A DNA stretch of 64,000 nucleotides from an uncultured bacterium. Its GTDB lineage: Bacteria; Zixibacteria; MSB-5A5; GN15; FEB-12. The notes below the pieces were generated by a model. The model had not been told where the DNA came from. It searched no databases and saw only the letters and a program-made list of their open reading frames with translations. Within the stretch, counting starts at the first letter, position 1. Each line of letters opens with the position of its first letter. This document shows positions 1 through 64,000 of this stretch, piece after piece. The position numbers and the translations under genes were made by a program. The DNA lies in assembly GCA_965372795.1 (NCBI GenBank), contig CBDVDR010000008.1, forward strand, positions 73,622 through 137,621, in the 5' to 3' direction.

Positions 1-1
1 C

Positions 2-892
2 GGCTATGAAAAAGAAGCCGTTGAGTCGGTATTGGAACAAGTCGCTAATGAACTGGAAGAGCTTAAACAGGCAAACCTAAAATTGTCGATGGAGCTTGAT
101 TCTGTACAGAATCAATTTAACGGACTTAAGCAGTTTGAAGACACAATTAAAAGCGCTGCCATTGATGCCCGTCGTAATGCTGATATGACAATGGAAAATG
201 CCAAAAAAGAAGCAGAAGAGTTGCTTGAAGATGCAAAGACTAAAGCGGAAAAAAGTATTACAGAGAATTCTAACAAAGTTCATGAAATAGAGAATCAACT
301 TTCACAACTCGATTTGACCAAACGTTCCTATATCACGAAACTTCGCGGATTAATCCAATCGCACCTTGAGATAGTTGACGAAATTGCAGAAGCCGAACTT
401 CCCAAAGAAGTTAATTTAACTGCAAACGATTCAGACAAAATTGAAGTTACTGATTCAAGTGAAGTTGAAGCAAAAATCAGAGAAAATATTTCAACCGTAC
501 CAAGCAATATTGAAGGCGTTGATGCCGAAGAGTCGACGGTTTCTGATCCATTAATTGAAGCTGAGAAAGCGGCCAATAACGATGAATCAGAAGTTGATCC
601 TGAATTGGAAGCTGCGATTAAAGGTTTTAGAAGTAATGATGATTCAGAAAGCGACCAACAACAATCTTCCGAACCGGTTGCTGAGACTAAAACCGATCCT
701 CAAACCGGATGGGTTGAAACAGACCGCAAAGCCGAAGATGTTCCCCCCGAATTTATTACCGGTTCTGAAGTAAATGAACATAATGAACAGCCGGCTCAAA
801 ATCAGGAAGCTCCACCGGAAGATCTCGGAATTGAACTTGACCGGGTCGCGGCTAAATTTGAAGAGGAAATGGACAAAGCAGACAAATCATAA
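2..892 (+). CDS. divIVA: DivIVA-domain coiled-coil protein with long acidic C-terminal tail (5' truncated by window edge)
   Basis: The frame is open from nt 2 and reads GYEKEAVESVLEQVANELEEL, matching the DivIVA N-terminal GY..EV..FL pattern. Coiled coil (AKKEAEELLEDAK) and a D/E-rich tail follow. Upstream of PNP and ileS, a typical neighbourhood. Confidence 0.8.
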   Translation, partial: GYEKEAVESVLEQVANELEELKQANLKLSMELDSVQNQFNGLKQFEDTIKSAAIDARRNADMTMENAKKEAEELLEDAKTKAEKSITENSNKVHEIENQLSQLDLTKRSYITKLRGLIQSHLEIVDEIAEAELPKEVNLTANDSDKIEVTDSSEVEAKIRENISTVPSNIEGVDAEESTVSDPLIEAEKAANNDESEVDPELEAAIKGFRSNDDSESDQQQSSEPVAETKTDPQTGWVETDRKAEDVPPEFITGSEVNEHNEQPAQNQEAPPEDLGIELDRVAAKFEEEMDKADKS

Positions 893-914
893 TTAAAATT
901 CCTTCCTCAGCAAT

Positions 915-953
915 AAAAGATCGGCCTAATATTCCTACCTGGCCGATCTTTTT
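915..953 (+). terminator. Rho-independent terminator
   Basis: AAAAGATCGGCC (915-926) / GGCCGATCTTTT (941-952) 12-bp stem ending in a T run after the divIVA stop. Confidence 0.75.
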
Positions 954-1118
954 GAATATACACACTTCTCACAATAAGTAAGATTTCTCAAATATTCCGA
1001 TTATAACTCACAGTAATTTTCTGATATAAATATCTCTGATATTCAATTTCTATTTTACAAATCGGTTAGTTCTGTTTATTCTCTCTGTTAGTAAATGAAT
1101 TATAAAAGGGAGTTTAAA

Positions 1119-1955
1119 TTGGACACAGTAAATGAAATGAACAGAATGCTTGATGAAGCGGTCGCATATATCAGAACTCAAACTGATTTTGTCCCCAAAA
1201 TTGGAATTATTTTAGGAACCGGATTAGGTTCCTTGGTTGATGGAATTGAAATGGTTGACACTGTTGATTATGACAAAATTCCTAACTTCCCAGTCTCAAC
1301 GGTCGAATCTCATGCCGGGAAATTACTATTTGGTAATCTCAAGGGAAAACCGGTTGTCTGTATGCAGGGACGTTTTCACTATTACGAAGGATACTCATTC
1401 CAGCAGATAGCTTTCCCGATTCGAGTTATGAAAAAACTCGGCATGGAAACAATTATTGTCTCAAACGCCTGTGGCGGGATGAATCCAAATTTCAAAGCCG
1501 GCGATATTATGCTGATTAAAGATCATATTAATTTCTTCCCGGGTAATCCGCTGATCGGTCCCAATGATGACACGATGGGTGACCGTTTCCCGGATATGTA
1601 CGAAGTTTACAACTTCAAACTTCAGACGCTCGCCAAAGAGGTAGCCATGGAGCAGGGGCTTCGAATGCAGGAAGGTGTCTATGTCGGGTTGACCGGACCT
1701 TGTCTTGAAACCGGAGCTGAGTACCGGATGCTTCGCGGTTTTGGAGCAGATGTGGTTGGGATGTCAACCGTTCCGGAAGTTATTGCTGCCCATCACCAGC
1801 ACAACAAAGTTTTGGGTTTTTCGATTGTCACCGACATGGGGCTGGCGGACAATATGCACCGTTGTTCTTTGGATGATGTTATCCGGATGGCTGGTGAAGC
1901 CGAACCGAAACTTCGCGATTTGATCGCCGGCTGTGTTGAAAAAATGATGATATAA
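1119..1955 (+). CDS. punA: Purine-nucleoside phosphorylase (trimeric PNP family)
   Basis: GIILGTGLG, STVESHAG, QGRFHYYEG, GADVVGMSTVPE motifs. Start probably TTG 1119 after SD AAGGGAG (ORF track starts at 1095). Confidence 0.93.
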   Translation: MDTVNEMNRMLDEAVAYIRTQTDFVPKIGIILGTGLGSLVDGIEMVDTVDYDKIPNFPVSTVESHAGKLLFGNLKGKPVVCMQGRFHYYEGYSFQQIAFPIRVMKKLGMETIIVSNACGGMNPNFKAGDIMLIKDHINFFPGNPLIGPNDDTMGDRFPDMYEVYNFKLQTLAKEVAMEQGLRMQEGVYVGLTGPCLETGAEYRMLRGFGADVVGMSTVPEVIAAHHQHNKVLGFSIVTDMGLADNMHRCSLDDVIRMAGEAEPKLRDLIAGCVEKMMI

Positions 1956-2004
1956 TCACGTTGACAGGTATAGCCTGTCTATTTAATTATTATAAGTTCG
2001 TTTA

Positions 2005-2032
2005 AGGTGTGGAGTAATCCACACCTATTTTT
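2005..2032 (+). terminator. Rho-independent terminator
   Basis: AGGTGTGGA-GTAA-TCCACACCT stem followed by ATTTTT. Confidence 0.7.
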
Positions 2033-2158
2033 CAATAAAATATTATTACTTCAAATCGTAACAGAATAAATCTAACAAGTTAAAAATCCCTCCATTTGTC
2101 CGATAATAAATTTAATAAACAAATTATGTGAAAATTACAAATTGTTGAAGGGGCTGCT

Positions 2159-3469
2159 ATGTTGAAGAAACAATTCTCAAGATTAACTATCCTCATGATC
2201 TATATTGGAACCCTTCTGTTATCGATTCTTTCATTTTTCACCACTTATGCCGGAATGACGATTCTCTTAAATGAAAATCTCGCCCTGATCGGTTCTCTCG
2301 GTCTGCAAATCGCCATGCTGGGGATTGCCTGGAATTTAATGAAAATCAAAGAAAAACGTATTGCCTATATATCCGTTTTTTGCCTGGCTGCCTCTTTTTC
2401 GATTTTCTTTTCTTATGCAAATTTTGACACCAACCTGAAAGAAAATACCCGGATTGACTCGGCCCGTAAAAATTATACCAATGCCGCCCGCAATGTTTTA
2501 GCCGACTATTCAAAAACCGCTCGTGATGCCGCCCTCAAGGGACGCTATCAAATCGACCGGTTGAATACCCTTATGACATTAGAAAAAACAAAAGGGTGGG
2601 CGACGGCTGTTGATGAAGGCTCCGGTGATCCGTTCATTCAGAATTTTCTTGATGGCGCCCGCGCAACGGTTGCATCATGGGAAAGATTAAATAGTAAAAA
2701 ATATTCACAAGGGATCGGCGAAGGAATTATTTACAATTATTTTACTGGTAAAATCACTCAAGTTGAAACCAACATGATTTTGGTTAATAATTATATCACT
2801 AAACTAAATAATACTTCACAAAAACTCAATAGCACTCTTACCGTAGAAGATCAAAGTAAAATTGTTAATGATGTCTGGGCAAAATTCCCCATATCTGAAA
2901 TAGCCCTAATGACCGCTACGGTTCCGGTTTATTCAAATCCGCCAAATCGCGCTGATTTTGTCGAAACACCCAAAACCCGCCAACAAGCTTTTATGATGGT
3001 TATCAATGATTTCGCCGAGATGGACAGGCTGGCAACCTTCTCTTTGTTATTAGCTTTTGCTATAGACTTTATTGTCATACTGATGGCGTTCGTTGGAAGC
3101 TACCGGGTTGATGAAATCGACTTTCTGTTTGACCGGGTGCGTGTGGATACCGTCAACAGATTGAAAAAACTATCTCTTGATAACAGTTCTTCGATTGATG
3201 AAGTAACCGATGAGTCTTTACATAAAATTCAAAAAGCATCTGATTTTGGTATTAACATGATTAAGAGTCAAAGAGATTATGACAATCGCAAGAAGCAAAT
3301 AAAAATCGTTCTGAAACGAAAAGGCGAAGAAGCTATTCGCGAAGATCTCAGACAGGAAAATATGGATGAAATTTCACAAAAACGATTTACCCCTGAACAG
3401 CATACAGCAACGATTAGCCGGATGCGAACCCTTATGGAATCCAAAGAAGAAGAGACGATTAGTTTGTAA
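2159..3469 (+). CDS. Hypothetical membrane protein (3 N-terminal TM helices, large helical extracytoplasmic region, 1 C-terminal TM, charged tail)
   Basis: 436-aa ORF with SD GAAGGGG; hydrophobic segments near aa 10-85 and aa 290-313. Confidence 0.75.
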   Translation: MLKKQFSRLTILMIYIGTLLLSILSFFTTYAGMTILLNENLALIGSLGLQIAMLGIAWNLMKIKEKRIAYISVFCLAASFSIFFSYANFDTNLKENTRIDSARKNYTNAARNVLADYSKTARDAALKGRYQIDRLNTLMTLEKTKGWATAVDEGSGDPFIQNFLDGARATVASWERLNSKKYSQGIGEGIIYNYFTGKITQVETNMILVNNYITKLNNTSQKLNSTLTVEDQSKIVNDVWAKFPISEIALMTATVPVYSNPPNRADFVETPKTRQQAFMMVINDFAEMDRLATFSLLLAFAIDFIVILMAFVGSYRVDEIDFLFDRVRVDTVNRLKKLSLDNSSSIDEVTDESLHKIQKASDFGINMIKSQRDYDNRKKQIKIVLKRKGEEAIREDLRQENMDEISQKRFTPEQHTATISRMRTLMESKEEETISL

Positions 3470-3523
3470 AACAAAACTTTAATAAATTTCTTGGTGTAAT
3501 TTGAGTCTACAGTTCAAATGATT

Positions 3524-3553
3524 AAAGGTGCAGTGAAGTCTGCACCTTTTTTT
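3524..3553. terminator. Bidirectional terminator between convergent genes
   Basis: AAAGGTGCAG-TGAAGT-CTGCACCTTT followed by more Ts. Confidence 0.75.
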
Positions 3554-3574
3554 ATTAAAAAAAGAAGCAATGCT

Positions 3575-4825
3575 TCAAAATCCGGTCATGCAGACCGGTT
3601 TTTCTTCGACATAAAAAAGTTTGTTTAAGACCTCAACAAATGATATATCAGAAATTTTTATCAATGAAAAGTCGTAGAGTGATTTAAAATTAACCGCGCC
3701 CATCACAAGGGATGACAATTCGGACACATCTATGTCAACCTCGACCTCATAACTACCGTCATTATCAGTCGACAAAGTACCATTTTCAAAATGAAGGATT
3801 ATACTGCCGGCATTTGATGGATAAAAAGAATCGGCAACATTGAATTTTAATTTTATTGTTTGATTGTTAAAGTTATGGTCTGCCATCTGCACAAACAGAC
3901 CGTCAGTATCAATAATGCGATACATCATCCCGGCTCCCATAATGCTGCTTTCGTGGTACACCGAGGGAATCATATTCATGGTGCCATTGCGGGGGTCTTT
4001 GAGCATCGTATAAAAATATTCATCACTGGTTCTGAAAATAACCCGGTTAATCTGGTCAAACTGAATATGCAAATAGGTCATCATCTCGCTTAAGGCTTCC
4101 GGGTTTTCATAAATCATCTCTTCAACAACCATATCATTTTCGATGAAAGAATCACCATCAGCTTTGGTGAATGATAAAATCATATACCCTTCGACTTTAT
4201 TATTTTTGACACAGCCGATACATTTGAAAGTTTTGTTTCTTTCGATCCGCAGTTTTCTCGTGTAGGACGATTCTTCTATCATTCCATGAGTTTTTTCAAC
4301 ATAGCGGTTATAACAATCGTTGAGAATCTCAGTATCATCTAAAGTCAAATACCTGATATGCTTTTTGTTGGTGCGTGGGAGATGTTCCGGTTTGACTTTG
4401 TAGACATATATTTTAGTTCCATACCCCCACCCCATAGCTTTGTAGAAATCATGGCGGAAAGCCCAAAGGATAGTCATTGAAGCGCCCAGTTTTTTATAAT
4501 GATCCAGATAAAATTCGACCATTTCTTTGGCAACATGTTCTTTTTTGTGGAGCAGGTCAACCGCAACGGCACCCAGTCCGCCGGCAAGGATTTTCTTATT
4601 GTGGAAATTCATTTGAAAATCAAAAAACCTCATCACACCCAAAATTTCATCTTCCCGGAGAAGTCCATACATTGAATATCTGGGGTCCTTGTCAGCTTTA
4701 ATGAAAATTTCCCTATATTTTTTACGCTCTTCTTCGTTTTTTACCATAAAAGCCGGATAAGCGTCTGAGAACAAATCTATAAACCGGTCAATTTCGTTTT
4801 CATTTAATTTTCTAATCTGGCTCAT
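3575..4825 (-). CDS. Eis-family GNAT acetyltransferase with C-terminal SCP2-like domain
   Basis: GGLGAVAVDLLHKKEHVA (motif A), FYKAMGWG, about 416 aa with the Eis-type C-terminal region. Confidence 0.85.
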   Translation of the reverse strand: MSQIRKLNENEIDRFIDLFSDAYPAFMVKNEEERKKYREIFIKADKDPRYSMYGLLREDEILGVMRFFDFQMNFHNKKILAGGLGAVAVDLLHKKEHVAKEMVEFYLDHYKKLGASMTILWAFRHDFYKAMGWGYGTKIYVYKVKPEHLPRTNKKHIRYLTLDDTEILNDCYNRYVEKTHGMIEESSYTRKLRIERNKTFKCIGCVKNNKVEGYMILSFTKADGDSFIENDMVVEEMIYENPEALSEMMTYLHIQFDQINRVIFRTSDEYFYTMLKDPRNGTMNMIPSVYHESSIMGAGMMYRIIDTDGLFVQMADHNFNNQTIKLKFNVADSFYPSNAGSIILHFENGTLSTDNDGSYEVEVDIDVSELSSLVMGAVNFKSLYDFSLIKISDISFVEVLNKLFYVEEKPVCMTGF

Positions 4826-4972
4826 ACATTTTTCCTATGTTAAACATTATCTTCTTAGCTACGTATAATAGAGTTAAATGTTTAAATTTCAACAAATGAT
4901 TATTTTTTTGATTTTTTGCATTTATTTTCAGATACTAAGGCAAGGAATATTAATTAATTTGAAAGGTATAAA

Positions 4973-6793
4973 ATGACTCCTGAAAACATTACTGCCGTTG
5001 ATGAAACAATGACGCGCGATAAAATTGACGATAAACTCAAATGGGATCTGACAGATCTTTATAAGAGCGATCAGGATTGGGAAAATGATCTTGAAAAAGC
5101 CAAAACAATGATCGAGGAAGCCAAAAAATTTACCGGACAGTTAAGCAGTTCTGCCAAGACTCTTTACGATTGTCTTACTGCCCGTGGGAAATTGAACGAG
5201 ACAACTTTTTCGCTTTATCAGTATGCTCATCTTAACAAAGATCTCGATAACAGGGATTCCAAATATCAGGCGATGGACGACCGGGCGGCAATGTTGAGCG
5301 CTAATGCCGGAGCTGCGTTTTCATTTGTTGAACCTGAACTTCTGAAATTATCTGATGAACAGCTTCTGGAATTATCAGCCCAGTTTGAAAAAAAAGATGA
5401 GTATGATTTTTATATTAAAGAACTGATCCGTTCAAGGGCGCATATCCGTTCAGAGGAAGTCGAGGAAATTCTGGCACAGACAGCTATGATCTCTCGCAGT
5501 CCGATGTCTATATTTTCGATGCTTGATAATGCTGATATTGTTTATCCGTCAATTAAAGATGAAAACGGTAATGAAGTGCAATTAACCAAACAGGTGTTTG
5601 CGAAGTTCATGGAATCATCTGATGCCCGCGTTCGTAAGGATGCCAGCGATGCCTTTTATACTCCATACAAAAATCATATCAACACCCTCGGAGCATCGTT
5701 GTCATCTTCGGTTAACAAAGATATATTTTATTCCCGTTCAAGGAAATTTGAATCTGCTCTTGAAGCCTCGCTTGATAGTGATTTTATCCCGACCGAGGTT
5801 TATCATTCGTTGCTCGATAGCACCGAAGCAAATCTGCAGGGGCTTCATAAGTATGTTGAGTTGAGGAAGAAAATTCTCAAACTTGATGATATCCATCCTT
5901 ATGATATTATCTGTCCTTTGTTTCCTGATCAAAATTATGAGGTTGAATACGACGATGCGATCAAAGAAATAATGATTGCCGTCAAACCTCTGGGTGATGA
6001 ATATTGTCAGTCGCTTCAAAAGGCATTTGACTCGCGCTGGATTGATGTCTATGAAACACCCGGTAAAGAAAGTGGCGCCTACAACTGGGGTAACTACAAT
6101 GTTCATCCTTTTATTTTGATGAACTACAATAAAACCGTTGATAATATGTTTACGCTGGCTCATGAGATGGGTCATGCCATGCACAGCAAATTCTCAAGCG
6201 GTAAACAATATTTTTCAAAAGCTCATTATTCGATATTTGTTGCCGAGGTTGCCTCGACTTTGAACGAAGGACTTCTGCTGGAACATCTTCTTAAAAAAGC
6301 TACCGACAAAAAAGAGCGATTGTATCTGTTGAATCGACATATTGATAACACTGTTGGAACATATTTCAATCAGAATCTTTATGCCCGTTTTGAATTATTG
6401 ATTCATGCCGAGGTTGAAAAGGGCGGAGCTTTGTCGCCGGATATGATGACTGAGGTGTGGAGAGAATTGACACAGAAATATTATGGTCCGGGATTTGTAA
6501 TTGATGATCTTTCAGCACTCAAATGGTGCCGGATTCCTCATTTTTATATGACCTATTATGTATTTCAATATGCAACATCGTACGCCGCCTCGCAGGCAAT
6601 TTTGACAAAATTCTTAAGTGGTGATGATACAATTATAGAAAAATATTTGACCTTGCTTTCAGCGGGTGGTTCGGATTATCCGATTGAACTGCTTAAAAAA
6701 TGCGATGTTGACATGACAACCGACGAACCGATTAAGGCAACCTTGAAATTGTTCTCCGACCAGATTGATGAGATGGAGAAGCTAACGAATTAA
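4973..6793 (+). CDS. pepF: Oligoendopeptidase F (M3B)
   Basis: KWDLTDLY N-terminus, WIDVYETPGKESGAY, TLAHEMGHAMH zinc motif, AEVASTLNE, IPHFY..YYVFQYA. Confidence 0.95.
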   Translation: MTPENITAVDETMTRDKIDDKLKWDLTDLYKSDQDWENDLEKAKTMIEEAKKFTGQLSSSAKTLYDCLTARGKLNETTFSLYQYAHLNKDLDNRDSKYQAMDDRAAMLSANAGAAFSFVEPELLKLSDEQLLELSAQFEKKDEYDFYIKELIRSRAHIRSEEVEEILAQTAMISRSPMSIFSMLDNADIVYPSIKDENGNEVQLTKQVFAKFMESSDARVRKDASDAFYTPYKNHINTLGASLSSSVNKDIFYSRSRKFESALEASLDSDFIPTEVYHSLLDSTEANLQGLHKYVELRKKILKLDDIHPYDIICPLFPDQNYEVEYDDAIKEIMIAVKPLGDEYCQSLQKAFDSRWIDVYETPGKESGAYNWGNYNVHPFILMNYNKTVDNMFTLAHEMGHAMHSKFSSGKQYFSKAHYSIFVAEVASTLNEGLLLEHLLKKATDKKERLYLLNRHIDNTVGTYFNQNLYARFELLIHAEVEKGGALSPDMMTEVWRELTQKYYGPGFVIDDLSALKWCRIPHFYMTYYVFQYATSYAASQAILTKFLSGDDTIIEKYLTLLSAGGSDYPIELLKKCDVDMTTDEPIKATLKLFSDQIDEMEKLTN

Positions 6794-6834
6794 CAGACCC
6801 TTCGGGTGCTTTATGTCTGTTTGAATTGATTATC

Positions 6835-6866
6835 GTAAGGTAGGTTTTCAGACCTACCTTACTTTT
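6835..6866 (+). terminator. Rho-independent terminator
   Basis: Perfect 11-bp stem GTAAGGTAGGT / ACCTACCTTAC followed by TTTT. Confidence 0.7.
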
Positions 6867-6918
6867 ATATGAATAAAAATCGAATCCATAAGTATATATA
6901 TTTAAAAGGGAGAAAAAT

Positions 6919-7215
6919 ATGACACATTATGGTGGAGGAGCCGCAGCAGCCGGTACCGCAGCAGCGGCAGCGGCAGAAATTCAGGCGCTTAAAGCCTCGG
7001 GCGCAATTGTAAAAATTGAACCGGCAGAGTTTAAGAAAATTCTGGATAAAATCGAAGAACCGTTGGTGGTATATGCTGAAGGCGGTCTGTTTACAAAAAA
7101 CTATCAATATTTGATGAATTATAAGGGGTTGTTCTTTTTCACAAAAGCAACCGAACCGATTCATCTTTCAGGACGCACCGAGATAGTTGCCGCCAAATCA
7201 ATCTGGGTACCGTAG
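6919..7215 (+). CDS. Small hypothetical protein with Gly/Ala-rich N-terminus
   Basis: Strong SD (AAGGGAG); 98 aa; GGGAAAAGTAAAAAA followed by a globular-looking domain ending SIWVP. Confidence 0.8.
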   Translation: MTHYGGGAAAAGTAAAAAAEIQALKASGAIVKIEPAEFKKILDKIEEPLVVYAEGGLFTKNYQYLMNYKGLFFFTKATEPIHLSGRTEIVAAKSIWVP

Positions 7216-7414
7216 AGTAACAGACATGGTCTGTTTTAAATAATCATTAAGATGAGTCGGGAGCCCAGGGCTCCTGATACACTTAGTTTGATTAGTGCTA
7301 AATAGTCCCCTCAAATTGCCCGAAATCGATCAAACTGGCGATTTCGGCACTTAAAACTTTACAAAATCATCAAAATTCCCTATTTTAGGCGGCTATTATG
7401 GGAAGAAAAACATT

Positions 7415-10400
7415 ATGAAATTTGATCCGTTAAAAGAGAATTTCAGCCTGCCGGCTGCCGAGGAAAAAATCCTCGAATTCTGGGATACACATAAAGTATT
7501 CGAGAAAACTAATGAAATGGTAAAAGACCGCGAGCACTTCGTATTCTACGAAGGTCCTCCGACTGCCAACGGTAAACCTGGTATTCACCATGTTCTTTCG
7601 CGCACTATCAAAGACCTTGTCTGTCGCTATAAGACAATGCAGGGCTTTCGGGTAGACCGCAAAGGCGGCTGGGATACTCATGGCTTGCCGGTTGAAATCG
7701 AAGTTGAGAAACAACTCAATCTGACCAGTAAAAAAGAGATAATCGAATACGGTATTGGACCATTTAATAAAAAATGCCGTGAATCGGTTTTTAAATATCT
7801 TGAGGACTGGGATAAACTGACTCATCGAATCGGGTACTGGATTGACCTTGAAGATGCCTATGTTACTCTAAAAAATGAATATATCGAAACGGTCTGGTAT
7901 CTGCTGAAACAGCTTTTTGATAAAGACCTGATTTATAAAGGGCATCGAACAACCGCCTACTGCCCCCGTTGCGGAACCGGTCTGTCGAGCCATGAAGTTG
8001 CCCAGGGATACGCCGAAGTTTCCGATCCGTCTATCTATGTCAAAATGAAAGATTCCGAAGAGGATTTTTCCTATCTCGTTTGGACGACAACTCCGTGGAC
8101 GCTTCCTTCGAACGCCGCAATTTGTGTCAGTGCTGAGGCTGATTATGTGATGGTCGAACATGAAGGCGAAAAACTTGTCTTAGCCGAAGCTCTGGTTGAA
8201 AAAGTTATTGGCGAACCAAAAGAACCAATCAAAAAATACAAAGGTACTGATTTACTTAAACGTAAATACGAACCGCTGTTTGATTTTTATAAAGATCAGG
8301 CTGATAAAGCTTTCTATGTTATCTCGGCTGATTTTGTAACCCTTGAAGACGGCACCGGAATCGTTCATATCGCCCCGGGGTTTGGAGCTGACGATTATGT
8401 TGTCGGACAAAAATTCGGTCTTCCTGTTTTACAGGCAATCGAACCGAATGGTCTGTTTAAAGATTTAGCCGGCGACTATGCCGGGATGTTTATCAAAGAT
8501 GCCGACAAAGTGATTATTAAAGATCTCAAAATTGCCGGTAAAATGTTCAAAAAAGAACAATATAAACATAACTACCCATTCTGCTGGCGTTGTGATACGG
8601 CGCTGATCTATATCGCAGTTGATTCATGGTATATCAAAACTACCGAATTTAAAAAACAGCTGATTGACAATAACAACGCTGTGAACTGGATTCCGGATGA
8701 AATCCGTACCGGACGCATGGCGAACTGGCTGGAAAATAATGTTGACTGGTCGCTTTCCCGCGAACGATTCTGGGGAACACCTCTGCCAATCTGGCTTTGT
8801 GATAATGCTTCCTGTGATAAAATGAAAGCTGTCGGTTCGATTGAACAACTTATGGAAGATGGAATAGATGTGCCTGAAGAGGTTGATCTTCACAAGCCGA
8901 TGATGGATGATGTACAGCTGAAATGCGAATGCGGCGGCACGATGACCCGTACTCCTGAAGTCATTGATTGCTGGTTTGATTCCGGTGCAATGCCTTATGC
9001 TCAATGGCATTGGCCTGCTAATAATAAAGATATTTTGAAAATAAAACATCCGGCTGACTTTATCTCTGAAGGTGTCGACCAAACGCGCGGATGGTTCTAT
9101 TCCCTTTTAGCAATATCAACCTTGCTCTTTGGAAAATCGGCATACAAAAACGTATTAGTACATGATATGATTTTGGATAAAAATGGTAAAAAGATGTCCA
9201 AAAGCAGAGGGAACGCCGTTGACCCATTGGCAACTACCGATAAATATGGCGCTGATCCGATTCGCTGGTATTTAATGTCGGCCTCTAATCTGTGGCTGCC
9301 GACTAAATTTGATACCAATGCCTTGTCCGAAGTGAGTCGAAAGTATTTTGATACACTTCGTAATACATATTCATTCTTTGCTCTTTATTCCAATATCGAT
9401 CAGGTTTGTGAAAAAGCTGAGGCTGATAATCTATCAATCGAAGCCTATCTTAAATCGAAAGCCGGTGAATCAGAACGGTTTGATCTGTGGATATGGTCAA
9501 AGTATAACAGTCTTGTCAAAGAAGTGATAACAGCTCTCGATAGCTATGACTTAACCAAACCGACCCGTGCGATTCAGTATTTTGTAATTGAAGAACTTTC
9601 CAATTGGTATGTCCGTAATAACCGCCGCCGTTTTTGGGCGGAAGGTGATGACCCTTCCAAGATGCGCGCTTATTTGACCTTGTACCGGATACTGATAGGG
9701 GTTTGTAAATTGACTGCTCCGGTAACACCATTTATATCCGAACTGATCTGGAAAGAACTTGCCGGTGAAAACCGTGAGAAACATGGCAACCCGTTGTCGA
9801 TTCATTTGACAGAATTCCCAACGGCTGATGATTCGGCAATTGATAGTGAGTTGGAAGAAGCTATGGGATTAGTTGAAAAGATTGTGTCTCTGGGCAGAGC
9901 GGCAAGGTCGCGCAAGAATCTCAAAGTCCGTCAGCCACTCGGAAAAATATTGATCGGGCTTGAAAATCAGGAACAATATGAAAAACTTTCTGATTATTTT
10001 GATATTATCAAAGATGAACTGAATATAAAAGAGATTGAATATGCCGGTGAACTTGATAAGTTTGTTTCGTTCACAGCCAAATTGAATTTCAAAACCGCCG
10101 GTCCGAAACTTGGGAAAAACGTTAAAACAGCAGCCGGTATGCTGGGTGAATTAGATTCTGAAAAGATCAGGGAATTCAATTCAACGGGAAATTTAACCCT
10201 GAATATTGACAACAACGATGTAACCCTGACCGTAGATGAAGTACAAGTGCTTAAGGTCGAAAAGGATGGCTTCGCAATTGAAAACGGGACTAATGTTTCC
10301 ATTGCGATTATAACTGATTTGACCGAAGATTTAGTTGCCGAAGGTTTCGCGCGAGAATTGGTTAATAAAATTCAGAATATGCGAAAATCATCCGGTTTTG

Positions 10401-10594
10401 AAGTTACCGACACCGTCGAGGTGCAACTGGCTTCAACAGAACAGGTTATAAGTGCAGCTAAAAGGTTTAAGACATTTATTTGTAAAGAAACTCTTGCAAA
10501 AAACATTTCCTTTGTTGATAATGAAGTAATTGAAAATGCAACTGAATGGAATGTTAACGGAGAAAAGACAGCTATTTTTGTAGCAAAAAACTAA
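7415..10594 (+). CDS. ileS: Isoleucine--tRNA ligase (type 2, long form)
   Basis: FYEGPPTANGKPGIHH (HIGH equivalent), GWDTHGLPVE, WTTTPWTLPSN, EGVDQTRGWF, KMSKS, C-terminal EGFARELVNKIQNMRK. Confidence 0.97.
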   Translation: MKFDPLKENFSLPAAEEKILEFWDTHKVFEKTNEMVKDREHFVFYEGPPTANGKPGIHHVLSRTIKDLVCRYKTMQGFRVDRKGGWDTHGLPVEIEVEKQLNLTSKKEIIEYGIGPFNKKCRESVFKYLEDWDKLTHRIGYWIDLEDAYVTLKNEYIETVWYLLKQLFDKDLIYKGHRTTAYCPRCGTGLSSHEVAQGYAEVSDPSIYVKMKDSEEDFSYLVWTTTPWTLPSNAAICVSAEADYVMVEHEGEKLVLAEALVEKVIGEPKEPIKKYKGTDLLKRKYEPLFDFYKDQADKAFYVISADFVTLEDGTGIVHIAPGFGADDYVVGQKFGLPVLQAIEPNGLFKDLAGDYAGMFIKDADKVIIKDLKIAGKMFKKEQYKHNYPFCWRCDTALIYIAVDSWYIKTTEFKKQLIDNNNAVNWIPDEIRTGRMANWLENNVDWSLSRERFWGTPLPIWLCDNASCDKMKAVGSIEQLMEDGIDVPEEVDLHKPMMDDVQLKCECGGTMTRTPEVIDCWFDSGAMPYAQWHWPANNKDILKIKHPADFISEGVDQTRGWFYSLLAISTLLFGKSAYKNVLVHDMILDKNGKKMSKSRGNAVDPLATTDKYGADPIRWYLMSASNLWLPTKFDTNALSEVSRKYFDTLRNTYSFFALYSNIDQVCEKAEADNLSIEAYLKSKAGESERFDLWIWSKYNSLVKEVITALDSYDLTKPTRAIQYFVIEELSNWYVRNNRRRFWAEGDDPSKMRAYLTLYRILIGVCKLTAPVTPFISELIWKELAGENREKHGNPLSIHLTEFPTADDSAIDSELEEAMGLVEKIVSLGRAARSRKNLKVRQPLGKILIGLENQEQYEKLSDYFDIIKDELNIKEIEYAGELDKFVSFTAKLNFKTAGPKLGKNVKTAAGMLGELDSEKIREFNSTGNLTLNIDNNDVTLTVDEVQVLKVEKDGFAIENGTNVSIAIITDLTEDLVAEGFARELVNKIQNMRKSSGFEVTDTVEVQLASTEQVISAAKRFKTFICKETLAKNISFVDNEVIENATEWNVNGEKTAIFVAKN

Positions 10595-10607
10595 AATCGG
10601 AGCCGTT

Positions 10608-10994
10608 ATGAAAAAAACCGATTTGAAAAAATACCAAAAACTTCTTTTAATAAAAAAGAAAGCCCTGTTTGAGGATATGGATGACATTTTGAAGGAGCGC
10701 GTTAACAAAACGATTAAAGATGCTACCGGGGATTTATCATCTTATTCATATCATATGGCTGATCAAGGTACTGATGCTATGGAACGAGAGATGGCTTTTA
10801 TGTTAGCTTCCAAATCAGGAAGGCTTATTTATCATATCGATGAAGCTTTACGGCGTATTGATAAGGGAAATTACGGCGATTGTTTTGTTTGTGAAAAACT
10901 AATTAGTACGGCGAGACTTGAGGCTGTACCTCATGCAAGGCTTTGTATCGAATGTAAATCTGCTGAAGAGGAAAATAACTCTGGCAAAAAATAA
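10608..10994 (+). CDS. TraR/DksA C4-type zinc finger protein
   Basis: HMADQGTDAMERE coiled-coil tip; YGDCFVC...RLEAVPHARLCIECK. Confidence 0.9.
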   Translation: MKKTDLKKYQKLLLIKKKALFEDMDDILKERVNKTIKDATGDLSSYSYHMADQGTDAMEREMAFMLASKSGRLIYHIDEALRRIDKGNYGDCFVCEKLISTARLEAVPHARLCIECKSAEEENNSGKK

Positions 10995-11514
10995 TCTCAA
11001 AAATTTCATTGCTCCGCTGACAATAATTTTCTCTGTTGTTATAATCGATCAATTGACCAAATGGTGGGCTGTGGCTAATCTTTCCGGTAAGCCCTCGGTT
11101 GAGATTCTGGGAAAATTTTTCATGTTGACGCTGGTCTATAACGAGGGTGGTGCTCTGGGCACTAATTTTGGTCCCTCTAAATATTACCTTATTTCCTCAT
11201 CATTAATTTTACTCTTTGTTTTATATTATATTTATTTAAATATCAAAATTAAACCGATCGCATTACCGCTCTCATTAATTTCTGCCGGAGCCATAGGTAA
11301 CATAATCGACCGTATTTATTATGGAAAAGTTGTAGATTTTTTAGATGTTGATTTCTTTGATATTGATCTGTTTGGTTATCAACTTCAGAGGTGGTGGACT
11401 TTTAATATTGCTGATTCGGCTATTAGCTGCTCAATCGTTTTTTTGCTGATATATTCCCTTTTCTTCCACAAAGAGCCGGCGACTAAAGTTGAAAATGAGA
11501 ATTCTGTCGACTAA
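10981..11514 (+). CDS. lspA: Lipoprotein signal peptidase II
   Basis: DQLTK, NEGGA, GAIGNIIDR, VVDF, FNIADSAI motifs. Start uncertain: CTG 10981 follows SD GAGGA, whereas the ORF-track start 10918 overlaps dksA by 77 nt. Confidence 0.92.
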   Translation: MAKNNLKNFIAPLTIIFSVVIIDQLTKWWAVANLSGKPSVEILGKFFMLTLVYNEGGALGTNFGPSKYYLISSSLILLFVLYYIYLNIKIKPIALPLSLISAGAIGNIIDRIYYGKVVDFLDVDFFDIDLFGYQLQRWWTFNIADSAISCSIVFLLIYSLFFHKEPATKVENENSVD

Positions 11515-11660
11515 TTCAAGATTAAAACTCTTACGTTTTTGACCAAAAAAACTAATATATTCTCTTTAATTGTATAAACTAATACGTATATTGGTTATCC
11601 ATTTCTAAGCGAATTCTTAGAAGGGTTGTATAAATATTAAATAATTAGATAAACGAGGCT

Positions 11661-12725
11661 GTGATGATAAATAAAGAAGCTGTGATGCATATTTTAAGCG
11701 GGATTGAAGACCCTGAACTTCGTAAACCGCTAACCGAACTTGGTATGGTAAAATTTGTTGAGATAGAAGGGTCCGTGGTTACTGTCGGGATTACTCTTAC
11801 TGTTCCGGGTTGTCCTCTAAAGGAAAAAATTACCAGTGATGTTGTTGAGGGTGTTAAATTTATTGAGGGTGTAAGTGAGGTCAAAGTTCAATTTGATGTT
11901 ATGTCTGATGAACAGCGTGATACTTTAAAACAGAAGCTTGGCTATGGCGCCAAAGATGGCAAAGCTCAGGTAACTATCAATAATTTTGCAAAAAGATATA
12001 TTGCCGTATCATCCGGAAAGGGCGGGGTTGGGAAGTCCACCGTGACAACAAATCTGGCTGTTGCATTTGCACGTAAAGGATTTAAAGTCGGTGTGTTAGA
12101 TGCTGATGTGTATGGATTTTCAATTCCCCGAATGATCGGTGTTCATGGTCAACCAACCGTTATTGATGATAAATTGATTCCTCTTCGTCTTGGAGATAAT
12201 CTCCAGGTCATGTCGATGGGCTTTTTTATTGATGAAGATGAACCTGTTATCTGGCGCGGACCTCTGCTTCATAAAGCAATCAACCAATTTTTAGCCGATG
12301 TGTTCTGGGATGAACTTGATTATATGTTTCTCGATCTGCCACCCGGAACCGGTGATGTGACCCTGACCATTGCTCAAGCAATTCCAACGGCTGAGATGCT
12401 CGTTGTAACAACGCCACAGCAGACTGCTGTTCATGTAGCCGGTCGCGTAGCCCGTCTTGCAGAGAAAACCGAGTTGAAAACTATTGGTGTAATCGAAAAT
12501 ATGGCTTACTATGTATCCAATGGAGAGAGAGATTACATCTTTGGTAAAGATGGCGGCAAAGATTTAGCGAAAACTCTTTCCACAGAATTTATCGGAGAAA
12601 TTCCTTTAGAAAAATCCATTCGTGAAGGAGCCGACAACGGGTTGCCGGTCGCATCGCACGGAGATGAGAAATATATTTCACTCTTCGAATCATTCGTTGA
12701 TAAAATTCACGGAACTGACAAGTGA
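11661..12725 (+). CDS. mrp: Mrp/NBP35 (ApbC) Fe-S cluster carrier ATPase with N-terminal DUF59-like domain
   Basis: DPEL..LTVPGCP N-domain; SGKGGVGKST; DADVYG; WRGP; DLPPGTGD; ENM. Confidence 0.92.
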   Translation: MMINKEAVMHILSGIEDPELRKPLTELGMVKFVEIEGSVVTVGITLTVPGCPLKEKITSDVVEGVKFIEGVSEVKVQFDVMSDEQRDTLKQKLGYGAKDGKAQVTINNFAKRYIAVSSGKGGVGKSTVTTNLAVAFARKGFKVGVLDADVYGFSIPRMIGVHGQPTVIDDKLIPLRLGDNLQVMSMGFFIDEDEPVIWRGPLLHKAINQFLADVFWDELDYMFLDLPPGTGDVTLTIAQAIPTAEMLVVTTPQQTAVHVAGRVARLAEKTELKTIGVIENMAYYVSNGERDYIFGKDGGKDLAKTLSTEFIGEIPLEKSIREGADNGLPVASHGDEKYISLFESFVDKIHGTDK

Positions 12726-12791
12726 TAACCTTTTGAAATGATTACTTTTTAGAAGTTGCATTAATATTTTGTAAAAAGTTTTACTCTTGAG

Positions 12792-13037
12792 TTATCCACA
12801 GGGTTAATTATTGCTCCCGTAAAGGCAGCTACAACAACGACTTCAAAAATTTGTTTTATAAACGTTCGGTCGGCTTGACGATTCGTTCGAACTTCACTAC
12901 TTATTAACATGAGAGCGAAAAAATCCCTGCATGTTAATAAATTGTGGACAACTTCCGTGTGTGTTGCTAAAATCGATAATTTCAAGGAAGTTAGGGTGAT
13001 TAGTAATTCTCTTTAATGTTGATAACATTGTGGGTAT
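12792..13037. promoter_or_regulatory. DnaA-box cluster upstream of dnaA (oriC part 1 / dnaA autoregulation)
   Basis: TTATCCACA 12792-12800; TTATTAACA 12901-12909; TGTTAATAA 12932-12940; TGTGGACAA 12943-12951; TGTTGATAA 13017-13025; TGTGGGTAT 13029-13037. Confidence 0.8.
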
Positions 13038-13122
13038 CTCTTCAGCTTTTTGAGGCTGTTAGTTTTACCTATATTTATTTGTTGTAGTTGAGTTATTTTT
13101 TTAATTGAGGGGTAATGTTAAA

Positions 13123-14487
13123 TTGCAAGAGAGTATGGTAAGTTCACAGATCTGGGATGACTGCCTCAAGTATATGTCAAGGCGTATGAAAGAGCAGTCA
13201 TACAACACCTGGTTGAAATCGACTAAGGGTGAGCCGGGTGGAAATGGTAATTTTCAAGTTGCTGTGCCGAATCAATTCGTTGCTGACTGGATCAGAGGTC
13301 ATTATAGCGAGTTGATTGAAGAAGCCTTTTTTGAGGTTCACGGCAGAAGATATGATGTACAATATGTTATATCGGCTTCACAGGACCAGGAACAGCAGGT
13401 ATCGCTTAAACTGCATGAGCCAGTTGAGATGATTATGCCGGCGCCCAGGCCGAAAAAGGCAGGTCATCATAATCTTAACCAAAAATATCAATTTGCATCG
13501 TTGGTGGTTGGTGATTTTAACCAATTTGCTTATGCTGCCTCAAAGGCTGTAGCAGAAGCTCCCGGTATGACCCAATATAATCCGCTTTTAATTTATGGCG
13601 GGACCGGGCTGGGTAAAACGCATTTAGCACAAGCTATCGGGCATAGTATTCTTAAAGAGTATCCCGAAAAAAGTGTTATGTACGCTACCAGTGAAAAGTT
13701 TACATCCGATTTTATTTCATCTATTTCAGATGGTTCAATTTCTCGTTTTACGAAAGTTTATCGTGAAGTTGATGTATTGATTATTGACGATATTCAGTTC
13801 TTCACCGGAAAGGAATCCACCCAGGAACAGTTTTTTCATACTTTCAATACCTTGTATCATCTTGGAAAACAAATTATCTTAACCTCAGATCGACCACCTA
13901 AGGAAATTAAGGGTCTCGAAGACAGGTTATTATCCCGATTTTCATGCGGGCTCGTAACTGACCTTCAAGCTCCAGACTTGGAAGCCAGGACGGCCATCCT
14001 TTATAAAAAGATCGAATCGGAAGGATTGGTGCTTCCTGATGATGTTATTAATTATATTGCAGATAAGGTTTCTACTAACGTCCGGGAATTAGAGGGTGCT
14101 TTAATCAGGCTGCTGGCATATACGTCGTTGAAAAATGTACCCACTAACCTTGAAACCACTAAAAAAGTATTAGCCGACACGCTTTCTTCGCATCGCAAAG
14201 AGATAACGATTGAACTAATTCAGAAAAAAACTTCTGATCTTTTTGGAGTCGATCAAAATATGATGATTGCCAAAAAGAAGACATCAAATATAGTCTTGGC
14301 GCGGCAGGTGGCAATGTATATCGCTCGTAATCTTACTGATAATTCTTTAAAAGCTATAGGTGATTCGTTTGGTGGAAGAGATCATTCAACGGTAATTCAT
14401 GCCTGTAATTTAATCACTAATAAACTGTCAAGTGACTCTATTTTCAGGGAAAAAATTGACAAACTATCAGCCTCTTTACTGTATTGA
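13123..14487 (+). CDS. dnaA: Chromosomal replication initiator DnaA
   Basis: YNPLLIYGGTGLGKTHL, IIDDIQF, QEQFFHTFN, SDRPP, NVRELEGAL, RQVAMY, FGGRDHSTVIHA. Start probably TTG 13123 after SD GAGGGG. Confidence 0.98.
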   Translation: MQESMVSSQIWDDCLKYMSRRMKEQSYNTWLKSTKGEPGGNGNFQVAVPNQFVADWIRGHYSELIEEAFFEVHGRRYDVQYVISASQDQEQQVSLKLHEPVEMIMPAPRPKKAGHHNLNQKYQFASLVVGDFNQFAYAASKAVAEAPGMTQYNPLLIYGGTGLGKTHLAQAIGHSILKEYPEKSVMYATSEKFTSDFISSISDGSISRFTKVYREVDVLIIDDIQFFTGKESTQEQFFHTFNTLYHLGKQIILTSDRPPKEIKGLEDRLLSRFSCGLVTDLQAPDLEARTAILYKKIESEGLVLPDDVINYIADKVSTNVRELEGALIRLLAYTSLKNVPTNLETTKKVLADTLSSHRKEITIELIQKKTSDLFGVDQNMMIAKKKTSNIVLARQVAMYIARNLTDNSLKAIGDSFGGRDHSTVIHACNLITNKLSSDSIFREKIDKLSASLLY

Positions 14488-14767
14488 TAAGTTGTGGTTT
14501 TCTATGTGTAAAAAATGTGAATTACTTGAAATGGGTGTTAAATTGTTGATAATTAAAATTTTGGTTTAATTTTTGTTTATTGTTAGTTGAAAAGTTTTAG
14601 GGTATATAAAAATGTTAAGTAGTTGTAGGATATATAATAAAAAGATGAAGGTTGTTAATAAATTAACTTTATTAACATTTTAACATCTATTATTATTATT
14701 ACTTATATAAGATATAAAGTATAGAATTAAGAATTAGTTGTTGAAAAACATTTAGGAAAGGCATTCG
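14488..14767 (+). other. oriC unwinding region between dnaA and dnaN (degenerate DnaA boxes, DnaA-trios, AT-rich DUE)
   Basis: TGTTGATAA 14544-14552, TGTTAATAA 14653-14661, tandem TTATTAACA/ATTTTAACA 14669-14685, then (TAT)4TAC 14688-14702 and an AT-rich stretch. Confidence 0.8.
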
Positions 14768-15880
14768 ATGAAATTCAGTTTACCGAAATCAAAGCTGGCA
14801 GGTTACCTTCAATATATTCTTCAGGTAGTACCGACAAAATCCACTTTACCAATATTAACCAACCTTCTGATTGAAGCACTTGATAATAAATTAAAAATCT
14901 CTGCGACTGATTTGGATATTTCGATTACAGCCTCGATTGATTGTAATGTCAGTAAAAAAGGTGCAACCTCAATTCCGGCAAAGATTCTATTTGAGATTAT
15001 TAAAGAACTTCCTGAATCAGAAGTTAGTTTTGAAGTAACATCATCGCGTATGGAAATTAAAATACCAAACGGTTCGTACAAAATTGCAACAGTATCTCCT
15101 GATGACTTTCCGAAACTTCCCGCTGTTAATACAAAAAAAGAGATTAAGATTGCTGCTGACGCTTTAGTTCGCATGGTTAAGAAAACCAGTTTTGCCTGTT
15201 CTGATGATGATACACGTCCGGCTCTTAACGGTGTTTTGTGGCAGACAAAAGGTGATCGGATGCAGATGGTTGCTACTGATGGTCATCGTTTGGCGAAGAT
15301 GTCGGTTGAGAATACAAAATTAAAAGGCATGTACGAAGATGTTATTGTTCCACCAAAGGTTTTGAATCTTATTCCAAAATTTGCATTGGATGATGATCAG
15401 GAGATCGGGATTATTTTTGGAGAGAATAATATTATTTTTAATCTGGGTGAAATTGTTTTAACATCCCGCCTGATTGAAGGACCATATCCAAATTACGATC
15501 AGGTCATTCCTACTGACAACGATAAAAAATTAGTTGTGTCCAAAGAAGATCTTGCCGGAGCAGTTCGTCGTGTTTCAATTCTTTCTAATTCACTGACTCA
15601 CCAGGTAAAGTTTTCTTTGAAAGAAAACTCACTCACTTTGTCGACTACCAACGCTGATGTTGGCGGTGAAGGTAAAGAAGTTATCGAATGTGATTATGTC
15701 GGTGAGCAGATTGAAATGGGCTATAACGCTATGTATGTTAACGATATTTTAGCAAAACTTGATTCAAGCGAAGCAGTGTTTGAGTTGTCCTCAACCGCCG
15801 CTGCCGGATTGATATATAATTCAAATTTATCTAAAGATGATTATCTCTGCCTGATTATGCCTCTCAGGCTGGCAGAGTAA
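14768..15880 (+). CDS. dnaN: DNA polymerase III beta clamp
   Basis: TLPILTN, ATDL, RPALNGV, VATDGHRL, SRLIEGPYPNY, LIMPLRL. Confidence 0.97.
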   Translation: MKFSLPKSKLAGYLQYILQVVPTKSTLPILTNLLIEALDNKLKISATDLDISITASIDCNVSKKGATSIPAKILFEIIKELPESEVSFEVTSSRMEIKIPNGSYKIATVSPDDFPKLPAVNTKKEIKIAADALVRMVKKTSFACSDDDTRPALNGVLWQTKGDRMQMVATDGHRLAKMSVENTKLKGMYEDVIVPPKVLNLIPKFALDDDQEIGIIFGENNIIFNLGEIVLTSRLIEGPYPNYDQVIPTDNDKKLVVSKEDLAGAVRRVSILSNSLTHQVKFSLKENSLTLSTTNADVGGEGKEVIECDYVGEQIEMGYNAMYVNDILAKLDSSEAVFELSSTAAAGLIYNSNLSKDDYLCLIMPLRLAE

Positions 15881-15897
15881 GAATATTATTGGGAATT

Positions 15898-15927
15898 AAA
15901 AGGCAGATAAATTATCTGCCTTTTTTT
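15898..15927 (+). terminator. Rho-independent terminator between dnaN and recF
   Basis: AAAAGGCAGATAA-A-TTATCTGCCTTTT followed by a T run. Confidence 0.7.
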
Positions 15928-15935
15928 ATCTATTC

Positions 15936-17024
15936 ATGTATTTAAAATCATTAAAACTAAACAATTTTAGAAATATTAAAACACAGTCAATTGAGTTCTC
16001 TCCGGAAATAAATATTCTGTATGGCAGCAACGGTTCGGGGAAAACTAATATTCTTGAAGCAGTTTTTGTTTTATGTCTCGGTCGCTCACATCGAAGTTCG
16101 ATGGATACGGTGATGATTGAGAAGGGCAATGATTTTTACCGTCTTGAAGGACTGGTAAATTTTCCTGAAAAAGAAACCGAGGTTGCCCTAGCTTTTCAAA
16201 AAGGCGGTCGAAAGAAAATAACTATCGACAAGGTCTCGGTTAGGATCCATGAATTGTATGAAAATTTTTGTGTGGTTTCAGCGGGTCCGGAAGACAGCGA
16301 TATTCTTTCCGGTTCGCCTTCGTCAAGACGTACTTTTATAGATATGTACCTTTCTCAGAAGTCCAAAAATTATCTAAACAACCTGACTCAGTATCAAAAA
16401 ATATTAACACAAAAAAACGCCGCTTTAAAACACAACATGGACCCATCGCCCTTCAACAGCATGCTGATTGATTTTGGATCCTCTTTGATGGTGGCTCGCA
16501 ATGATTTTATAAGTTTGATAAGCGGCTTATCAGAAGAATTTTATAATAAAATTACAAGCGGCGGTTCTTTTAAAACAATTTACAATCCGTCAATTTCGTT
16601 TGATCCTGACAATACTAACCACTCTGCGGTTAAAGATGCGTTCGAACAAACTCTTCAGAATGTTCAGGAGAAAGAGCGCATTATGCAGTCTTCTCTTAAA
16701 GGACCACACCGCGATGATATTGGTTTTGAAATAGAAAACCTTCCGGCAAGACATCACGGTTCCCAGGGTGAATGGCGGACAGCGGCGATTTCATTAAAGC
16801 TTGCCGTTTATAAAATATTGAAAGAAGAAAAAGAAACTATCCCGATTCTTCTGCTTGATGAAATATTTGCTGAGCTTGACAACGAACGCATTCAGGGTTT
16901 AGTTAATTCATTCGGGGGTTTTGGACAGTTGATTTTAACGACAGCCCAGGAGCCGCCGGACGTTTTAAAAAAGGGCAGTCGCTGTTTTAGAATATCTAAC
17001 GGATCAATAGAGGAAACAGTCTGA
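15936..17024 (+). CDS. recF: DNA replication and repair protein RecF
   Basis: LNNFRN, GSNGSGKTNILEA, GPHRDD, SQGE, LLLDEIFAELD. Confidence 0.95.
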   Translation: MYLKSLKLNNFRNIKTQSIEFSPEINILYGSNGSGKTNILEAVFVLCLGRSHRSSMDTVMIEKGNDFYRLEGLVNFPEKETEVALAFQKGGRKKITIDKVSVRIHELYENFCVVSAGPEDSDILSGSPSSRRTFIDMYLSQKSKNYLNNLTQYQKILTQKNAALKHNMDPSPFNSMLIDFGSSLMVARNDFISLISGLSEEFYNKITSGGSFKTIYNPSISFDPDNTNHSAVKDAFEQTLQNVQEKERIMQSSLKGPHRDDIGFEIENLPARHHGSQGEWRTAAISLKLAVYKILKEEKETIPILLLDEIFAELDNERIQGLVNSFGGFGQLILTTAQEPPDVLKKGSRCFRISNGSIEETV

Positions 17025-18070
17025 TGGCGGGATTGATTTTAAAAAATCTGTCAAAATCATTTGGAGACTTAAAAGTTCTCGACTCAATTAACTTAGAGTT
17101 AAACGAAGGTGAATTTTTAGTTCTATTGGGACCATCTGGGTGCGGTAAGTCTACCTGTTTACGATTGATTGCCGGGTTGGAAGATGTTGATGCCGGTGAA
17201 ATTTATATTGGCAATCGTCAGGTCGAAAAAATTGAACCGAAAGATCGTAAAGTAGCAATGGTTTTTCAAAATTATTCCCTCTATCCCCACATGACGGTTG
17301 AAAAAAATCTTGCATTCCCGCTTAAGGTCGCCGGAGTTGCCTCGAAAACGATTAAAGAAAAAGTTATCAAAACCGCTGAGATGATCGGACTTTCAGATCG
17401 GCTTAAACACAAACCGAATCAACTCTCGGGCGGTCAAAGACAAAGAGTCGCTCTTGGGCGGGCTGTTATAAGGCAACCGGATATATTTTTACTTGATGAA
17501 CCTCTTTCGAATCTGGATGCTGATTTGCGAATTAAGATGCGTCGAGAGATTGTCAGAATACAACAAGAATTAAATTGTACAACAGTATATGTTACTCATG
17601 ATCAGGAAGAAGCCTTATCAATGGGTGACAGAATTGCATTACTCGATAATGGTCATATAGTGCAATTTGACACCCCGGTTAAAATATATAATTATCCGGT
17701 TAATCTTTTTGCGGCCCAATTTATAGGTACTCCCAAAATCAATATTGTCGAAGCGATTGTTGAGGAAGCTACTATTCGCCCATTTGGAATAAATATTCCA
17801 ACCGGGGTACGCAGGGGCAATTATAAAAAGCTGTTGTTAGGGGTGCGTCCTGATGCTATTAAAATTGATATAGACGGTTATTATTCGGCGGTTGTGACTA
17901 GCTGTGAATTTGTTGGTGACAGCTATACCATTACCATTGAATATGATAACAATTTATTGACTGTGTCAAATTTGCAGGAACCTAAATCAATTTCGGAGAA
18001 TGTCAGGTTTACGATAAATACAGACGCAATTTTATATTTTGATCCCATTTCTAAAAAAAGCATAAATTAA
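17024..18070 (+). CDS. MalK/MsmX/UgpC-type ABC transporter ATP-binding protein
   Basis: GPSGCGKST, VFQNYSLYPHMTV, LSGGQRQRVALGRA, DEPLSNLDA, YVTHDQEEA, C-terminal TOBE-like region. Confidence 0.92.
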   Translation: MAGLILKNLSKSFGDLKVLDSINLELNEGEFLVLLGPSGCGKSTCLRLIAGLEDVDAGEIYIGNRQVEKIEPKDRKVAMVFQNYSLYPHMTVEKNLAFPLKVAGVASKTIKEKVIKTAEMIGLSDRLKHKPNQLSGGQRQRVALGRAVIRQPDIFLLDEPLSNLDADLRIKMRREIVRIQQELNCTTVYVTHDQEEALSMGDRIALLDNGHIVQFDTPVKIYNYPVNLFAAQFIGTPKINIVEAIVEEATIRPFGINIPTGVRRGNYKKLLLGVRPDAIKIDIDGYYSAVVTSCEFVGDSYTITIEYDNNLLTVSNLQEPKSISENVRFTINTDAILYFDPISKKSIN

Positions 18071-18121
18071 GCTTTCGTTTTCAATTAATGGAAAAGCCCA
18101 CTTAAACGTCTATTAAAGATA

Positions 18122-18149
18122 TTGACAAAAATTGTCAAAATGGTATATT
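18122..18149 (+). promoter_or_regulatory. sigma70-type promoter with overlapping palindromic operator candidate
   Basis: TTGACA (18122) N16 TATATT (18144) with extended TG; TTGACAA-AAA-TTGTCAA palindrome 18122-18138. Confidence 0.55.
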
Positions 18150-18189
18150 TTACGATACTATATTTAACCAATAATCAGGGGGTAGTTCT

Positions 18190-20709
18190 ATGCGCGGAAT
18201 TACTATCTTTTTTTTAACTCTAATTGTTATAGTGTCGTTTTCTGTTTTCGCAAAACCTCCGGAAGGCACTCAAACAAATTTTACCAATCCAAGCAAATCA
18301 ATAGATTCTGACACATACATCAATGCCAATAAGCTTTTGATGCTAACAACTAATGTTGGTTCTTTTGCTTATGATTTGGGGGGACTGTTCGGGAAAACGG
18401 ATGGTCTTTATTATCCCTTTACATCATTGTCTGATATAACTTTCGGTTTTAACGACAGAACTCTTATCTATGCTGCCGGGCTGTGGCTGGGCAGTGTTGA
18501 GAATGGTATTGGTGACACGCTGATCGCATTGGCTGGATATTCGCAAGAGTATGTTCCCGGTCCTATGGTGGGCGGAACCTTTCAGCCCGATAACCCTTCT
18601 TTTAGGGTCTATAAACTTTACGCTGACAGTATGGCTGGCAACCCCAATCAGGATTATCTTGACTGGCCGGTTGATCAGGGGGCGCCGGTTGATGAATATG
18701 GCAATCCTGAACTAACCGGCGATCAAACGCTCTGGACAATTTTTAATGATGCTGATCCAAGCCAACATACTAACAATTCTGGTAAAACGGCACCACTTGG
18801 GGTTGAAGTTCACCAAAGAATTTGGGCTGTGGACGAACCAGGTATAATCGAAATCCCTCAACTTGATAGATTTTTATCTGCGGTTCACATTACCGGTGGT
18901 TCTCGCGGGACTGTAGGTGTGGAATTGGTTGAAATGGATCCGCTTATTGGTCACAGCTATATGGTTGTCTTTCGAGATGATTTCACCTATGGTTTAGTGT
19001 GGGATTTAATTAATGTTTCAACCGGAATCACAATCCTTGAAAACCAAACCAATCAGTCAGGGGACGGTCTTTATGCGACTGTCGAAGGAATAAAAGTCCA
19101 TGTAGTAAGGGGAGCCGCCGGAGTTATTGACTGGAGTATTCCCAACGGCACCAGAAGATTTACCTGGGCTGGAGGAGCAGATGGTTTTGGATGGGAAGGA
19201 TTTTTTGGCGCTATCGGATGGGGCGGTCCGGGAGATACTCATGGTTTTGGAGGATACGATCCGGTTCCTGAAGAATCCCTGATAAATGTTCTTTTGAAAC
19301 TTGCCGAGGTTGATGTATATGGAAATTACGATCCTAATGACCCTAATGTATCATATGGATATCGTTATTTAAGAGGTGCAAATGGCCCTCCGGCTCGACC
19401 GGAATTTGTACCTTATATTATAAATCCTTCAAGCTATGGATTTCAGGCTTTCGAAAAGAATATTCCATTGTCAGCCTGGAATGTGAGTGTTAATCCACCA
19501 AAAAGATTAACAATGGGCTTTTTGGAAAATAATACTTTTAATGGTTTGGTTGATGGTAAGTATTTTCCGGGAAGCTATGTAGACTATGACAATGTTTCAA
19601 GTTTAGGACCTCGTGAATGGTTGTGGATATTTTTGGATGATTACTCTGAAACTCTCAATCCGGCTTATGCCTTAAACGCTATTGATGATCCAATGCCGAT
19701 AATGTATTGGAGTACAGCCGCCAGAAGGGGTGATGTTCCCTTTAACACCGGTGATGAATTCCTGATAATTGCAGGTCCCGGTGAGTTGAACACACCCGCT
19801 GATACTTTTATTTTTACTGTGCCGGATGATGAGCCTTTGAGCTCGGGACCGGAAGGACTGTCAATTTATATTGAACATAAGATATTTAATAAAGGCGGGA
19901 AAAATCTGATCAACTGTTACGCCTCTATCTGGGCTGATCCGGATCTTGGTGATGCCGGTGATGATATGGTCGGTTGTGATACGGTCTTAGATTTTGGCTA
20001 TTGCTATAATGGCGATCCTTATGATGGTATTTATGACACTTATGTCCCGGCTGTCGGGTTTCAGGTCATTGAAAGTCCGGTTGTTTATACCGGGAATATT
20101 TATGATACGGCAAAATACTGGGGAACTGACTTAGTTAGATATGAAAATATTGGCATGACGGCTTTTTCAAAATTCATCAATGGTACGGACCCTCAAAGTA
20201 AATTTGAGAGCTACTATTATATGCAGGGATTAAAGCAAGATGGATCTGATTATGTGGATGAGTTTGGTGTCACGACAAAATTCCAATTTGCCGGTGATCC
20301 GGTAACCGGTACCGGTGCGGTTGATTTTGATCAGGCAGATCGAAGGATGTTTATAACTACCGGTCCGTTTAATTTGGGTACGACTGACTCACTCTGTTTC
20401 ACGGTCAAACTTGCCGTTGGACAGGGAACCGATTACCTTTCATCAATAACAGCCTTGCGGGATATATTTATGAACGACCCTGATGATTGCTGTATTATCA
20501 GAGGCGATTTAAATCATCTCGGCGGTGACTTGCCAATTGACATAACCGACCTGACATTTCTAATTGACTATATGTTCAGAGAGGGTGCGGCACCTTATTG
20601 TGATGAAGAAGCAGATCTTGATGATTCCGGTGAAATCGATATTTCTGATTTAACATTTTTAATTGATTTTATGTTTAGAGAGGGACCGGCGCCGGCGCCT
20701 TGTAATTAG
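18190..20709 (+). CDS. Secreted multidomain protein with C-terminal dockerin-like domain (paralog 1)
   Basis: Signal peptide (MRGITIFFLTLIVIVSFSVFA); C-terminal CCIIRGDLN...DITDLTFLIDYMF..G..P.C.EEADLDDSGEIDISDLTFLIDFMF..GPAPAPC duplicated Ca-binding-loop repeat. Confidence 0.8.
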   Translation: MRGITIFFLTLIVIVSFSVFAKPPEGTQTNFTNPSKSIDSDTYINANKLLMLTTNVGSFAYDLGGLFGKTDGLYYPFTSLSDITFGFNDRTLIYAAGLWLGSVENGIGDTLIALAGYSQEYVPGPMVGGTFQPDNPSFRVYKLYADSMAGNPNQDYLDWPVDQGAPVDEYGNPELTGDQTLWTIFNDADPSQHTNNSGKTAPLGVEVHQRIWAVDEPGIIEIPQLDRFLSAVHITGGSRGTVGVELVEMDPLIGHSYMVVFRDDFTYGLVWDLINVSTGITILENQTNQSGDGLYATVEGIKVHVVRGAAGVIDWSIPNGTRRFTWAGGADGFGWEGFFGAIGWGGPGDTHGFGGYDPVPEESLINVLLKLAEVDVYGNYDPNDPNVSYGYRYLRGANGPPARPEFVPYIINPSSYGFQAFEKNIPLSAWNVSVNPPKRLTMGFLENNTFNGLVDGKYFPGSYVDYDNVSSLGPREWLWIFLDDYSETLNPAYALNAIDDPMPIMYWSTAARRGDVPFNTGDEFLIIAGPGELNTPADTFIFTVPDDEPLSSGPEGLSIYIEHKIFNKGGKNLINCYASIWADPDLGDAGDDMVGCDTVLDFGYCYNGDPYDGIYDTYVPAVGFQVIESPVVYTGNIYDTAKYWGTDLVRYENIGMTAFSKFINGTDPQSKFESYYYMQGLKQDGSDYVDEFGVTTKFQFAGDPVTGTGAVDFDQADRRMFITTGPFNLGTTDSLCFTVKLAVGQGTDYLSSITALRDIFMNDPDDCCIIRGDLNHLGGDLPIDITDLTFLIDYMFREGAAPYCDEEADLDDSGEIDISDLTFLIDFMFREGPAPAPCN

Positions 20710-20744
20710 TTTTGATTTATTAAAAATAAATCTTGAAAGGGAAT

Positions 20745-23264
20745 ATGATGAAACAATTATTGATAATATCGTTTTTGGTTTTTGTCATGGCATTTTCTGT
20801 TCTGGGAAAACAACCCGAAGGCGATCAAGACAAGATAATCAACTCAAATAAAGCACTTGATACCGACACATATATTAATGCCAATAAATTATTGATGATG
20901 ACTACCAATGTGGGGGTTTTCGCAACTGATATTAGTAGTATTTTCTATAAAACGGATGGGCTTTATTATCCTTATACAAACACTTATGATATCATTTATG
21001 GACTAAACAATAACTCGGTTGTATATGCTGCCGGTATATGGTTTGGGGGAGTCGACAATAGCACTAATGATACGCTGGTAACGATTGCCGAATATAATGA
21101 AGAATATGTTCCCGGACCAATGGCGGGAGGTACTTTTCAACCGGATCAAGCTTCATTCAGAGTTTACAAACTTTATGCTGACAGCATGGAGAGCAATCCA
21201 AATCAGGACTATCTTGACTGGCCTGTTGATCAGGGTGCACCAGTTGATGAGCTTGGACGTCCTGAAATAACCGGTGATCAAATGCTTTGGACGGTGTTTA
21301 ACGATGCTGATCCGGTTGCTCATCAAAATAATTCAGGAATGACAGCACCCAATGGGATAGAAGTTCAACAAAGAATTTGGGCGGTTGATCAAAGCGGGAG
21401 TATTGAGATACCATTAAATAATAAATATGATGCACAATTGATTTCAGGATCAACATTTGGACAAGTTTATGCTAATGTTGTTAATCCAGCGGCGTTGACA
21501 GGGCATACTTATATGGTTGTTTTTAAAGGTGATGTAATCAACGGAACAACCTGGGATTTAATTGACGTTACCCTTGGACTTACAATTCTACCTAACCAGA
21601 CTAACCAAAGCGGTGATGCGAATTATGCTATTATTGATGGATTAAAAGTAATTGTCACAGATTTACCCTGGGGAGTATCCGGCTGGAGTGTCCCAAGTGG
21701 AATAAGGAATTTTGCATCAATGAATGCAGATGGTTTTGAATGGGAAGGGTTTAATGGTGCCATAGGCTGGGGCGGTCCCGGTGATACTCATGGATTCGGT
21801 GTGTATGACCCGGTCCCGCTTAGTTCACTGAGTGATGTTCTTCTTAAGTTTGCAACAACTGATTTAAATGGTAATTTTGATCCTAACGATCCGAATGTTT
21901 CTTTTGGATACCGATATTTGAGAAATGCTATGAACTCTCCAGCTCTCCCCGAGTTTGCACCCTATATTATAAACCATACCTCAAGCTATGGATTTCAGAT
22001 TTTCGAAAAAAATATTCCATTATCTGCCTGGAATGTTAGTGTTGACCCACCTCAAAGGTTAACAATGGGCTTTTTGGAAAATAATGTTGTGGGTGGTTTG
22101 GTTGATGGCAAGTATTTCCCGGGCTATTATGAATTTTATGACAATACTACAAGCGATGGACCTCGCGAATGGCTTTGGATATATCTTGATGACTACTCCG
22201 AAACCCCAAATCCGGCTTATATGATAAATGCTATTGATGAACCGATGCCTATAATGTACTGGAACACGAGTAATAGGAGAAATGAGACTTTTAATACCGG
22301 TGATGAATTCAAAATATTTGGTGGACTTCATGTGATTAATCTGCCAACTGATACATTTGTGTTTACCGTACCCTCCTATCAATCGCTGTCAACCGGTCCG
22401 GAAGGATTATCAATTTATATCGAACATAAGATTTTTAACAAAGGCGGGAAAAACCTGAACAACTGTTACGCATCTTTCTGGTGTGATCCGGATATTGGTG
22501 ATGCCATTGATGATCTGGTTGGGTGCGATACAATTTTGGGTGTCGGTTACAGCTATAACGGGGATGATAATGATGCTGACTATGGCTTTAAATCTCCTGC
22601 GGTCGGAGTTAAGGTTTTGGAAAGTCCGATTGAATTTACCGGTAATGATACCGATACGGCAACCTTTTGGGGAATGAAATTTCCGGGTTATAGAAATCTT
22701 GGTATGACATCATTTGCAAAATATATTAACGGTACCGATCCGCAGAATAAAACTGAGGCTTATAATTATATGCAGGGATTAAATCCTGATGGTACTTCCT
22801 ACATTGACAATCTTGGCAATCCAAACAAGTTTCATAAGTCGGGTGATCCGGTATTGGGTGTTGGTGATGTAGATACTGACCTTGCTGATAGAAGATTTAT
22901 GGTAACAAGCGGACCGTTTGATTTTGCCAATGGTGACAGCACTGTTATATTAGTTAAGTTAGCCATCGGGCAGGGTTTTGATCGATTAGCATCAGTAAGC
23001 TCGTTGAAAGAAATTCTGCAAGGCGAAGTTGATCCCGGGGGCTGTTGTATTTTCAGAGGTGACATCAATCATCTTGGCGGTGATATACCGTTAGATATTT
23101 TGGACCTTACTTACCTTATTGATTATATGTTCAGAGCTGGTGAGGCACCAATTTGTTTAGAGGAAGCTGATCTTGATGGAAGTGGTGAAATTGATATAAC
23201 AGATTTGACATTTATAATCGACTTTATGTTTAGAGAGGGTCCGGCACCAGCACCTTGTAATTAA
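20745..23264 (+). CDS. Secreted multidomain protein with C-terminal dockerin-like domain (paralog 2)
   Basis: Signal peptide; collinear with 18190-20709, sharing blocks such as FRVYKLYADSM, NQDYLDWPVDQGAP, GAIGWGGPGDTHGFG, SIYIEHKIFNKGGKNL and FMFREGPAPAPCN. Confidence 0.8.
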   Translation: MMKQLLIISFLVFVMAFSVLGKQPEGDQDKIINSNKALDTDTYINANKLLMMTTNVGVFATDISSIFYKTDGLYYPYTNTYDIIYGLNNNSVVYAAGIWFGGVDNSTNDTLVTIAEYNEEYVPGPMAGGTFQPDQASFRVYKLYADSMESNPNQDYLDWPVDQGAPVDELGRPEITGDQMLWTVFNDADPVAHQNNSGMTAPNGIEVQQRIWAVDQSGSIEIPLNNKYDAQLISGSTFGQVYANVVNPAALTGHTYMVVFKGDVINGTTWDLIDVTLGLTILPNQTNQSGDANYAIIDGLKVIVTDLPWGVSGWSVPSGIRNFASMNADGFEWEGFNGAIGWGGPGDTHGFGVYDPVPLSSLSDVLLKFATTDLNGNFDPNDPNVSFGYRYLRNAMNSPALPEFAPYIINHTSSYGFQIFEKNIPLSAWNVSVDPPQRLTMGFLENNVVGGLVDGKYFPGYYEFYDNTTSDGPREWLWIYLDDYSETPNPAYMINAIDEPMPIMYWNTSNRRNETFNTGDEFKIFGGLHVINLPTDTFVFTVPSYQSLSTGPEGLSIYIEHKIFNKGGKNLNNCYASFWCDPDIGDAIDDLVGCDTILGVGYSYNGDDNDADYGFKSPAVGVKVLESPIEFTGNDTDTATFWGMKFPGYRNLGMTSFAKYINGTDPQNKTEAYNYMQGLNPDGTSYIDNLGNPNKFHKSGDPVLGVGDVDTDLADRRFMVTSGPFDFANGDSTVILVKLAIGQGFDRLASVSSLKEILQGEVDPGGCCIFRGDINHLGGDIPLDILDLTYLIDYMFRAGEAPICLEEADLDGSGEIDITDLTFIIDFMFREGPAPAPCN

Positions 23265-23301
23265 ATAATATTTTGTTACTGATAATTATTATCGTTGACA
23301 T

Positions 23302-24159
23302 TTAATGTCGTTGACAACGAGGACAGAAATGGGCAGAGCGTGAACCGATTTTTTCACGGATAATTTTTTGTCCGCAATACTGACACGGATTGCCTTCGTT
23401 GTTATAGGCTTTGAGATATTTTTGAAAACTTCCCTGCTTGCCGTTTATACCGGAAAAACTATCAACCGTTGTGCCCATTTTGCTGATCGAATATTTCAAC
23501 ATCTTCTGGATTGAGTTGTGCAGTTCAATTAACTTCTTTTTTGATAGTGACGAAGTTATTTTCTTGGGATGTATCTTGCATTGATGCAGAGCTTCATCGG
23601 CATAGATATTTCCTATCCCAACGATAAAAGACTGGTCAAGTAAAGCAGATTTTATCATTCTGGAACGGTTCTTGAACAGTTTTATAAAATCATCCTCAGA
23701 AATTTCCAATGGTTCCGGTCCAAGTTCTTTTAATCCCTTTTGTTCCCATAGTTCATCATTGTTAAAGAGGCGCAGCCTTCCGAAGCGACGATAGTCATTA
23801 AACCTTAGGCACTTTGTGCCTTTATTTTTATGGTCAGAATTTATTAAATTGAAAATTACCAGATCATGTTTGCCAATCGGTTCTGATGAATCCAGGTAGA
23901 AAAAATGTCCGGTCATTTTTAGATGTGCCCATAGGGTGAGATTGCCCGACAAAGAGATTAGTATATTTTTACCCCGCCGACTAATAGCTTCGATTTTTTT
24001 CCCTTTTAAGGCTTTGGCGAACCCTTTTTTTTCTAAAGATTTGCCAACCACAATTGTTGAGGCGGGAGTGTTATTAAGAATAACAGATTTGATGGTGCTG
24101 TTTTGAACAGTTTTTCTTAAGCCTCGGACAACTGTTTCGACTTCGGGAAGTTCAGGCAT
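23302..24159 (-). CDS. mutM: Formamidopyrimidine-DNA glycosylase
   Basis: MPELPEVE, RRGK, HLKMTG, D.RRFG, GIGNIYADE, C-terminal CQYC...FCPRCQ zinc finger. Confidence 0.97.
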   Translation of the reverse strand: MPELPEVETVVRGLRKTVQNSTIKSVILNNTPASTIVVGKSLEKKGFAKALKGKKIEAISRRGKNILISLSGNLTLWAHLKMTGHFFYLDSSEPIGKHDLVIFNLINSDHKNKGTKCLRFNDYRRFGRLRLFNNDELWEQKGLKELGPEPLEISEDDFIKLFKNRSRMIKSALLDQSFIVGIGNIYADEALHQCKIHPKKITSSLSKKKLIELHNSIQKMLKYSISKMGTTVDSFSGINGKQGSFQKYLKAYNNEGNPCQYCGQKIIREKIGSRSAHFCPRCQRH

Positions 24160-24161
24160 AT

Positions 24162-27023
24162 TTATTTCTTATGATTTAAAATATCTTTTAGATATCTTCC
24201 GGTGTAAGATTTTCTAATTTTGGAAACATCTTCCGGTGAACCGATAGCAATAATTTCACCGCCGCCATCTCCGCCCTCGGGTCCAATATCGATTACCCAG
24301 TCAGCAGTTTTGATAACATCAAGGTTATGTTCGATCACCAATACGGTGTTTCCGCGGTCAACGAGTTCATTTAAGACTTGAAGAAGCATCCGAATATCTT
24401 CAAAGTGAAGTCCGGTTGTCGGCTCATCAAGAATATACATCGTCCGCCCGGTCGCAACCTTGGAAAGCTCGGTTGCCAGCTTGACTCGTTGTGCCTCTCC
24501 GCCGGAAAGAGTGGTTGCCTGTTGTCCAAGATGAATATATCCCAGTCCGACATTGAAAAGAGTCAGTAATTTTTTCTTAATGCGGGGAATGTTTTCAAAA
24601 AAGGATAATGCCTCTTCAACGGTCATATCTAAAACATCAGCAATATTATTTCCTTTGAAAGTAACTTCGAGGGTTTCCCGATTATACCTTTTACCTTTGC
24701 ATATTTCACAGGGAACATACACATCCGGCAAGAAGTGCATCTCAATTTTTATTATTCCATCCCCTTCACAAGCTTCGCATCTCCCTCCTTTGACGTTAAA
24801 GGAAAATCTTCCGGGCATATATCCGCGCGCTTTTGATTCCGGTAATCCTGAAAAGAGATCGCGAACATAGGTGAATACTCCGGTATAGGTTGCCGGATTG
24901 GAACGAGGCGTTCTGCCGATTGGAGACTGGTCGATATCTATCACTTTATCAATATGTTCGAGTCCATTTATTTTTTTGTGTGGCAGTGACACTTTACGGC
25001 TGTTGTAAAAATGACGGGCAAGGATCCGATAGAGAGTTTCGTTGATTAAAGTTGATTTGCCGGAACCGGAGACTCCGGTTATGACAACCAGATTACCGAG
25101 TGGGATTTCAACGTCGACCGATTTCAAATTATTTCCGGTGGCACCGTATAATTTGATCAGGTTACCATTGTGTTCTCTTCGGGCTTTAGGTGTGGCGATT
25201 TCTTTTTTATCTGACAGGTATTGTCCGGTAATCGACCGTTTGTTTTTCTTTATCTGTTTGGGGGTACCCTGTGCAACGATTTTACCGCCATGAATTCCGG
25301 CACCCGGTCCAAGATCAATAACATGATCGGCCGCTTCAATTGTTTCCCGATCATGTTCGACCACCAGCACGGTGTTGCCAATATCTCTTAATTCAAGAAG
25401 GGTGTCCAACAATCTTCGGTTGTCCCGTTGATGTAAACCGATAGAAGGTTCATCAAGAATATATAAAACGCCTACAAGTCGCGATCCTATCTGAGTTGCC
25501 AGACGAATCCGCTGGACTTCACCTCCTGATAATGTGGAAGCGGTTCGACTAAGCGTTAAATAGTCAAGTCCGACATTGCATAAAAACCCTAACCGTTCGT
25601 TGACCTCTTTTAGAATTTGTTTGCCGATCAGTTTTTGCCGTTTGGTTAGGTTGATTTTTTGGAAAAATAGATTTGCCTGTTTAATTGACATATCGGTAAT
25701 ACTGTCAATTGTTTCCCGGTCGATGACTACTGACAGTGCTTCAGGACGAAGCCGGGCACCGTCACATGAGGGGCATTTAGAGATCGACATATAATTTTCA
25801 ATCCAGGCTCTGACACCTCCAGATTCGGTCTGTTTGTATCTGCGTTCAAGATGAGGAATAACGCCTTCAAACTTAGCATGATATTTTCCCGACCCTTTAC
25901 CTTTTCCAGAAGTATGTTCATATTCAAAAGTGACTTCTTCTTTGGAGCCATATAGAATAATATTTTGTACTTGCTTACTTAACTTTTTAAACGGTTTTGA
26001 AAACTTAAAATCATAATGACTGGCGATACCTTTTAACATATATCGGTACCAGTTTGCCATATCAATTCCACCCCAGGGTTTAATGGCACCTTCATTAATA
26101 GAAAAATCATAATTAGGGATTACCAGATCCGGGTCGATTTCCATCTTTTTCCCCAAACCATCACATACCTTACAAGCTCCAAACGGGGAATTAAATGAAA
26201 ACAGTCGCGGGCTTGGTTCTTCATAGCTGATATTGCAATTTAAACAGGCAAATTGTTCTGAAAAAAGAAGATCCTTCTTTTTAATATTTACCAGCACAGT
26301 TCCGTTGGCGATTTTTAGGGCAGTTTCGACAGAATCTGCCAGTCGGCGTTTTGATTTGGCTTTAACAACAAGTCGATCAACAACTGCTTCAATGGTGTGT
26401 TTTTTCTTTTTATCCAGCTCGATATCAGAATCAGAATCATATATTTCACCATCAATTCGGAGCCTGATGAATCCTTCTCGAATAGCTTCATCAATTATAT
26501 CTTTATGTTCACCTTTTTTACCCCTGACTAACGGAGCCAGAATCATCAAACGGTCACCCTCTTCAAAACTCAGGATTGAATCTACAATCTGTTCAACTGT
26601 CTGTTGGGTAATTGGTTGGTTGCATTTTATGCAATGCGGAACGCCGATTCTTGCGAATAATAGTCTTAAATAATCGTAAATTTCGGTTACGGTCCCAACA
26701 GTTGAGCGGGGGTTTTTGGGTGCTCCTTTTTGTTCAATTGAAATTGCCGGAGAAAGACCCTCAATAAAATCTATATCCGGTTTTTCCATCAATCCCAGAA
26801 ACTGCCGGGCATAAGAACTAAGCGATTCAACATAACGGCGCTGACCTTCGGCATAAATTGTGTCAAATGCAAGAGAGCTTTTGCCTGAGCCGGAGAGACC
26901 GGTTATGACTGTAAAGCTGTTACGGGGAATTTTTACATCTATATTCTTTAAATTGTGTTCACGAGCACCTTTAACAAACAGGAAATTCTGATTTTCAATA
27001 TTCCGAGAATTATTCTTGGCCAT
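24162..27023 (-). CDS. uvrA: Excinuclease ABC subunit A
   Basis: [25 protein letters not shown], two ABC cassettes, [12 protein letters not shown]. Confidence 0.98.
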
Positions 27024-27196
27024 TTTTACTCCATTTTAAGTCCAAACAGCAATATAAACAATTTCTACGTATTTTAAAGAGAAATTCTGAATATCTAAAT
27101 CACATTTATGATAAAGATTTTGATAAAATTGGTGTGGATTCTACTTCATCACAATTTACTTGACAATAAAGTAACGGGGAGTAAATTACGGCAATT

Positions 27197-27799
27197 ATGC
27201 ACGATAAACATCAAGAATTTTTTGACAAACTCGCAGCTGAATGGGATACTACGTTCACTGCTGAGGACCTTGAACGCCTGTCACACATAATTGATAAGAT
27301 AGGTGTTAAAAAGGGAATGGATATCCTGGATTTAGGTTGTGGAACCGGAGTTCTATTTGATATTCTAAGACGTAAAGTTTCTAAAAGCGGATCCATTACA
27401 GGTGTCGATTTTTCGATTGAGATGGCAGAAAAAGCTCATCGTAATTTTCCCTTTGAGAATGTATTCGTAGTTGATGCCGATGCTATAAATCTTCCTTTTG
27501 CCGAGAATACATTTGATATGGCTGTTGCCTTTGCTGCGTTTCCTCATTTTTCAGACCAACAGCGAGCGATTGATGAAACTCATCGGGTTCTAAAAAGTGG
27601 AGCCAAATTTTATATCTTTCATCTTGAATCTTCCAAAGGTATCGCCGAGGAACATCAAAAGATTGGTGGCGCTGTTGAACATGATGAACTTCCGACCGAA
27701 GAAAAACTTCGCCAGATGTTTGATGCCAGCAAGTTTGTTGATGTCTATGTTGAGGACCATCCCGGACTTTATTTAGCTTATGGTATAAATTCTAAGTAA
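27197..27799 (+). CDS. Class I SAM-dependent methyltransferase
   Basis: ILDLGCGTG, GVDFS.EM, DA..LPF. Confidence 0.85.
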   Translation: MHDKHQEFFDKLAAEWDTTFTAEDLERLSHIIDKIGVKKGMDILDLGCGTGVLFDILRRKVSKSGSITGVDFSIEMAEKAHRNFPFENVFVVDADAINLPFAENTFDMAVAFAAFPHFSDQQRAIDETHRVLKSGAKFYIFHLESSKGIAEEHQKIGGAVEHDELPTEEKLRQMFDASKFVDVYVEDHPGLYLAYGINSK

Positions 27800-27810
27800 C
27801 TGCTTTTTAT

Positions 27811-28329
27811 ATGGCAGACATTATTACAAAAACCAGATTTATTTCTCATACATCGCTATATCTTGCATTAGCTGCATTATTACCGGTTGCCTTTCATGCC
27901 TTTGGAATCGGAGGCCGGGTCTTTTTACCGATGCATATCCCTGTTTTGTTAGCCGGTTTTCTTTGCGGCCCGTTTAGCGGTTTGATCGTTGGACTTCTGG
28001 GGCCGATTATTTCCCATCTGTTAACAGGAATGCCTCCAACCTATGCAGTACCGTTGATGACTATGGAATTATCAATTTATGGTATGTTTGCCGGAGTCAT
28101 GTATTATCGATTGAAAATGAATATTTACTTTTCGTTGATTATTGCCATGGTAGTAGGCCGGCTGGTTTTTGGTTTTTGCCTTTTATTGTTAGGTCGGTTT
28201 ATGGAATTGCCTTATTCAGCGGCTGAATTTTTTGCTGCCAGTGGTGCGATTGTTACCGGTCTTCCTGGAATAGTTGTTCAGCTGTTTTTAGTACCGGTGA
28301 TTGTTGCTGCTATCAAACGCGGGAAATAA
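27811..28329 (+). CDS. ECF transporter S component (substrate-binding membrane subunit)
   Basis: About 170-aa multi-TM protein with LP..FH....G..FLPMHIPVLLAG..CGP, TGMPP and GLPGI motifs. Confidence 0.85.
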   Translation: MADIITKTRFISHTSLYLALAALLPVAFHAFGIGGRVFLPMHIPVLLAGFLCGPFSGLIVGLLGPIISHLLTGMPPTYAVPLMTMELSIYGMFAGVMYYRLKMNIYFSLIIAMVVGRLVFGFCLLLLGRFMELPYSAAEFFAASGAIVTGLPGIVVQLFLVPVIVAAIKRGK

Positions 28330-28332
28330 ATC

Positions 28333-28527
28333 TTATTCTTCAAAATTACATTGACGATGAGTGCCATCACAGTATGGTTGATTTTTTGTTTGGCTGCAGC
28401 GGCAGATAAAAAATTTGCCTTCTTTGATTTCTGTTGACCCATCCGGCAAGGTTACTTCTGCTTTATCACATTCAATTATCAGAGAAGCATTTTTATTAGC
28501 TGTTATTTTTACTATATTCATAATCAC
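28333..28527 (-). CDS. CDGSH-type 2Fe-2S protein
   Basis: ICRCSQTKNQPYCDGTH matches the CDGSH motif. Confidence 0.9.
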   Translation of the reverse strand: MIMNIVKITANKNASLIIECDKAEVTLPDGSTEIKEGKFFICRCSQTKNQPYCDGTHRQCNFEE

Positions 28528-28598
28528 CTCATTTTTAATAGTTAATAATTATATAAAACCAAGAGACTTACCAAAAGTTTCCAGTTATAGGAATAAAT

Positions 28599-29594
28599 TT
28601 ATTTTAAAATTGTAACTTCACCGCTTGTTACAGTGATTTCACCATCTGAGGTTTCAACGATTAGAGCACCCGTTTGATCAATATCGCGAGCTATTCCATG
28701 GATGGTGCGGTTTCCCAGCCGCAGCGATATTTGATTGTTTAGCAGTGATGAATAGTCCCTAATTTTGTTTAGAGATTTTTTGAGATACTGCTTATTGTAA
28801 ATAATATATTCTCGTTCAAAATTAATCAAAAATTTATTGAGCAGTTCCACTCGATTAAGTTTTCGACGCAGGACTCGTCTTATTGAAGTGGCCAGCTTGC
28901 GAATGTCTTCGTGAAACATCCCTGTGGTTTGATTTACATTTATGCCTATACCGACAATTAGGAAATTGATTTTATTTTTTTCAGCTGAAAGCTCGGTAAG
29001 AATTCCGGCAGTTTTTTTTGAAGCTAAAATTATATCATTGGGCCATTTTATTTTGACCTTTTCAGGGAGATATTCTGAAATTGCATCCGCCAACGCCACC
29101 GCGGCCATAATTGAAATTCCCGGAGCGTGTTCCGGTTTAAATTTTGGCCTGAGTATAATCGAAACATAAATTCCACATTTAGGCGGGGAATGCCATATTC
29201 TGCCCAGACGCCCTCTGCCCTTGGTTTGCTCTTCGGCTGTTATAATGGTACCTTCTTCGGCACCTTTTTCAGCAAGCCCGGAGGCAATATCGTTTGTAGA
29301 TTTGATTCGATTGAATGAATGGCAATATTTTCCAATGAATTTTGTTTTGAGGTTATACAAAATTTCATCAGAGGTTAACGAGTCAGCAGCTTCTATAAAA
29401 CTGATTTCACTGTTTTTATTTTTATCAATCCGATATCCCAGTTCTTTCAATCTATTGTAGGCGTCAATAATTGCAGAGATATCGGTATCAAATCTTTTTG
29501 CCAAAGATGAGACTGAATAAAAATGTCCTTCCTTTTTTCGAATATAAAGAAGAACATTATCGGCAAGTTTTTCGTTGGCTATCAAATCAGACAT
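28599..29594 (-). CDS. birA: Bifunctional biotin--protein ligase / repressor (type II, N-terminal HTH)
   Basis: N-terminal HTH, STND, AEEQTKGRGRLGR.W, KWPND, KTAGILTE, GIGIN, SGE. Confidence 0.95.
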   Translation of the reverse strand: MSDLIANEKLADNVLLYIRKKEGHFYSVSSLAKRFDTDISAIIDAYNRLKELGYRIDKNKNSEISFIEAADSLTSDEILYNLKTKFIGKYCHSFNRIKSTNDIASGLAEKGAEEGTIITAEEQTKGRGRLGRIWHSPPKCGIYVSIILRPKFKPEHAPGISIMAAVALADAISEYLPEKVKIKWPNDIILASKKTAGILTELSAEKNKINFLIVGIGINVNQTTGMFHEDIRKLATSIRRVLRRKLNRVELLNKFLINFEREYIIYNKQYLKKSLNKIRDYSSLLNNQISLRLGNRTIHGIARDIDQTGALIVETSDGEITVTSGEVTILK

Positions 29595-30476
29595 TTACTC
29601 AACAGCCTGTAAACTAAAATCTGAATTTGGTGCCGAATGCGTTAGAGCGCCAACAGAAATATAATCAACCCCGGTGGATGCGATCTTGGCAACGGTTTCA
29701 AGAGAAACATTTCCCGAAGCTTCAAGTTTTACAAGGGGATTAATTTTCCTTGCAATGGAGACAAGATTTAATAATTGATCAATCGTTTGATTGTCCAAAA
29801 GTAATCGGTGGGCTCCGGCGTTGATTGCTTCGGTTAATTGATTTTCGTTTGTAACTTCAACTTCTATTACAATTTCATTGGCATCCAGATTGAATTGCAG
29901 TCTGAAATCGGAAGTTTGAATATATTCTTTTGCCAGATTGACGGCACTAGTGATATTTCCTGACGAAGCGATATGGTTATCTTTAATCAAAATCATATCA
30001 AATAAGCCGAGTCTGTGATTTTCGCCTTTGCCATGAACGACGGCTTGTTTTTCTATTAGTCTCCAACCCGGTGTTGTTTTACGAGTATCAACAATACGAC
30101 ATTGATTATCACCGATCAATTTTACAAATTTATTTGTAAGGGTCGCAACTCCGCTAAGGTGACCGAGGAAATTTAAAGCGGTTCGTTCAGAAGTTAGTAC
30201 GGTTTGGTTAAACCCGTCAATTTCTACAATAAGATCGCCTGATTTAAAAGAATCACCGTCATTAATTTTGAAATCAATTATATTTGCAGAATCTACAATT
30301 TCAAAAGCCACCAGTGTGGGGAATTTACCTGATAAAATGCCGTCAGATTTTGCGACAATTTTACCTTTAAATGGGTTGGGCTCTAAACAGGCAAGCGAGG
30401 TTAAATCACCAAAACCAATATCCTCTTTCAGAGCCTCTTTTACCAGACGAATTGTTGCTTCGTGAAGTGAACTCAT
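29595..30476 (-). CDS. nadC: Nicotinate-nucleotide diphosphorylase (QPRTase)
   Basis: EDIG.GDLTS, ERTALNFL, DTRKTTPG, HRLGL.D.ILIKDNH, LLLDN, EASG, ISVGALTHS. Confidence 0.96.
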   Translation of the reverse strand: MSSLHEATIRLVKEALKEDIGFGDLTSLACLEPNPFKGKIVAKSDGILSGKFPTLVAFEIVDSANIIDFKINDGDSFKSGDLIVEIDGFNQTVLTSERTALNFLGHLSGVATLTNKFVKLIGDNQCRIVDTRKTTPGWRLIEKQAVVHGKGENHRLGLFDMILIKDNHIASSGNITSAVNLAKEYIQTSDFRLQFNLDANEIVIEVEVTNENQLTEAINAGAHRLLLDNQTIDQLLNLVSIARKINPLVKLEASGNVSLETVAKIASTGVDYISVGALTHSAPNSDFSLQAVE

Positions 30477-30625
30477 ACCTTAAGAGAATATACAACCCGG
30501 TAAAAGTCAATTAGGAAATTGATCATGCCTGATAACTTTTTAAAAAATAATTTACAATTGATCAAATTAATTACCCTATGCTTTGAGTTGCATTGCGTAT
30601 AAATAAGCTATAAATTGGAGTTATT

Positions 30626-31558
30626 ATGAAAAAGACTATTGCTATACTTGGATACGGTTCGCAGGGCAGTGCAATTGCTCAAAATTTGCGAGACAGTGGA
30701 TATAATCTGATAATAGGATTACCACCCAAATCAAAATCCCGGCGAAAAGCTAACAAGGATGGTTTCAAACCGGTTATGACTATCAGTAATGCCGTAAAGA
30801 GAGCTGATGTTATCTGTTTTGCTTTCCCCGATCATCTTCATGGCCGAGTTTATGATAAAGAGATCAAACCGTATTTGCTTTCAGGTAAGTCTTTATGGTT
30901 TTTACATGGAATGTCGGTTCATTTTGGTTTTGTAAATCCTCCTGAGGAATGTGATGTATTCCTTGTTGCTCCCCACGCTCCGGGTATAACTGTTCGAGAA
31001 AAATATTTAATTGATAGAAGCTTATCGGCGTTCTACTCCGTAAATCAGGATTTCAGCGGAAACGCCAAACAAACCACCCTTGCAATAGCTTCAGGTTGCG
31101 GATTTCAAAAAAAACGCCTGGTTTCAACCAGTTTTGAACATGAAGCAATCGGAGACCTTTTTGGAGAACAGGCTGTTCTTTGCGGAGGATTGGCATCGCT
31201 GATAAAAAACGGTTTTGATACCCTTGTAGAAAATGGGTTTCCCTCAGAAAATGCGTATCTTGAGGTAGCTTATCAATTAGATTTGATTATTAAACTAATC
31301 AAAGAACATGGAATCAATGGCATGTTTGAGCGGATTTCAATCGCGGCTCAATACGGTTCAGCTGAAACGGGTCCAAAAATAATAGATAAAGAAACAAAAC
31401 AGCGAATGAAAAATATTTTTGAACATATCAGTTCCGGCGAGTTCCCAACAAGGCTAAACTCTTTGAAAGACAAAGAGATAACAAAAATGAAAAAGAATTT
31501 AAAAAAGCTCTCAAGCCCGGAATTTGAAAAAGCGGCACGTAAATACTCCCCCAAATAG
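30626..31558 (+). CDS. ilvC: Ketol-acid reductoisomerase family protein (class I, divergent active site)
   Basis: IAILGYGSQG, NLRDSG, HG, DLFGEQAVLCGG, GFDTLVE.G. Confidence 0.85.
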   Translation: MKKTIAILGYGSQGSAIAQNLRDSGYNLIIGLPPKSKSRRKANKDGFKPVMTISNAVKRADVICFAFPDHLHGRVYDKEIKPYLLSGKSLWFLHGMSVHFGFVNPPEECDVFLVAPHAPGITVREKYLIDRSLSAFYSVNQDFSGNAKQTTLAIASGCGFQKKRLVSTSFEHEAIGDLFGEQAVLCGGLASLIKNGFDTLVENGFPSENAYLEVAYQLDLIIKLIKEHGINGMFERISIAAQYGSAETGPKIIDKETKQRMKNIFEHISSGEFPTRLNSLKDKEITKMKKNLKKLSSPEFEKAARKYSPK

Positions 31559-31659
31559 CTATTAGTTGTTGTATAACAATAGTTTATCAATCAAGATAGA
31601 TATGATTGCAATAAGAGATCCTGATTGATAGTTATTTTTGATTTATGGCATTTTCTAAT

Positions 31660-31731
31660 TTGACTTATTTAATAAATTTCATACACTAATCATTGTGAAA
31701 ATATTAACAAATTATGACAATTTTATGACAT
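31660..31731 (+). promoter_or_regulatory. Promoter of the TonB receptor operon with Rex/Crp-like palindrome and 11-bp-period direct repeat
   Basis: TTGACT (31660) N16 TACACT (31682); TTGTGAA-AATA-TTAACAA 31693-31710; TTATGACA x2 within 31712-31730. Confidence 0.5.
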
Positions 31732-31785
31732 CTTTTGAATAATGGACTCTAACTTAGACAAACAATAATAGATAAGGGAAAATGA

Positions 31786-34086
31786 ATGAAATTGTCTAAA
31801 TTATTATGCATCGTTTATATATTTATTATCCTCTTTTCAGCTGCAATTCATGCTGGCGTGATTACCGGAAAAGCTATAAACTCGGAAACTAAAATTGTAA
31901 TTAGAGATGTCAACATTATCATTATTGAAACTGGAGATGTTGTATCGTCAGACCGACACGGTGAATTTAGCTTTAATAAACTTTTAGATGGAAAATATCG
32001 ATTAGTTGCCAGCCATATAGCTTATGATCCAAGCGATACAATTTACATCGAAGTAAACGGCAGCGAAAAGATCAAAATTGAACTTAATCCTACTCCCTGG
32101 GTGCTTAATGATGTAGTTGTTACCGGTACCCGTTCTCCGCATCTTTTAAAAGATGTTCCGGTTCAAACCGAAGTAATTACTCAGCGGGATTTCCAGCGCA
32201 CCGGAGCGACAACAGTCGGCCAGGCGCTTGAATCATCAATCGGGATTAATATATCAGAAGATTTATCAGGTATGGGTGCGCAGATTCGCGGTATTGAAGG
32301 CGATCGGGTTTTGATTCTGATTGACGGTGAAAGAGCTGTTGGCCGGGTGCGAGGTTCGATTGATCTTGGGCAGTTTGATCTTTCCAATGTGGAAAAAATT
32401 GAAACGGTCAAAGGTGCCGGCTCTACTTTATATGGTAGTGATGCTATGGGCGGCGTTATAAATATCATTACCAAAAAACCGAAACGCAGTGAAGGTAATC
32501 TGAATTTGAATTTTGAAGCGGGTGGTCCGGCTCCTTCTTTTGGTGATAAATATCATCCCTTCTCAAGCGCACCTCCGGCTTACGATCCTGCCAAAGCAGA
32601 GTTAAATACGGCAAACTTTACGCTGGGTGGTGATTATGGAAATGATATTACCGGAGTCTCTTTTGGCGGTCGTTTCTATAAGACAGACGGCTTCGATTTA
32701 AAAAAAGAAACGCCCCATACTAATGGGGTTGAAAAGATCAGCAGATATAATTTGAATGCGAAACTTCGTCAGAAACTTTCTAACAAGTGGTCTGTAACCG
32801 GTTCAACAAGATATATGTTTGAACAAAAGGATTGGATAGAATCAGAGGTTTTTCCTCCTAATTTAGTATTTTCATACGATGATGTTGAGACTAACAAACG
32901 ATATGATGGTTCGGTTACTTTTGATTATTTATCCGGCGACCGTTATTCGATGAAATTCCGCCTTTTTGGCACTTACTATGATCATGACTGGAGCAAAATA
33001 AGTTCTTCCAGCGGTGACTGGTTAGACACTTCAGCAACGGAAGATATTTTTTACGAAGTATCATACAGCTCAAATTATGTTATCGGTGACAAACATATAG
33101 CGACCTATGGTTTTGATTATAACAAACAGGATTTAAAGTCGACCGAACTGATTGCAGAATCAAAAGCTGATGAAGCCGGTGATGTTTATTTTCAGTATGA
33201 ATACAGCCCTCACAAGAAATGGAATATTCTTTCCGGTGTTCGATATGAAAACCATAGTTCTTTTGGCGGTCATGTTAATCCTTCGTTAAATGTTATGTAC
33301 AGTGCCAGCGAAGGAGTCAAAGTTCGCGGATCTGTCGGGCGAGGATTCCGCGCACCATCAATTAAGCAGCAGTACTTTATTTTTGATCATTTGTCTGCCG
33401 GTTATATTGTTTATGGCGGGATGGTTGATCTTCCTGATAATCTTCTGCAGCAGGTTGGTGAGGATATGAATCCATTGATTCAGGAAACATCCCTTAATTC
33501 TTCGATTTCAGTAGAGATGTCATACGGAACTATGGGGCTTCATCGTTTTACATATTTTTATAATCACCTCGATAATTTAATTGATTTTACTCTGATTGGT
33601 TTTCCTGAACCGTATTGGCGTGGAGTTTATATATATCAGAATATTGAAACAGCGTTTACCCAGGGGATAGAATGGGAATCGCGAATTCGTCTTTCGAGCA
33701 CGCTTGATATGTCATTTTCATATAATTATTTGAGCACTCGTAATCTTGGTACCGGTGATAGACTTATTAACCGTCCTGATCATTCGTTTAAATTCTTTGT
33801 CACCAGTTATTTTGAAAAATATAGATTTGGGGCAAGTTTCTGGGGAAATTATCGTTCCCGTAAATTATGGGTTCCACGTACGAACACCGGCGGCAATGAA
33901 GGGGATCCGGTATTTGCGCCGCATCGTACAACTCTTAATATGAATCTCTTCAAAAGATTTAATAATGGTATGGAAACGTATTTGCGAATAGAAAATATTC
34001 TTGATGAAGTAAATGTTAATTACGGATATTGGCCCGGGATTACTTTTTCTATCGGGTTAAAATATGATATGTCACTTAATAAGTAG
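31786..34086 (+). CDS. TonB-dependent outer-membrane receptor (HmuR/CirA-like)
   Basis: Signal peptide, carboxypeptidase-regulatory-like N-domain, VVVTGTR, plug motifs IRG...VLILIDG and IETVKGAGSTLYGSDAMGGVINIITK, FRAPS, beta-barrel. Confidence 0.92.
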   Translation: MKLSKLLCIVYIFIILFSAAIHAGVITGKAINSETKIVIRDVNIIIIETGDVVSSDRHGEFSFNKLLDGKYRLVASHIAYDPSDTIYIEVNGSEKIKIELNPTPWVLNDVVVTGTRSPHLLKDVPVQTEVITQRDFQRTGATTVGQALESSIGINISEDLSGMGAQIRGIEGDRVLILIDGERAVGRVRGSIDLGQFDLSNVEKIETVKGAGSTLYGSDAMGGVINIITKKPKRSEGNLNLNFEAGGPAPSFGDKYHPFSSAPPAYDPAKAELNTANFTLGGDYGNDITGVSFGGRFYKTDGFDLKKETPHTNGVEKISRYNLNAKLRQKLSNKWSVTGSTRYMFEQKDWIESEVFPPNLVFSYDDVETNKRYDGSVTFDYLSGDRYSMKFRLFGTYYDHDWSKISSSSGDWLDTSATEDIFYEVSYSSNYVIGDKHIATYGFDYNKQDLKSTELIAESKADEAGDVYFQYEYSPHKKWNILSGVRYENHSSFGGHVNPSLNVMYSASEGVKVRGSVGRGFRAPSIKQQYFIFDHLSAGYIVYGGMVDLPDNLLQQVGEDMNPLIQETSLNSSISVEMSYGTMGLHRFTYFYNHLDNLIDFTLIGFPEPYWRGVYIYQNIETAFTQGIEWESRIRLSSTLDMSFSYNYLSTRNLGTGDRLINRPDHSFKFFVTSYFEKYRFGASFWGNYRSRKLWVPRTNTGGNEGDPVFAPHRTTLNMNLFKRFNNGMETYLRIENILDEVNVNYGYWPGITFSIGLKYDMSLNK

Positions 34087-34109
34087 TTTTTTTTAAAAGG
34101 AGTTTTTTG

Positions 34110-35141
34110 ATGAAACGTGTATTAGTTAGTTTGACAGCCATGTTATTGCTTCTGGTTATCGGTTGCAGTGACGATGACCCGGTAGTAGGTAGCGACTCTA
34201 CAGGATTTGTTGAAGAAACCGTTCAGAATATAGATGGATCTTTTACAACGACAGTCGATGCGTCTGATACTGATGTCTTTGCATTTTATTCTTTTGATGC
34301 TCAAGACAATGTTGTCTCGACAGGAGCCTGGGATATTGCTTTTAAACGTGAAGCAATTAAAACCAATGGCGGTTCTTCAATGATGGGCAATGGTAGTGCC
34401 GTAGCTCATGACCTTGGAGCCGTTGATTTTGCAGCTGTAGCTCTTGGTGATACTACCGGACTTACATGGATGTCTGATGAAGTTGACCATGCGATTGATG
34501 ATTGGTATGTATATAATCCTCAATCCCATGAAATAACTTATAATGGTTATGTATTCTCGATGCTTGATGCCGAGGGTGATAACTATATCAAATTCCGTTT
34601 TGACTCAACCCATAATGCAGCTCAGGGAAGTATGGGAATAGTTCATATCTCTTATTTCTATCAGGCAACTCCAAACTCTTCGGACTTGTCAGGAACAGTT
34701 GTCGAGACATTTTTTGAAGTAGGACATGGTGCGGTTTATTTTGATTTTTCAAGTGGTTCTGTTGTAACTCCTAATGATCCTGAAAATGATCTGACATGGG
34801 ATTTAAAATTTGCTAATTTTGAAATTTCTCAAAATAGCGGTCCAAACGGAATCGGTGACTGTGCCGCCTTTCAGGCCTGGGGTGAAATAACTGATCCATC
34901 AGATATTGATGCTTTTACAGCCCAACCAACTGGCGCTCCGCTATTTTCTGATATTCCCGGTTCAGCTATGACTGAATGGTATACATATAATGGCGAAACT
35001 CATCAGCTTTCATCAGATGGCAATGTATATCTGGTTAAATCAGGCGGACATATTTATGTTGTTCAGATTGAAAGTTATTATGGTGAAGTTGACGGTGCTC
35101 CGGCAAGTGCTCATTATACTTTCATGTGGAAAGCTCTCTAA
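34110..35141 (+). CDS. HmuY-family lipoprotein with two HmuY-like repeats
   Basis: Lipobox LLVIGC; repeated WDIAF..(I)KTNGG / WDLKF..(I)SQNSG and WYVYNPQSHEI / WYTYNGETHQL motifs; adjacent to the TonB receptor. Confidence 0.8.
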   Translation: MKRVLVSLTAMLLLLVIGCSDDDPVVGSDSTGFVEETVQNIDGSFTTTVDASDTDVFAFYSFDAQDNVVSTGAWDIAFKREAIKTNGGSSMMGNGSAVAHDLGAVDFAAVALGDTTGLTWMSDEVDHAIDDWYVYNPQSHEITYNGYVFSMLDAEGDNYIKFRFDSTHNAAQGSMGIVHISYFYQATPNSSDLSGTVVETFFEVGHGAVYFDFSSGSVVTPNDPENDLTWDLKFANFEISQNSGPNGIGDCAAFQAWGEITDPSDIDAFTAQPTGAPLFSDIPGSAMTEWYTYNGETHQLSSDGNVYLVKSGGHIYVVQIESYYGEVDGAPASAHYTFMWKAL

Positions 35142-35187
35142 AGTAACAAAGTTACTTAGATATTAAGTAAAGTAATACTTAATTTTT

Positions 35188-35216
35188 AAAAACTCCGGTT
35201 ATGCCGGGGTTTTTTT
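35188..35216 (+). terminator. Rho-independent terminator
   Basis: AAAAACTCCGG-TTATG-CCGGGGTTTTT followed by more Ts. Confidence 0.75.
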
Positions 35217-35283
35217 ATATCAAGTACTAAAGCATAGCAATTTTAATGGTTGACGCTAATATAAGCTGGCATTAGCTTTTCGT

Positions 35284-37281
35284 ATGAGTAAATTTTTAAA
35301 AACATCAGCAATAATGACGGTCATTATATTGACGGTCATGATCGGATATTTTTTTTATGATAATTATCGGGAACGATCAGTTCCTGAAAAAATTGCCCGG
35401 ATTATTCATATCGAAGATAGCCGTCAAATAACAAGCAAACTCAAAGATTATCTTGAAGATCCGCAAAGCGAGGTTCGTTCACGAGCAGCACTGGCTGTGG
35501 GCCGTATTGGTTCGCCTGAGAGTGGTCAACTTCTATATAAGATGGTGGGTGATAGTTCGATAGATGTTGCCTCGACAGCCGCATTTGCAATCGGACTAAC
35601 CAACTCAAAAAAATATGCCTCAAAGCTGATCGGCATTGCTTTTGATTTGCCGGCTACCGTTGGAACCGAAGCGGTAGTTTCTGCCGGCCGGTTAGCTGAC
35701 AGCAGCATGACTGATGTGATTGATGAGATAATACAGTACATGACTCATCCCTCACCTGATGTGCGTGAAGCGGCGATTAAAGCTTTATTTTATAGTAACG
35801 CTAAATCCAAAGCGGCTGATATTATTAATTTGATGCAAAATGAAAAGGATGAAGTTGTTCGACAGGCAGGCCTGTTTACTTTGGCTCGCTTTAAAATTAG
35901 TGAAGCTTCTCAAATTTATATTGATAATCTTGCTGATCCCGAACCGTATGTGCGTGCCTCGGCAATACGAGGATTGGGTGCTGTCAAAAATAAAGAGACG
36001 GAACATTATTTAACAATAGCGTTGAATGATTCTGATGTTCGGGTTGTTGCTCAGGCAATAATTGAACTAAGCCGATCAGAATCAAAAAACAGCGGGGCAC
36101 TGTTAGTAAAAAAACTTGAAAAAGAGACGGATGAAAATTTAGTTCTTTTACTTTTAAACGGTTTGCGAACTCTTGAGTATCGCCTCGGAGTAAAAGCTGC
36201 CCATCAATGGATAGATTCATTAAGCTCTTCAACTGTTATCGGTGCGGCTGTTAAATATGTTGCTACGATTAGAAGCGACCGGACAGTAAAATTATTGGAT
36301 TCACTAATCACACTTGACGATCCATATATTAAGGAAGCATGTGCTGAAGCTTATGGTATTATTAATACTACAAATGTAATACCCCGTCTGGCGACTTTGT
36401 TCAAGGATGAAGATCCGATGGTGCAGGCGGCGGCCTTTACTGAACTGGTAAGAATTGATAGTGGAAATGTGGATTTTTATATTAATCAGGCGTTGAACAA
36501 TAAAGATTTTGTGATGATCGTTTATGCGCTTGATCATATTAAAACTAAAAAGTTGGCTTCCTATCTGCCGGTATTGAATACCATGATGTCACGAGGTGAA
36601 GAGATTGACTTTGATATCCGAAGATCAATAGTGGATGTTGCCTCAGGTTTTCTAAATGAAAATAAAACCGACACTCTGGCGTTGGAATTATTAATTATGG
36701 GTGCGCTTGATAAGAATTTTATTATTCGTAAAGATGCTATTGATGTTTATAAAGAAATTTATGATGAAGATCGCTATGGGATGCTTCGGTCGGTTGATAC
36801 CAGGCTTTCAGAGTGGAAACTTTCATCGGCAGTCGAAGAATATCAAACCAATCCGCTGGCGATACTTACAACCAATAAAGGTATTGTTGAATTTGAATTA
36901 CTTTTTGATACTGCGCCTTTAACGGTTCTAAATTTTATTGAATTTGCAGAGACACATTTTTATGAGGGATTGACCTTCCATCGCATTGTTCCAAATTTTG
37001 TTGTTCAAGGCGGTGATCCTTATGGAACCGGCTGGGGCGGACCTGATTATTTCATTCGCTGTGAATATTCTAATCTGCCTTATAAAACAGGAACGGTTGG
37101 TATTGCTACCTCCGGGAAAGACACCGGCGGATCACAGTTCTTTTTTACTCTGTCCCCACAACCGCATCTTGAAGCACGATATACGATATTTGGGCAGGTT
37201 ATTTCGGGGATGGATGTTTTGTTGAATATTAATAAAGGCGACTATATAGAGGAAATTGAAATTAAGGATCAAACATTATGA
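35284..37281 (+). CDS. HEAT-repeat protein with C-terminal cyclophilin-type peptidyl-prolyl isomerase
   Basis: N-terminal TM; repeated D....VR.AA..AL HEAT units; FYEGLTFHRIVPNFVVQGGDP.GTG.GGP, DTGGSQFF, PHL...YTIFGQV. Confidence 0.9.
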   Translation: MSKFLKTSAIMTVIILTVMIGYFFYDNYRERSVPEKIARIIHIEDSRQITSKLKDYLEDPQSEVRSRAALAVGRIGSPESGQLLYKMVGDSSIDVASTAAFAIGLTNSKKYASKLIGIAFDLPATVGTEAVVSAGRLADSSMTDVIDEIIQYMTHPSPDVREAAIKALFYSNAKSKAADIINLMQNEKDEVVRQAGLFTLARFKISEASQIYIDNLADPEPYVRASAIRGLGAVKNKETEHYLTIALNDSDVRVVAQAIIELSRSESKNSGALLVKKLEKETDENLVLLLLNGLRTLEYRLGVKAAHQWIDSLSSSTVIGAAVKYVATIRSDRTVKLLDSLITLDDPYIKEACAEAYGIINTTNVIPRLATLFKDEDPMVQAAAFTELVRIDSGNVDFYINQALNNKDFVMIVYALDHIKTKKLASYLPVLNTMMSRGEEIDFDIRRSIVDVASGFLNENKTDTLALELLIMGALDKNFIIRKDAIDVYKEIYDEDRYGMLRSVDTRLSEWKLSSAVEEYQTNPLAILTTNKGIVEFELLFDTAPLTVLNFIEFAETHFYEGLTFHRIVPNFVVQGGDPYGTGWGGPDYFIRCEYSNLPYKTGTVGIATSGKDTGGSQFFFTLSPQPHLEARYTIFGQVISGMDVLLNINKGDYIEEIEIKDQTL

Positions 37282-38090
37282 TAAAATTCCGCTACTTTGC
37301 ATTTGTGCTTTTCTTTGTACTTTCCGGATTACTGATAAACTCAAATTTGAGTTGTGAAGAATACAACGCACAAGATATAATTGAAAAGATATTAGCTGTT
37401 GAGGCTGTACAGAAAGAGAAGCTAAAAGATATTGTGATAGATGCAGAAATGCTTGAAGGTGAAATAAAGGATGGTAAATTTGTTGAAAAATCTAAATTTC
37501 TAAAAAAAGTTTACATTAAATTTCTTCCCGACACAACTTTGATGGTCGAAAAATATCTTGAGTATTACAAAGAAGGTGAAAAACAGTCCGAAAAGAAAAT
37601 GAATGACGAAGTCAAAAAGAAGTTAGAAAAGAAAAAGAAACGAAAAGCAAAAGATATTTCCAATTCAATGTATAAACCTTTCTATGAAGAGATGAAAGAT
37701 ATCTATGAAATAGAATTCAAGGGATTGAAAAAAGAAAAAGTCAACGGTTATAGCTGTTTTGAGTTTAAGGTGAAATCAAAAATTAAAGATTCTGAACATA
37801 TCAATGGCAGTTTCTTCTTTGACAGTAAATCATATAATCTGGTGCGAGTTGAATTTGTCCCGGCTAAATTAGTAAAGAAGCTGATGTTCAAACTGAAAAA
37901 ATTGGACATGGTTTTAAATTTTCAAGAAACAGATGCCGGTTTTTGGATTGCAGAAAAATTTGAAATTGACGGACAAGGTAAAGCGGCGATATTTATAGGG
38001 GTTAAGTTTGCAGTTGAAGAAACTTACTCAAATCCGATTTTTAATAGCGGTTTGGATGATAAAATATTTGAGGTTAACGATGGAAAATAA
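37278..38090 (+). CDS. Hypothetical exported Lys-rich beta-sheet protein
   Basis: Signal peptide; 4-nt overlap with the upstream gene. Confidence 0.7.
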   Translation: MIKFRYFAFVLFFVLSGLLINSNLSCEEYNAQDIIEKILAVEAVQKEKLKDIVIDAEMLEGEIKDGKFVEKSKFLKKVYIKFLPDTTLMVEKYLEYYKEGEKQSEKKMNDEVKKKLEKKKKRKAKDISNSMYKPFYEEMKDIYEIEFKGLKKEKVNGYSCFEFKVKSKIKDSEHINGSFFFDSKSYNLVRVEFVPAKLVKKLMFKLKKLDMVLNFQETDAGFWIAEKFEIDGQGKAAIFIGVKFAVEETYSNPIFNSGLDDKIFEVNDGK

Positions 38091-38574
38091 ATTTAGAACC
38101 AAAGTTATAAAAGTAGAAATTCCACCGGATTGTAATATTATTTTTGGACAATCGCATTTTATTAAAACTGTTGAAGATATTTATGAAACCCTGATTACAG
38201 CTTCGACCGAAATAAAATTTGGAATTGCATTTTGTGAAGCATCCCAGCAAAGATTGGTCAGGTCAGATGGAAACGATAATGAAATGATACAAAAAGCAAT
38301 TGATGCCGCTTTTCATGTCGGGTGCGGCCATACTTTCTTTATTTATATGAAAAACGGTTATCCGATCAATGTAATGAGACGGGTAAAAGAGGTTGAAGAA
38401 GTTTGCCGGATATTCTGTGCAACGGCAAACGCCCTTGAAGTGATAATTGCTGAAACAAATCAGGGTCGCGGAGTGCTGGGAGTTGTTGACGGTGAAATGC
38501 CTTTGGGTGTTGAAAATGAAGATGACAAAGAGAAACGTCGACAGTTTTTGAGAACGATAGGTTATAAGCGATAA
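38080..38574 (+). CDS. Adenosine-specific kinase family protein (DUF355)
   Basis: NIIFGQSHFIKTVEDIYE, FGIAFCEAS, CRIFCATAN, GRGVLGVVDG, FLRTIGYKR; ATG 38080 after SD GAGG. Confidence 0.9.
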   Translation: MENKFRTKVIKVEIPPDCNIIFGQSHFIKTVEDIYETLITASTEIKFGIAFCEASQQRLVRSDGNDNEMIQKAIDAAFHVGCGHTFFIYMKNGYPINVMRRVKEVEEVCRIFCATANALEVIIAETNQGRGVLGVVDGEMPLGVENEDDKEKRRQFLRTIGYKR

Positions 38575-38594
38575 TTAACATTGGAGTATAAGTA

Positions 38595-38798
38595 ATGCGT
38601 TTTGAAATTGAACGATCACCAACCGAAAAAATTATTATTGAAAATTCGGAATACAAAGGACATCAGTTAGTTACTCTAAGGATTTATTTTCTTTCGACTG
38701 ACGAAGAGTGGCTGCCCACTAAAAAAGGCGTCACATTTAAAAGAGAGCAACTTGATGAAGTTATTAATGCTCTTAATAGTATCAAAACCGGCGAGTAA
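38595..38798 (+). CDS. PC4/p15-family ssDNA-binding protein
   Basis: EYKG..LV.LR.YF......WLPTKKGVT motif. Confidence 0.85.
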   Translation: MRFEIERSPTEKIIIENSEYKGHQLVTLRIYFLSTDEEWLPTKKGVTFKREQLDEVINALNSIKTGE

Positions 38799-38823
38799 TA
38801 AATAAAATTACTTTTTTTTAGCC

Positions 38824-39612
38824 ATGTTAATTTTTACAACTGATAAACCACGACTTCTTAGACATTTTCAAAAGGATCCGGTCCTATTTTCTTATCACAT
38901 TGGTGACCTTGATGATTTCTATTTTTCATATTGCCAATGGGGTGCATTATATCATCTAACCCGTGCCAAAATTGAAGAAGTAGTTTTAACTTATACCGGA
39001 TGTGATACTCCAACCGTACTTGCTTTTGGAGTAGATGATAGATTTCAGGAACTTTTAAATGATATTGTAGATTTGCTCCCCCCTAAATTTTATTGCCATT
39101 TCTTTGAGCGTGATAGATCGGTTTTCTTAAAAAATTACAAAGAGACATATTTGGGCAAGCATTTTAAAATGAAACTGACTGACAATGATTCGATTCAGGC
39201 AATAGATATAAATATTCTTAATATTGTAAATCTTGAGAATAAGAATCTTAACGAATTAAAAAAGTTTTATTCGCAGGCTTATCCTGAAAACTATTTTACC
39301 GAACGAATGCTTGAGACCGGAAAATATTATGCAGTTACTGAAAATGAAAAGATTGTTTCTGTAACCGGGGTTCATGTTGATTCGGATGAGTATAAAATTA
39401 CGGTACTTGGTAATATTGCAACCTTGCCTGAATATCGAGGAAAAGGATACGCGACCGCATCTACAGCATTTTTGTTAAAGCAATTGGATTTAAGCGAAAG
39501 ATTAATTTGTCTAAATGTAAAAGCAGATAATGAAGCTGCAATTTCAAGTTATAAAAAACTTGGCTTTGAAATAATCCATGAATATGAAGAATCGATATTT
39601 GTATTAAAGTGA
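38824..39612 (+). CDS. GNAT family N-acetyltransferase
   Basis: LGNIATLPEYRGKGYA, LNV..DN.AAI..YKKLGF. Confidence 0.88.
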   Translation: MLIFTTDKPRLLRHFQKDPVLFSYHIGDLDDFYFSYCQWGALYHLTRAKIEEVVLTYTGCDTPTVLAFGVDDRFQELLNDIVDLLPPKFYCHFFERDRSVFLKNYKETYLGKHFKMKLTDNDSIQAIDINILNIVNLENKNLNELKKFYSQAYPENYFTERMLETGKYYAVTENEKIVSVTGVHVDSDEYKITVLGNIATLPEYRGKGYATASTAFLLKQLDLSERLICLNVKADNEAAISSYKKLGFEIIHEYEESIFVLK

Positions 39613-39627
39613 CAAATTAAAGATCTC

Positions 39628-39837
39628 TTAATTAGTAAAGAAATCAAAAATGTTTCCAAGCTGGCTGCTGTCCGCTTTGAAAATTTCTGTAAATCGACAG
39701 TTTACGCAGGTCACAGTTGAAAATCGGGCACTTTGAACATCAAAAATTTTAGTCCAGAACCCACCAGCGGCGCGAAACTCGCCAATTTCACAGTTTGTGT
39801 TTCCGCATTTTGAACATCTATAATTTAATGGCGGCAT
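39628..39837 (-). CDS. Small zinc-ribbon protein (DUF2082-like)
   Basis: CSKCG...KIFDVQ..F..VTC.NC.FTE.F...NIFDFF; SD GAGGAG. Confidence 0.85.
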   Translation of the reverse strand: MPPLNYRCSKCGNTNCEIGEFRAAGGFWTKIFDVQSARFSTVTCVNCRFTEIFKADSSQLGNIFDFFTN

Positions 39838-39918
39838 ATAATTCTCCTCTGTTTATTTAATATTACTTATAAACCAATTTAATATTCAATTTTTTATGAA
39901 AAAAGAAAAAATAATTAT

Positions 39919-40284
39919 CTATTTTTTGGAGCGATAATTTTCGATTGCCGCCCGAATAGCATCAGGAGCAATATTTGAGCAAGCCATTTTTTCTTCGGGT
40001 AAACCATTGAGCGCCTCGGCAACATCTTCACGACTCAATTTTTCAGCTTCCTCAATCGTCTTACCAATAACTAACACTGACGCCATTGATGAAGTAGCAA
40101 TGGCAGCGGCACAGCCAAAAGTTTTATATTTTACATCGACGAGTTTATTGTTTTCGACTTTCAAAAAAATCTTCATAACATCGCCGCAATGAGGATTGCC
40201 GACTTTTCCGACCCCATCAGGGTCAGAAATTTCCCCTGTATTTCGTGGGTTTTGAAAATGTTCCATGACGGTTTCATTATACAT
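39919..40284 (-). CDS. iscU: Fe-S cluster assembly scaffold (IscU/NifU N-domain)
   Basis: YNETVMEHF.NPRN.G, GNP.CGD, FGCAAAIATSS, L.GLP.EK..CS. Confidence 0.92.
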   Translation of the reverse strand: MYNETVMEHFQNPRNTGEISDPDGVGKVGNPHCGDVMKIFLKVENNKLVDVKYKTFGCAAAIATSSMASVLVIGKTIEEAEKLSREDVAEALNGLPEEKMACSNIAPDAIRAAIENYRSKK

Positions 40285-40332
40285 GGCAAATAAGGTACGT
40301 AATTTTTGAATTAATTCAATAGAAAGAAACGA

Positions 40333-41538
40333 TTAATCGATTAATTTTTGGGCTAAAAGCCTTAAGAATAAGCCAACATCGGTAACCAAACCGATAGTTT
40401 GCATTGATCCACGGTCTTTTAACTTAGTGACAACTGCCGGATTAATGTCTACGCAAATGGTTAATACCCGGGCGGGAATCATATTTCCAACAGCTATCGA
40501 ATGAAGCATGGAAGATAACATTAAAACAATATCAGCATCTTTTAAAATTATGGAATGATGATTTTGAGCTTCGTTCATATCTGTTATTGTTTCAGGCAGC
40601 GGACCATCATCCCTAAGCGAGCCAGCCAGTGAATAAGGAATATCTTTTGTTAAAACGGCATGCATAACACCATTGGTTAAGGAACCCTCTTTTACCAGAT
40701 TGGCAATAGATCCGGCACGACGAACTTCATTGATAGCCCGCAGGTGATTACGATGACCCATTTCAACCGGTTTTCCCGAAGAACCATCAATGCCAAGAGA
40801 AGTATTATAATAGCATGACTCAATATCGTGAACCGCAAGGGCGTTGCCTGAAAGAAGTCCATGGATATAGCCTTGTGAGATCAGACGGGCAAGGTCTGCT
40901 GAACCGCCGGTATGAACGACAACCGGTCCAGCTACCGCAATAACTTTTTTCTTTTTGTTTCTGATAAGCTCTGCTGTAGTATCAACTGCCAACTGGACTT
41001 TTCTTTCAGATGAGACATCGCCCGCCATAAATCCAAAATCTCCTCTGTCACGATCAATAAATTCCGGTTGTACTTTTATTCCTGAAAGTCCGAGTACAAT
41101 CTGCTCGCCTTTTTTGATATCGCGGAATTTTTTTACTTGGGCGGAATTTTTATTAACGACAATTACACCATCCATCCGGAGATTATTGACGTCTAACCAT
41201 TTATTGTTGTATCTCACTTGGGTTGCATGGTTGGTAGTGCTGTAAAAATCAGGAGGGACCACCCCGTCAGCCGGTGCGTTGCCTAAAACAATTTCTTCCT
41301 CCCGATCAATAAAACAACCGAGGCTGGACAGCTTCAACAAGATAGTATTTATTTTTGTAGCATCGTTTGAAATTAGTTTTAAACGAGCTTTTGAAAACTC
41401 ATCATTATTTCGTCCAATGAAAAAATCAAGAATTTCAAACTCACCGCCGTCACTAATAATGGTATCAAAAATCTGTTTCATCTGGCCGGAGTCAATTAAG
41501 TGACCTTCAGCAAGTACTATTTTTGTAATTTCAGCCAT
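40333..41538 (-). CDS. TIGR00300 family protein (LOR/SDH-type, ornithine cyclodeaminase-like)
   Basis: GHLIDSG, FYSTTNH, RMD, FM...VSSER, GPVVVHTG, GNALAVHDIE, LAGSLRDDGPLP, MLHSIAVGN, VDINP.VVTKL.DRGS; start ATG 41538. Confidence 0.9.
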   Translation of the reverse strand: MAEITKIVLAEGHLIDSGQMKQIFDTIISDGGEFEILDFFIGRNNDEFSKARLKLISNDATKINTILLKLSSLGCFIDREEEIVLGNAPADGVVPPDFYSTTNHATQVRYNNKWLDVNNLRMDGVIVVNKNSAQVKKFRDIKKGEQIVLGLSGIKVQPEFIDRDRGDFGFMAGDVSSERKVQLAVDTTAELIRNKKKKVIAVAGPVVVHTGGSADLARLISQGYIHGLLSGNALAVHDIESCYYNTSLGIDGSSGKPVEMGHRNHLRAINEVRRAGSIANLVKEGSLTNGVMHAVLTKDIPYSLAGSLRDDGPLPETITDMNEAQNHHSIILKDADIVLMLSSMLHSIAVGNMIPARVLTICVDINPAVVTKLKDRGSMQTIGLVTDVGLFLRLLAQKLID

Positions 41539-41615
41539 AAATCTTTTATCGGTTTTTCTTTTATTAAAGTTAATCGCTGGTTTTGCTTTTACAAAAACTA
41601 TTGTATATTCCAAAA

Positions 41616-42722
41616 ATGGTAATTGAATTTGATAAGAAAGAACGTGAAAAAGCTTTATTAGTTGCTCTTTGTAAGAATTCAAAGCTTCGAGCTGATACTG
41701 AACTTTCATTAAAGGAACTCTCTTTGTTGGCTTCATCAGCCGGAGCCAAGGTACTTGGCAACAGGATACAGAATAAACCGAAGCCGAATCCGGCATTTTA
41801 TATTGGAAAAGGCTTAGTTGAAGAACTCAAAGAAGAACTAAAAGACAAAGGCGGGAATTGTATCATTTTTGATGATATACTTTCACCGGCACAGCAAAGA
41901 AACCTTGAAAAAGCTTTTGAAGTTAAAGTTATTGACCGGGCAATTCTTATTCTGGATATTTTTGCAATACGAGCCCGTACATCTGCTTCTCGATTACAAG
42001 TCGAACTTGCCCAGCTTGAATATACTTTACCCCGTTTAACCGGAGCCTGGGTGCATTTTTCAAGGCAGTATGGTGGTATTGGCGCTAAAGGTCCGGGGGA
42101 AACCCAGTTGGAGATTGATCGTCGTCAGGTACGGACAAAAATATCTCAACTTAAAAAAAGACTTAAAAAATTAGATATTCAACGACAAACCCAGCGTAAA
42201 CGAAGGCAGTCTTTATTTAAAATTGCAATGGTAGGCTATACCAATGCCGGTAAGTCTACTCTCTTTAATAGACTTACCAAGTCAGAAGTTACAACTGCGA
42301 ATCGTTTATTTACTACTCTTGATTCAACAACCAGAGTTATGTCATCCGGCTATCCTTGTCAGATTGTTTTTTCTGATACGGTTGGTTTTATTCAAAAACT
42401 TCCTCATCAATTAGTAGAATCGTTTAAGTCAACCCTTGAAGAAGTCAAACTTGCCGATCTGTTATTACATGTGGTTGATTACTCCAGTCTTAAAAAAGAT
42501 GAACAGATCAGTCAGACTATGTCAGTACTTAAAGAAATTGATGCTCATAAAGTGCCTTCATTACTCATTAATAATAAAATTGATTTAATTGAGGATCCCT
42601 TGAGTATTTCTGATGAAAATAACTTCTATATTTCTGCTCATACCGGAAAAGGAATTTCAGCTCTTCAAGCTGAAATTATTTTACGTTCAAATAACTTCAT
42701 GGCTCAACATATTAGAAAATAG
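41616..42722 (+). CDS. hflX: GTPase HflX
   Basis: LSPAQQRNLE, LILDIFA.RA, LQVELAQL.Y.LPRL, GPGETQLE.DRR, VGYTNAGKSTL, DTVGFI, NKID. Confidence 0.96.
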   Translation: MVIEFDKKEREKALLVALCKNSKLRADTELSLKELSLLASSAGAKVLGNRIQNKPKPNPAFYIGKGLVEELKEELKDKGGNCIIFDDILSPAQQRNLEKAFEVKVIDRAILILDIFAIRARTSASRLQVELAQLEYTLPRLTGAWVHFSRQYGGIGAKGPGETQLEIDRRQVRTKISQLKKRLKKLDIQRQTQRKRRQSLFKIAMVGYTNAGKSTLFNRLTKSEVTTANRLFTTLDSTTRVMSSGYPCQIVFSDTVGFIQKLPHQLVESFKSTLEEVKLADLLLHVVDYSSLKKDEQISQTMSVLKEIDAHKVPSLLINNKIDLIEDPLSISDENNFYISAHTGKGISALQAEIILRSNNFMAQHIRK

Positions 42723-42770
42723 TATTAAATATAATCTAATTTTGTCGATATAAGAATTAGAGGAAATAAT

Positions 42771-43127
42771 ATGGCAAAGACTATTCTAATTGTAGATGAC
42801 AACCCAAATATGTCGGCTTTACTGTCGGAAATGCTTGATATTTTCGATTTTGAATCGGTATTAGCACGAGACGGTAGAGAAGCACTAGACAAACTTGAGG
42901 ATAAAAATTTCTCTTTGGTAATCACAGATATGAGAATGCCTAATATGACAGGCTTGGAACTACTTGAAAAAGTAAAAGAAAAATTTCCTAAAATGCCGGT
43001 AGTATTAATTTCCGGCTATTCAATAGGAGATTTTGAAGATAACAAGGCTGCTAATAAACCTGATGGTTTTCTTGCTAAACCATTCATGATGTCTGATATA
43101 GAAAAACTTCTTAATTCTCTCTTATAA
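42771..43127 (+). CDS. Single-domain response regulator (receiver)
   Basis: ILIVDD, TDMRMP.M.G, ISGY, KPF. Confidence 0.92.
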   Translation: MAKTILIVDDNPNMSALLSEMLDIFDFESVLARDGREALDKLEDKNFSLVITDMRMPNMTGLELLEKVKEKFPKMPVVLISGYSIGDFEDNKAANKPDGFLAKPFMMSDIEKLLNSLL

Positions 43128-43191
43128 TTTCAAAATCTGATTCTTTCGTTTTCTTGTTTACAATCGTATATTCTTTACTGTTTATTATACT

Positions 43192-43866
43192 ATGTTAAAA
43201 GATTATTTAAAATTATCTCAGTTGTTTTCTGAATTGGATGAACAATCCTTAACGGAAATAAGCATGGCTGCGTCTCTTAAGAAAATTTCCAAAGGTGAAA
43301 TAATATTTTATGATGGTGATCCGGCGATTGCATTTTTCATTGTTGGATCAGGGAAAGTTAAAGTTTATAAATTGTCCAGTGAAGGCAAAGAACAAATTCT
43401 GATGATCGCATCCCCCGGTGATAGTTTTGCCGAGGCGGCACTCTTTGGAGAAAAAATATATCCAGCATCAGCAGAGTGTATAGAGGACAGCGAAGTTATC
43501 ATGTTTCATGGAGACAAATTTATTGGAGTTTTAGGACGTAATCCAAACCTCGCATTTGCCATGATTGCCCGATTATCAGAATTGCTTCGTAAACTAACCA
43601 AACTTGTTGAAGGATTAGCTTTGACCGATGTTACCACTCGGTTAGCGCATTATTTAGTGGAAAAAATTGAAGAGTCTGAAAATGAAAAAATGACTTTAAC
43701 TCTCACTGAAAAAAAATCAATTCTGGCTTCCCTATTAGGTACAATTCCCGAAACTCTTTCGAGATCGTTTTATAAACTTACAAAAGAGAAAGTTATTGAA
43801 GTCAACCGATCTAATATCCAAATACTTGACTATGAAAGACTTATAGAAATATCCAATCAAGGTTAA
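43192..43866 (+). CDS. Crp/Fnr family transcriptional regulator (HcpR/Dnr-like, no FNR cysteine cluster)
   Basis: cNMP-like domain (GKVKVYK.S.EGKEQIL, FAEAALF, YPASAE) and HTH LA.LLGTIPETLSR. Confidence 0.9.
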   Translation: MLKDYLKLSQLFSELDEQSLTEISMAASLKKISKGEIIFYDGDPAIAFFIVGSGKVKVYKLSSEGKEQILMIASPGDSFAEAALFGEKIYPASAECIEDSEVIMFHGDKFIGVLGRNPNLAFAMIARLSELLRKLTKLVEGLALTDVTTRLAHYLVEKIEESENEKMTLTLTEKKSILASLLGTIPETLSRSFYKLTKEKVIEVNRSNIQILDYERLIEISNQG

Positions 43867-43920
43867 CCAGCGTAGTTTTAAGATTATTAGGAAAATAGAA
43901 TTTATCCTTGAAACAGCCGG

Positions 43921-43934
43921 TTGACTTAAGTCAT
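43921..43934. promoter_or_regulatory. FNR/HcpR-like binding site
   Basis: TTGAC-TTAA-GTCAT with a perfect 12-bp core TGACTTAAGTCA, between the Crp/Fnr gene and its downstream gene. Confidence 0.6.
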
Positions 43935-43997
43935 ATATTTATATCCTGTTTTCTCCGATTATTATCATAAATAATAAGAATTAAAAGGAGAAAAATT

Positions 43998-44492
43998 ATG
44001 GGATTTTTTAAAAAAGAACAACAACCCACCGAATGTGGTTGCCCCGGATCGGCAATGCAGCAATTTGACGATCAGGAATCAACTGAAGCTCAAGGAGAAT
44101 CAGTTTCAATTCCGTCTGAATTACGTCAATGGCCGGTACAGTTAATGTTGGTACCACCTACAGCTCCATACTTCAAAAATTCAGAATTAGTAATAACTGC
44201 CGATTGTGTGCCGTTTGCTTATGGTAATTTTCATCAGGACTTTTTAAAAGATAAACCGATTGTAATAGCCTGTCCGAAATTGGATGATTTACAATTCTAT
44301 GTTGGTAAATTGACTGAAATTTTCAAGGCTAATGATTTGAAATCATGTGAAGTGCTTTTAATGGAAGTTCCTTGCTGTGGCGGATTAGCTGAAGCTGCCA
44401 GAGCTGCTAAAGAACAAGCCGGCGCAACCTTTCCTCTCAAAGTAACAACCGTTGGTGTTCGTGGTGAAAATATGGGAACTAAAGAAATCTAA
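43998..44492 (+). CDS. FrdX-like Cys-rich iron-sulfur protein (lacks N-terminal ferredoxin domain)
   Basis: CGCPGS, SELRQWPVQL.LVPP.APYF, ADCVP, FH.DFL, CPKLDD, MEVPCCGGL; strong SD AAGGAG. Confidence 0.8.
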   Translation: MGFFKKEQQPTECGCPGSAMQQFDDQESTEAQGESVSIPSELRQWPVQLMLVPPTAPYFKNSELVITADCVPFAYGNFHQDFLKDKPIVIACPKLDDLQFYVGKLTEIFKANDLKSCEVLLMEVPCCGGLAEAARAAKEQAGATFPLKVTTVGVRGENMGTKEI

Positions 44493-44835
44493 GCTATAAA
44501 TTTACCGTTGAGGAATTGTACGGTTGCTATACCTTTAGTTATGCTATCTTGTGCTAAATAAATTATTAGGCGTTACTGAAAAAGATATTGAAAATTATTG
44601 ACACTGTAACGCCTACAATTCCATTTGAAATATATCATTGAACTCGGTTGGTTAACCGAAATAAATCTTTTTTAATTAAATATAATTATTTACTAATGAC
44701 ATTTCCCTTTACTGTGTCCATGACTATGATGAGAATTATTATTTTCAACAATGGTTAATTGTTCATTTTTGTCATTATATAGAGAAAAATAAAGCGCAGA
44801 ATTATAGAAAATACTTTTTATGTCAGGAAATTAAT

Positions 44836-44862
44836 AAAAAAAGGCGGAATTGAATTCCGCCT
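44836..44862 (-). terminator. Rho-independent terminator of the minus-strand M1-like gene
   Basis: AGGCGGAATT-G-AATTCCGCCT with an A7 run on the left (U tract on minus strand). Confidence 0.75.
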
Positions 44863-44885
44863 CTATTTATGCCTGAATTCTATGG

Positions 44886-47117
44886 TTATTTTTTCTTCAC
44901 ATTATCTTTTGAAAGAACTGAAAAGAATTCATTAAAATGAAATTTCTTCGGGTTTGTTTCAAATGGTCCGAGTTCAAAGGTTGATTTCCCTGCTGGAATC
45001 ATTTGCTTTATAAAACTACTATTATTTTCTTCTTCGACTCGAATAATAACCGGCATCTTAAATTCATCAGGTACTTTTTGAGTATTACATTGAACTTCAA
45101 CGAAATATTTGCCATCTTTTTGAATCATCGAATATTCAATATCATATTCAGGGTAATTGGTGCCATAAAGCCATTGACTAAAGAACCAATCAAGCTTGTC
45201 GCCATACCTTTTTTCGGCTATTTGGACAACATCGGCGTTACTAAAAGTTTTACTATTGGAACGAACGATCAACTCATGTAGAAATTTAATAAAGATTCGA
45301 TCTGACTGGGTTTCGGTATCAAACATTAAAAACCGCAGCATGTGAATCAGCCAGGCACCTTTATTCTGACGAATAGTTGCAAATGGGACAGTTTCGGAAG
45401 CCCTGAAACCGGTTGCAAGGGGCACGTCCCAGTTACGATCAACGATCCGATAAACCGAGTCACGTTTATTTACTAAATTGGAATAGAACTGACTGCCATC
45501 TAAGTCAGCCTGCATAAAAAGCAATGAAAGATATTCCGGAACAGCCTCGTAGAGCCAGGCTTCACGGTTGGATGCGTGTTGTGCCAGCGAACCATACCAT
45601 TGTCTGGCAACCGTATTTCCGGCAAGAATATGAAAGCCACCGACATCTTCCAGAGAACCGTCGGTTATACAGGCAATTTGAGGAGCTTTAATTAAACCCG
45701 GCATGCTGAGTAAATATCCCTCGGGGTAAATGTATTCAACAAAGGTACCGAATGGGGCGCCGAATCTCCCGGCATAAAAATTAAAAGCTCTCAAAATTGT
45801 TCCTTCAAATTTATCGTCGGGGATATAACAATCCATCCGTTTATGAAGGTGTTTTGATTTTAGAAAATTAAGGGTCAAACCCATATCAGAGGTTTGGCTC
45901 AAGGTATCGTAACCCGAGGCATAACCCTGGAAAATGTACTTTCTGTATGGTCTTTGGGTTTTGATTGTAATCTGTTTTCTTCCCTTGTCAAGCTGTGTTC
46001 CTTCAACCATATCCGGTCCGATATAGTTATAATCTTTTGGGACATTCAAAGTAATTGTATTCATAAATGGTTTTGGATTTTCAAAAGCCGGCAGGGCACA
46101 GTCAAAAGTTTTACCTTTATACCATAATGTTAAGGCGATGGTATCACCCTTAAATTTGTATTCGGGAAGAATTATATTAATACATCCAAAATCCCTTCTG
46201 TGATGATAATCGACCGGAATACCCTTGTAAAACACAGAATCAGTTTTAATGTTAAAATGTAAAAACATAGTTATAAAACGAAGACTGTCGTCATTTATAG
46301 CGAGTCTGACCGTGCATTCTCCCGGATCTATTGCCATGCCATCAAGTCCGGTCATTTCTAAAGTCGCATTGATATCAATTGGTTCAATATTGTAGGAAAT
46401 GTTTGACAGATCGGAGTTATCATAAATTGCAGATTCTTTTTTTTGGAGTACTACTCCGTCAGTTGCAACAACATCGCCACCTTCTATTTCATAGGCAAGT
46501 CTTACTTCTTCAGCACGATCCGGATCGAAACTAAAATTAAAACGATTAAAATCAATCCAAAAATATCCATCGTTGTTTCGTTCGTAGACAGATTTCAGCA
46601 GTTGGAAATTATTATCATACTTATGCTTGATACTTGGGCGGAAAAAATATTCCCCTTGTGATTCCTTAGCGACGTTATAGGTACGCCATCCGAGCTCTTC
46701 ATCTTCAAATTGAAAATTTTCTTCAAGCAGCTTGTCAAAATCATCAGCCATGCGTATAAAACAGTTCTCAAAATTTTCATTGATCATAGAATCATTAGCA
46801 ATTGAAGATAGTGATAGTTTTTCCATTTCAGATGGAATAACAATCGTTGCCGTACCTTTACCAATAAAAATGGCTGTTGTCGGCCTGTTCTCAATATAAC
46901 GCAGAAGATGAATAGTACCTTCTTCAAAAGTGAAGGTTGCGATATCTTTTTTATAAACGAAATTTTTAACTTGAGCAACTCTTCCATAACTTTTTAGCAG
47001 ATCAATTTCGATCTGTGAATAATTATCTTTTAATTGCTTGAAGAATTCGCTTTCATTTGCATTTGCAGATATACTGTAGATCATCAGAATTAATAACAGT
47101 AAGCAACATTTTTTCAT
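44886..47117 (-). CDS. Secreted M1 aminopeptidase-fold protein, probably catalytically inactive
   Basis: Signal peptide; QWYG...WLYE...EY, KGAWLIHMLR, LDWFFSQWLYGT..P motifs of the M1 family, but HExxH replaced by NTVAR. Confidence 0.75.
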   Translation of the reverse strand: MKKCCLLLLILMIYSISANANESEFFKQLKDNYSQIEIDLLKSYGRVAQVKNFVYKKDIATFTFEEGTIHLLRYIENRPTTAIFIGKGTATIVIPSEMEKLSLSSIANDSMINENFENCFIRMADDFDKLLEENFQFEDEELGWRTYNVAKESQGEYFFRPSIKHKYDNNFQLLKSVYERNNDGYFWIDFNRFNFSFDPDRAEEVRLAYEIEGGDVVATDGVVLQKKESAIYDNSDLSNISYNIEPIDINATLEMTGLDGMAIDPGECTVRLAINDDSLRFITMFLHFNIKTDSVFYKGIPVDYHHRRDFGCINIILPEYKFKGDTIALTLWYKGKTFDCALPAFENPKPFMNTITLNVPKDYNYIGPDMVEGTQLDKGRKQITIKTQRPYRKYIFQGYASGYDTLSQTSDMGLTLNFLKSKHLHKRMDCYIPDDKFEGTILRAFNFYAGRFGAPFGTFVEYIYPEGYLLSMPGLIKAPQIACITDGSLEDVGGFHILAGNTVARQWYGSLAQHASNREAWLYEAVPEYLSLLFMQADLDGSQFYSNLVNKRDSVYRIVDRNWDVPLATGFRASETVPFATIRQNKGAWLIHMLRFLMFDTETQSDRIFIKFLHELIVRSNSKTFSNADVVQIAEKRYGDKLDWFFSQWLYGTNYPEYDIEYSMIQKDGKYFVEVQCNTQKVPDEFKMPVIIRVEEENNSSFIKQMIPAGKSTFELGPFETNPKKFHFNEFFSVLSKDNVKKK

Positions 47118-47171
47118 ATAGATTTCCTTTCCCTCTTTATACTGGCATTCTATTTATAACGAATCGTCCGG

Positions 47172-47729
47172 TTATTTGTCAATTTTTCTTCCGGTTAAAT
47201 TTTGTATTATTTTTAAAAATTGAAGGTACTTTTCATCACAATTAATCCGGGCTTCAATAAAAATATACCCGGGATGGTCTTTCCATACATTTTTAAGCGC
47301 ATTTTCAATTATTAGAGCTTCTTCAATATTTTCAATTCTAATCTGATCCTGAGTATAAAACTTATCCCCAAGGTTTGCAGCTGATCCAAGCTGGATCACA
47401 TGATTATATCTACGATACTCATTCTCTAAAGTTGTTCCTACAGTTGATATTGTTTCCGGGTGAAAGGCAAAGGCATCAACAGTGCCCCGGTCGGTTATAA
47501 ATGAGTAGTTCGAGTATTCATTTTCCCGCTCTATTTGTTTATTATAAATTAGAATATGAAATTCAAGCCAGTTCTTGCGGAAATTCGAGTTTTCCTTTAA
47601 CAGTTGGCGAGCCATTTCATCAAAAAAAATAAATTCCTCAAATGATTTTTCTTTTCGAAGCCGGTTTAGAAATTCTGTTTTCCCTGATCCCGGTCCGCCA
47701 GTGATTACTATTTTATAATTATCTTTCAC
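47172..47729 (-). CDS. AAA_28 / NadR-kinase-like P-loop NTPase
   Basis: IVITGGPGSGKT, E.AR, Q..RE, DRG..D..A, R.E..EEA. Confidence 0.8.
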   Translation of the reverse strand: MKDNYKIVITGGPGSGKTEFLNRLRKEKSFEEFIFFDEMARQLLKENSNFRKNWLEFHILIYNKQIERENEYSNYSFITDRGTVDAFAFHPETISTVGTTLENEYRRYNHVIQLGSAANLGDKFYTQDQIRIENIEEALIIENALKNVWKDHPGYIFIEARINCDEKYLQFLKIIQNLTGRKIDK

Positions 47730-47880
47730 TATTAAATATTTACACAGTTGATTTATTAAGTCAATAATTTAAATGATGAATTAACAGCTTCGTTTAAAAA
47801 ATAATTGTGTGACATTTACTCTACTCTCTCGTATAATGAGTTGAGTTTCTACTTTAATTCTATTGTCATAGAGGTTACTG

Positions 47881-49053
47881 ATGAATATTGATAAAATTCA
47901 GGAATATCTGAAAGAAAATAAACTTGATGGTTGGCTGATGTCTGATTTTCATGGTCGCAATGAAATTGCCATGAGAATTCTTAATATCAAAGGGATGCTT
48001 ACCCGCAGATTTTTCTACTTTATCCCCGCAGATGGCAAACCAATCGCATTAATTCATAAAGTTGAAAAAAATATCTTCAAAAATCTGGGTGGGGATCATT
48101 TATATTTTTCAAGTTACACCCAGCTTGAATCTAATCTTAAAGAGATTCTCGACGGTCATTTCTTAATCGCTATGGAATATTCACCTAATGGCAGGTTACC
48201 GTATATCGGTCTGGTTGATGCCGGTACGATTGAGCTTATCAGGAGTTATGGAGTAGAGATTGTCACGTCGGCAGATATGGTCGCTCATTTTCTTGCCAAA
48301 CTAAATGACCAACAGGTTGAATCACATCAAAAAGCAGCTATTTTAGTAAATCAAATTAAAGATAATGCATTTGCATTTATTAAAGAATCACTCGATTCAA
48401 ATAAAAAAGTTACAGAATACGATGTTACTCAATTTATCCGCGGGCAATTCAAAAATAATAATATGGTAACTGATCACTCGCCTATCTGTGGAGTCGATGC
48501 GAATGCGGGAAATCCTCATTATGAGCCGACGGCCGAGGTTGCGGCTGAAATTAAAAAGGGACAACTTATTTTGATCGATTTATGGGCGAAACTGAATCAG
48601 GATGATGCGGTTTTTGCAGATATAACCTGGATGGGCTTTGCCGGCTCAAAACAGGAGATTCCTGAAAAATATTCAAAGATATTTTCAGTTCTGGCTCAGG
48701 CTCGTGATAAAGCGGTTGAAACCCTCAAGGAAAAAATAGGGCGACAGGAAGTCTATGGAAGTGAAATCGATGATGCCTGTCGGAATGTGATCGAGGATGC
48801 CGGTTTTGGTGACTATTTTGTACATCGCACCGGACATTCAATTACAACCGATGTCCATGGAACCGGTCCGAATATTGATAATCTTGAAACTGAAGATAGC
48901 CGAAAATTACAAATTGGTCATCTGTTCTCAATTGAACCGGGAATTTATCTTGATGATTGCGGATTCCGTACTGAAATAGATGTCTATATTACCGCAAATG
49001 GTCCTGAAATTGCCACCCTTCCATTACAAACAGAAATATTAGCTCTCTATTAA
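47881..49053 (+). CDS. M24 family metallopeptidase (Xaa-Pro aminopeptidase-like)
   Basis: NPHY, LIDLW, ADIT, F.HRTGHSI...HG, FSIEPGIY, G.RTE. Confidence 0.9.
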   Translation: MNIDKIQEYLKENKLDGWLMSDFHGRNEIAMRILNIKGMLTRRFFYFIPADGKPIALIHKVEKNIFKNLGGDHLYFSSYTQLESNLKEILDGHFLIAMEYSPNGRLPYIGLVDAGTIELIRSYGVEIVTSADMVAHFLAKLNDQQVESHQKAAILVNQIKDNAFAFIKESLDSNKKVTEYDVTQFIRGQFKNNNMVTDHSPICGVDANAGNPHYEPTAEVAAEIKKGQLILIDLWAKLNQDDAVFADITWMGFAGSKQEIPEKYSKIFSVLAQARDKAVETLKEKIGRQEVYGSEIDDACRNVIEDAGFGDYFVHRTGHSITTDVHGTGPNIDNLETEDSRKLQIGHLFSIEPGIYLDDCGFRTEIDVYITANGPEIATLPLQTEILALY

Positions 49054-49054
49054 T

Positions 49055-49663
49055 ATGTTTGTAAAAGACAATCTTATCAAAGAAATGGTCGAACAATATG
49101 GGAAGCCATTAAAGAAAAGTTTTGAATTTGAAGTCAGCCTTGAAGAACTCCAACGAATCAAATCATCTCAAAAAAAGGGACGCAATCATGATGTGACTCT
49201 TTATATCTTAAAAGAAAATAAGATTGTCGTGATTGCAAAACCGTTTTACCCCCCTAATATGTATCGGGCGCCATCAGGCGGCTTGAATCCAGATGAGGAT
49301 TTTTATCAAGGGGGATATCGGGAGGCGATGGAAGAAACCGGATGTGAGATAAAGTTTGAAAAATTTCTACTTCAAACCGATGTTAAGTTTGTTTGTGAAG
49401 AGGCAAAAAATATAAAGGATGATGACAATAAAAATCTGACATTTGATAAGAGTCATGAAGTAACCTGGCGGTCCTTTGTTTTTCAGGCTCGATATATTGA
49501 TGGTGATTTTAATTTTACCGACACCAGAGAAATTAGCGAAGTCCGTATGGCATCGCTTGAAGAATTTGAAAGCTATTCAAAGATAATGCGTTCAATGAAT
49601 ATTGGAGGGCTTCATTATCGAGCAGCTTTACATGACAGTGTGAAAAATTTATTAAAGTTTTAA
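49055..49663 (+). CDS. NUDIX hydrolase
   Basis: Nudix box GGLNPDEDFYQGGYREAMEETG. Confidence 0.85.
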   Translation: MFVKDNLIKEMVEQYGKPLKKSFEFEVSLEELQRIKSSQKKGRNHDVTLYILKENKIVVIAKPFYPPNMYRAPSGGLNPDEDFYQGGYREAMEETGCEIKFEKFLLQTDVKFVCEEAKNIKDDDNKNLTFDKSHEVTWRSFVFQARYIDGDFNFTDTREISEVRMASLEEFESYSKIMRSMNIGGLHYRAALHDSVKNLLKF

Positions 49664-50299
49664 AACAATTTGAATCAAGCTGTGTTGATGTTCAGGGCTG
49701 TTTCCGTGACGATGCAATGCACCCATTCCGGACCAATTATAAATTAATTCTTTATAATCAAATAATTGTAGAATTTCATCGGGCTCAAAAAAAGTTCTAA
49801 AATTCCCATTATTATCTGAATAGCAGTTCCGGTCGATTTTATTCCAGTTTTTTGAAATTTTTAAAAACGATGGATCTCCGGTTGCAAAAGCAGTTATAAA
49901 TAGAAGGGTTCCTTCAGTACTCCAGTTACCAATTTTGCAAATAAGCTTTGAAATTTGTTCTCTGGAAAGAATTTGTAATAATCCAAATATGAGGATTGCC
50001 CCAAAAGGCTTTTTGATTGGCTCAAAATCCTGAAAATCACAATTGTATGCATTGATATTATCAAATAATTCTGAATTGATTGAGATTTGCTCTATTGCTT
50101 TGGATGATGGGTCAATGGAGTTGAGCTCAAACCCCTTTTTTGCAAGAAAATAGCTGTTTCTGCCCTGTCCGGCACCTATATCCAACACAATCGGATAAAC
50201 ACGACTAATCATGTCATGATATTTAATTAGTATTGATTCAGGCTCATTTCCAAAGAGTTCCGAACTTTCAGAATAGGCATTGTCATAATTTACCGGCAT
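49652..50299 (-). CDS. Class I SAM-dependent methyltransferase (TehB-like)
   Basis: LFG.EP, VLDIGAGQGRNS..LA, H.HG...EH.H tail; real start ATG 50299 or 50305. Confidence 0.82.
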   Translation of the reverse strand: MPVNYDNAYSESSELFGNEPESILIKYHDMISRVYPIVLDIGAGQGRNSYFLAKKGFELNSIDPSSKAIEQISINSELFDNINAYNCDFQDFEPIKKPFGAILIFGLLQILSREQISKLICKIGNWSTEGTLLFITAFATGDPSFLKISKNWNKIDRNCYSDNNGNFRTFFEPDEILQLFDYKELIYNWSGMGALHRHGNSPEHQHSLIQIVLKL

Positions 50300-50366
50300 A
50301 ATCATAAAAATAATGAATAAACCTAAAAAAGAGAAGTATTTATAACGATTCTTGGTATTAAACTCC

Positions 50367-50394
50367 TTGACGAAAATTTTATATTTGTTATATT
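50367..50394 (+). promoter_or_regulatory. Promoter of the rpmH operon
   Basis: TTGACG N16 TATATT with extended TG. Confidence 0.55.
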
Positions 50395-50422
50395 CGAAGG
50401 CTAAAATATTTAGGAATGGATT

Positions 50423-50575
50423 ATGAAAAGAACATATCAACCTTCGAGAAGAAAAAGACTGAACGACCACGGTTTTAGAAAACGTATGTCGGACAAAAAC
50501 GGTCGGCTAGTCCTTGCCAGGCGTCGCGCTAAAGGCAGAAAGAGACTAACTCCTACCGTTGCAAAAAGAAAATAA
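50423..50575 (+). CDS. rpmH: 50S ribosomal protein L34 (below the ORF-track length cutoff)
   Basis: Manual translation [50 protein letters not shown]. Confidence 0.97.
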
Positions 50576-50906
50576 ACTTCCCAGAACTTTAAGCCTGAAA
50601 AGCAAGAATGAGATCAGTCAACTTTTTGACTCAGGCAATAAAATTCATGGGAGTTTGTTTACTTTGATTTGGGAAGTGAGCGATAATTTTAAGTACGGGA
50701 TATTTGTCTCGAAAAAAACCGGCAGCGCTGTTGAAAGAAATAAAATTAAGCGGTTTTTTCGGGAAGCTGTCCGGCTTAATAAAAATAAACTTGAAAAAGT
50801 TTATAAATTAGGATTTCTTCCCAGAAAAACAATGAAACCCGAGTTTGACCAGATAAATGCCGAAGTCAATCGAATATTCTCAGCGCTTAACGATGCAGGA
50901 AAGTAA
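50559..50906 (+). CDS. rnpA: Ribonuclease P protein component
   Basis: [22 protein letters not shown] motif; follows rpmH. Confidence 0.93.
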
Positions 50907-51126
50907 AACCTCCTTATTTGCTTACCCATTAATATTTATTATTTACATGTACCGATATTCTTTATCTTCAATTATCGGTAATCAATGTCGCTTTATGCCG
51001 ACTTGTTCGCATTATGCTGAGGATGCTTTAAAAAAATATGGAGCTGTAAAAGGGTCTGTTATGGCTGTTAAACGAATATTCCGATGTCACCCCTGGCATG
51101 CAGGAGGATATGATCCGGTCGAATAG
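50893..51126 (+). CDS. yidD: Membrane protein insertion efficiency factor
   Basis: CRF.PTCS.YA..A..KYG..KG...RI.RCHPW..GGYDPV. Confidence 0.95.
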   Translation: MQESKTSLFAYPLIFIIYMYRYSLSSIIGNQCRFMPTCSHYAEDALKKYGAVKGSVMAVKRIFRCHPWHAGGYDPVE

Positions 51127-51205
51127 CAGGCGAATTCTGAATTAATATGTTCGTAAGTTGCAGATACACAATAGTATAACATTAGGATGTTAAGAGGAAA
51201 TAAAA

Positions 51206-52918
51206 TTGGATAAAAAGAACATAATATTGATCGTAGCGTTAGTTGTAGTAGCAATATTTTACTTCCAGATAATGGAATTTCTGGGTTATTACACTCCCCC
51301 AACTTCGCAACCTGTAGTTACTGATACAGTTACGGTATCACAAACGACTCCTGAAACTCAGCCGATGCCTGTTGAAATATCAGCAGAATCAATGGATGTA
51401 ACCAGACAAGTAATAGCAGCCCAACCGGTTACAGATTCGTTAGTCAGTGACACTATTATTGTTAAGACGCAAATGTATGAGATTATGTTAACTTCATTCG
51501 GAGGTGGACCGGTCTCAATCAAATTGAACAATTATGACTATCGTAATGATGTCAAAATTGAAATGTTACCTGAATCAACCTCCCCTACTCCTGAAGCGAT
51601 ATTTGCCGGCGGTACTTTTTCCACTTCTAATATTCCTTACACATCAAATCTTCAAGCAGGTACTTATGAAGTAACCTCTCAACCACTTGAAATTGTCTAC
51701 ACTTATGCTTTAAGTGTTGGTGGTGAGATTATAAAAAAATATACCTTCAATCCTGATAAATATAATTTTGATCTGGTTCTTGAAGTAAATCAGCGCGAAA
51801 GATTTGGATTTGAACGCAAATATAATATGATGTGGAACTCCCCGATTGGAGTCACCGAGCCACAGTCTGATATTGATTATCAGGCGATGGAAGCAGTCGC
51901 TATGATGATGGGTGAGCGTGAAACGCTTGATGATTATGATGACAATGATAAACTAAATCAGACTCTTGCCGGTTCAACTTCGTGGGCAGGAGTTCGTTCT
52001 AAATATTTTGCGGCTGTAATAATTCCGCGCAACAGAGTTGCCGAAGGTGCTATTGCTAAAGGTTTCAAGTCAGAGAAACTTGAACCGGATGGATCTTCAG
52101 TAGAAGCCCGTTCGATAACCGCCGGTTTAGAAATGCCATTTGCAAATGTCAGTGTTATTTCAGACAGTTTTACAGTTTTTGTTGGTCCTCTTGATTACAC
52201 AGCGATGTCCGGTTACGATGTCGGACTTGAGGATATTCTTGGAATTGGAACAACGCCATTTGTCGGATGGATAATCAAACCATTTGCAATCGGATTAATT
52301 TGGATTCTTCCCAGGATCTATGATTTTGTTCCCAACTATGGTATCGTAATTATTCTTATAGCTTTCTTAGTAAAAGTTATAACTTTGCCTTTGTCTATGA
52401 AAGCCTTCAAGTCGATGCAGGCAATGAAAGAACTTCAACCAAAAATTGATGAGCTTAAAAAGAAGCATAAGAAAAATCCTCAGTCGTTAAATAAGGAGAT
52501 GATGAAACTCTATAAGACGCATGGGGTAAGTCCGCTGTCGGGCTGTTTACCGATGCTTCCCCAGATGCCTCTTCTCTTTGCCATGTTTGCAGTTATTCGC
52601 CAGACGATTCTACTTCGTGACGCACCCTTTTTCTGGTTTATTGATGATTTGTCAAGGGGCGCATCCGGCATAATGGATCCTTATATTATTCTGGTCATCT
52701 TTATGATTGGGGCACAGTTTATCTCACAAAAATTAACGATGGCAACCAATCAACAGAATAAAGCGATGATTTATATGATGCCGTTGATGATGGGCTTTTT
52801 CTTCTATTCCTTCGCTTCCGGACTGGTTCTATACTGGGCCTGCTTCTCAATCTTCTCTTTGATAGATTATTTCTTATTCAAACGTAATAAAAAAAATGCG
52901 CATGTTAAGGTGGCATAA
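51206..52918 (+). CDS. yidC: Membrane protein insertase YidC (long periplasmic form)
   Basis: KYF, NYG..II, SM..MKELQPKI, GCLPML.QMP, F.W..DLS, SGL.LYW. Confidence 0.95.
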   Translation: MDKKNIILIVALVVVAIFYFQIMEFLGYYTPPTSQPVVTDTVTVSQTTPETQPMPVEISAESMDVTRQVIAAQPVTDSLVSDTIIVKTQMYEIMLTSFGGGPVSIKLNNYDYRNDVKIEMLPESTSPTPEAIFAGGTFSTSNIPYTSNLQAGTYEVTSQPLEIVYTYALSVGGEIIKKYTFNPDKYNFDLVLEVNQRERFGFERKYNMMWNSPIGVTEPQSDIDYQAMEAVAMMMGERETLDDYDDNDKLNQTLAGSTSWAGVRSKYFAAVIIPRNRVAEGAIAKGFKSEKLEPDGSSVEARSITAGLEMPFANVSVISDSFTVFVGPLDYTAMSGYDVGLEDILGIGTTPFVGWIIKPFAIGLIWILPRIYDFVPNYGIVIILIAFLVKVITLPLSMKAFKSMQAMKELQPKIDELKKKHKKNPQSLNKEMMKLYKTHGVSPLSGCLPMLPQMPLLFAMFAVIRQTILLRDAPFFWFIDDLSRGASGIMDPYIILVIFMIGAQFISQKLTMATNQQNKAMIYMMPLMMGFFFYSFASGLVLYWACFSIFSLIDYFLFKRNKKNAHVKVA

Positions 52919-52922
52919 AAAG

Positions 52923-54322
52923 TTGACACCTAAAAAAAAAAGTTAACTACTCTTAGCGGCAATGAAACCATTGCCGCTATCATAACTCCCCCCGGAGAAG
53001 GCGGTATTGCCGCTATCCGTCTTGCTGGCAAACAAAGTTTATCAATTTTAGAAAATCATTTTTCTTTTAATAATAAGAATGAAAAATCATTCAAGCCGTT
53101 TTTGATGAGATTCGGACTTTTTAATAATAATAATAATGAGATCATAGATGAAATTACGGCAGTCTTTATGCCGGAAGGTAAATCATACACCGGACTGGAA
53201 CAGGTTGAAATCTTTTGTCATGGCGGACAACAGGTTGTTACAAAGATTTTAAATGAATTACTTTCATCCGGAGCCAGGGCAGCCGAACCGGGAGAGTTTA
53301 CCCAACTTGCATTTCTATCCGGAAAAATTGATCTTCTGAAAGCTGAGGCTGTTGCTGAGATAATTGCCGCCAATACCGAACATTCATTTGAGACAGCCCG
53401 GGAACATCTTTTGGGAAGTTATTCAAATGAAATTGAGAAAATACGAGATTCTATCATTTCTATAATAGCAGAAGTCGAAGCCTCGATTGATTACCCTGAG
53501 GAAGAGATCGACCCATCCGACAGGCGAGGCCTGTTAGACACAATTTCGAAGTTAGTGGATGATATAGAAGCCCTTGAAGAAACATATCAGGGTGGGAAAA
53601 TTATTAATGAGGGGTATAAAATCGCCATTGCGGGACGCCCTAATGCAGGTAAGTCATCTTTGTTCAACCAGTTACTTAAAAAAGAACGGGCTTTGGTAAC
53701 TTCTACTGCCGGAACGACCAGGGATTACCTTTCGGAATGGATCGATCTCGAAGGTTTTGCAGTCAATATTATTGATACTGCCGGAATTCGTAAGGGTGGC
53801 GGTAAAATTGAAAAGGCTGGTCAAAAATCGGCTAAGAAAATAATTGATTCTTCAAATATGGTACTGTGGATTTACGATTTGTCCCGGAAAAGTTGGAAAA
53901 ATGAACTTGAAACTGACATGAAAACGATGCAACACAGTAATATAACATTTATAGGCAACAAGAATGATCTGGTCGAAGCTAATGATGTTAAAGAATATAA
54001 CAATTATGAATCAATAGCTGTCTCTTGTGTAACCGGATCCGGAATTAAAAAATTAAAAAAAGAGATTATAAAGAATATAGAGAATAAAATGCCTGATTTC
54101 ACATCCGGTTTGATTGTAACCTCTGCCAGGCATCAACAAAAATTGAAAATAGCAAACGGTTGTTTACAAAATGCAAAGGAATTGATCACAATATCAGAAT
54201 CCCCGGAGATTACAGCAGTTGAGCTACGTTCAGCAGCATCGGCGATTGATGAGATAACCGGCAAGGTATATACAGAGGAGATATTAGGTAAAATATTCTC
54301 GAAATTCTGTGTCGGCAAATAG
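52923..54322 (+). CDS. mnmE: tRNA U34 modification GTPase MnmE, with apparent -1 frameshift in A10 at 52932-52941
   Basis: ETIAAIITPPGEGGIAAIRLAG (52964 onward, in frame with the 53102 ORF), SYTG...EI.CHGG, GEFT..AFL.GK.DL, GRPNAGKSSL, GTTRD, DTAG, IFSKFCVGK. No canonical start in frame upstream of the conserved N-terminus. Confidence 0.93.
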
Positions 54323-54430
54323 CCGATTGGCGAAGCCCGTTTATTATAATATGAAATTGAGTTTAAAGATTAAACTAAAGTTATCAACATAATGGTTGTA
54401 CCAGACATTTTAAATATTACAGGCGAAGCC

Positions 54431-54446
54431 TGTTTCACGTGAAACA
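54431..54446. other. parS centromere-like site
   Basis: Perfect consensus palindrome TGTTTCACGTGAAACA between mnmE and mnmG. Confidence 0.93.
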
Positions 54447-54493
54447 GCGAAAATATGGAAACAAATTGTAATAGGAATAAGTTATAATACGAT

Positions 54494-56350
54494 ATGGATT
54501 ATGATGTAATTATAGTCGGTGGCGGTCATGCCGGAGTAGAGGCAGCTTATGCCGTTGCCCGTATGGGGAAAAAAGTAGCAATTGTTACTATGGATTCCTC
54601 AAAGCTGGCAATGATGTCATGTAATCCGGCAATAGGCGGTGCAGGTAAATCTCATGTCGTAAAAGAGATTGATGCTCTGGGCGGGTTAATGGGAGAAGCG
54701 ACTGACGCTACCGGAATTCAGTTCAGAAGGCTCAATTTATCACGGGGACCGGCAGTCTGGTCAACTCGAGTTCAGTCAGATAGAGTTGCGTATAATGATT
54801 ATATTGTACAATTTATTAAAGAACAGCCTAACATTGAAGTCGTACAAGCCATAGCCGGAGAAATACTTACCGAGAATAACATTGTTACCGGAATTAAAAC
54901 CGAACAAGGTGAGGTTATTAGTGCGAAGGCTGTAATTATATGCTCGGGTACATTTTTGGGGGGACTAATTCATATTGGTGAAAAACAGATTAAGGCGGGC
55001 AGACTTGGTGAAAACTCTGCTTATAAATTGTCTGAATCGATCAGAGGATTTGGCTTTGAAATAGGACGTCTTAAAACAGGGACTCCTCCCCGTCTTGACG
55101 GATCAACGATTGATTGGGAAAAGTGTGAAATACAACCCGGGGAAGAGCCGATTCCGTTTTTCTCAAACAGATCAATAAGAGCTCCTTTTGAGCAAAGCCC
55201 CTGTTATCTGACATATACCAGTGATAAAACTAAAGAAATAATATCAGCAAATTACAAATTATCAGCGATGTTTTCTGGGCAGATAAACTCAACCGGACCA
55301 AGGTATTGCCCTTCTATTGAAGACAAATATTTTAGATTTCCCGATAAAGAAAGACACCAGCTGTTTTTGGAGCCAGAAGGAAACGGTACTAACGAAATAT
55401 ATCCAAACGGGTTTTCCACATCCTTGCCGGAATCTGTTCAAATTGAGGCGATCCGAACAGTAATTGGATTAGAAGAAGTTATTATGACTAAACCCGGTTA
55501 TGCTGTGGAATATGACTATTGCCCCTCATATCAGATAAAACCTTCACTTGAAACTAAACTTGTTGGTGGGTTGTTCTTTGCCGGACAAATTAATGGAACT
55601 TCCGGTTATGAGGAAGCTGCCGGTCAGGGACTAATGGCAGGGATTAATGCGGTATTAGGGATTGAAAATGAAAAGCCGTTTATACTGGATAGATCAGAGG
55701 CTTATATTGGAGTAATGATTGATGATCTGACAACCCGTTCTACGACAGAGCCTTATCGACTATTCACTTCTCGTGCTGAATATCGGTTAACGATTCGTGA
55801 GGATAATGCGCGAGATAGGCTTATTGAATATGGAATGAAATATAATTTGATAGCCAAAGAGGAATATAATACCTTTGTACAATTAGATAAGGATACTCAA
55901 ACAGCAATTAAACGATTTAAGAAAATACGATTAAATGTCTCTGAATTAGGCGAACTGGGTTCACGATTTCAAAAGATAGAGAATATCAGCCTAGAGAATC
56001 TTCTCAAACAACCCGGACTCTCTATTAATGAGGCTCTCCCCTGGATCAGGAAATACGATCTGGAGACTAATGATTCAGAAGAAGTATTTAAACGAGCTAC
56101 AATATTTGTTAAATACAGCGGATATATTGAAAAGCAACTTAGAGAGATCGAAAAATTCAAAAAAAACGAGAAAGAAAGTATTCCTTCTGAATTCGACTAT
56201 TCAAATCTAAAAGGGCTAAAAGCCGAGGCAAAAGAGAAATTCACCCGCTATAAGCCCGGATCGTTGGGACAGGCCGGTCGGATTGAAGGAGTAACTCCGG
56301 GAGATATTGCTGTATTATCAGTTCACTTATTAAGACATAAGGCTCATTAA
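54494..56350 (+). CDS. mnmG: tRNA uridine 5-carboxymethylaminomethyl modification enzyme MnmG (GidA)
   Basis: VGGGHAG.EAA, MSCNPAIGG, RLKTGTPPRL, GPRYCPSIEDK, AGQINGTSGYEEAAGQG, SRAEYRL. Confidence 0.98.
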   Translation: MDYDVIIVGGGHAGVEAAYAVARMGKKVAIVTMDSSKLAMMSCNPAIGGAGKSHVVKEIDALGGLMGEATDATGIQFRRLNLSRGPAVWSTRVQSDRVAYNDYIVQFIKEQPNIEVVQAIAGEILTENNIVTGIKTEQGEVISAKAVIICSGTFLGGLIHIGEKQIKAGRLGENSAYKLSESIRGFGFEIGRLKTGTPPRLDGSTIDWEKCEIQPGEEPIPFFSNRSIRAPFEQSPCYLTYTSDKTKEIISANYKLSAMFSGQINSTGPRYCPSIEDKYFRFPDKERHQLFLEPEGNGTNEIYPNGFSTSLPESVQIEAIRTVIGLEEVIMTKPGYAVEYDYCPSYQIKPSLETKLVGGLFFAGQINGTSGYEEAAGQGLMAGINAVLGIENEKPFILDRSEAYIGVMIDDLTTRSTTEPYRLFTSRAEYRLTIREDNARDRLIEYGMKYNLIAKEEYNTFVQLDKDTQTAIKRFKKIRLNVSELGELGSRFQKIENISLENLLKQPGLSINEALPWIRKYDLETNDSEEVFKRATIFVKYSGYIEKQLREIEKFKKNEKESIPSEFDYSNLKGLKAEAKEKFTRYKPGSLGQAGRIEGVTPGDIAVLSVHLLRHKAH

Positions 56351-56964
56351 TGGTAACAGATGGCGGAAAACTTGATATTACTCTTCCTTATCTTATTGAT
56401 AAGTATAATCTTAATGAATCGATGGTGCATTACCAAAGCTTATTGGCTGAAGAAAACAAAAAGATCAACCTTGTTTCACGTGAAACAATTGATAAGGGCA
56501 TGATCGAACTTGTTGCTGATTCTCTTATCCCCTTTGAAAAAGTTGATGGACTGACTTGTAAGAGATACTTGGATATTGGTACTGGGGGAGGACTCCCACT
56601 GGTTCCAATTATTATCTCATTTCCCGTACAGGAGATAACATTTATCGAAAGGCGCCAGAAAAAGGCTGCGGCTGTTAGTCGAATCCTTGTTGGGTTGTCT
56701 AAGCAAGCGGAAAAATTTGCAGAGACGTTTGAAAATTATAAGACAGATAAAAAATATGATTTAATTACTCTGCGTCTTGTTAAGTTGACGCCCAAAATAC
56801 TTAAAATGATCGTTAAACTCCTCTCCCCTGACGGCCATTTTATTTATTATTTCACGCCGGAATTTGATTCCAAAATAGATCATATATCCGGAGTAAGATA
56901 CTGTTATTCATTGAGTAGTAAAAATACTACAAAATCCTTCACAATCTTCAAAAAAGTTAAATAA
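56350..56964 (+). CDS. rsmG: 16S rRNA m7G527 methyltransferase RsmG (GidB), divergent
   Basis: N.KINLVS, DSL, LDIGTGGGLP, IERRQKK; between mnmG and parA. Confidence 0.85.
   Translation: MVTDGGKLDITLPYLIDKYNLNESMVHYQSLLAEENKKINLVSRETIDKGMIELVADSLIPFEKVDGLTCKRYLDIGTGGGLPLVPIIISFPVQEITFIERRQKKAAAVSRILVGLSKQAEKFAETFENYKTDKKYDLITLRLVKLTPKILKMIVKLLSPDGHFIYYFTPEFDSKIDHISGVRYCYSLSSKNTTKSFTIFKKVK
56472..56487. other. parS site inside rsmG
   Basis: TGTTTCACGTGAAACA, extending to an 18-bp palindrome at 56471-56488 and encoding VSRET. Confidence 0.9.
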
Positions 56965-57062
56965 GTTTAATTATTTAGTTGATTCGACCTGAAGCTCTTG
57001 TTAAATATAACTCAATAAAAGTTAGTTTTGTATTTTATAATTATCTGATTTGAGGTGAGAGT

Positions 57063-57821
57063 TTGGCAAGAATAATAGCAATCGCAAATCAAAAAGGCGG
57101 TGTTGGAAAAACTACAACCGCAGTTAACTTATCTTCCTGTTTAGCAGCCGCGGAATTCAGGACCTGTTTAATAGATATGGACCCGCAGGCAAATTCTACC
57201 AGCGGAGTCGGGATTGACAAGACAACCGTAGAAATATCGATCTATGATGCTCTGATTGGGTCTCGTAGTTTAAACGAAATTATACTTCCAACCCAAATGA
57301 AATATTTGAATTTAGTGCCTTCATCGATCTCTTTAGTCGGCGCTGAGGTTGAGTTGGTTAATTTGATGTCTCGGGAAATGCGACTTAAAAATTTAGTTAA
57401 GGAAATCAATGATGATTTTGATTACATCGTTATTGATTGCCCTCCCTCCCTTGGTTTGTTAACTATTAATACTTTGACTGCATCCCAGTCGATAATCATT
57501 CCGATTCAATGTGAGTATTATGCTCTTGAAGGATTATCACAGTTAGTTAATACAATCAATCTTGTAAAGGAAAATTTAAATCCCAAGCTTGAGATTGAAG
57601 GGGTGTTGTTAACTATGTATGATGGACGATTGAATTTATCCAAACAGGTTTCTGATGAAGTGCGTAAACATTTTCATAGTAAAGTTTATAACACTGTTAT
57701 CTCAAGGAATGTCAGATTGTCGGAAGCCCCTTCATTTGGGAAACCGATTATTTTGTATGATGTTCTATCTACCGGCGCGGAAAATTATATGTCGTTAACT
57801 AAAGAGGTGCTGGCATCATGA
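57063..57821 (+). CDS. parA: Chromosome partitioning ATPase ParA/Soj
   Basis: ANQKGGVGKTTT, D.DPQ.N, IDCPPSLG, QCEYYALEGL, RNVRLSEAPSFG. Confidence 0.96.
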   Translation: MARIIAIANQKGGVGKTTTAVNLSSCLAAAEFRTCLIDMDPQANSTSGVGIDKTTVEISIYDALIGSRSLNEIILPTQMKYLNLVPSSISLVGAEVELVNLMSREMRLKNLVKEINDDFDYIVIDCPPSLGLLTINTLTASQSIIIPIQCEYYALEGLSQLVNTINLVKENLNPKLEIEGVLLTMYDGRLNLSKQVSDEVRKHFHSKVYNTVISRNVRLSEAPSFGKPIILYDVLSTGAENYMSLTKEVLAS

Positions 57822-58666
57822 GTAAAGTCGTCTTAGGAAAAGGTCTCGAAGCTCTTATACCGAATGAAGCAAAAGCATCTGAATCAAATCAATGGATGCG
57901 TAAAATTTCACTGGATCAACTGGCGCCTAACCCGATGCAGCCACGTCACGATTTTGACGAAAACAATTTGATGGAACTGGCTCAGTCAATAAAAGCCAAT
58001 GGTGTTATTCAACCGATCATTGCCAAAGGCAGCGGGAGCGGCTATATAATTATTGCGGGTGAACGTCGTTATCGGGCTGCGAAACTTGCCGGACTAACTG
58101 AAGTGCCGGTTGTTTTAATGTCTGACGTTGATGAGACCGGGATGCTTGAGATTGCTTTAATTGAAAATGTTCAGCGTGAAGATCTCAATCCCTTGGAGGC
58201 AGCAGAGGGTTTTCGATTGTTGATTGAAAAATGCGGACTAACGCAGCATCAGCTATCTGAAAGAGTCGGCAAATCCAGAACGGCAGTTACAAATCTGTTA
58301 AGGTTGTTGTCACTTCCGGAAAGTATTAAGACTATGATTCACGATGGGCGTTTGACCGAGGGTCATGCCCGGGCGATTCTCGCTGTTGATTCAGAAGATG
58401 AGATGTTAAAGCTTGCCCATCAGATTGTAACCGATTCATTATCAGTTAGAGTGGTTGAAAAGGAAGTTCGCCGTAAACGGGGACGGAAGCTGATACCCAA
58501 ACGGAAAAGTCCTGATATTGAAGAAGCGGAAAATGAGTTGAAACAAATTTTGGGTACTTCGGTAAAAATCAATCATGGTTTAAAACGAGGTAAAATAGAA
58601 GTTGAATATTATGGTATCGACGATTTAAGTCGATTGATTGATTTGATGAAAGAGATACGTAAATAG
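57818..58666 (+). CDS. parB: Chromosome partitioning protein ParB/Spo0J
   Basis: LGKGL.AL, NP.QPR, IAGERRYRA, LIENVQREDLNP, GKSR..V.N.LRLL, GHARA. Confidence 0.96.
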   Translation: MSKVVLGKGLEALIPNEAKASESNQWMRKISLDQLAPNPMQPRHDFDENNLMELAQSIKANGVIQPIIAKGSGSGYIIIAGERRYRAAKLAGLTEVPVVLMSDVDETGMLEIALIENVQREDLNPLEAAEGFRLLIEKCGLTQHQLSERVGKSRTAVTNLLRLLSLPESIKTMIHDGRLTEGHARAILAVDSEDEMLKLAHQIVTDSLSVRVVEKEVRRKRGRKLIPKRKSPDIEEAENELKQILGTSVKINHGLKRGKIEVEYYGIDDLSRLIDLMKEIRK

Positions 58667-58669
58667 GAG

Positions 58670-59434
58670 ATGAAGTCTCCACGCTATTTAACAATTATGC
58701 TTGTTCCCGATGGAACCGAATCGGGGCGAGAGTATCGAATAAAAACTTGGCTGTTCAAGTTTTTAATATGGTCTTTTACCATATTGATTGTTGGGATCAT
58801 TCTTTTCTTTTTATTTTATGGAGAGATTCTAACCAAAGCAGCAATGTCAGAAAAATTAAAAAAGGAGAATGAGCAGCTTCTACGGTATCAATATAAAGTA
58901 AAGTTGCTTGAGGATAATCTTGTTCAAACAAGGGAGGTAGTAAGTAGGCTGATAGAATTGGCAGGTATTGATTATGAGTTTCCGGATTTCCCGAGTGATT
59001 CGGCAATTTTTGCTGAACTGGACAAAAAAGGGATCGCGGTTCTTACAAGGGATAAAATAGGAGATTTTTCAATACCATCCGGCCAACCGTTACAAGGATT
59101 TATCAGCCAGGATTTTGAAATTGAAGATCAGGATCGGTTTCATCCGGGGGTTGACTTTGCCTGTGCCGAAGGCACGATAGTATTGGCAACCGGCAACGGA
59201 GAAGTAATGACCGCTGAGTTTGATGAAACTTATGGATTCATGATCGTATTAAAACATAACGACAGTATTAAAACTGTTTATGGCCATAATTCTGAATTAT
59301 TGGTCGAAGTAGGACAAAAAGTATTGGTGGGCAGTCGAATAGCACTATCTGGCAACACCGGGAATTCATCGGCTCCTCATCTGCATTATGAAATTTTAGT
59401 AAACGATAAACCAATTAATCCGATGGATTTTTAA
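58670..59434 (+). CDS. M23 family peptidoglycan metallopeptidase with N-terminal TM and coiled coil
   Basis: HPGVD, YGH, GNTG.SSAPHLHYE, INP. Confidence 0.9.
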   Translation: MKSPRYLTIMLVPDGTESGREYRIKTWLFKFLIWSFTILIVGIILFFLFYGEILTKAAMSEKLKKENEQLLRYQYKVKLLEDNLVQTREVVSRLIELAGIDYEFPDFPSDSAIFAELDKKGIAVLTRDKIGDFSIPSGQPLQGFISQDFEIEDQDRFHPGVDFACAEGTIVLATGNGEVMTAEFDETYGFMIVLKHNDSIKTVYGHNSELLVEVGQKVLVGSRIALSGNTGNSSAPHLHYEILVNDKPINPMDF

Positions 59435-59436
59435 AA

Positions 59437-59874
59437 ATGAGAAAGAATTCAAACTATAACGAATCGGAAGGTCTGATGAATACCATTATAGGAAAAGACA
59501 CCGTCATCGATGGACAGTTGAATATTGAAGGTTCACTGCGAATCGACGGTACTGTCAAAGGTAAAGTAGTCTGTTCAGATTGCGTTACTATTGGCGTAAC
59601 AGGTTTGGTAGAAGCTGAAATCGAAAGTGGTTCTGCAATTATTGCTGGTAGAATGATAGGGAATATCACTGCTTCTGAAAAAATTGAACTTCAGGCAAAA
59701 TGCGAGATGGAAGGCGATTTAAGAACAAAATCGCTGGTGATTGAGCAAGGAGCTATTTTCTGCGGTGGATGTAATATGAAAGATACTCCACAAGCAGATC
59801 TTGGCTTTTTAACACCCAAAGATCGTGAAGCAGCCAAAGTTATTGATGGTGATTCAGATTCTGATTTCAGCTAA
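59437..59874 (+). CDS. Bactofilin (polymer-forming cytoskeletal protein)
   Basis: TIIG..T.I.G.L...G.LRIDG.V.G, G.I.A...IEL, GD.....L.IE.GA.F.G.C.M. Confidence 0.92.
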   Translation: MRKNSNYNESEGLMNTIIGKDTVIDGQLNIEGSLRIDGTVKGKVVCSDCVTIGVTGLVEAEIESGSAIIAGRMIGNITASEKIELQAKCEMEGDLRTKSLVIEQGAIFCGGCNMKDTPQADLGFLTPKDREAAKVIDGDSDSDFS

Positions 59875-59886
59875 GTTATCAATGGT

Positions 59887-59985
59887 TGTGGAAAAATATG
59901 AATTTTTGTGGATAACTCTATAATGTAATGAATAACAACAGTATGGCAGGATTTGTCAGTTGTTGAATTGAGGTGTTTATCCACA
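59887..59985. promoter_or_regulatory. DnaA-box cluster distant from dnaA
   Basis: TGTGGAAAA 59887-59895, TGTGGATAA 59907-59915, TTATCCACA 59977-59985 (two perfect boxes). Confidence 0.75.
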
Positions 59986-60335
59986 ATATATGATTTTTTA
60001 AGCCTTTGTTTTACTATAACTTAGGCTTTTTTTATTAAGTGTTTAATTTCAGAATAACAGCCAACTCCTTTAAACAGAAAGGCTTTCATCTTTTGATAAT
60101 TGAAAACAGTAAATTATCATAGTAATTATAACATAAATCTATTAAATTAAGCCTGATAATAATTGTTATCATGTTATATATCATAGTATTGGGGGTCTGT
60201 ACAATTTAAGAAATTATTGAGAATTTATAAATCTTAAAATGTTGATGTTTTTAAAGATAACAGGTAACTTTGAGTTATTAACAATGTATAATGTTCTAAT
60301 AACAAAATAATGAATCAAATTTTCTGGAGGAATAG

Positions 60336-61322
60336 ATGTCGGATGTAGCCGCACTTGAGGAACTGCAGTCAGCTTTTAATAAAATTAAAGCAGAAATTGG
60401 AAAAGTTATAATTGGACAGGATAAAGTTATAGATCAATTGTTGATTTCTCTTTTATCATCCGGTCATTGTTTACTGGTAGGAGTACCGGGTCTTGCAAAA
60501 ACATTGCTGATTTCGACTCTGGCTCAGGTTCTTGATTTGAAATTTAATCGGATCCAGTTTACACCGGATTTGATGCCCTCGGATATAACCGGGACTGAAA
60601 TTATTGAGGAAGACCATACTACTGGAAAACGGGAATTTCGTTTTGTGAAAGGACCGGTATTTGCAAATATAATTTTAGCCGATGAAATTAACCGAACTCC
60701 TCCTAAAACCCAGGCGGCTTTGCTTCAGGCAATGCAGGAACATGATGTTACCGCAGCCGGTGTAACCTATAAACTTGATGAACCGTTTTTTGTGCTGGCA
60801 ACTCAAAATCCGATTGAGCAAGAAGGCACCTATCCGCTTCCGGAAGCACAACTTGACAGGTTTATGTTTAATGTATTTGTCGATTATCCTTCAGTAGATG
60901 AAGAAAATCGGATAGTTAAATCGACCACAACGATTCAGAATTATAAGTTGGAAAAAGTATGGACACCGACTGAGATTGTAAAATTTCAGGAATTGGTTCG
61001 CCGGGTACCGGTTTCGGACAATCTGGTGAGCTATGCTGTGTCATTAGTACGAGCCACCCGCCCGAATGAGGAGACAGCTCCTGATTTTGTCAAGAACTGG
61101 GTTAATTGGGGCGCTGGTCCGCGTGCATCGCAGTATTTAATTCTGGCTGCAAAAACAAAGGCGATTCTTGATGGACGCCCAACTCCGGGTCCTGAAGATA
61201 TCAGGTTCGCAGCCTATCCGGTTTTACGTCATCGCATTGTGACTTCGTTTAATGCCGAAGCTGACGGGGTCGATACGATGGAAATTATTAAGCGTCTTTT
61301 GGAAACGGTGAAACAGCCGTAA
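60336..61322 (+). CDS. MoxR family AAA+ ATPase
   Basis: [69 protein letters not shown]. Confidence 0.96.
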
Positions 61323-61346
61323 ATATTTTATAATTGTTATTACTTC

Positions 61347-61850
61347 ATGAATAATATCGAACTAAAAGATTTTCCGCCGAGTGCCAAACTGTTTATTGGC
61401 ATCTTTACGACATTAATGCTGTGCATCTGTTTATGGGTTGCATTTATTTATTATGTCGAAGAGGGGATGATCGAAGAAGGCACTTTGCCCCTTTATTTGC
61501 AGGATCAAAATACAGAAGCTATCCAACTTGAGGATGTTGCACAGGAAGATTTCAAAGAACATTTGGAACACAATGTCGGTCTGGCGCATACTCATATTAA
61601 CGGGCAAACCCTTTTGTTTTTTGCCATTGGTTTAGTTTTCGTTTTTACATCAACAATTGTTAAGATGAAAAAAGCTACTTTGTGGCTGTTTGGGATTTCA
61701 ATTGTTGTTCATGCGATTGGTTTGAGCGGGAAAGGTTTTCATTGGTTGTATAATGATATTTTAACGCTTTCGGGAATAGCGATTTTGGTTTGCATCTTAT
61801 ATATGGCGTATCGAATTTATATTGATCTTGGTAAAAAATCGACAAATTAA
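61347..61850 (+). CDS. Hypothetical 4-TM membrane protein with His-rich segment
   Basis: Four hydrophobic helices; EHLEHNVGLAHTHING just before TM2. Confidence 0.7.
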   Translation: MNNIELKDFPPSAKLFIGIFTTLMLCICLWVAFIYYVEEGMIEEGTLPLYLQDQNTEAIQLEDVAQEDFKEHLEHNVGLAHTHINGQTLLFFAIGLVFVFTSTIVKMKKATLWLFGISIVVHAIGLSGKGFHWLYNDILTLSGIAILVCILYMAYRIYIDLGKKSTN

Positions 61851-61864
61851 AGCAGGGAAATATT

Positions 61865-62830
61865 ATGGCAGATAAATTTGGAATTGTAATACATGGCGGG
61901 GCAGGGACGATCCTAAAAATGAGCCTCACCGATGAGTTGGAACAGGAGTACAAAGATAAACTTGCCGAATCTCTTCAAGTTGGATATGATATTCTCAATG
62001 ACGGTGGAAGTTCTCTTGAGGCTACTCAGGCGGCAATAATTGTTATGGAAAATTCGCCGTTGTTTAATGCCGGCAAGGGAGCGGTATTCACTCACGACGG
62101 CACGAACGAACAGGATGCATCAATTATGTGCGGGAAAACTCTCAACTGCGGTGCGGTTGCCGGAGTACGCCATGTGAAAAATCCGATCAAACTTGCACGA
62201 CTGGTGATGGATAAATCGGAGCATGTGCTCCTATGTGGAGATGGCGCTGAAACTTTTGGTAAAATTTACGATATTGAAACTGTTGGTGCTGATTACTTTT
62301 ACACAGACCAACGCTGGCAGCAACTTCAAAAAGTAAAAGAAAAAGAACGACGGACAAAAACAAATGTAACTCAGCTTGACCATTCGGTTGATTCAGATAA
62401 TCAGGATGACAGCAAACATGGAACTGTGGGCGCGGTTGCCCTTGATAAGGATGGCAACCTTGCCGCCTCGACCTCATCGGGGGGAATGACCAATAAAAAA
62501 TTCGGACGCATTGGCGACTCGTCCCAGATAGGTGCGGGAAACTATGCCAACAACGCTACCTGTGCGGTGTCTACCACCGGGCATGGTGAATATTTTATGC
62601 GGTGTGTCAGTGCGTATGATTTGTCAGCTTTGATGGAATACAAGGGATTGTCGCTTGAAGATGCATCTTATGAAGTTATTCAGAACAAATTAAAATTACT
62701 GGGTGGAAGCGGGGGGCTGATTGCGATTGATTATGATTGTAATTTTGTGCTGCCGTTTAACACTCGCGGGATGTATCGCGGTCATTTTATGAGCAATGGT
62801 GAAGTTGTTGTTAAAATTTTTAACGATTAG
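61865..62830 (+). CDS. iaaA: Isoaspartyl peptidase / L-asparaginase (Ntn hydrolase)
   Basis: IHGGAG, FNAG.G, DASIM.G, GTVGAVA.D nucleophile site, GRIGDS, TG.GE. Confidence 0.93.
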   Translation: MADKFGIVIHGGAGTILKMSLTDELEQEYKDKLAESLQVGYDILNDGGSSLEATQAAIIVMENSPLFNAGKGAVFTHDGTNEQDASIMCGKTLNCGAVAGVRHVKNPIKLARLVMDKSEHVLLCGDGAETFGKIYDIETVGADYFYTDQRWQQLQKVKEKERRTKTNVTQLDHSVDSDNQDDSKHGTVGAVALDKDGNLAASTSSGGMTNKKFGRIGDSSQIGAGNYANNATCAVSTTGHGEYFMRCVSAYDLSALMEYKGLSLEDASYEVIQNKLKLLGGSGGLIAIDYDCNFVLPFNTRGMYRGHFMSNGEVVVKIFND

Positions 62831-62862
62831 CAGTTGTTTCTGTAGATTAGAAAAATTACGTA

Positions 62863-63759
62863 ATGGAAGATTATAGAAAATATTTAGATCCCGAGATAGT
62901 ATCAAAACTGAAAGGGATGGAGATGCGTGCCCGGATGGTGGTTGAGGGTTTTATTGCCGGATTGCACAAATCGCCTTTCCATGGTTTTTCGGTTGAGTTT
63001 GCCGAGCATCGCCAGTATATGCCGGGGGATAATATTCGTGATATTGATTGGAAAGTTTACGCCAAGTCGGATCGGTTTTATATCAAACAGTATGAAGAGG
63101 AAACTAATCTAAAGGCGTATCTTCTTTTGGACTGTTCTGCCTCGATGGCGTACAAAAGTGGTGATAGAATCAGTAAACTTGATTATGCCGGTTTGTTATG
63201 CGGAGCGCTTTCGTATATGATGCTACGTCAGCGGGATGCGGTCGGGATGGTAACGTTTGATAGTAAAATTCGCAAGTATCTTCCACCGCGGTCAAAGTCG
63301 GGACATTTGCATCTCTTGTTAAAAGAGATCGCCAACCAGACTCCATCGTCGACGACCGATGTTTCATCGACACTTCATGAAATGGCGGAACGAATCAAGC
63401 GGCGCGGACTCGTGATTATTTTATCAGACCTTTTGGATGATTCGGAAAAAATTCTGTCGGGATTGAAACATTTCCGATATAACCAGCACGAGGTGATTGT
63501 TTTTCATATTCTCGATCCTCGCGAACGTGATTTTGCATTTCCACGCGAGGCGATTTTTAAAGATATGGAAACAGGGGAGGAGCTGACAACGCTGCCTTAC
63601 CAGATCAAAAAAGAATATTCCAAACAGGTGCAGGCATTTTCAGATGAGATGTCGAACGCCTGCCGCCAGAGTAAGATTGATTATTTCCCGATAGATACTT
63701 CGATGGCATTTGATAAGGCTCTTTACGCATTCTTAGCCAAACGGGAGCGATTGTATTAG
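62863..63759 (+). CDS. DUF58 (vWA-like) MoxR partner protein
   Basis: G.H.SP..GFSVEFAEHRQY.PGD.IR.IDWK, K.YEEETN, LD.S.SM, ILSD. Confidence 0.93.
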   Translation: MEDYRKYLDPEIVSKLKGMEMRARMVVEGFIAGLHKSPFHGFSVEFAEHRQYMPGDNIRDIDWKVYAKSDRFYIKQYEEETNLKAYLLLDCSASMAYKSGDRISKLDYAGLLCGALSYMMLRQRDAVGMVTFDSKIRKYLPPRSKSGHLHLLLKEIANQTPSSTTDVSSTLHEMAERIKRRGLVIILSDLLDDSEKILSGLKHFRYNQHEVIVFHILDPRERDFAFPREAIFKDMETGEELTTLPYQIKKEYSKQVQAFSDEMSNACRQSKIDYFPIDTSMAFDKALYAFLAKRERLY

Positions 63760-63777
63760 GGGGGGAGAAATAGTGAC

Positions 63778-64000
63778 ATGAAATTTTATGGTAATACTCC
63801 AGCCAATGTATTCAAAAAAGAATATGTTGATGAACATGAACATCATATTGATGTAATTTGGCAAGAAATTGTTCAATTGAATACAAACTTGTATCTCATA
63901 AAAAAAATAACTTCATTTCCATTTCACTTATTTAACTTGAAAAATAATAATATTTTTTGGGATTCCATTGCAGACAACATGATTCAAGTTTGTATTATGA
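63778..64000 (+). CDS. AT-rich hypothetical protein, 3' truncated by window edge
   Basis: ATG 63778 after GGGGGAG; open to the window end, reading MKFYGNTPANVFKKEYVDEHEHHIDVIWQEIVQLNTNLYLIKK...FWDSIADNMIQVCIM. Confidence 0.6.
   Translation, partial: MKFYGNTPANVFKKEYVDEHEHHIDVIWQEIVQLNTNLYLIKKITSFPFHLFNLKNNNIFWDSIADNMIQVCIM

Follow-up and report, generated by a model that had tools for sequence, protein, structure and literature searches.

Cellular, non-mobile genes of bacteria are, to our knowledge, rarely subject to conserved recoding, and the best known cases are those of dnaX, prfB (RF2) and the magnesium (Mg) chelatase gene. A few further cases of recoding in cellular genes have been described, for example copA. 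Recoding at an A_AAA_AAR site of the Mg-chelatase gene was reportedly described by Antonov et al. in 2013, and the frameshift of the yeast ABP140/TRM140 gene goes in the +1 direction. Two elements of the bacterial decoding machinery are relevant to the locus reported here: the RNA-DNA hybrid of RNA polymerase, which is 9-10 bp long and thus about the length of a run of ten A's (A10), and U34 of tRNA-Lys(UUU), which is modified by MnmE together with MnmG.

In Thermus thermophilus dnaX, RNA polymerase adds A's at a run of 9 and the edited mRNA is then translated in the ordinary way; nine A/T residues are given as enough for efficient slippage in bacteria (both in the available part of PMC5009743). 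In E. coli, deletion of mnmE led to more -1 frameshifting at the phage lambda G/T site, where the A-site codon is a Lys codon (PMC3296357, excerpt). Ribosomes in a reconstituted E. coli system slid backwards on AUG-AAA-AAA messages, and the native modifications of tRNA-Lys cut the sliding rate constants up to 25-fold (PMC9207662, excerpt). No description of a conserved mnmE recoding site was found in the literature on mnmE slippage, frameshifting, autoregulation and Zixibacteria, and the main text of PMC3711429 contained no mention of mnmE, trmE or GTPase. The sole mention found was a note on an endosymbiont mnmE pseudogene, in the accessible part of PMC12188211, where mnmE is one of three named poly(A)-rescued genes of Walczuchella.

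Reading frames at the yidC-mnmE junction

All coordinates refer to the window, that is, the whole stretch of 64,000 nucleotides that was analysed, and all the features described lie on its + strand. The gene upstream of mnmE, yidC (51206-52918, 570 aa in the ORF list), ends with a TAA stop codon at 52916-52918, 4 nt 5' of the mnmE start, and its C-terminal sequence adjoining mnmE was conserved in relatives. A putative Shine-Dalgarno (SD) sequence, AAGGTGG (52907-52913), lies within the last yidC codons, 9 nt 5' of TTG 52923, and GGAGGT or AGGTG was found at the matching yidC codons in relatives. From TTG 52923 the 0 frame proceeds through ACA, CCT, the A10 run (52932-52941) and AGT to TAA 52944-52946, giving a mini-ORF (52923-52946) that consists of the TTG and 6 further codons, three of which are AAA, followed by the stop.

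The conserved MnmE frame (52934-54322, 462 codons plus the stop codon) is -1 relative to TTG 52923 and its translation runs uninterrupted from 52934 as far as the stop codon at 54320-54322. Immediately 5' it is closed by TAA 52931-52933, as read from the sequence and its translation, making initiation farther upstream in this frame impossible, and the ORF scan placed its first ATG, GTG or TTG at TTG 53102. The A10 run is therefore the candidate recoding site, where the start codon would be joined to the MnmE frame either by an additional A in the message or by a ribosomal slip of -1. Direct reading of the sequence agreed at every coordinate with the original prediction, which had described the SD, the TTG, the run, both stop codons and the lack of a canonical start before 53102; its claim that reading from TTG 52923 needs a -1 shift, which amounts to the gain of one A, was supported by the frames and by the relatives described below. 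The slippery heptamer A_AAA_AAA that it had recognised is also present, at 52934-52940, in phase with the TTG frame.

Pfam searches of the predicted protein showed a complete TrmE_N domain (PF10396, profile positions 1-117 of 117, E 7e-33) at residues 12-131 of the translation from 52934, followed by MnmE_helical (PF12631, E 2e-52) and MMR_HSR1 (PF01926, E 7e-21). With the TrmE_N, helical and G domains in order and covered at full length, the product of 52934-54322 is predicted to be the MnmE/TrmE tRNA-modification GTPase. Since TrmE_N is complete from residue 12, a start at 53102 would cost the first 45 of its 117 positions. The translation ends in ...CVGK, and a C-terminal Cys motif is a feature of the MnmE family. 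An mnmE orthologue was present in all 41 relatives inspected for it and was free of internal stops in 39. The downstream ORF (54494-56350, 618 aa), which begins with a conventional ATG and lacks a run, was read as mnmG (gidA), encoding the partner enzyme, presumably so given its N-terminal FAD-binding motif.

Conservation of the run and of its frame offset

The region of up to 90 nt upstream of the conserved MnmE N-terminus was surveyed in 148 genomes belonging to four families of the order to which this bacterium belongs (Candidatus Zixiibacteriota); four rows were dropped because of a contig end (G102 and G120) or no match (G044 and G059). An A9-A11 run was present in 53 of the 148 genomes (8 A9, 43 A10 and 2 A11). 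Fifty of these needed +1 nt to join the upstream start codon to the MnmE frame, two were in frame, one (G179) was without a canonical upstream start, and none needed -1 nt. In the 50 frameshifted relatives the start codon (46 ATG, 3 GTG and 1 TTG) was located 3-18 nt before the run, which began on a codon boundary of the start frame in 40; the T before the run that creates the TAA arrangement seen here was found in 13. The MnmE frame was open between the run and the domain in all 50, and only five had any canonical in-frame start there. No out-of-frame run was shorter than 9, both of the A8 runs found being in frame.

The pattern was observed in 18 of the 46 genera of family f1. Within genus g47 the run was A10 in all five genomes though the flanks had diverged, and in genus g12 it was A9, A11 or A10 depending on the species, with flank lengths that also differed, all three forms needing +1. 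The two in-frame exceptions still carried A10, and the 1-nt difference that separated them from their closest out-of-frame relative fell outside the run. Relatives without the run had an in-frame ATG at the matching place followed by a K/R-rich peptide, indicating that the shifted reading restores the normal MnmE N-terminus of the family. Sampling outside the order covered three families (f5, 20 loci; f14, 16; f20, 14) and did not extend to f6-f13 and f15-f19; the run was absent from all three, whose loci had in-frame starts that were ATG except for four with GTG or TTG.

About fifty relatives need the same extra A, and from this comparison of sequences we conclude that the frame break of mnmE reflects a conserved peculiarity of decoding rather than a mistake in sequencing. 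The original prediction had offered assembly error and phase variation as simpler explanations, and neither of them withstood the survey. Homopolymers are error-prone on some platforms; against a miscounted run or a dying pseudogene, one and the same offset was needed in the 50 genomes (of 53) and was found also in 7 metagenome contigs, the contig names of the named records that show the pattern follow the conventions of several assemblers (one of them stating 2161x coverage), and two pairs of independent metagenome assemblies had identical run lengths, A10 or A9. The genome studied here (3.35 Mb, 38% G+C) has only 9 A/T runs of at least 10, which speaks against a chance occurrence. Among its 111 sense runs of at least nine A's, 33 were intact and in frame inside ORFs and only two broke a frame, those of mnmE and of a Mg-chelatase-like gene, the latter from a family for which A_AAA_AAR recoding has been published (PMC5009743, excerpt). 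The mnmE ORFs 3' of the run were about 460 codons long and free of stops in the frameshifted genomes listed, and error or decay is hardly credible as the origin of the pattern.

Phase variation at the DNA level, in which mnmE would be a contingency locus switched ON and OFF by replication slippage in the run, is also very improbable. In its favour, runs of this length (A9-A11) are hypermutable, and at least 26 changes of the frameshifted state were counted along the MnmE tree, a rough minimum taken from a poorly resolved tree of 130 columns (from which genome G049, a short fragment, was absent). Such a locus would be expected to occur in each of the three frames, for the most part ON, whereas the counts were 50 needing +1, 2 in frame and none needing -1; ON and OFF forms were not both common among close relatives, the same sequence in independent assemblies had the same run length, and the in-frame exceptions differed outside the run.

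The downstream hairpin and the 12-nt repeat

The perfect 11-bp stem with an AAAC loop that had been proposed just downstream of the run was found as described (52954-52979, arms 52954-52964 and 52969-52979). The 131 nt from 52900 to 53030 folded at -44.7 kcal/mol as compared with -28.7 +/- 3.5 kcal/mol for 200 shuffled sequences (z = -4.5), none of which reached so low a value. The 5' arm of the hairpin codes for the variable N-terminal extension and its 3' arm for the conserved T-I-A-A-I. The spacer, given as 13 nt in the original prediction, has that length when counted from the last full AAA codon, but only 12 bases lie between the stem and the final A of the run. The 12-nt sequence ATTGCCGCTATC indeed occurs twice, at 52970-52981 and again at 53006-53017, and codes for I-A-A-I each time; the proposed alternative pairing of its downstream copy with the 5' arm was absent from the minimum free energy fold, and no evidence was found for a function of that copy.

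In the sister genome (G001), 9 of the hairpin pairs were kept and one compensatory double change was observed. Across the hairpin alignment, 55.9% of the cells paired as compared with 51.9% after shuffling, and only some genera had long stems; the covariation score was 0.221 versus 0.172 for shuffled alignments (0 of 500 reaching 0.221), and a register slid by +3 gave 0.218. Rfam searches returned no family at threshold, with four matches that were all far below the gathering scores, and there was no terminator-like site within 52500-53300.

The conserved out-of-frame run had been predicted together with a conserved hairpin, and of these the run and its offset were conserved and the hairpin was not tied to the shift. 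The distance from the run to the structure varied from 0 to 26 nt across the 50 genomes, and at the genus level the strength of the structure showed no link with the frameshift (p = 0.15). Structures were weak in families f3 and f4 and, within f4, were weaker in the frameshifted genomes. We therefore rejected the hairpin as a general stimulating element. A conserved downstream stimulator at about 5-9 nt, as looked for in programmed -1 ribosomal frameshifting, was not found among the relatives, and the hairpin of the present locus is 12-13 nt away. Hairpins in family f1 were on average stronger in frameshifted genomes (-14.2 vs -9.7 kcal/mol), a difference that might point to a translational stimulator within f1.

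Proposed mechanism of the shift and comparison with known systems

On balance we favour, with some reserve, a programmed recoding site acting as a gate on MnmE synthesis, slippage of RNA polymerase being the most likely mechanism because no out-of-frame run had fewer than 9 A's and a conserved downstream stimulator was lacking among the relatives. Translation would start at TTG 52923 and the DNA-encoded frame would end after 7 codons, so that full-length MnmE would require a message or a ribosome to gain one position within A10. RNA polymerase would realign on A10 and add an A; ordinary translation of the fraction of transcripts with A11 would then yield MnmE bearing a short, Lys-rich extension at its N-terminus, and the remaining transcripts would give the tiny peptide. 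The frames, their conservation, the direction of the shift, the run length and the gene specificity were observed directly, and we infer that the shift is the work of the polymerase rather than of the ribosome, and that selection has favoured the out-of-frame state because it sets or regulates the level of MnmE.

The run, A10 here, has about the length of the RNA-DNA hybrid (at least 9), and in 50 of the 53 run-bearing genomes the product needs an mRNA whose length differs from that of the DNA. Support also comes from the Mg-chelatase-like gene, whose junction, A10 followed by a stop codon, was present in this genome and in two relatives (A10 in 3/3). The genome has a separate tRNA-Lys(CUU) for AAG, a feature linked to the use of polymerase slippage in Thermus dnaX in the available part of PMC5009743. 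Against polymerase slippage, the frequent codon phase of the run (40/50) is not required by a purely transcriptional event, although selection for Lys codons would explain it, and slippage alone leaves the choice of mnmE unexplained. Every run of at least 9 contains an in-phase A_AAA_AAA, so that a -1 ribosomal shift would yield an identical protein, and a serious alternative, less probable than the transcriptional one, is a shift made by the ribosome, in which tRNA-Lys(UUU) would slip by -1 in tandem, or slide backwards, on the AAA triplets among codons 2-7. Under-modified tRNA-Lys(UUU) would slip more, and low MnmE activity would in this way raise MnmE synthesis. The heptamer itself is there by construction; AAA is read only by tRNA-Lys(UUU), the site is located in one of the few genes acting on the UUU anticodon while the 33 other in-ORF runs are in frame, the run is mostly in phase with the start codon, and family f4 has the exact ATG-A10 layout, comparable to the AUG-AAA-AAA messages on which sliding was observed (PMC9207662, excerpt). 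Seven A's would nevertheless suffice for the ribosome, yet no out-of-frame site had fewer than 9; neither a downstream stimulator nor its spacing was conserved, and the partner gene mnmG is without such a site.

Initiation of MnmE at a non-canonical codon 3' of the run, such as ATT 52970, with the short ATG...KKK ORF as a mere leader, seems improbable. Five run-less f4 genomes lacked a canonical in-frame start, and at least three of these had ATA or ATC at -21, 3' of a purine-rich SD-like stretch, so that non-canonical starts may exist in the order. No SD-like sequence precedes ATT 52970, however; the start-to-domain offset was the same in 50 of 52 genomes, which a leader peptide would not need, and the shifted product matched the in-frame relatives in length and in its K/R-rich nature. 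The stop of the upstream frame varied in position (5-38 codons), and an attenuation model based on an upstream leader peptide was rejected for this reason.

Returning to recoding within the run, MnmE synthesis might be set by a sensor made from the enzyme's own substrate, in which the xm5U34 modification made by MnmE with MnmG would suppress the slip of tRNA-Lys(UUU) into the productive frame, a possibility that we put forward with low confidence and that would act alone or on top of polymerase slippage. A tRNA-Lys feedback loop of this kind is a plausible hypothesis, given the gene-specific association and the E. coli experiments (PMC3296357 and PMC9207662, in excerpt). If it were true, cells short of the modification would make more MnmE, forming a homeostatic loop of tRNA modification with an RF2-like logic. 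The locus makes it testable whether cells sense and correct the state of their tRNA modification, because the site is built only of codons read by the enzyme's own tRNA substrate, and modification of the xm5U34 type alters slipping on such codons in published E. coli work (PMC3296357 and PMC9207662, as far as the excerpts go). For the study of recoding, it offers a natural A9-A11 series at codons 2-7, in which some members have a hairpin and others have none. For annotation, mnmE of these genomes will be truncated by gene callers or called a pseudogene.

To the known recoded genes the locus adds one that is universal and serves tRNA modification, and about fifty natural variants of its site exist in three families of an uncultured phylum. 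The site resembles that of Thermus thermophilus dnaX in having a homopolymer of 9-10 in a housekeeping gene and separate tRNAs for AAA and AAG (PMC5009743, excerpt). The long product of dnaX is encoded by the DNA frame, and slippage leads to a second, shorter one, whereas in mnmE the DNA frame gives only a peptide of 5-38 residues and the whole enzyme depends on a shift at codons 2-7. Slippage of the polymerase at an A/T run is also required for the extended or full-length protein of Shigella mxiE (PMC5009743) and for the full-length product of Citrobacter tssM (PMC4256274), according to the available parts of both sources; these are virulence-system genes of single lineages, in contrast to the universal mnmE, where the site has been kept or regained across three families. 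The frameshifted poly(A) genes of insect endosymbionts are likewise read through by virtue of polymerase infidelity, with 12-50% of the transcripts corrected (PMC5009743, excerpt). Those cases are read as decay in tiny drifting genomes, whereas the present genomes are environmental, of 1.7-5.1 Mb, and keep the exact offset across genera.

The A_AAA_AAR recoding of Mg chelatase shares with mnmE the -1 direction, an A-rich Lys site and purifying selection (PMC5009743, in part); it joins two large domains and gives two products, while the site of mnmE would be an N-terminal on/off gate. Yeast ABP140/TRM140 is, like mnmE, a gene for a tRNA-modification enzyme that needs a frameshift (PMC5009743, in part), differing in being eukaryotic and in its site and enzyme. 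The feedback, if it holds, would have its closest counterpart in prfB, whose product controls its own recoding through the decoding step that it serves (as described in the accessible part of PMC5009743). RF2 has a proven loop and shifts by +1 at a stop codon, aided by an SD stimulator, whereas in mnmE the shift would be -1 on sense codons and the loop is hypothetical.

The mnmE start in the window

According to the ORF list of the window, yidD-like, yidC, mnmE and probable mnmG genes surround the site on the forward strand; the ORF of 89 aa upstream of yidC (50857-51126) is presumably YidD-like, given its Cys-rich C-terminal half. The yidC stop codon (TAA, 52916-52918) lies 4 nt before a TTG at 52923, from which a 0-frame mini-ORF reads TTG, ACA, CCT and three AAA codons within an A10 run (52932-52941) and ends at TAA 52944-52946. 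The MnmE frame lies one base behind the TTG frame, is closed upstream by TAA 52931-52933, and is open from 52934 to its stop codon at 54320-54322. It encodes a complete TrmE_N domain (profile positions 1-117, from residue 12 of the translation), as well as MnmE_helical and MMR_HSR1. The earliest canonical start in this frame is TTG 53102, and initiation there would cost the N-terminal domain its first 45 positions. When the sequence and its fold were read again, each element of the original prediction, namely the frames, the A10 run, the stops and the hairpin, was confirmed.

Three further features were observed nearby. An A8 run at 52889-52896 is in frame and falls among the final yidC codons. 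An exact 12-nt direct repeat (52970-52981 and 53006-53017) encodes I-A-A-I twice within MnmE residues 1-30, and the copy at 53006-53017 would in principle be able to pair with the 5' arm of the hairpin. The minimum free energy fold of 52922-52948 has seven pairs, G-U included, between the flanks of the A10 run, which sits in the loop; this pairing is probably due to chance.

The A run in related genomes

MnmE was matched in 41 of the 41 related genomes searched first, and several genera had the same oddity at the 5'-end. The sample was then widened to every one of the 108 species genomes of family f1, with an MnmE match in 106 (G102 and G120 were dropped because of contig ends), and by 36 further genomes of three sister families of the same order (f2, f3 and f4); the comparison covered 148 genomes. 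Upstream DNA was anchored at the Thr codon of the conserved D/E-T-I-A-A motif and a run was scored when it lay no more than 90 nt upstream of this anchor. All are species representatives assembled from metagenomes, and their relatedness means that the counts of run-bearing genomes are not independent events.

A run of A9 (n=8), A10 (n=43) or A11 (n=2) was found in 53 of the 148 genomes. In 50 of these 53, a start codon (46 ATG, 3 GTG and 1 TTG) precedes the run by 3-18 nt and needs one added nucleotide to reach the MnmE frame; two (G045 and G158) are in frame, and none of the 53 needs a nucleotide removed. In G179 (L222), ATA replaces the ATG that directly precedes A10 in its relative G178, giving A11 with no canonical start, and the frame still needs one added nucleotide. 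Reading is in frame in both A8 cases, the sole A8 genome (G009) and the metagenome contig L172. The frameshifted state occurred in 18 of 46 genera of f1, 3 of 7 genomes of f3 and 11 of 32 genomes of f4; it was absent from the five f2 genomes and was not found in three families outside the order (0/20, 0/16 and 0/14 loci).

In all 50 frameshifted genomes the MnmE frame has no stop from the run to the domain, with a canonical in-frame start in this interval in only five. Downstream of the run the ORFs are intact. The unshifted-frame peptide has 5-38 residues and its stop position is not conserved. Run-less genomes have an in-frame ATG at the corresponding place and a short peptide rich in K/R after it, so that shifted reading restores the usual N-terminus.

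Unusual starts were also seen in genomes without the run. Five f4 genomes lack a canonical in-frame mnmE start (L024 in G027, L025 in G030, L205 in G189, L216 in G164 and L220 in G183), and in no fewer than three (G027, G030 and G164) an ATA or ATC stands 21 nt upstream of the codon for the conserved Thr and is itself preceded by an SD-like, purine-rich stretch, which suggests a non-canonical AUH start. G053 (L093) and the metagenome contigs L186 and L187 likewise lack both the run and a canonical in-frame mnmE start; in G053 an ATG needs one added nucleotide, yet the slippery run is absent. These cases could reflect either initiation at CTG or an error in assembly.

Assembly error, selection and the hairpin

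The original prediction had regarded a homopolymer assembly error as a simpler explanation. This was not borne out, since the same offset was present in the 50 genomes and, with A9 or A10, on seven metagenome contigs, including two pairs from different assemblies (L174/L175 and L177/L183) with identical runs. Among named records that show the pattern, contig naming follows several assembler styles, and one record states a coverage of 2161x. The window's own genome (3.35 Mb, 69 contigs, 38% G+C) served as control and has only nine A/T runs of at least 10. Its 111 sense-orientation A runs of at least 9 comprised 33 in frame within ORFs, three leader-like, 73 without a long ORF behind and two that break a frame, those of mnmE and of a Mg-chelatase-like gene on contig C3 (143750-143759, L198:1351-1360, outside the window). 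At this second A10, a Mg_chelatase/AAA_lid_2 ORF of 397 codons closes with A_AAA_AAG TAA and a VWA_2 ORF goes on in the -1 frame; the gene was found in only three of the 108 family genomes, all with A10 and then a stop at the junction. Error at the mnmE run is very improbable, as random errors would not single out these two genes.

Homopolymers as long as these mutate quickly, and selection for being out of frame would therefore be the best explanation of the 50:2:0 split among out-of-frame, in-frame and opposite-offset genomes. Run length was constant while the flanks varied in genera g47 (A10 in 5/5) and g58 (A9 in 3/3); the three species of g12 have A9, A11 and A10 with different flank lengths, and all need one added nucleotide. 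The in-frame G045 and G158 still have A10, and the one-nucleotide difference from their closest out-of-frame relative lies outside the run. Runs are retained where local G+C reaches 0.62 and the examined mnmE fragment uses AAG for its few Lys codons. The frameshifted state changed at least 26 times on a poorly resolved MnmE tree of 130 columns, implying either an ancient site with many losses or repeated gain.

The perfect 11-bp hairpin (52954-52979, forward strand) is part of the MnmE coding region, 12 nt downstream of the A10 run. The 131-nt region around both had a z of -4.5 against shuffles, none of 200 folding as well, and the sister genome retains the hairpin, in which a single compensatory double change has occurred. 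In f1, 5' and 3' halves taken from the same genome folded together at a mean of -11.3 kcal/mol versus -9.1 kcal/mol for between-genus swaps (weaker in 20/20 replicates), and covariation over 104 sequences scored 0.221 versus 0.172 when shuffled (reached by 0/500), a register slid by three bases also scoring 0.218. Long stems occur in frameshifted and normal genomes alike. Alignment of the relatives upheld the out-of-frame run of the original prediction (50/53) but not its coupling to the hairpin, nor a role of the latter as frameshift stimulator: strength and frameshift were not linked at genus level (p = 0.15), in f3 and f4 the hairpin is weakly folded, and 0-26 nt separate it from the run. 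We regard it as a distinct feature of the 5' coding region of mnmE, one that varies between lineages.

Polymerase, ribosome and known recoding sites

Addition of one A by RNA polymerase and a -1 ribosomal slip predict an identical protein. On the features of the sequence we lean towards RNA polymerase adding one A at the mnmE run. A ribosomal slip would need only seven A's, whereas out-of-frame runs are never shorter than 9, the number of A/T described as giving efficient slippage in bacteria (review PMC5009743); no stimulator conserved with the shift was found across frameshifted relatives, and the Mg-chelatase-like junction is A10 in 3/3. We also counted for the polymerase the presence of both tRNA-Lys(UUU) and tRNA-Lys(CUU) in the window's genome; the same review ties this situation to polymerase slippage in Thermus dnaX.

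The choice of mnmE invites a feedback model, in which ribosomes slip back one base on AAA codons. That such slipping makes up a substantial share, with feedback, seems to us plausible but less likely. In its favour, every run at mnmE holds an in-phase A_AAA_AAA and run start coincides with a codon boundary in 40 of the 50 frameshifted genomes. The f4 layout, ATG directly followed by A10, is that of the backward sliding by E. coli ribosomes described in vitro in PMC9207662, where native tRNA-Lys modifications cut sliding rate constants up to 25-fold, and at the G/T site of phage lambda, deletion of E. coli mnmE is described as increasing -1 frameshifting (PMC3296357).

The mnmE site may be assigned to programmed slippage at a poly(A) run, a known phenomenon; recoding at A_AAA_AAR has been published for 'magnesium chelatase' genes (review PMC5009743). 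No conserved mnmE recoding site appeared in the literature searched, which included term searches of the main texts of PMC3711429 and PMC4066793, the two main surveys of frameshifted genes in bacteria, and of the opening 300,000 characters of the 2016 review. Its position, at codons 2-7, is unusual and would gate the whole MnmE enzyme. The nearest mention in the published text searched concerns Walczuchella endosymbionts, in which long poly(A/T) tracts occur in three genes including mnmE, there considered a pseudogene that may be rescued by slippage (PMC12188211).
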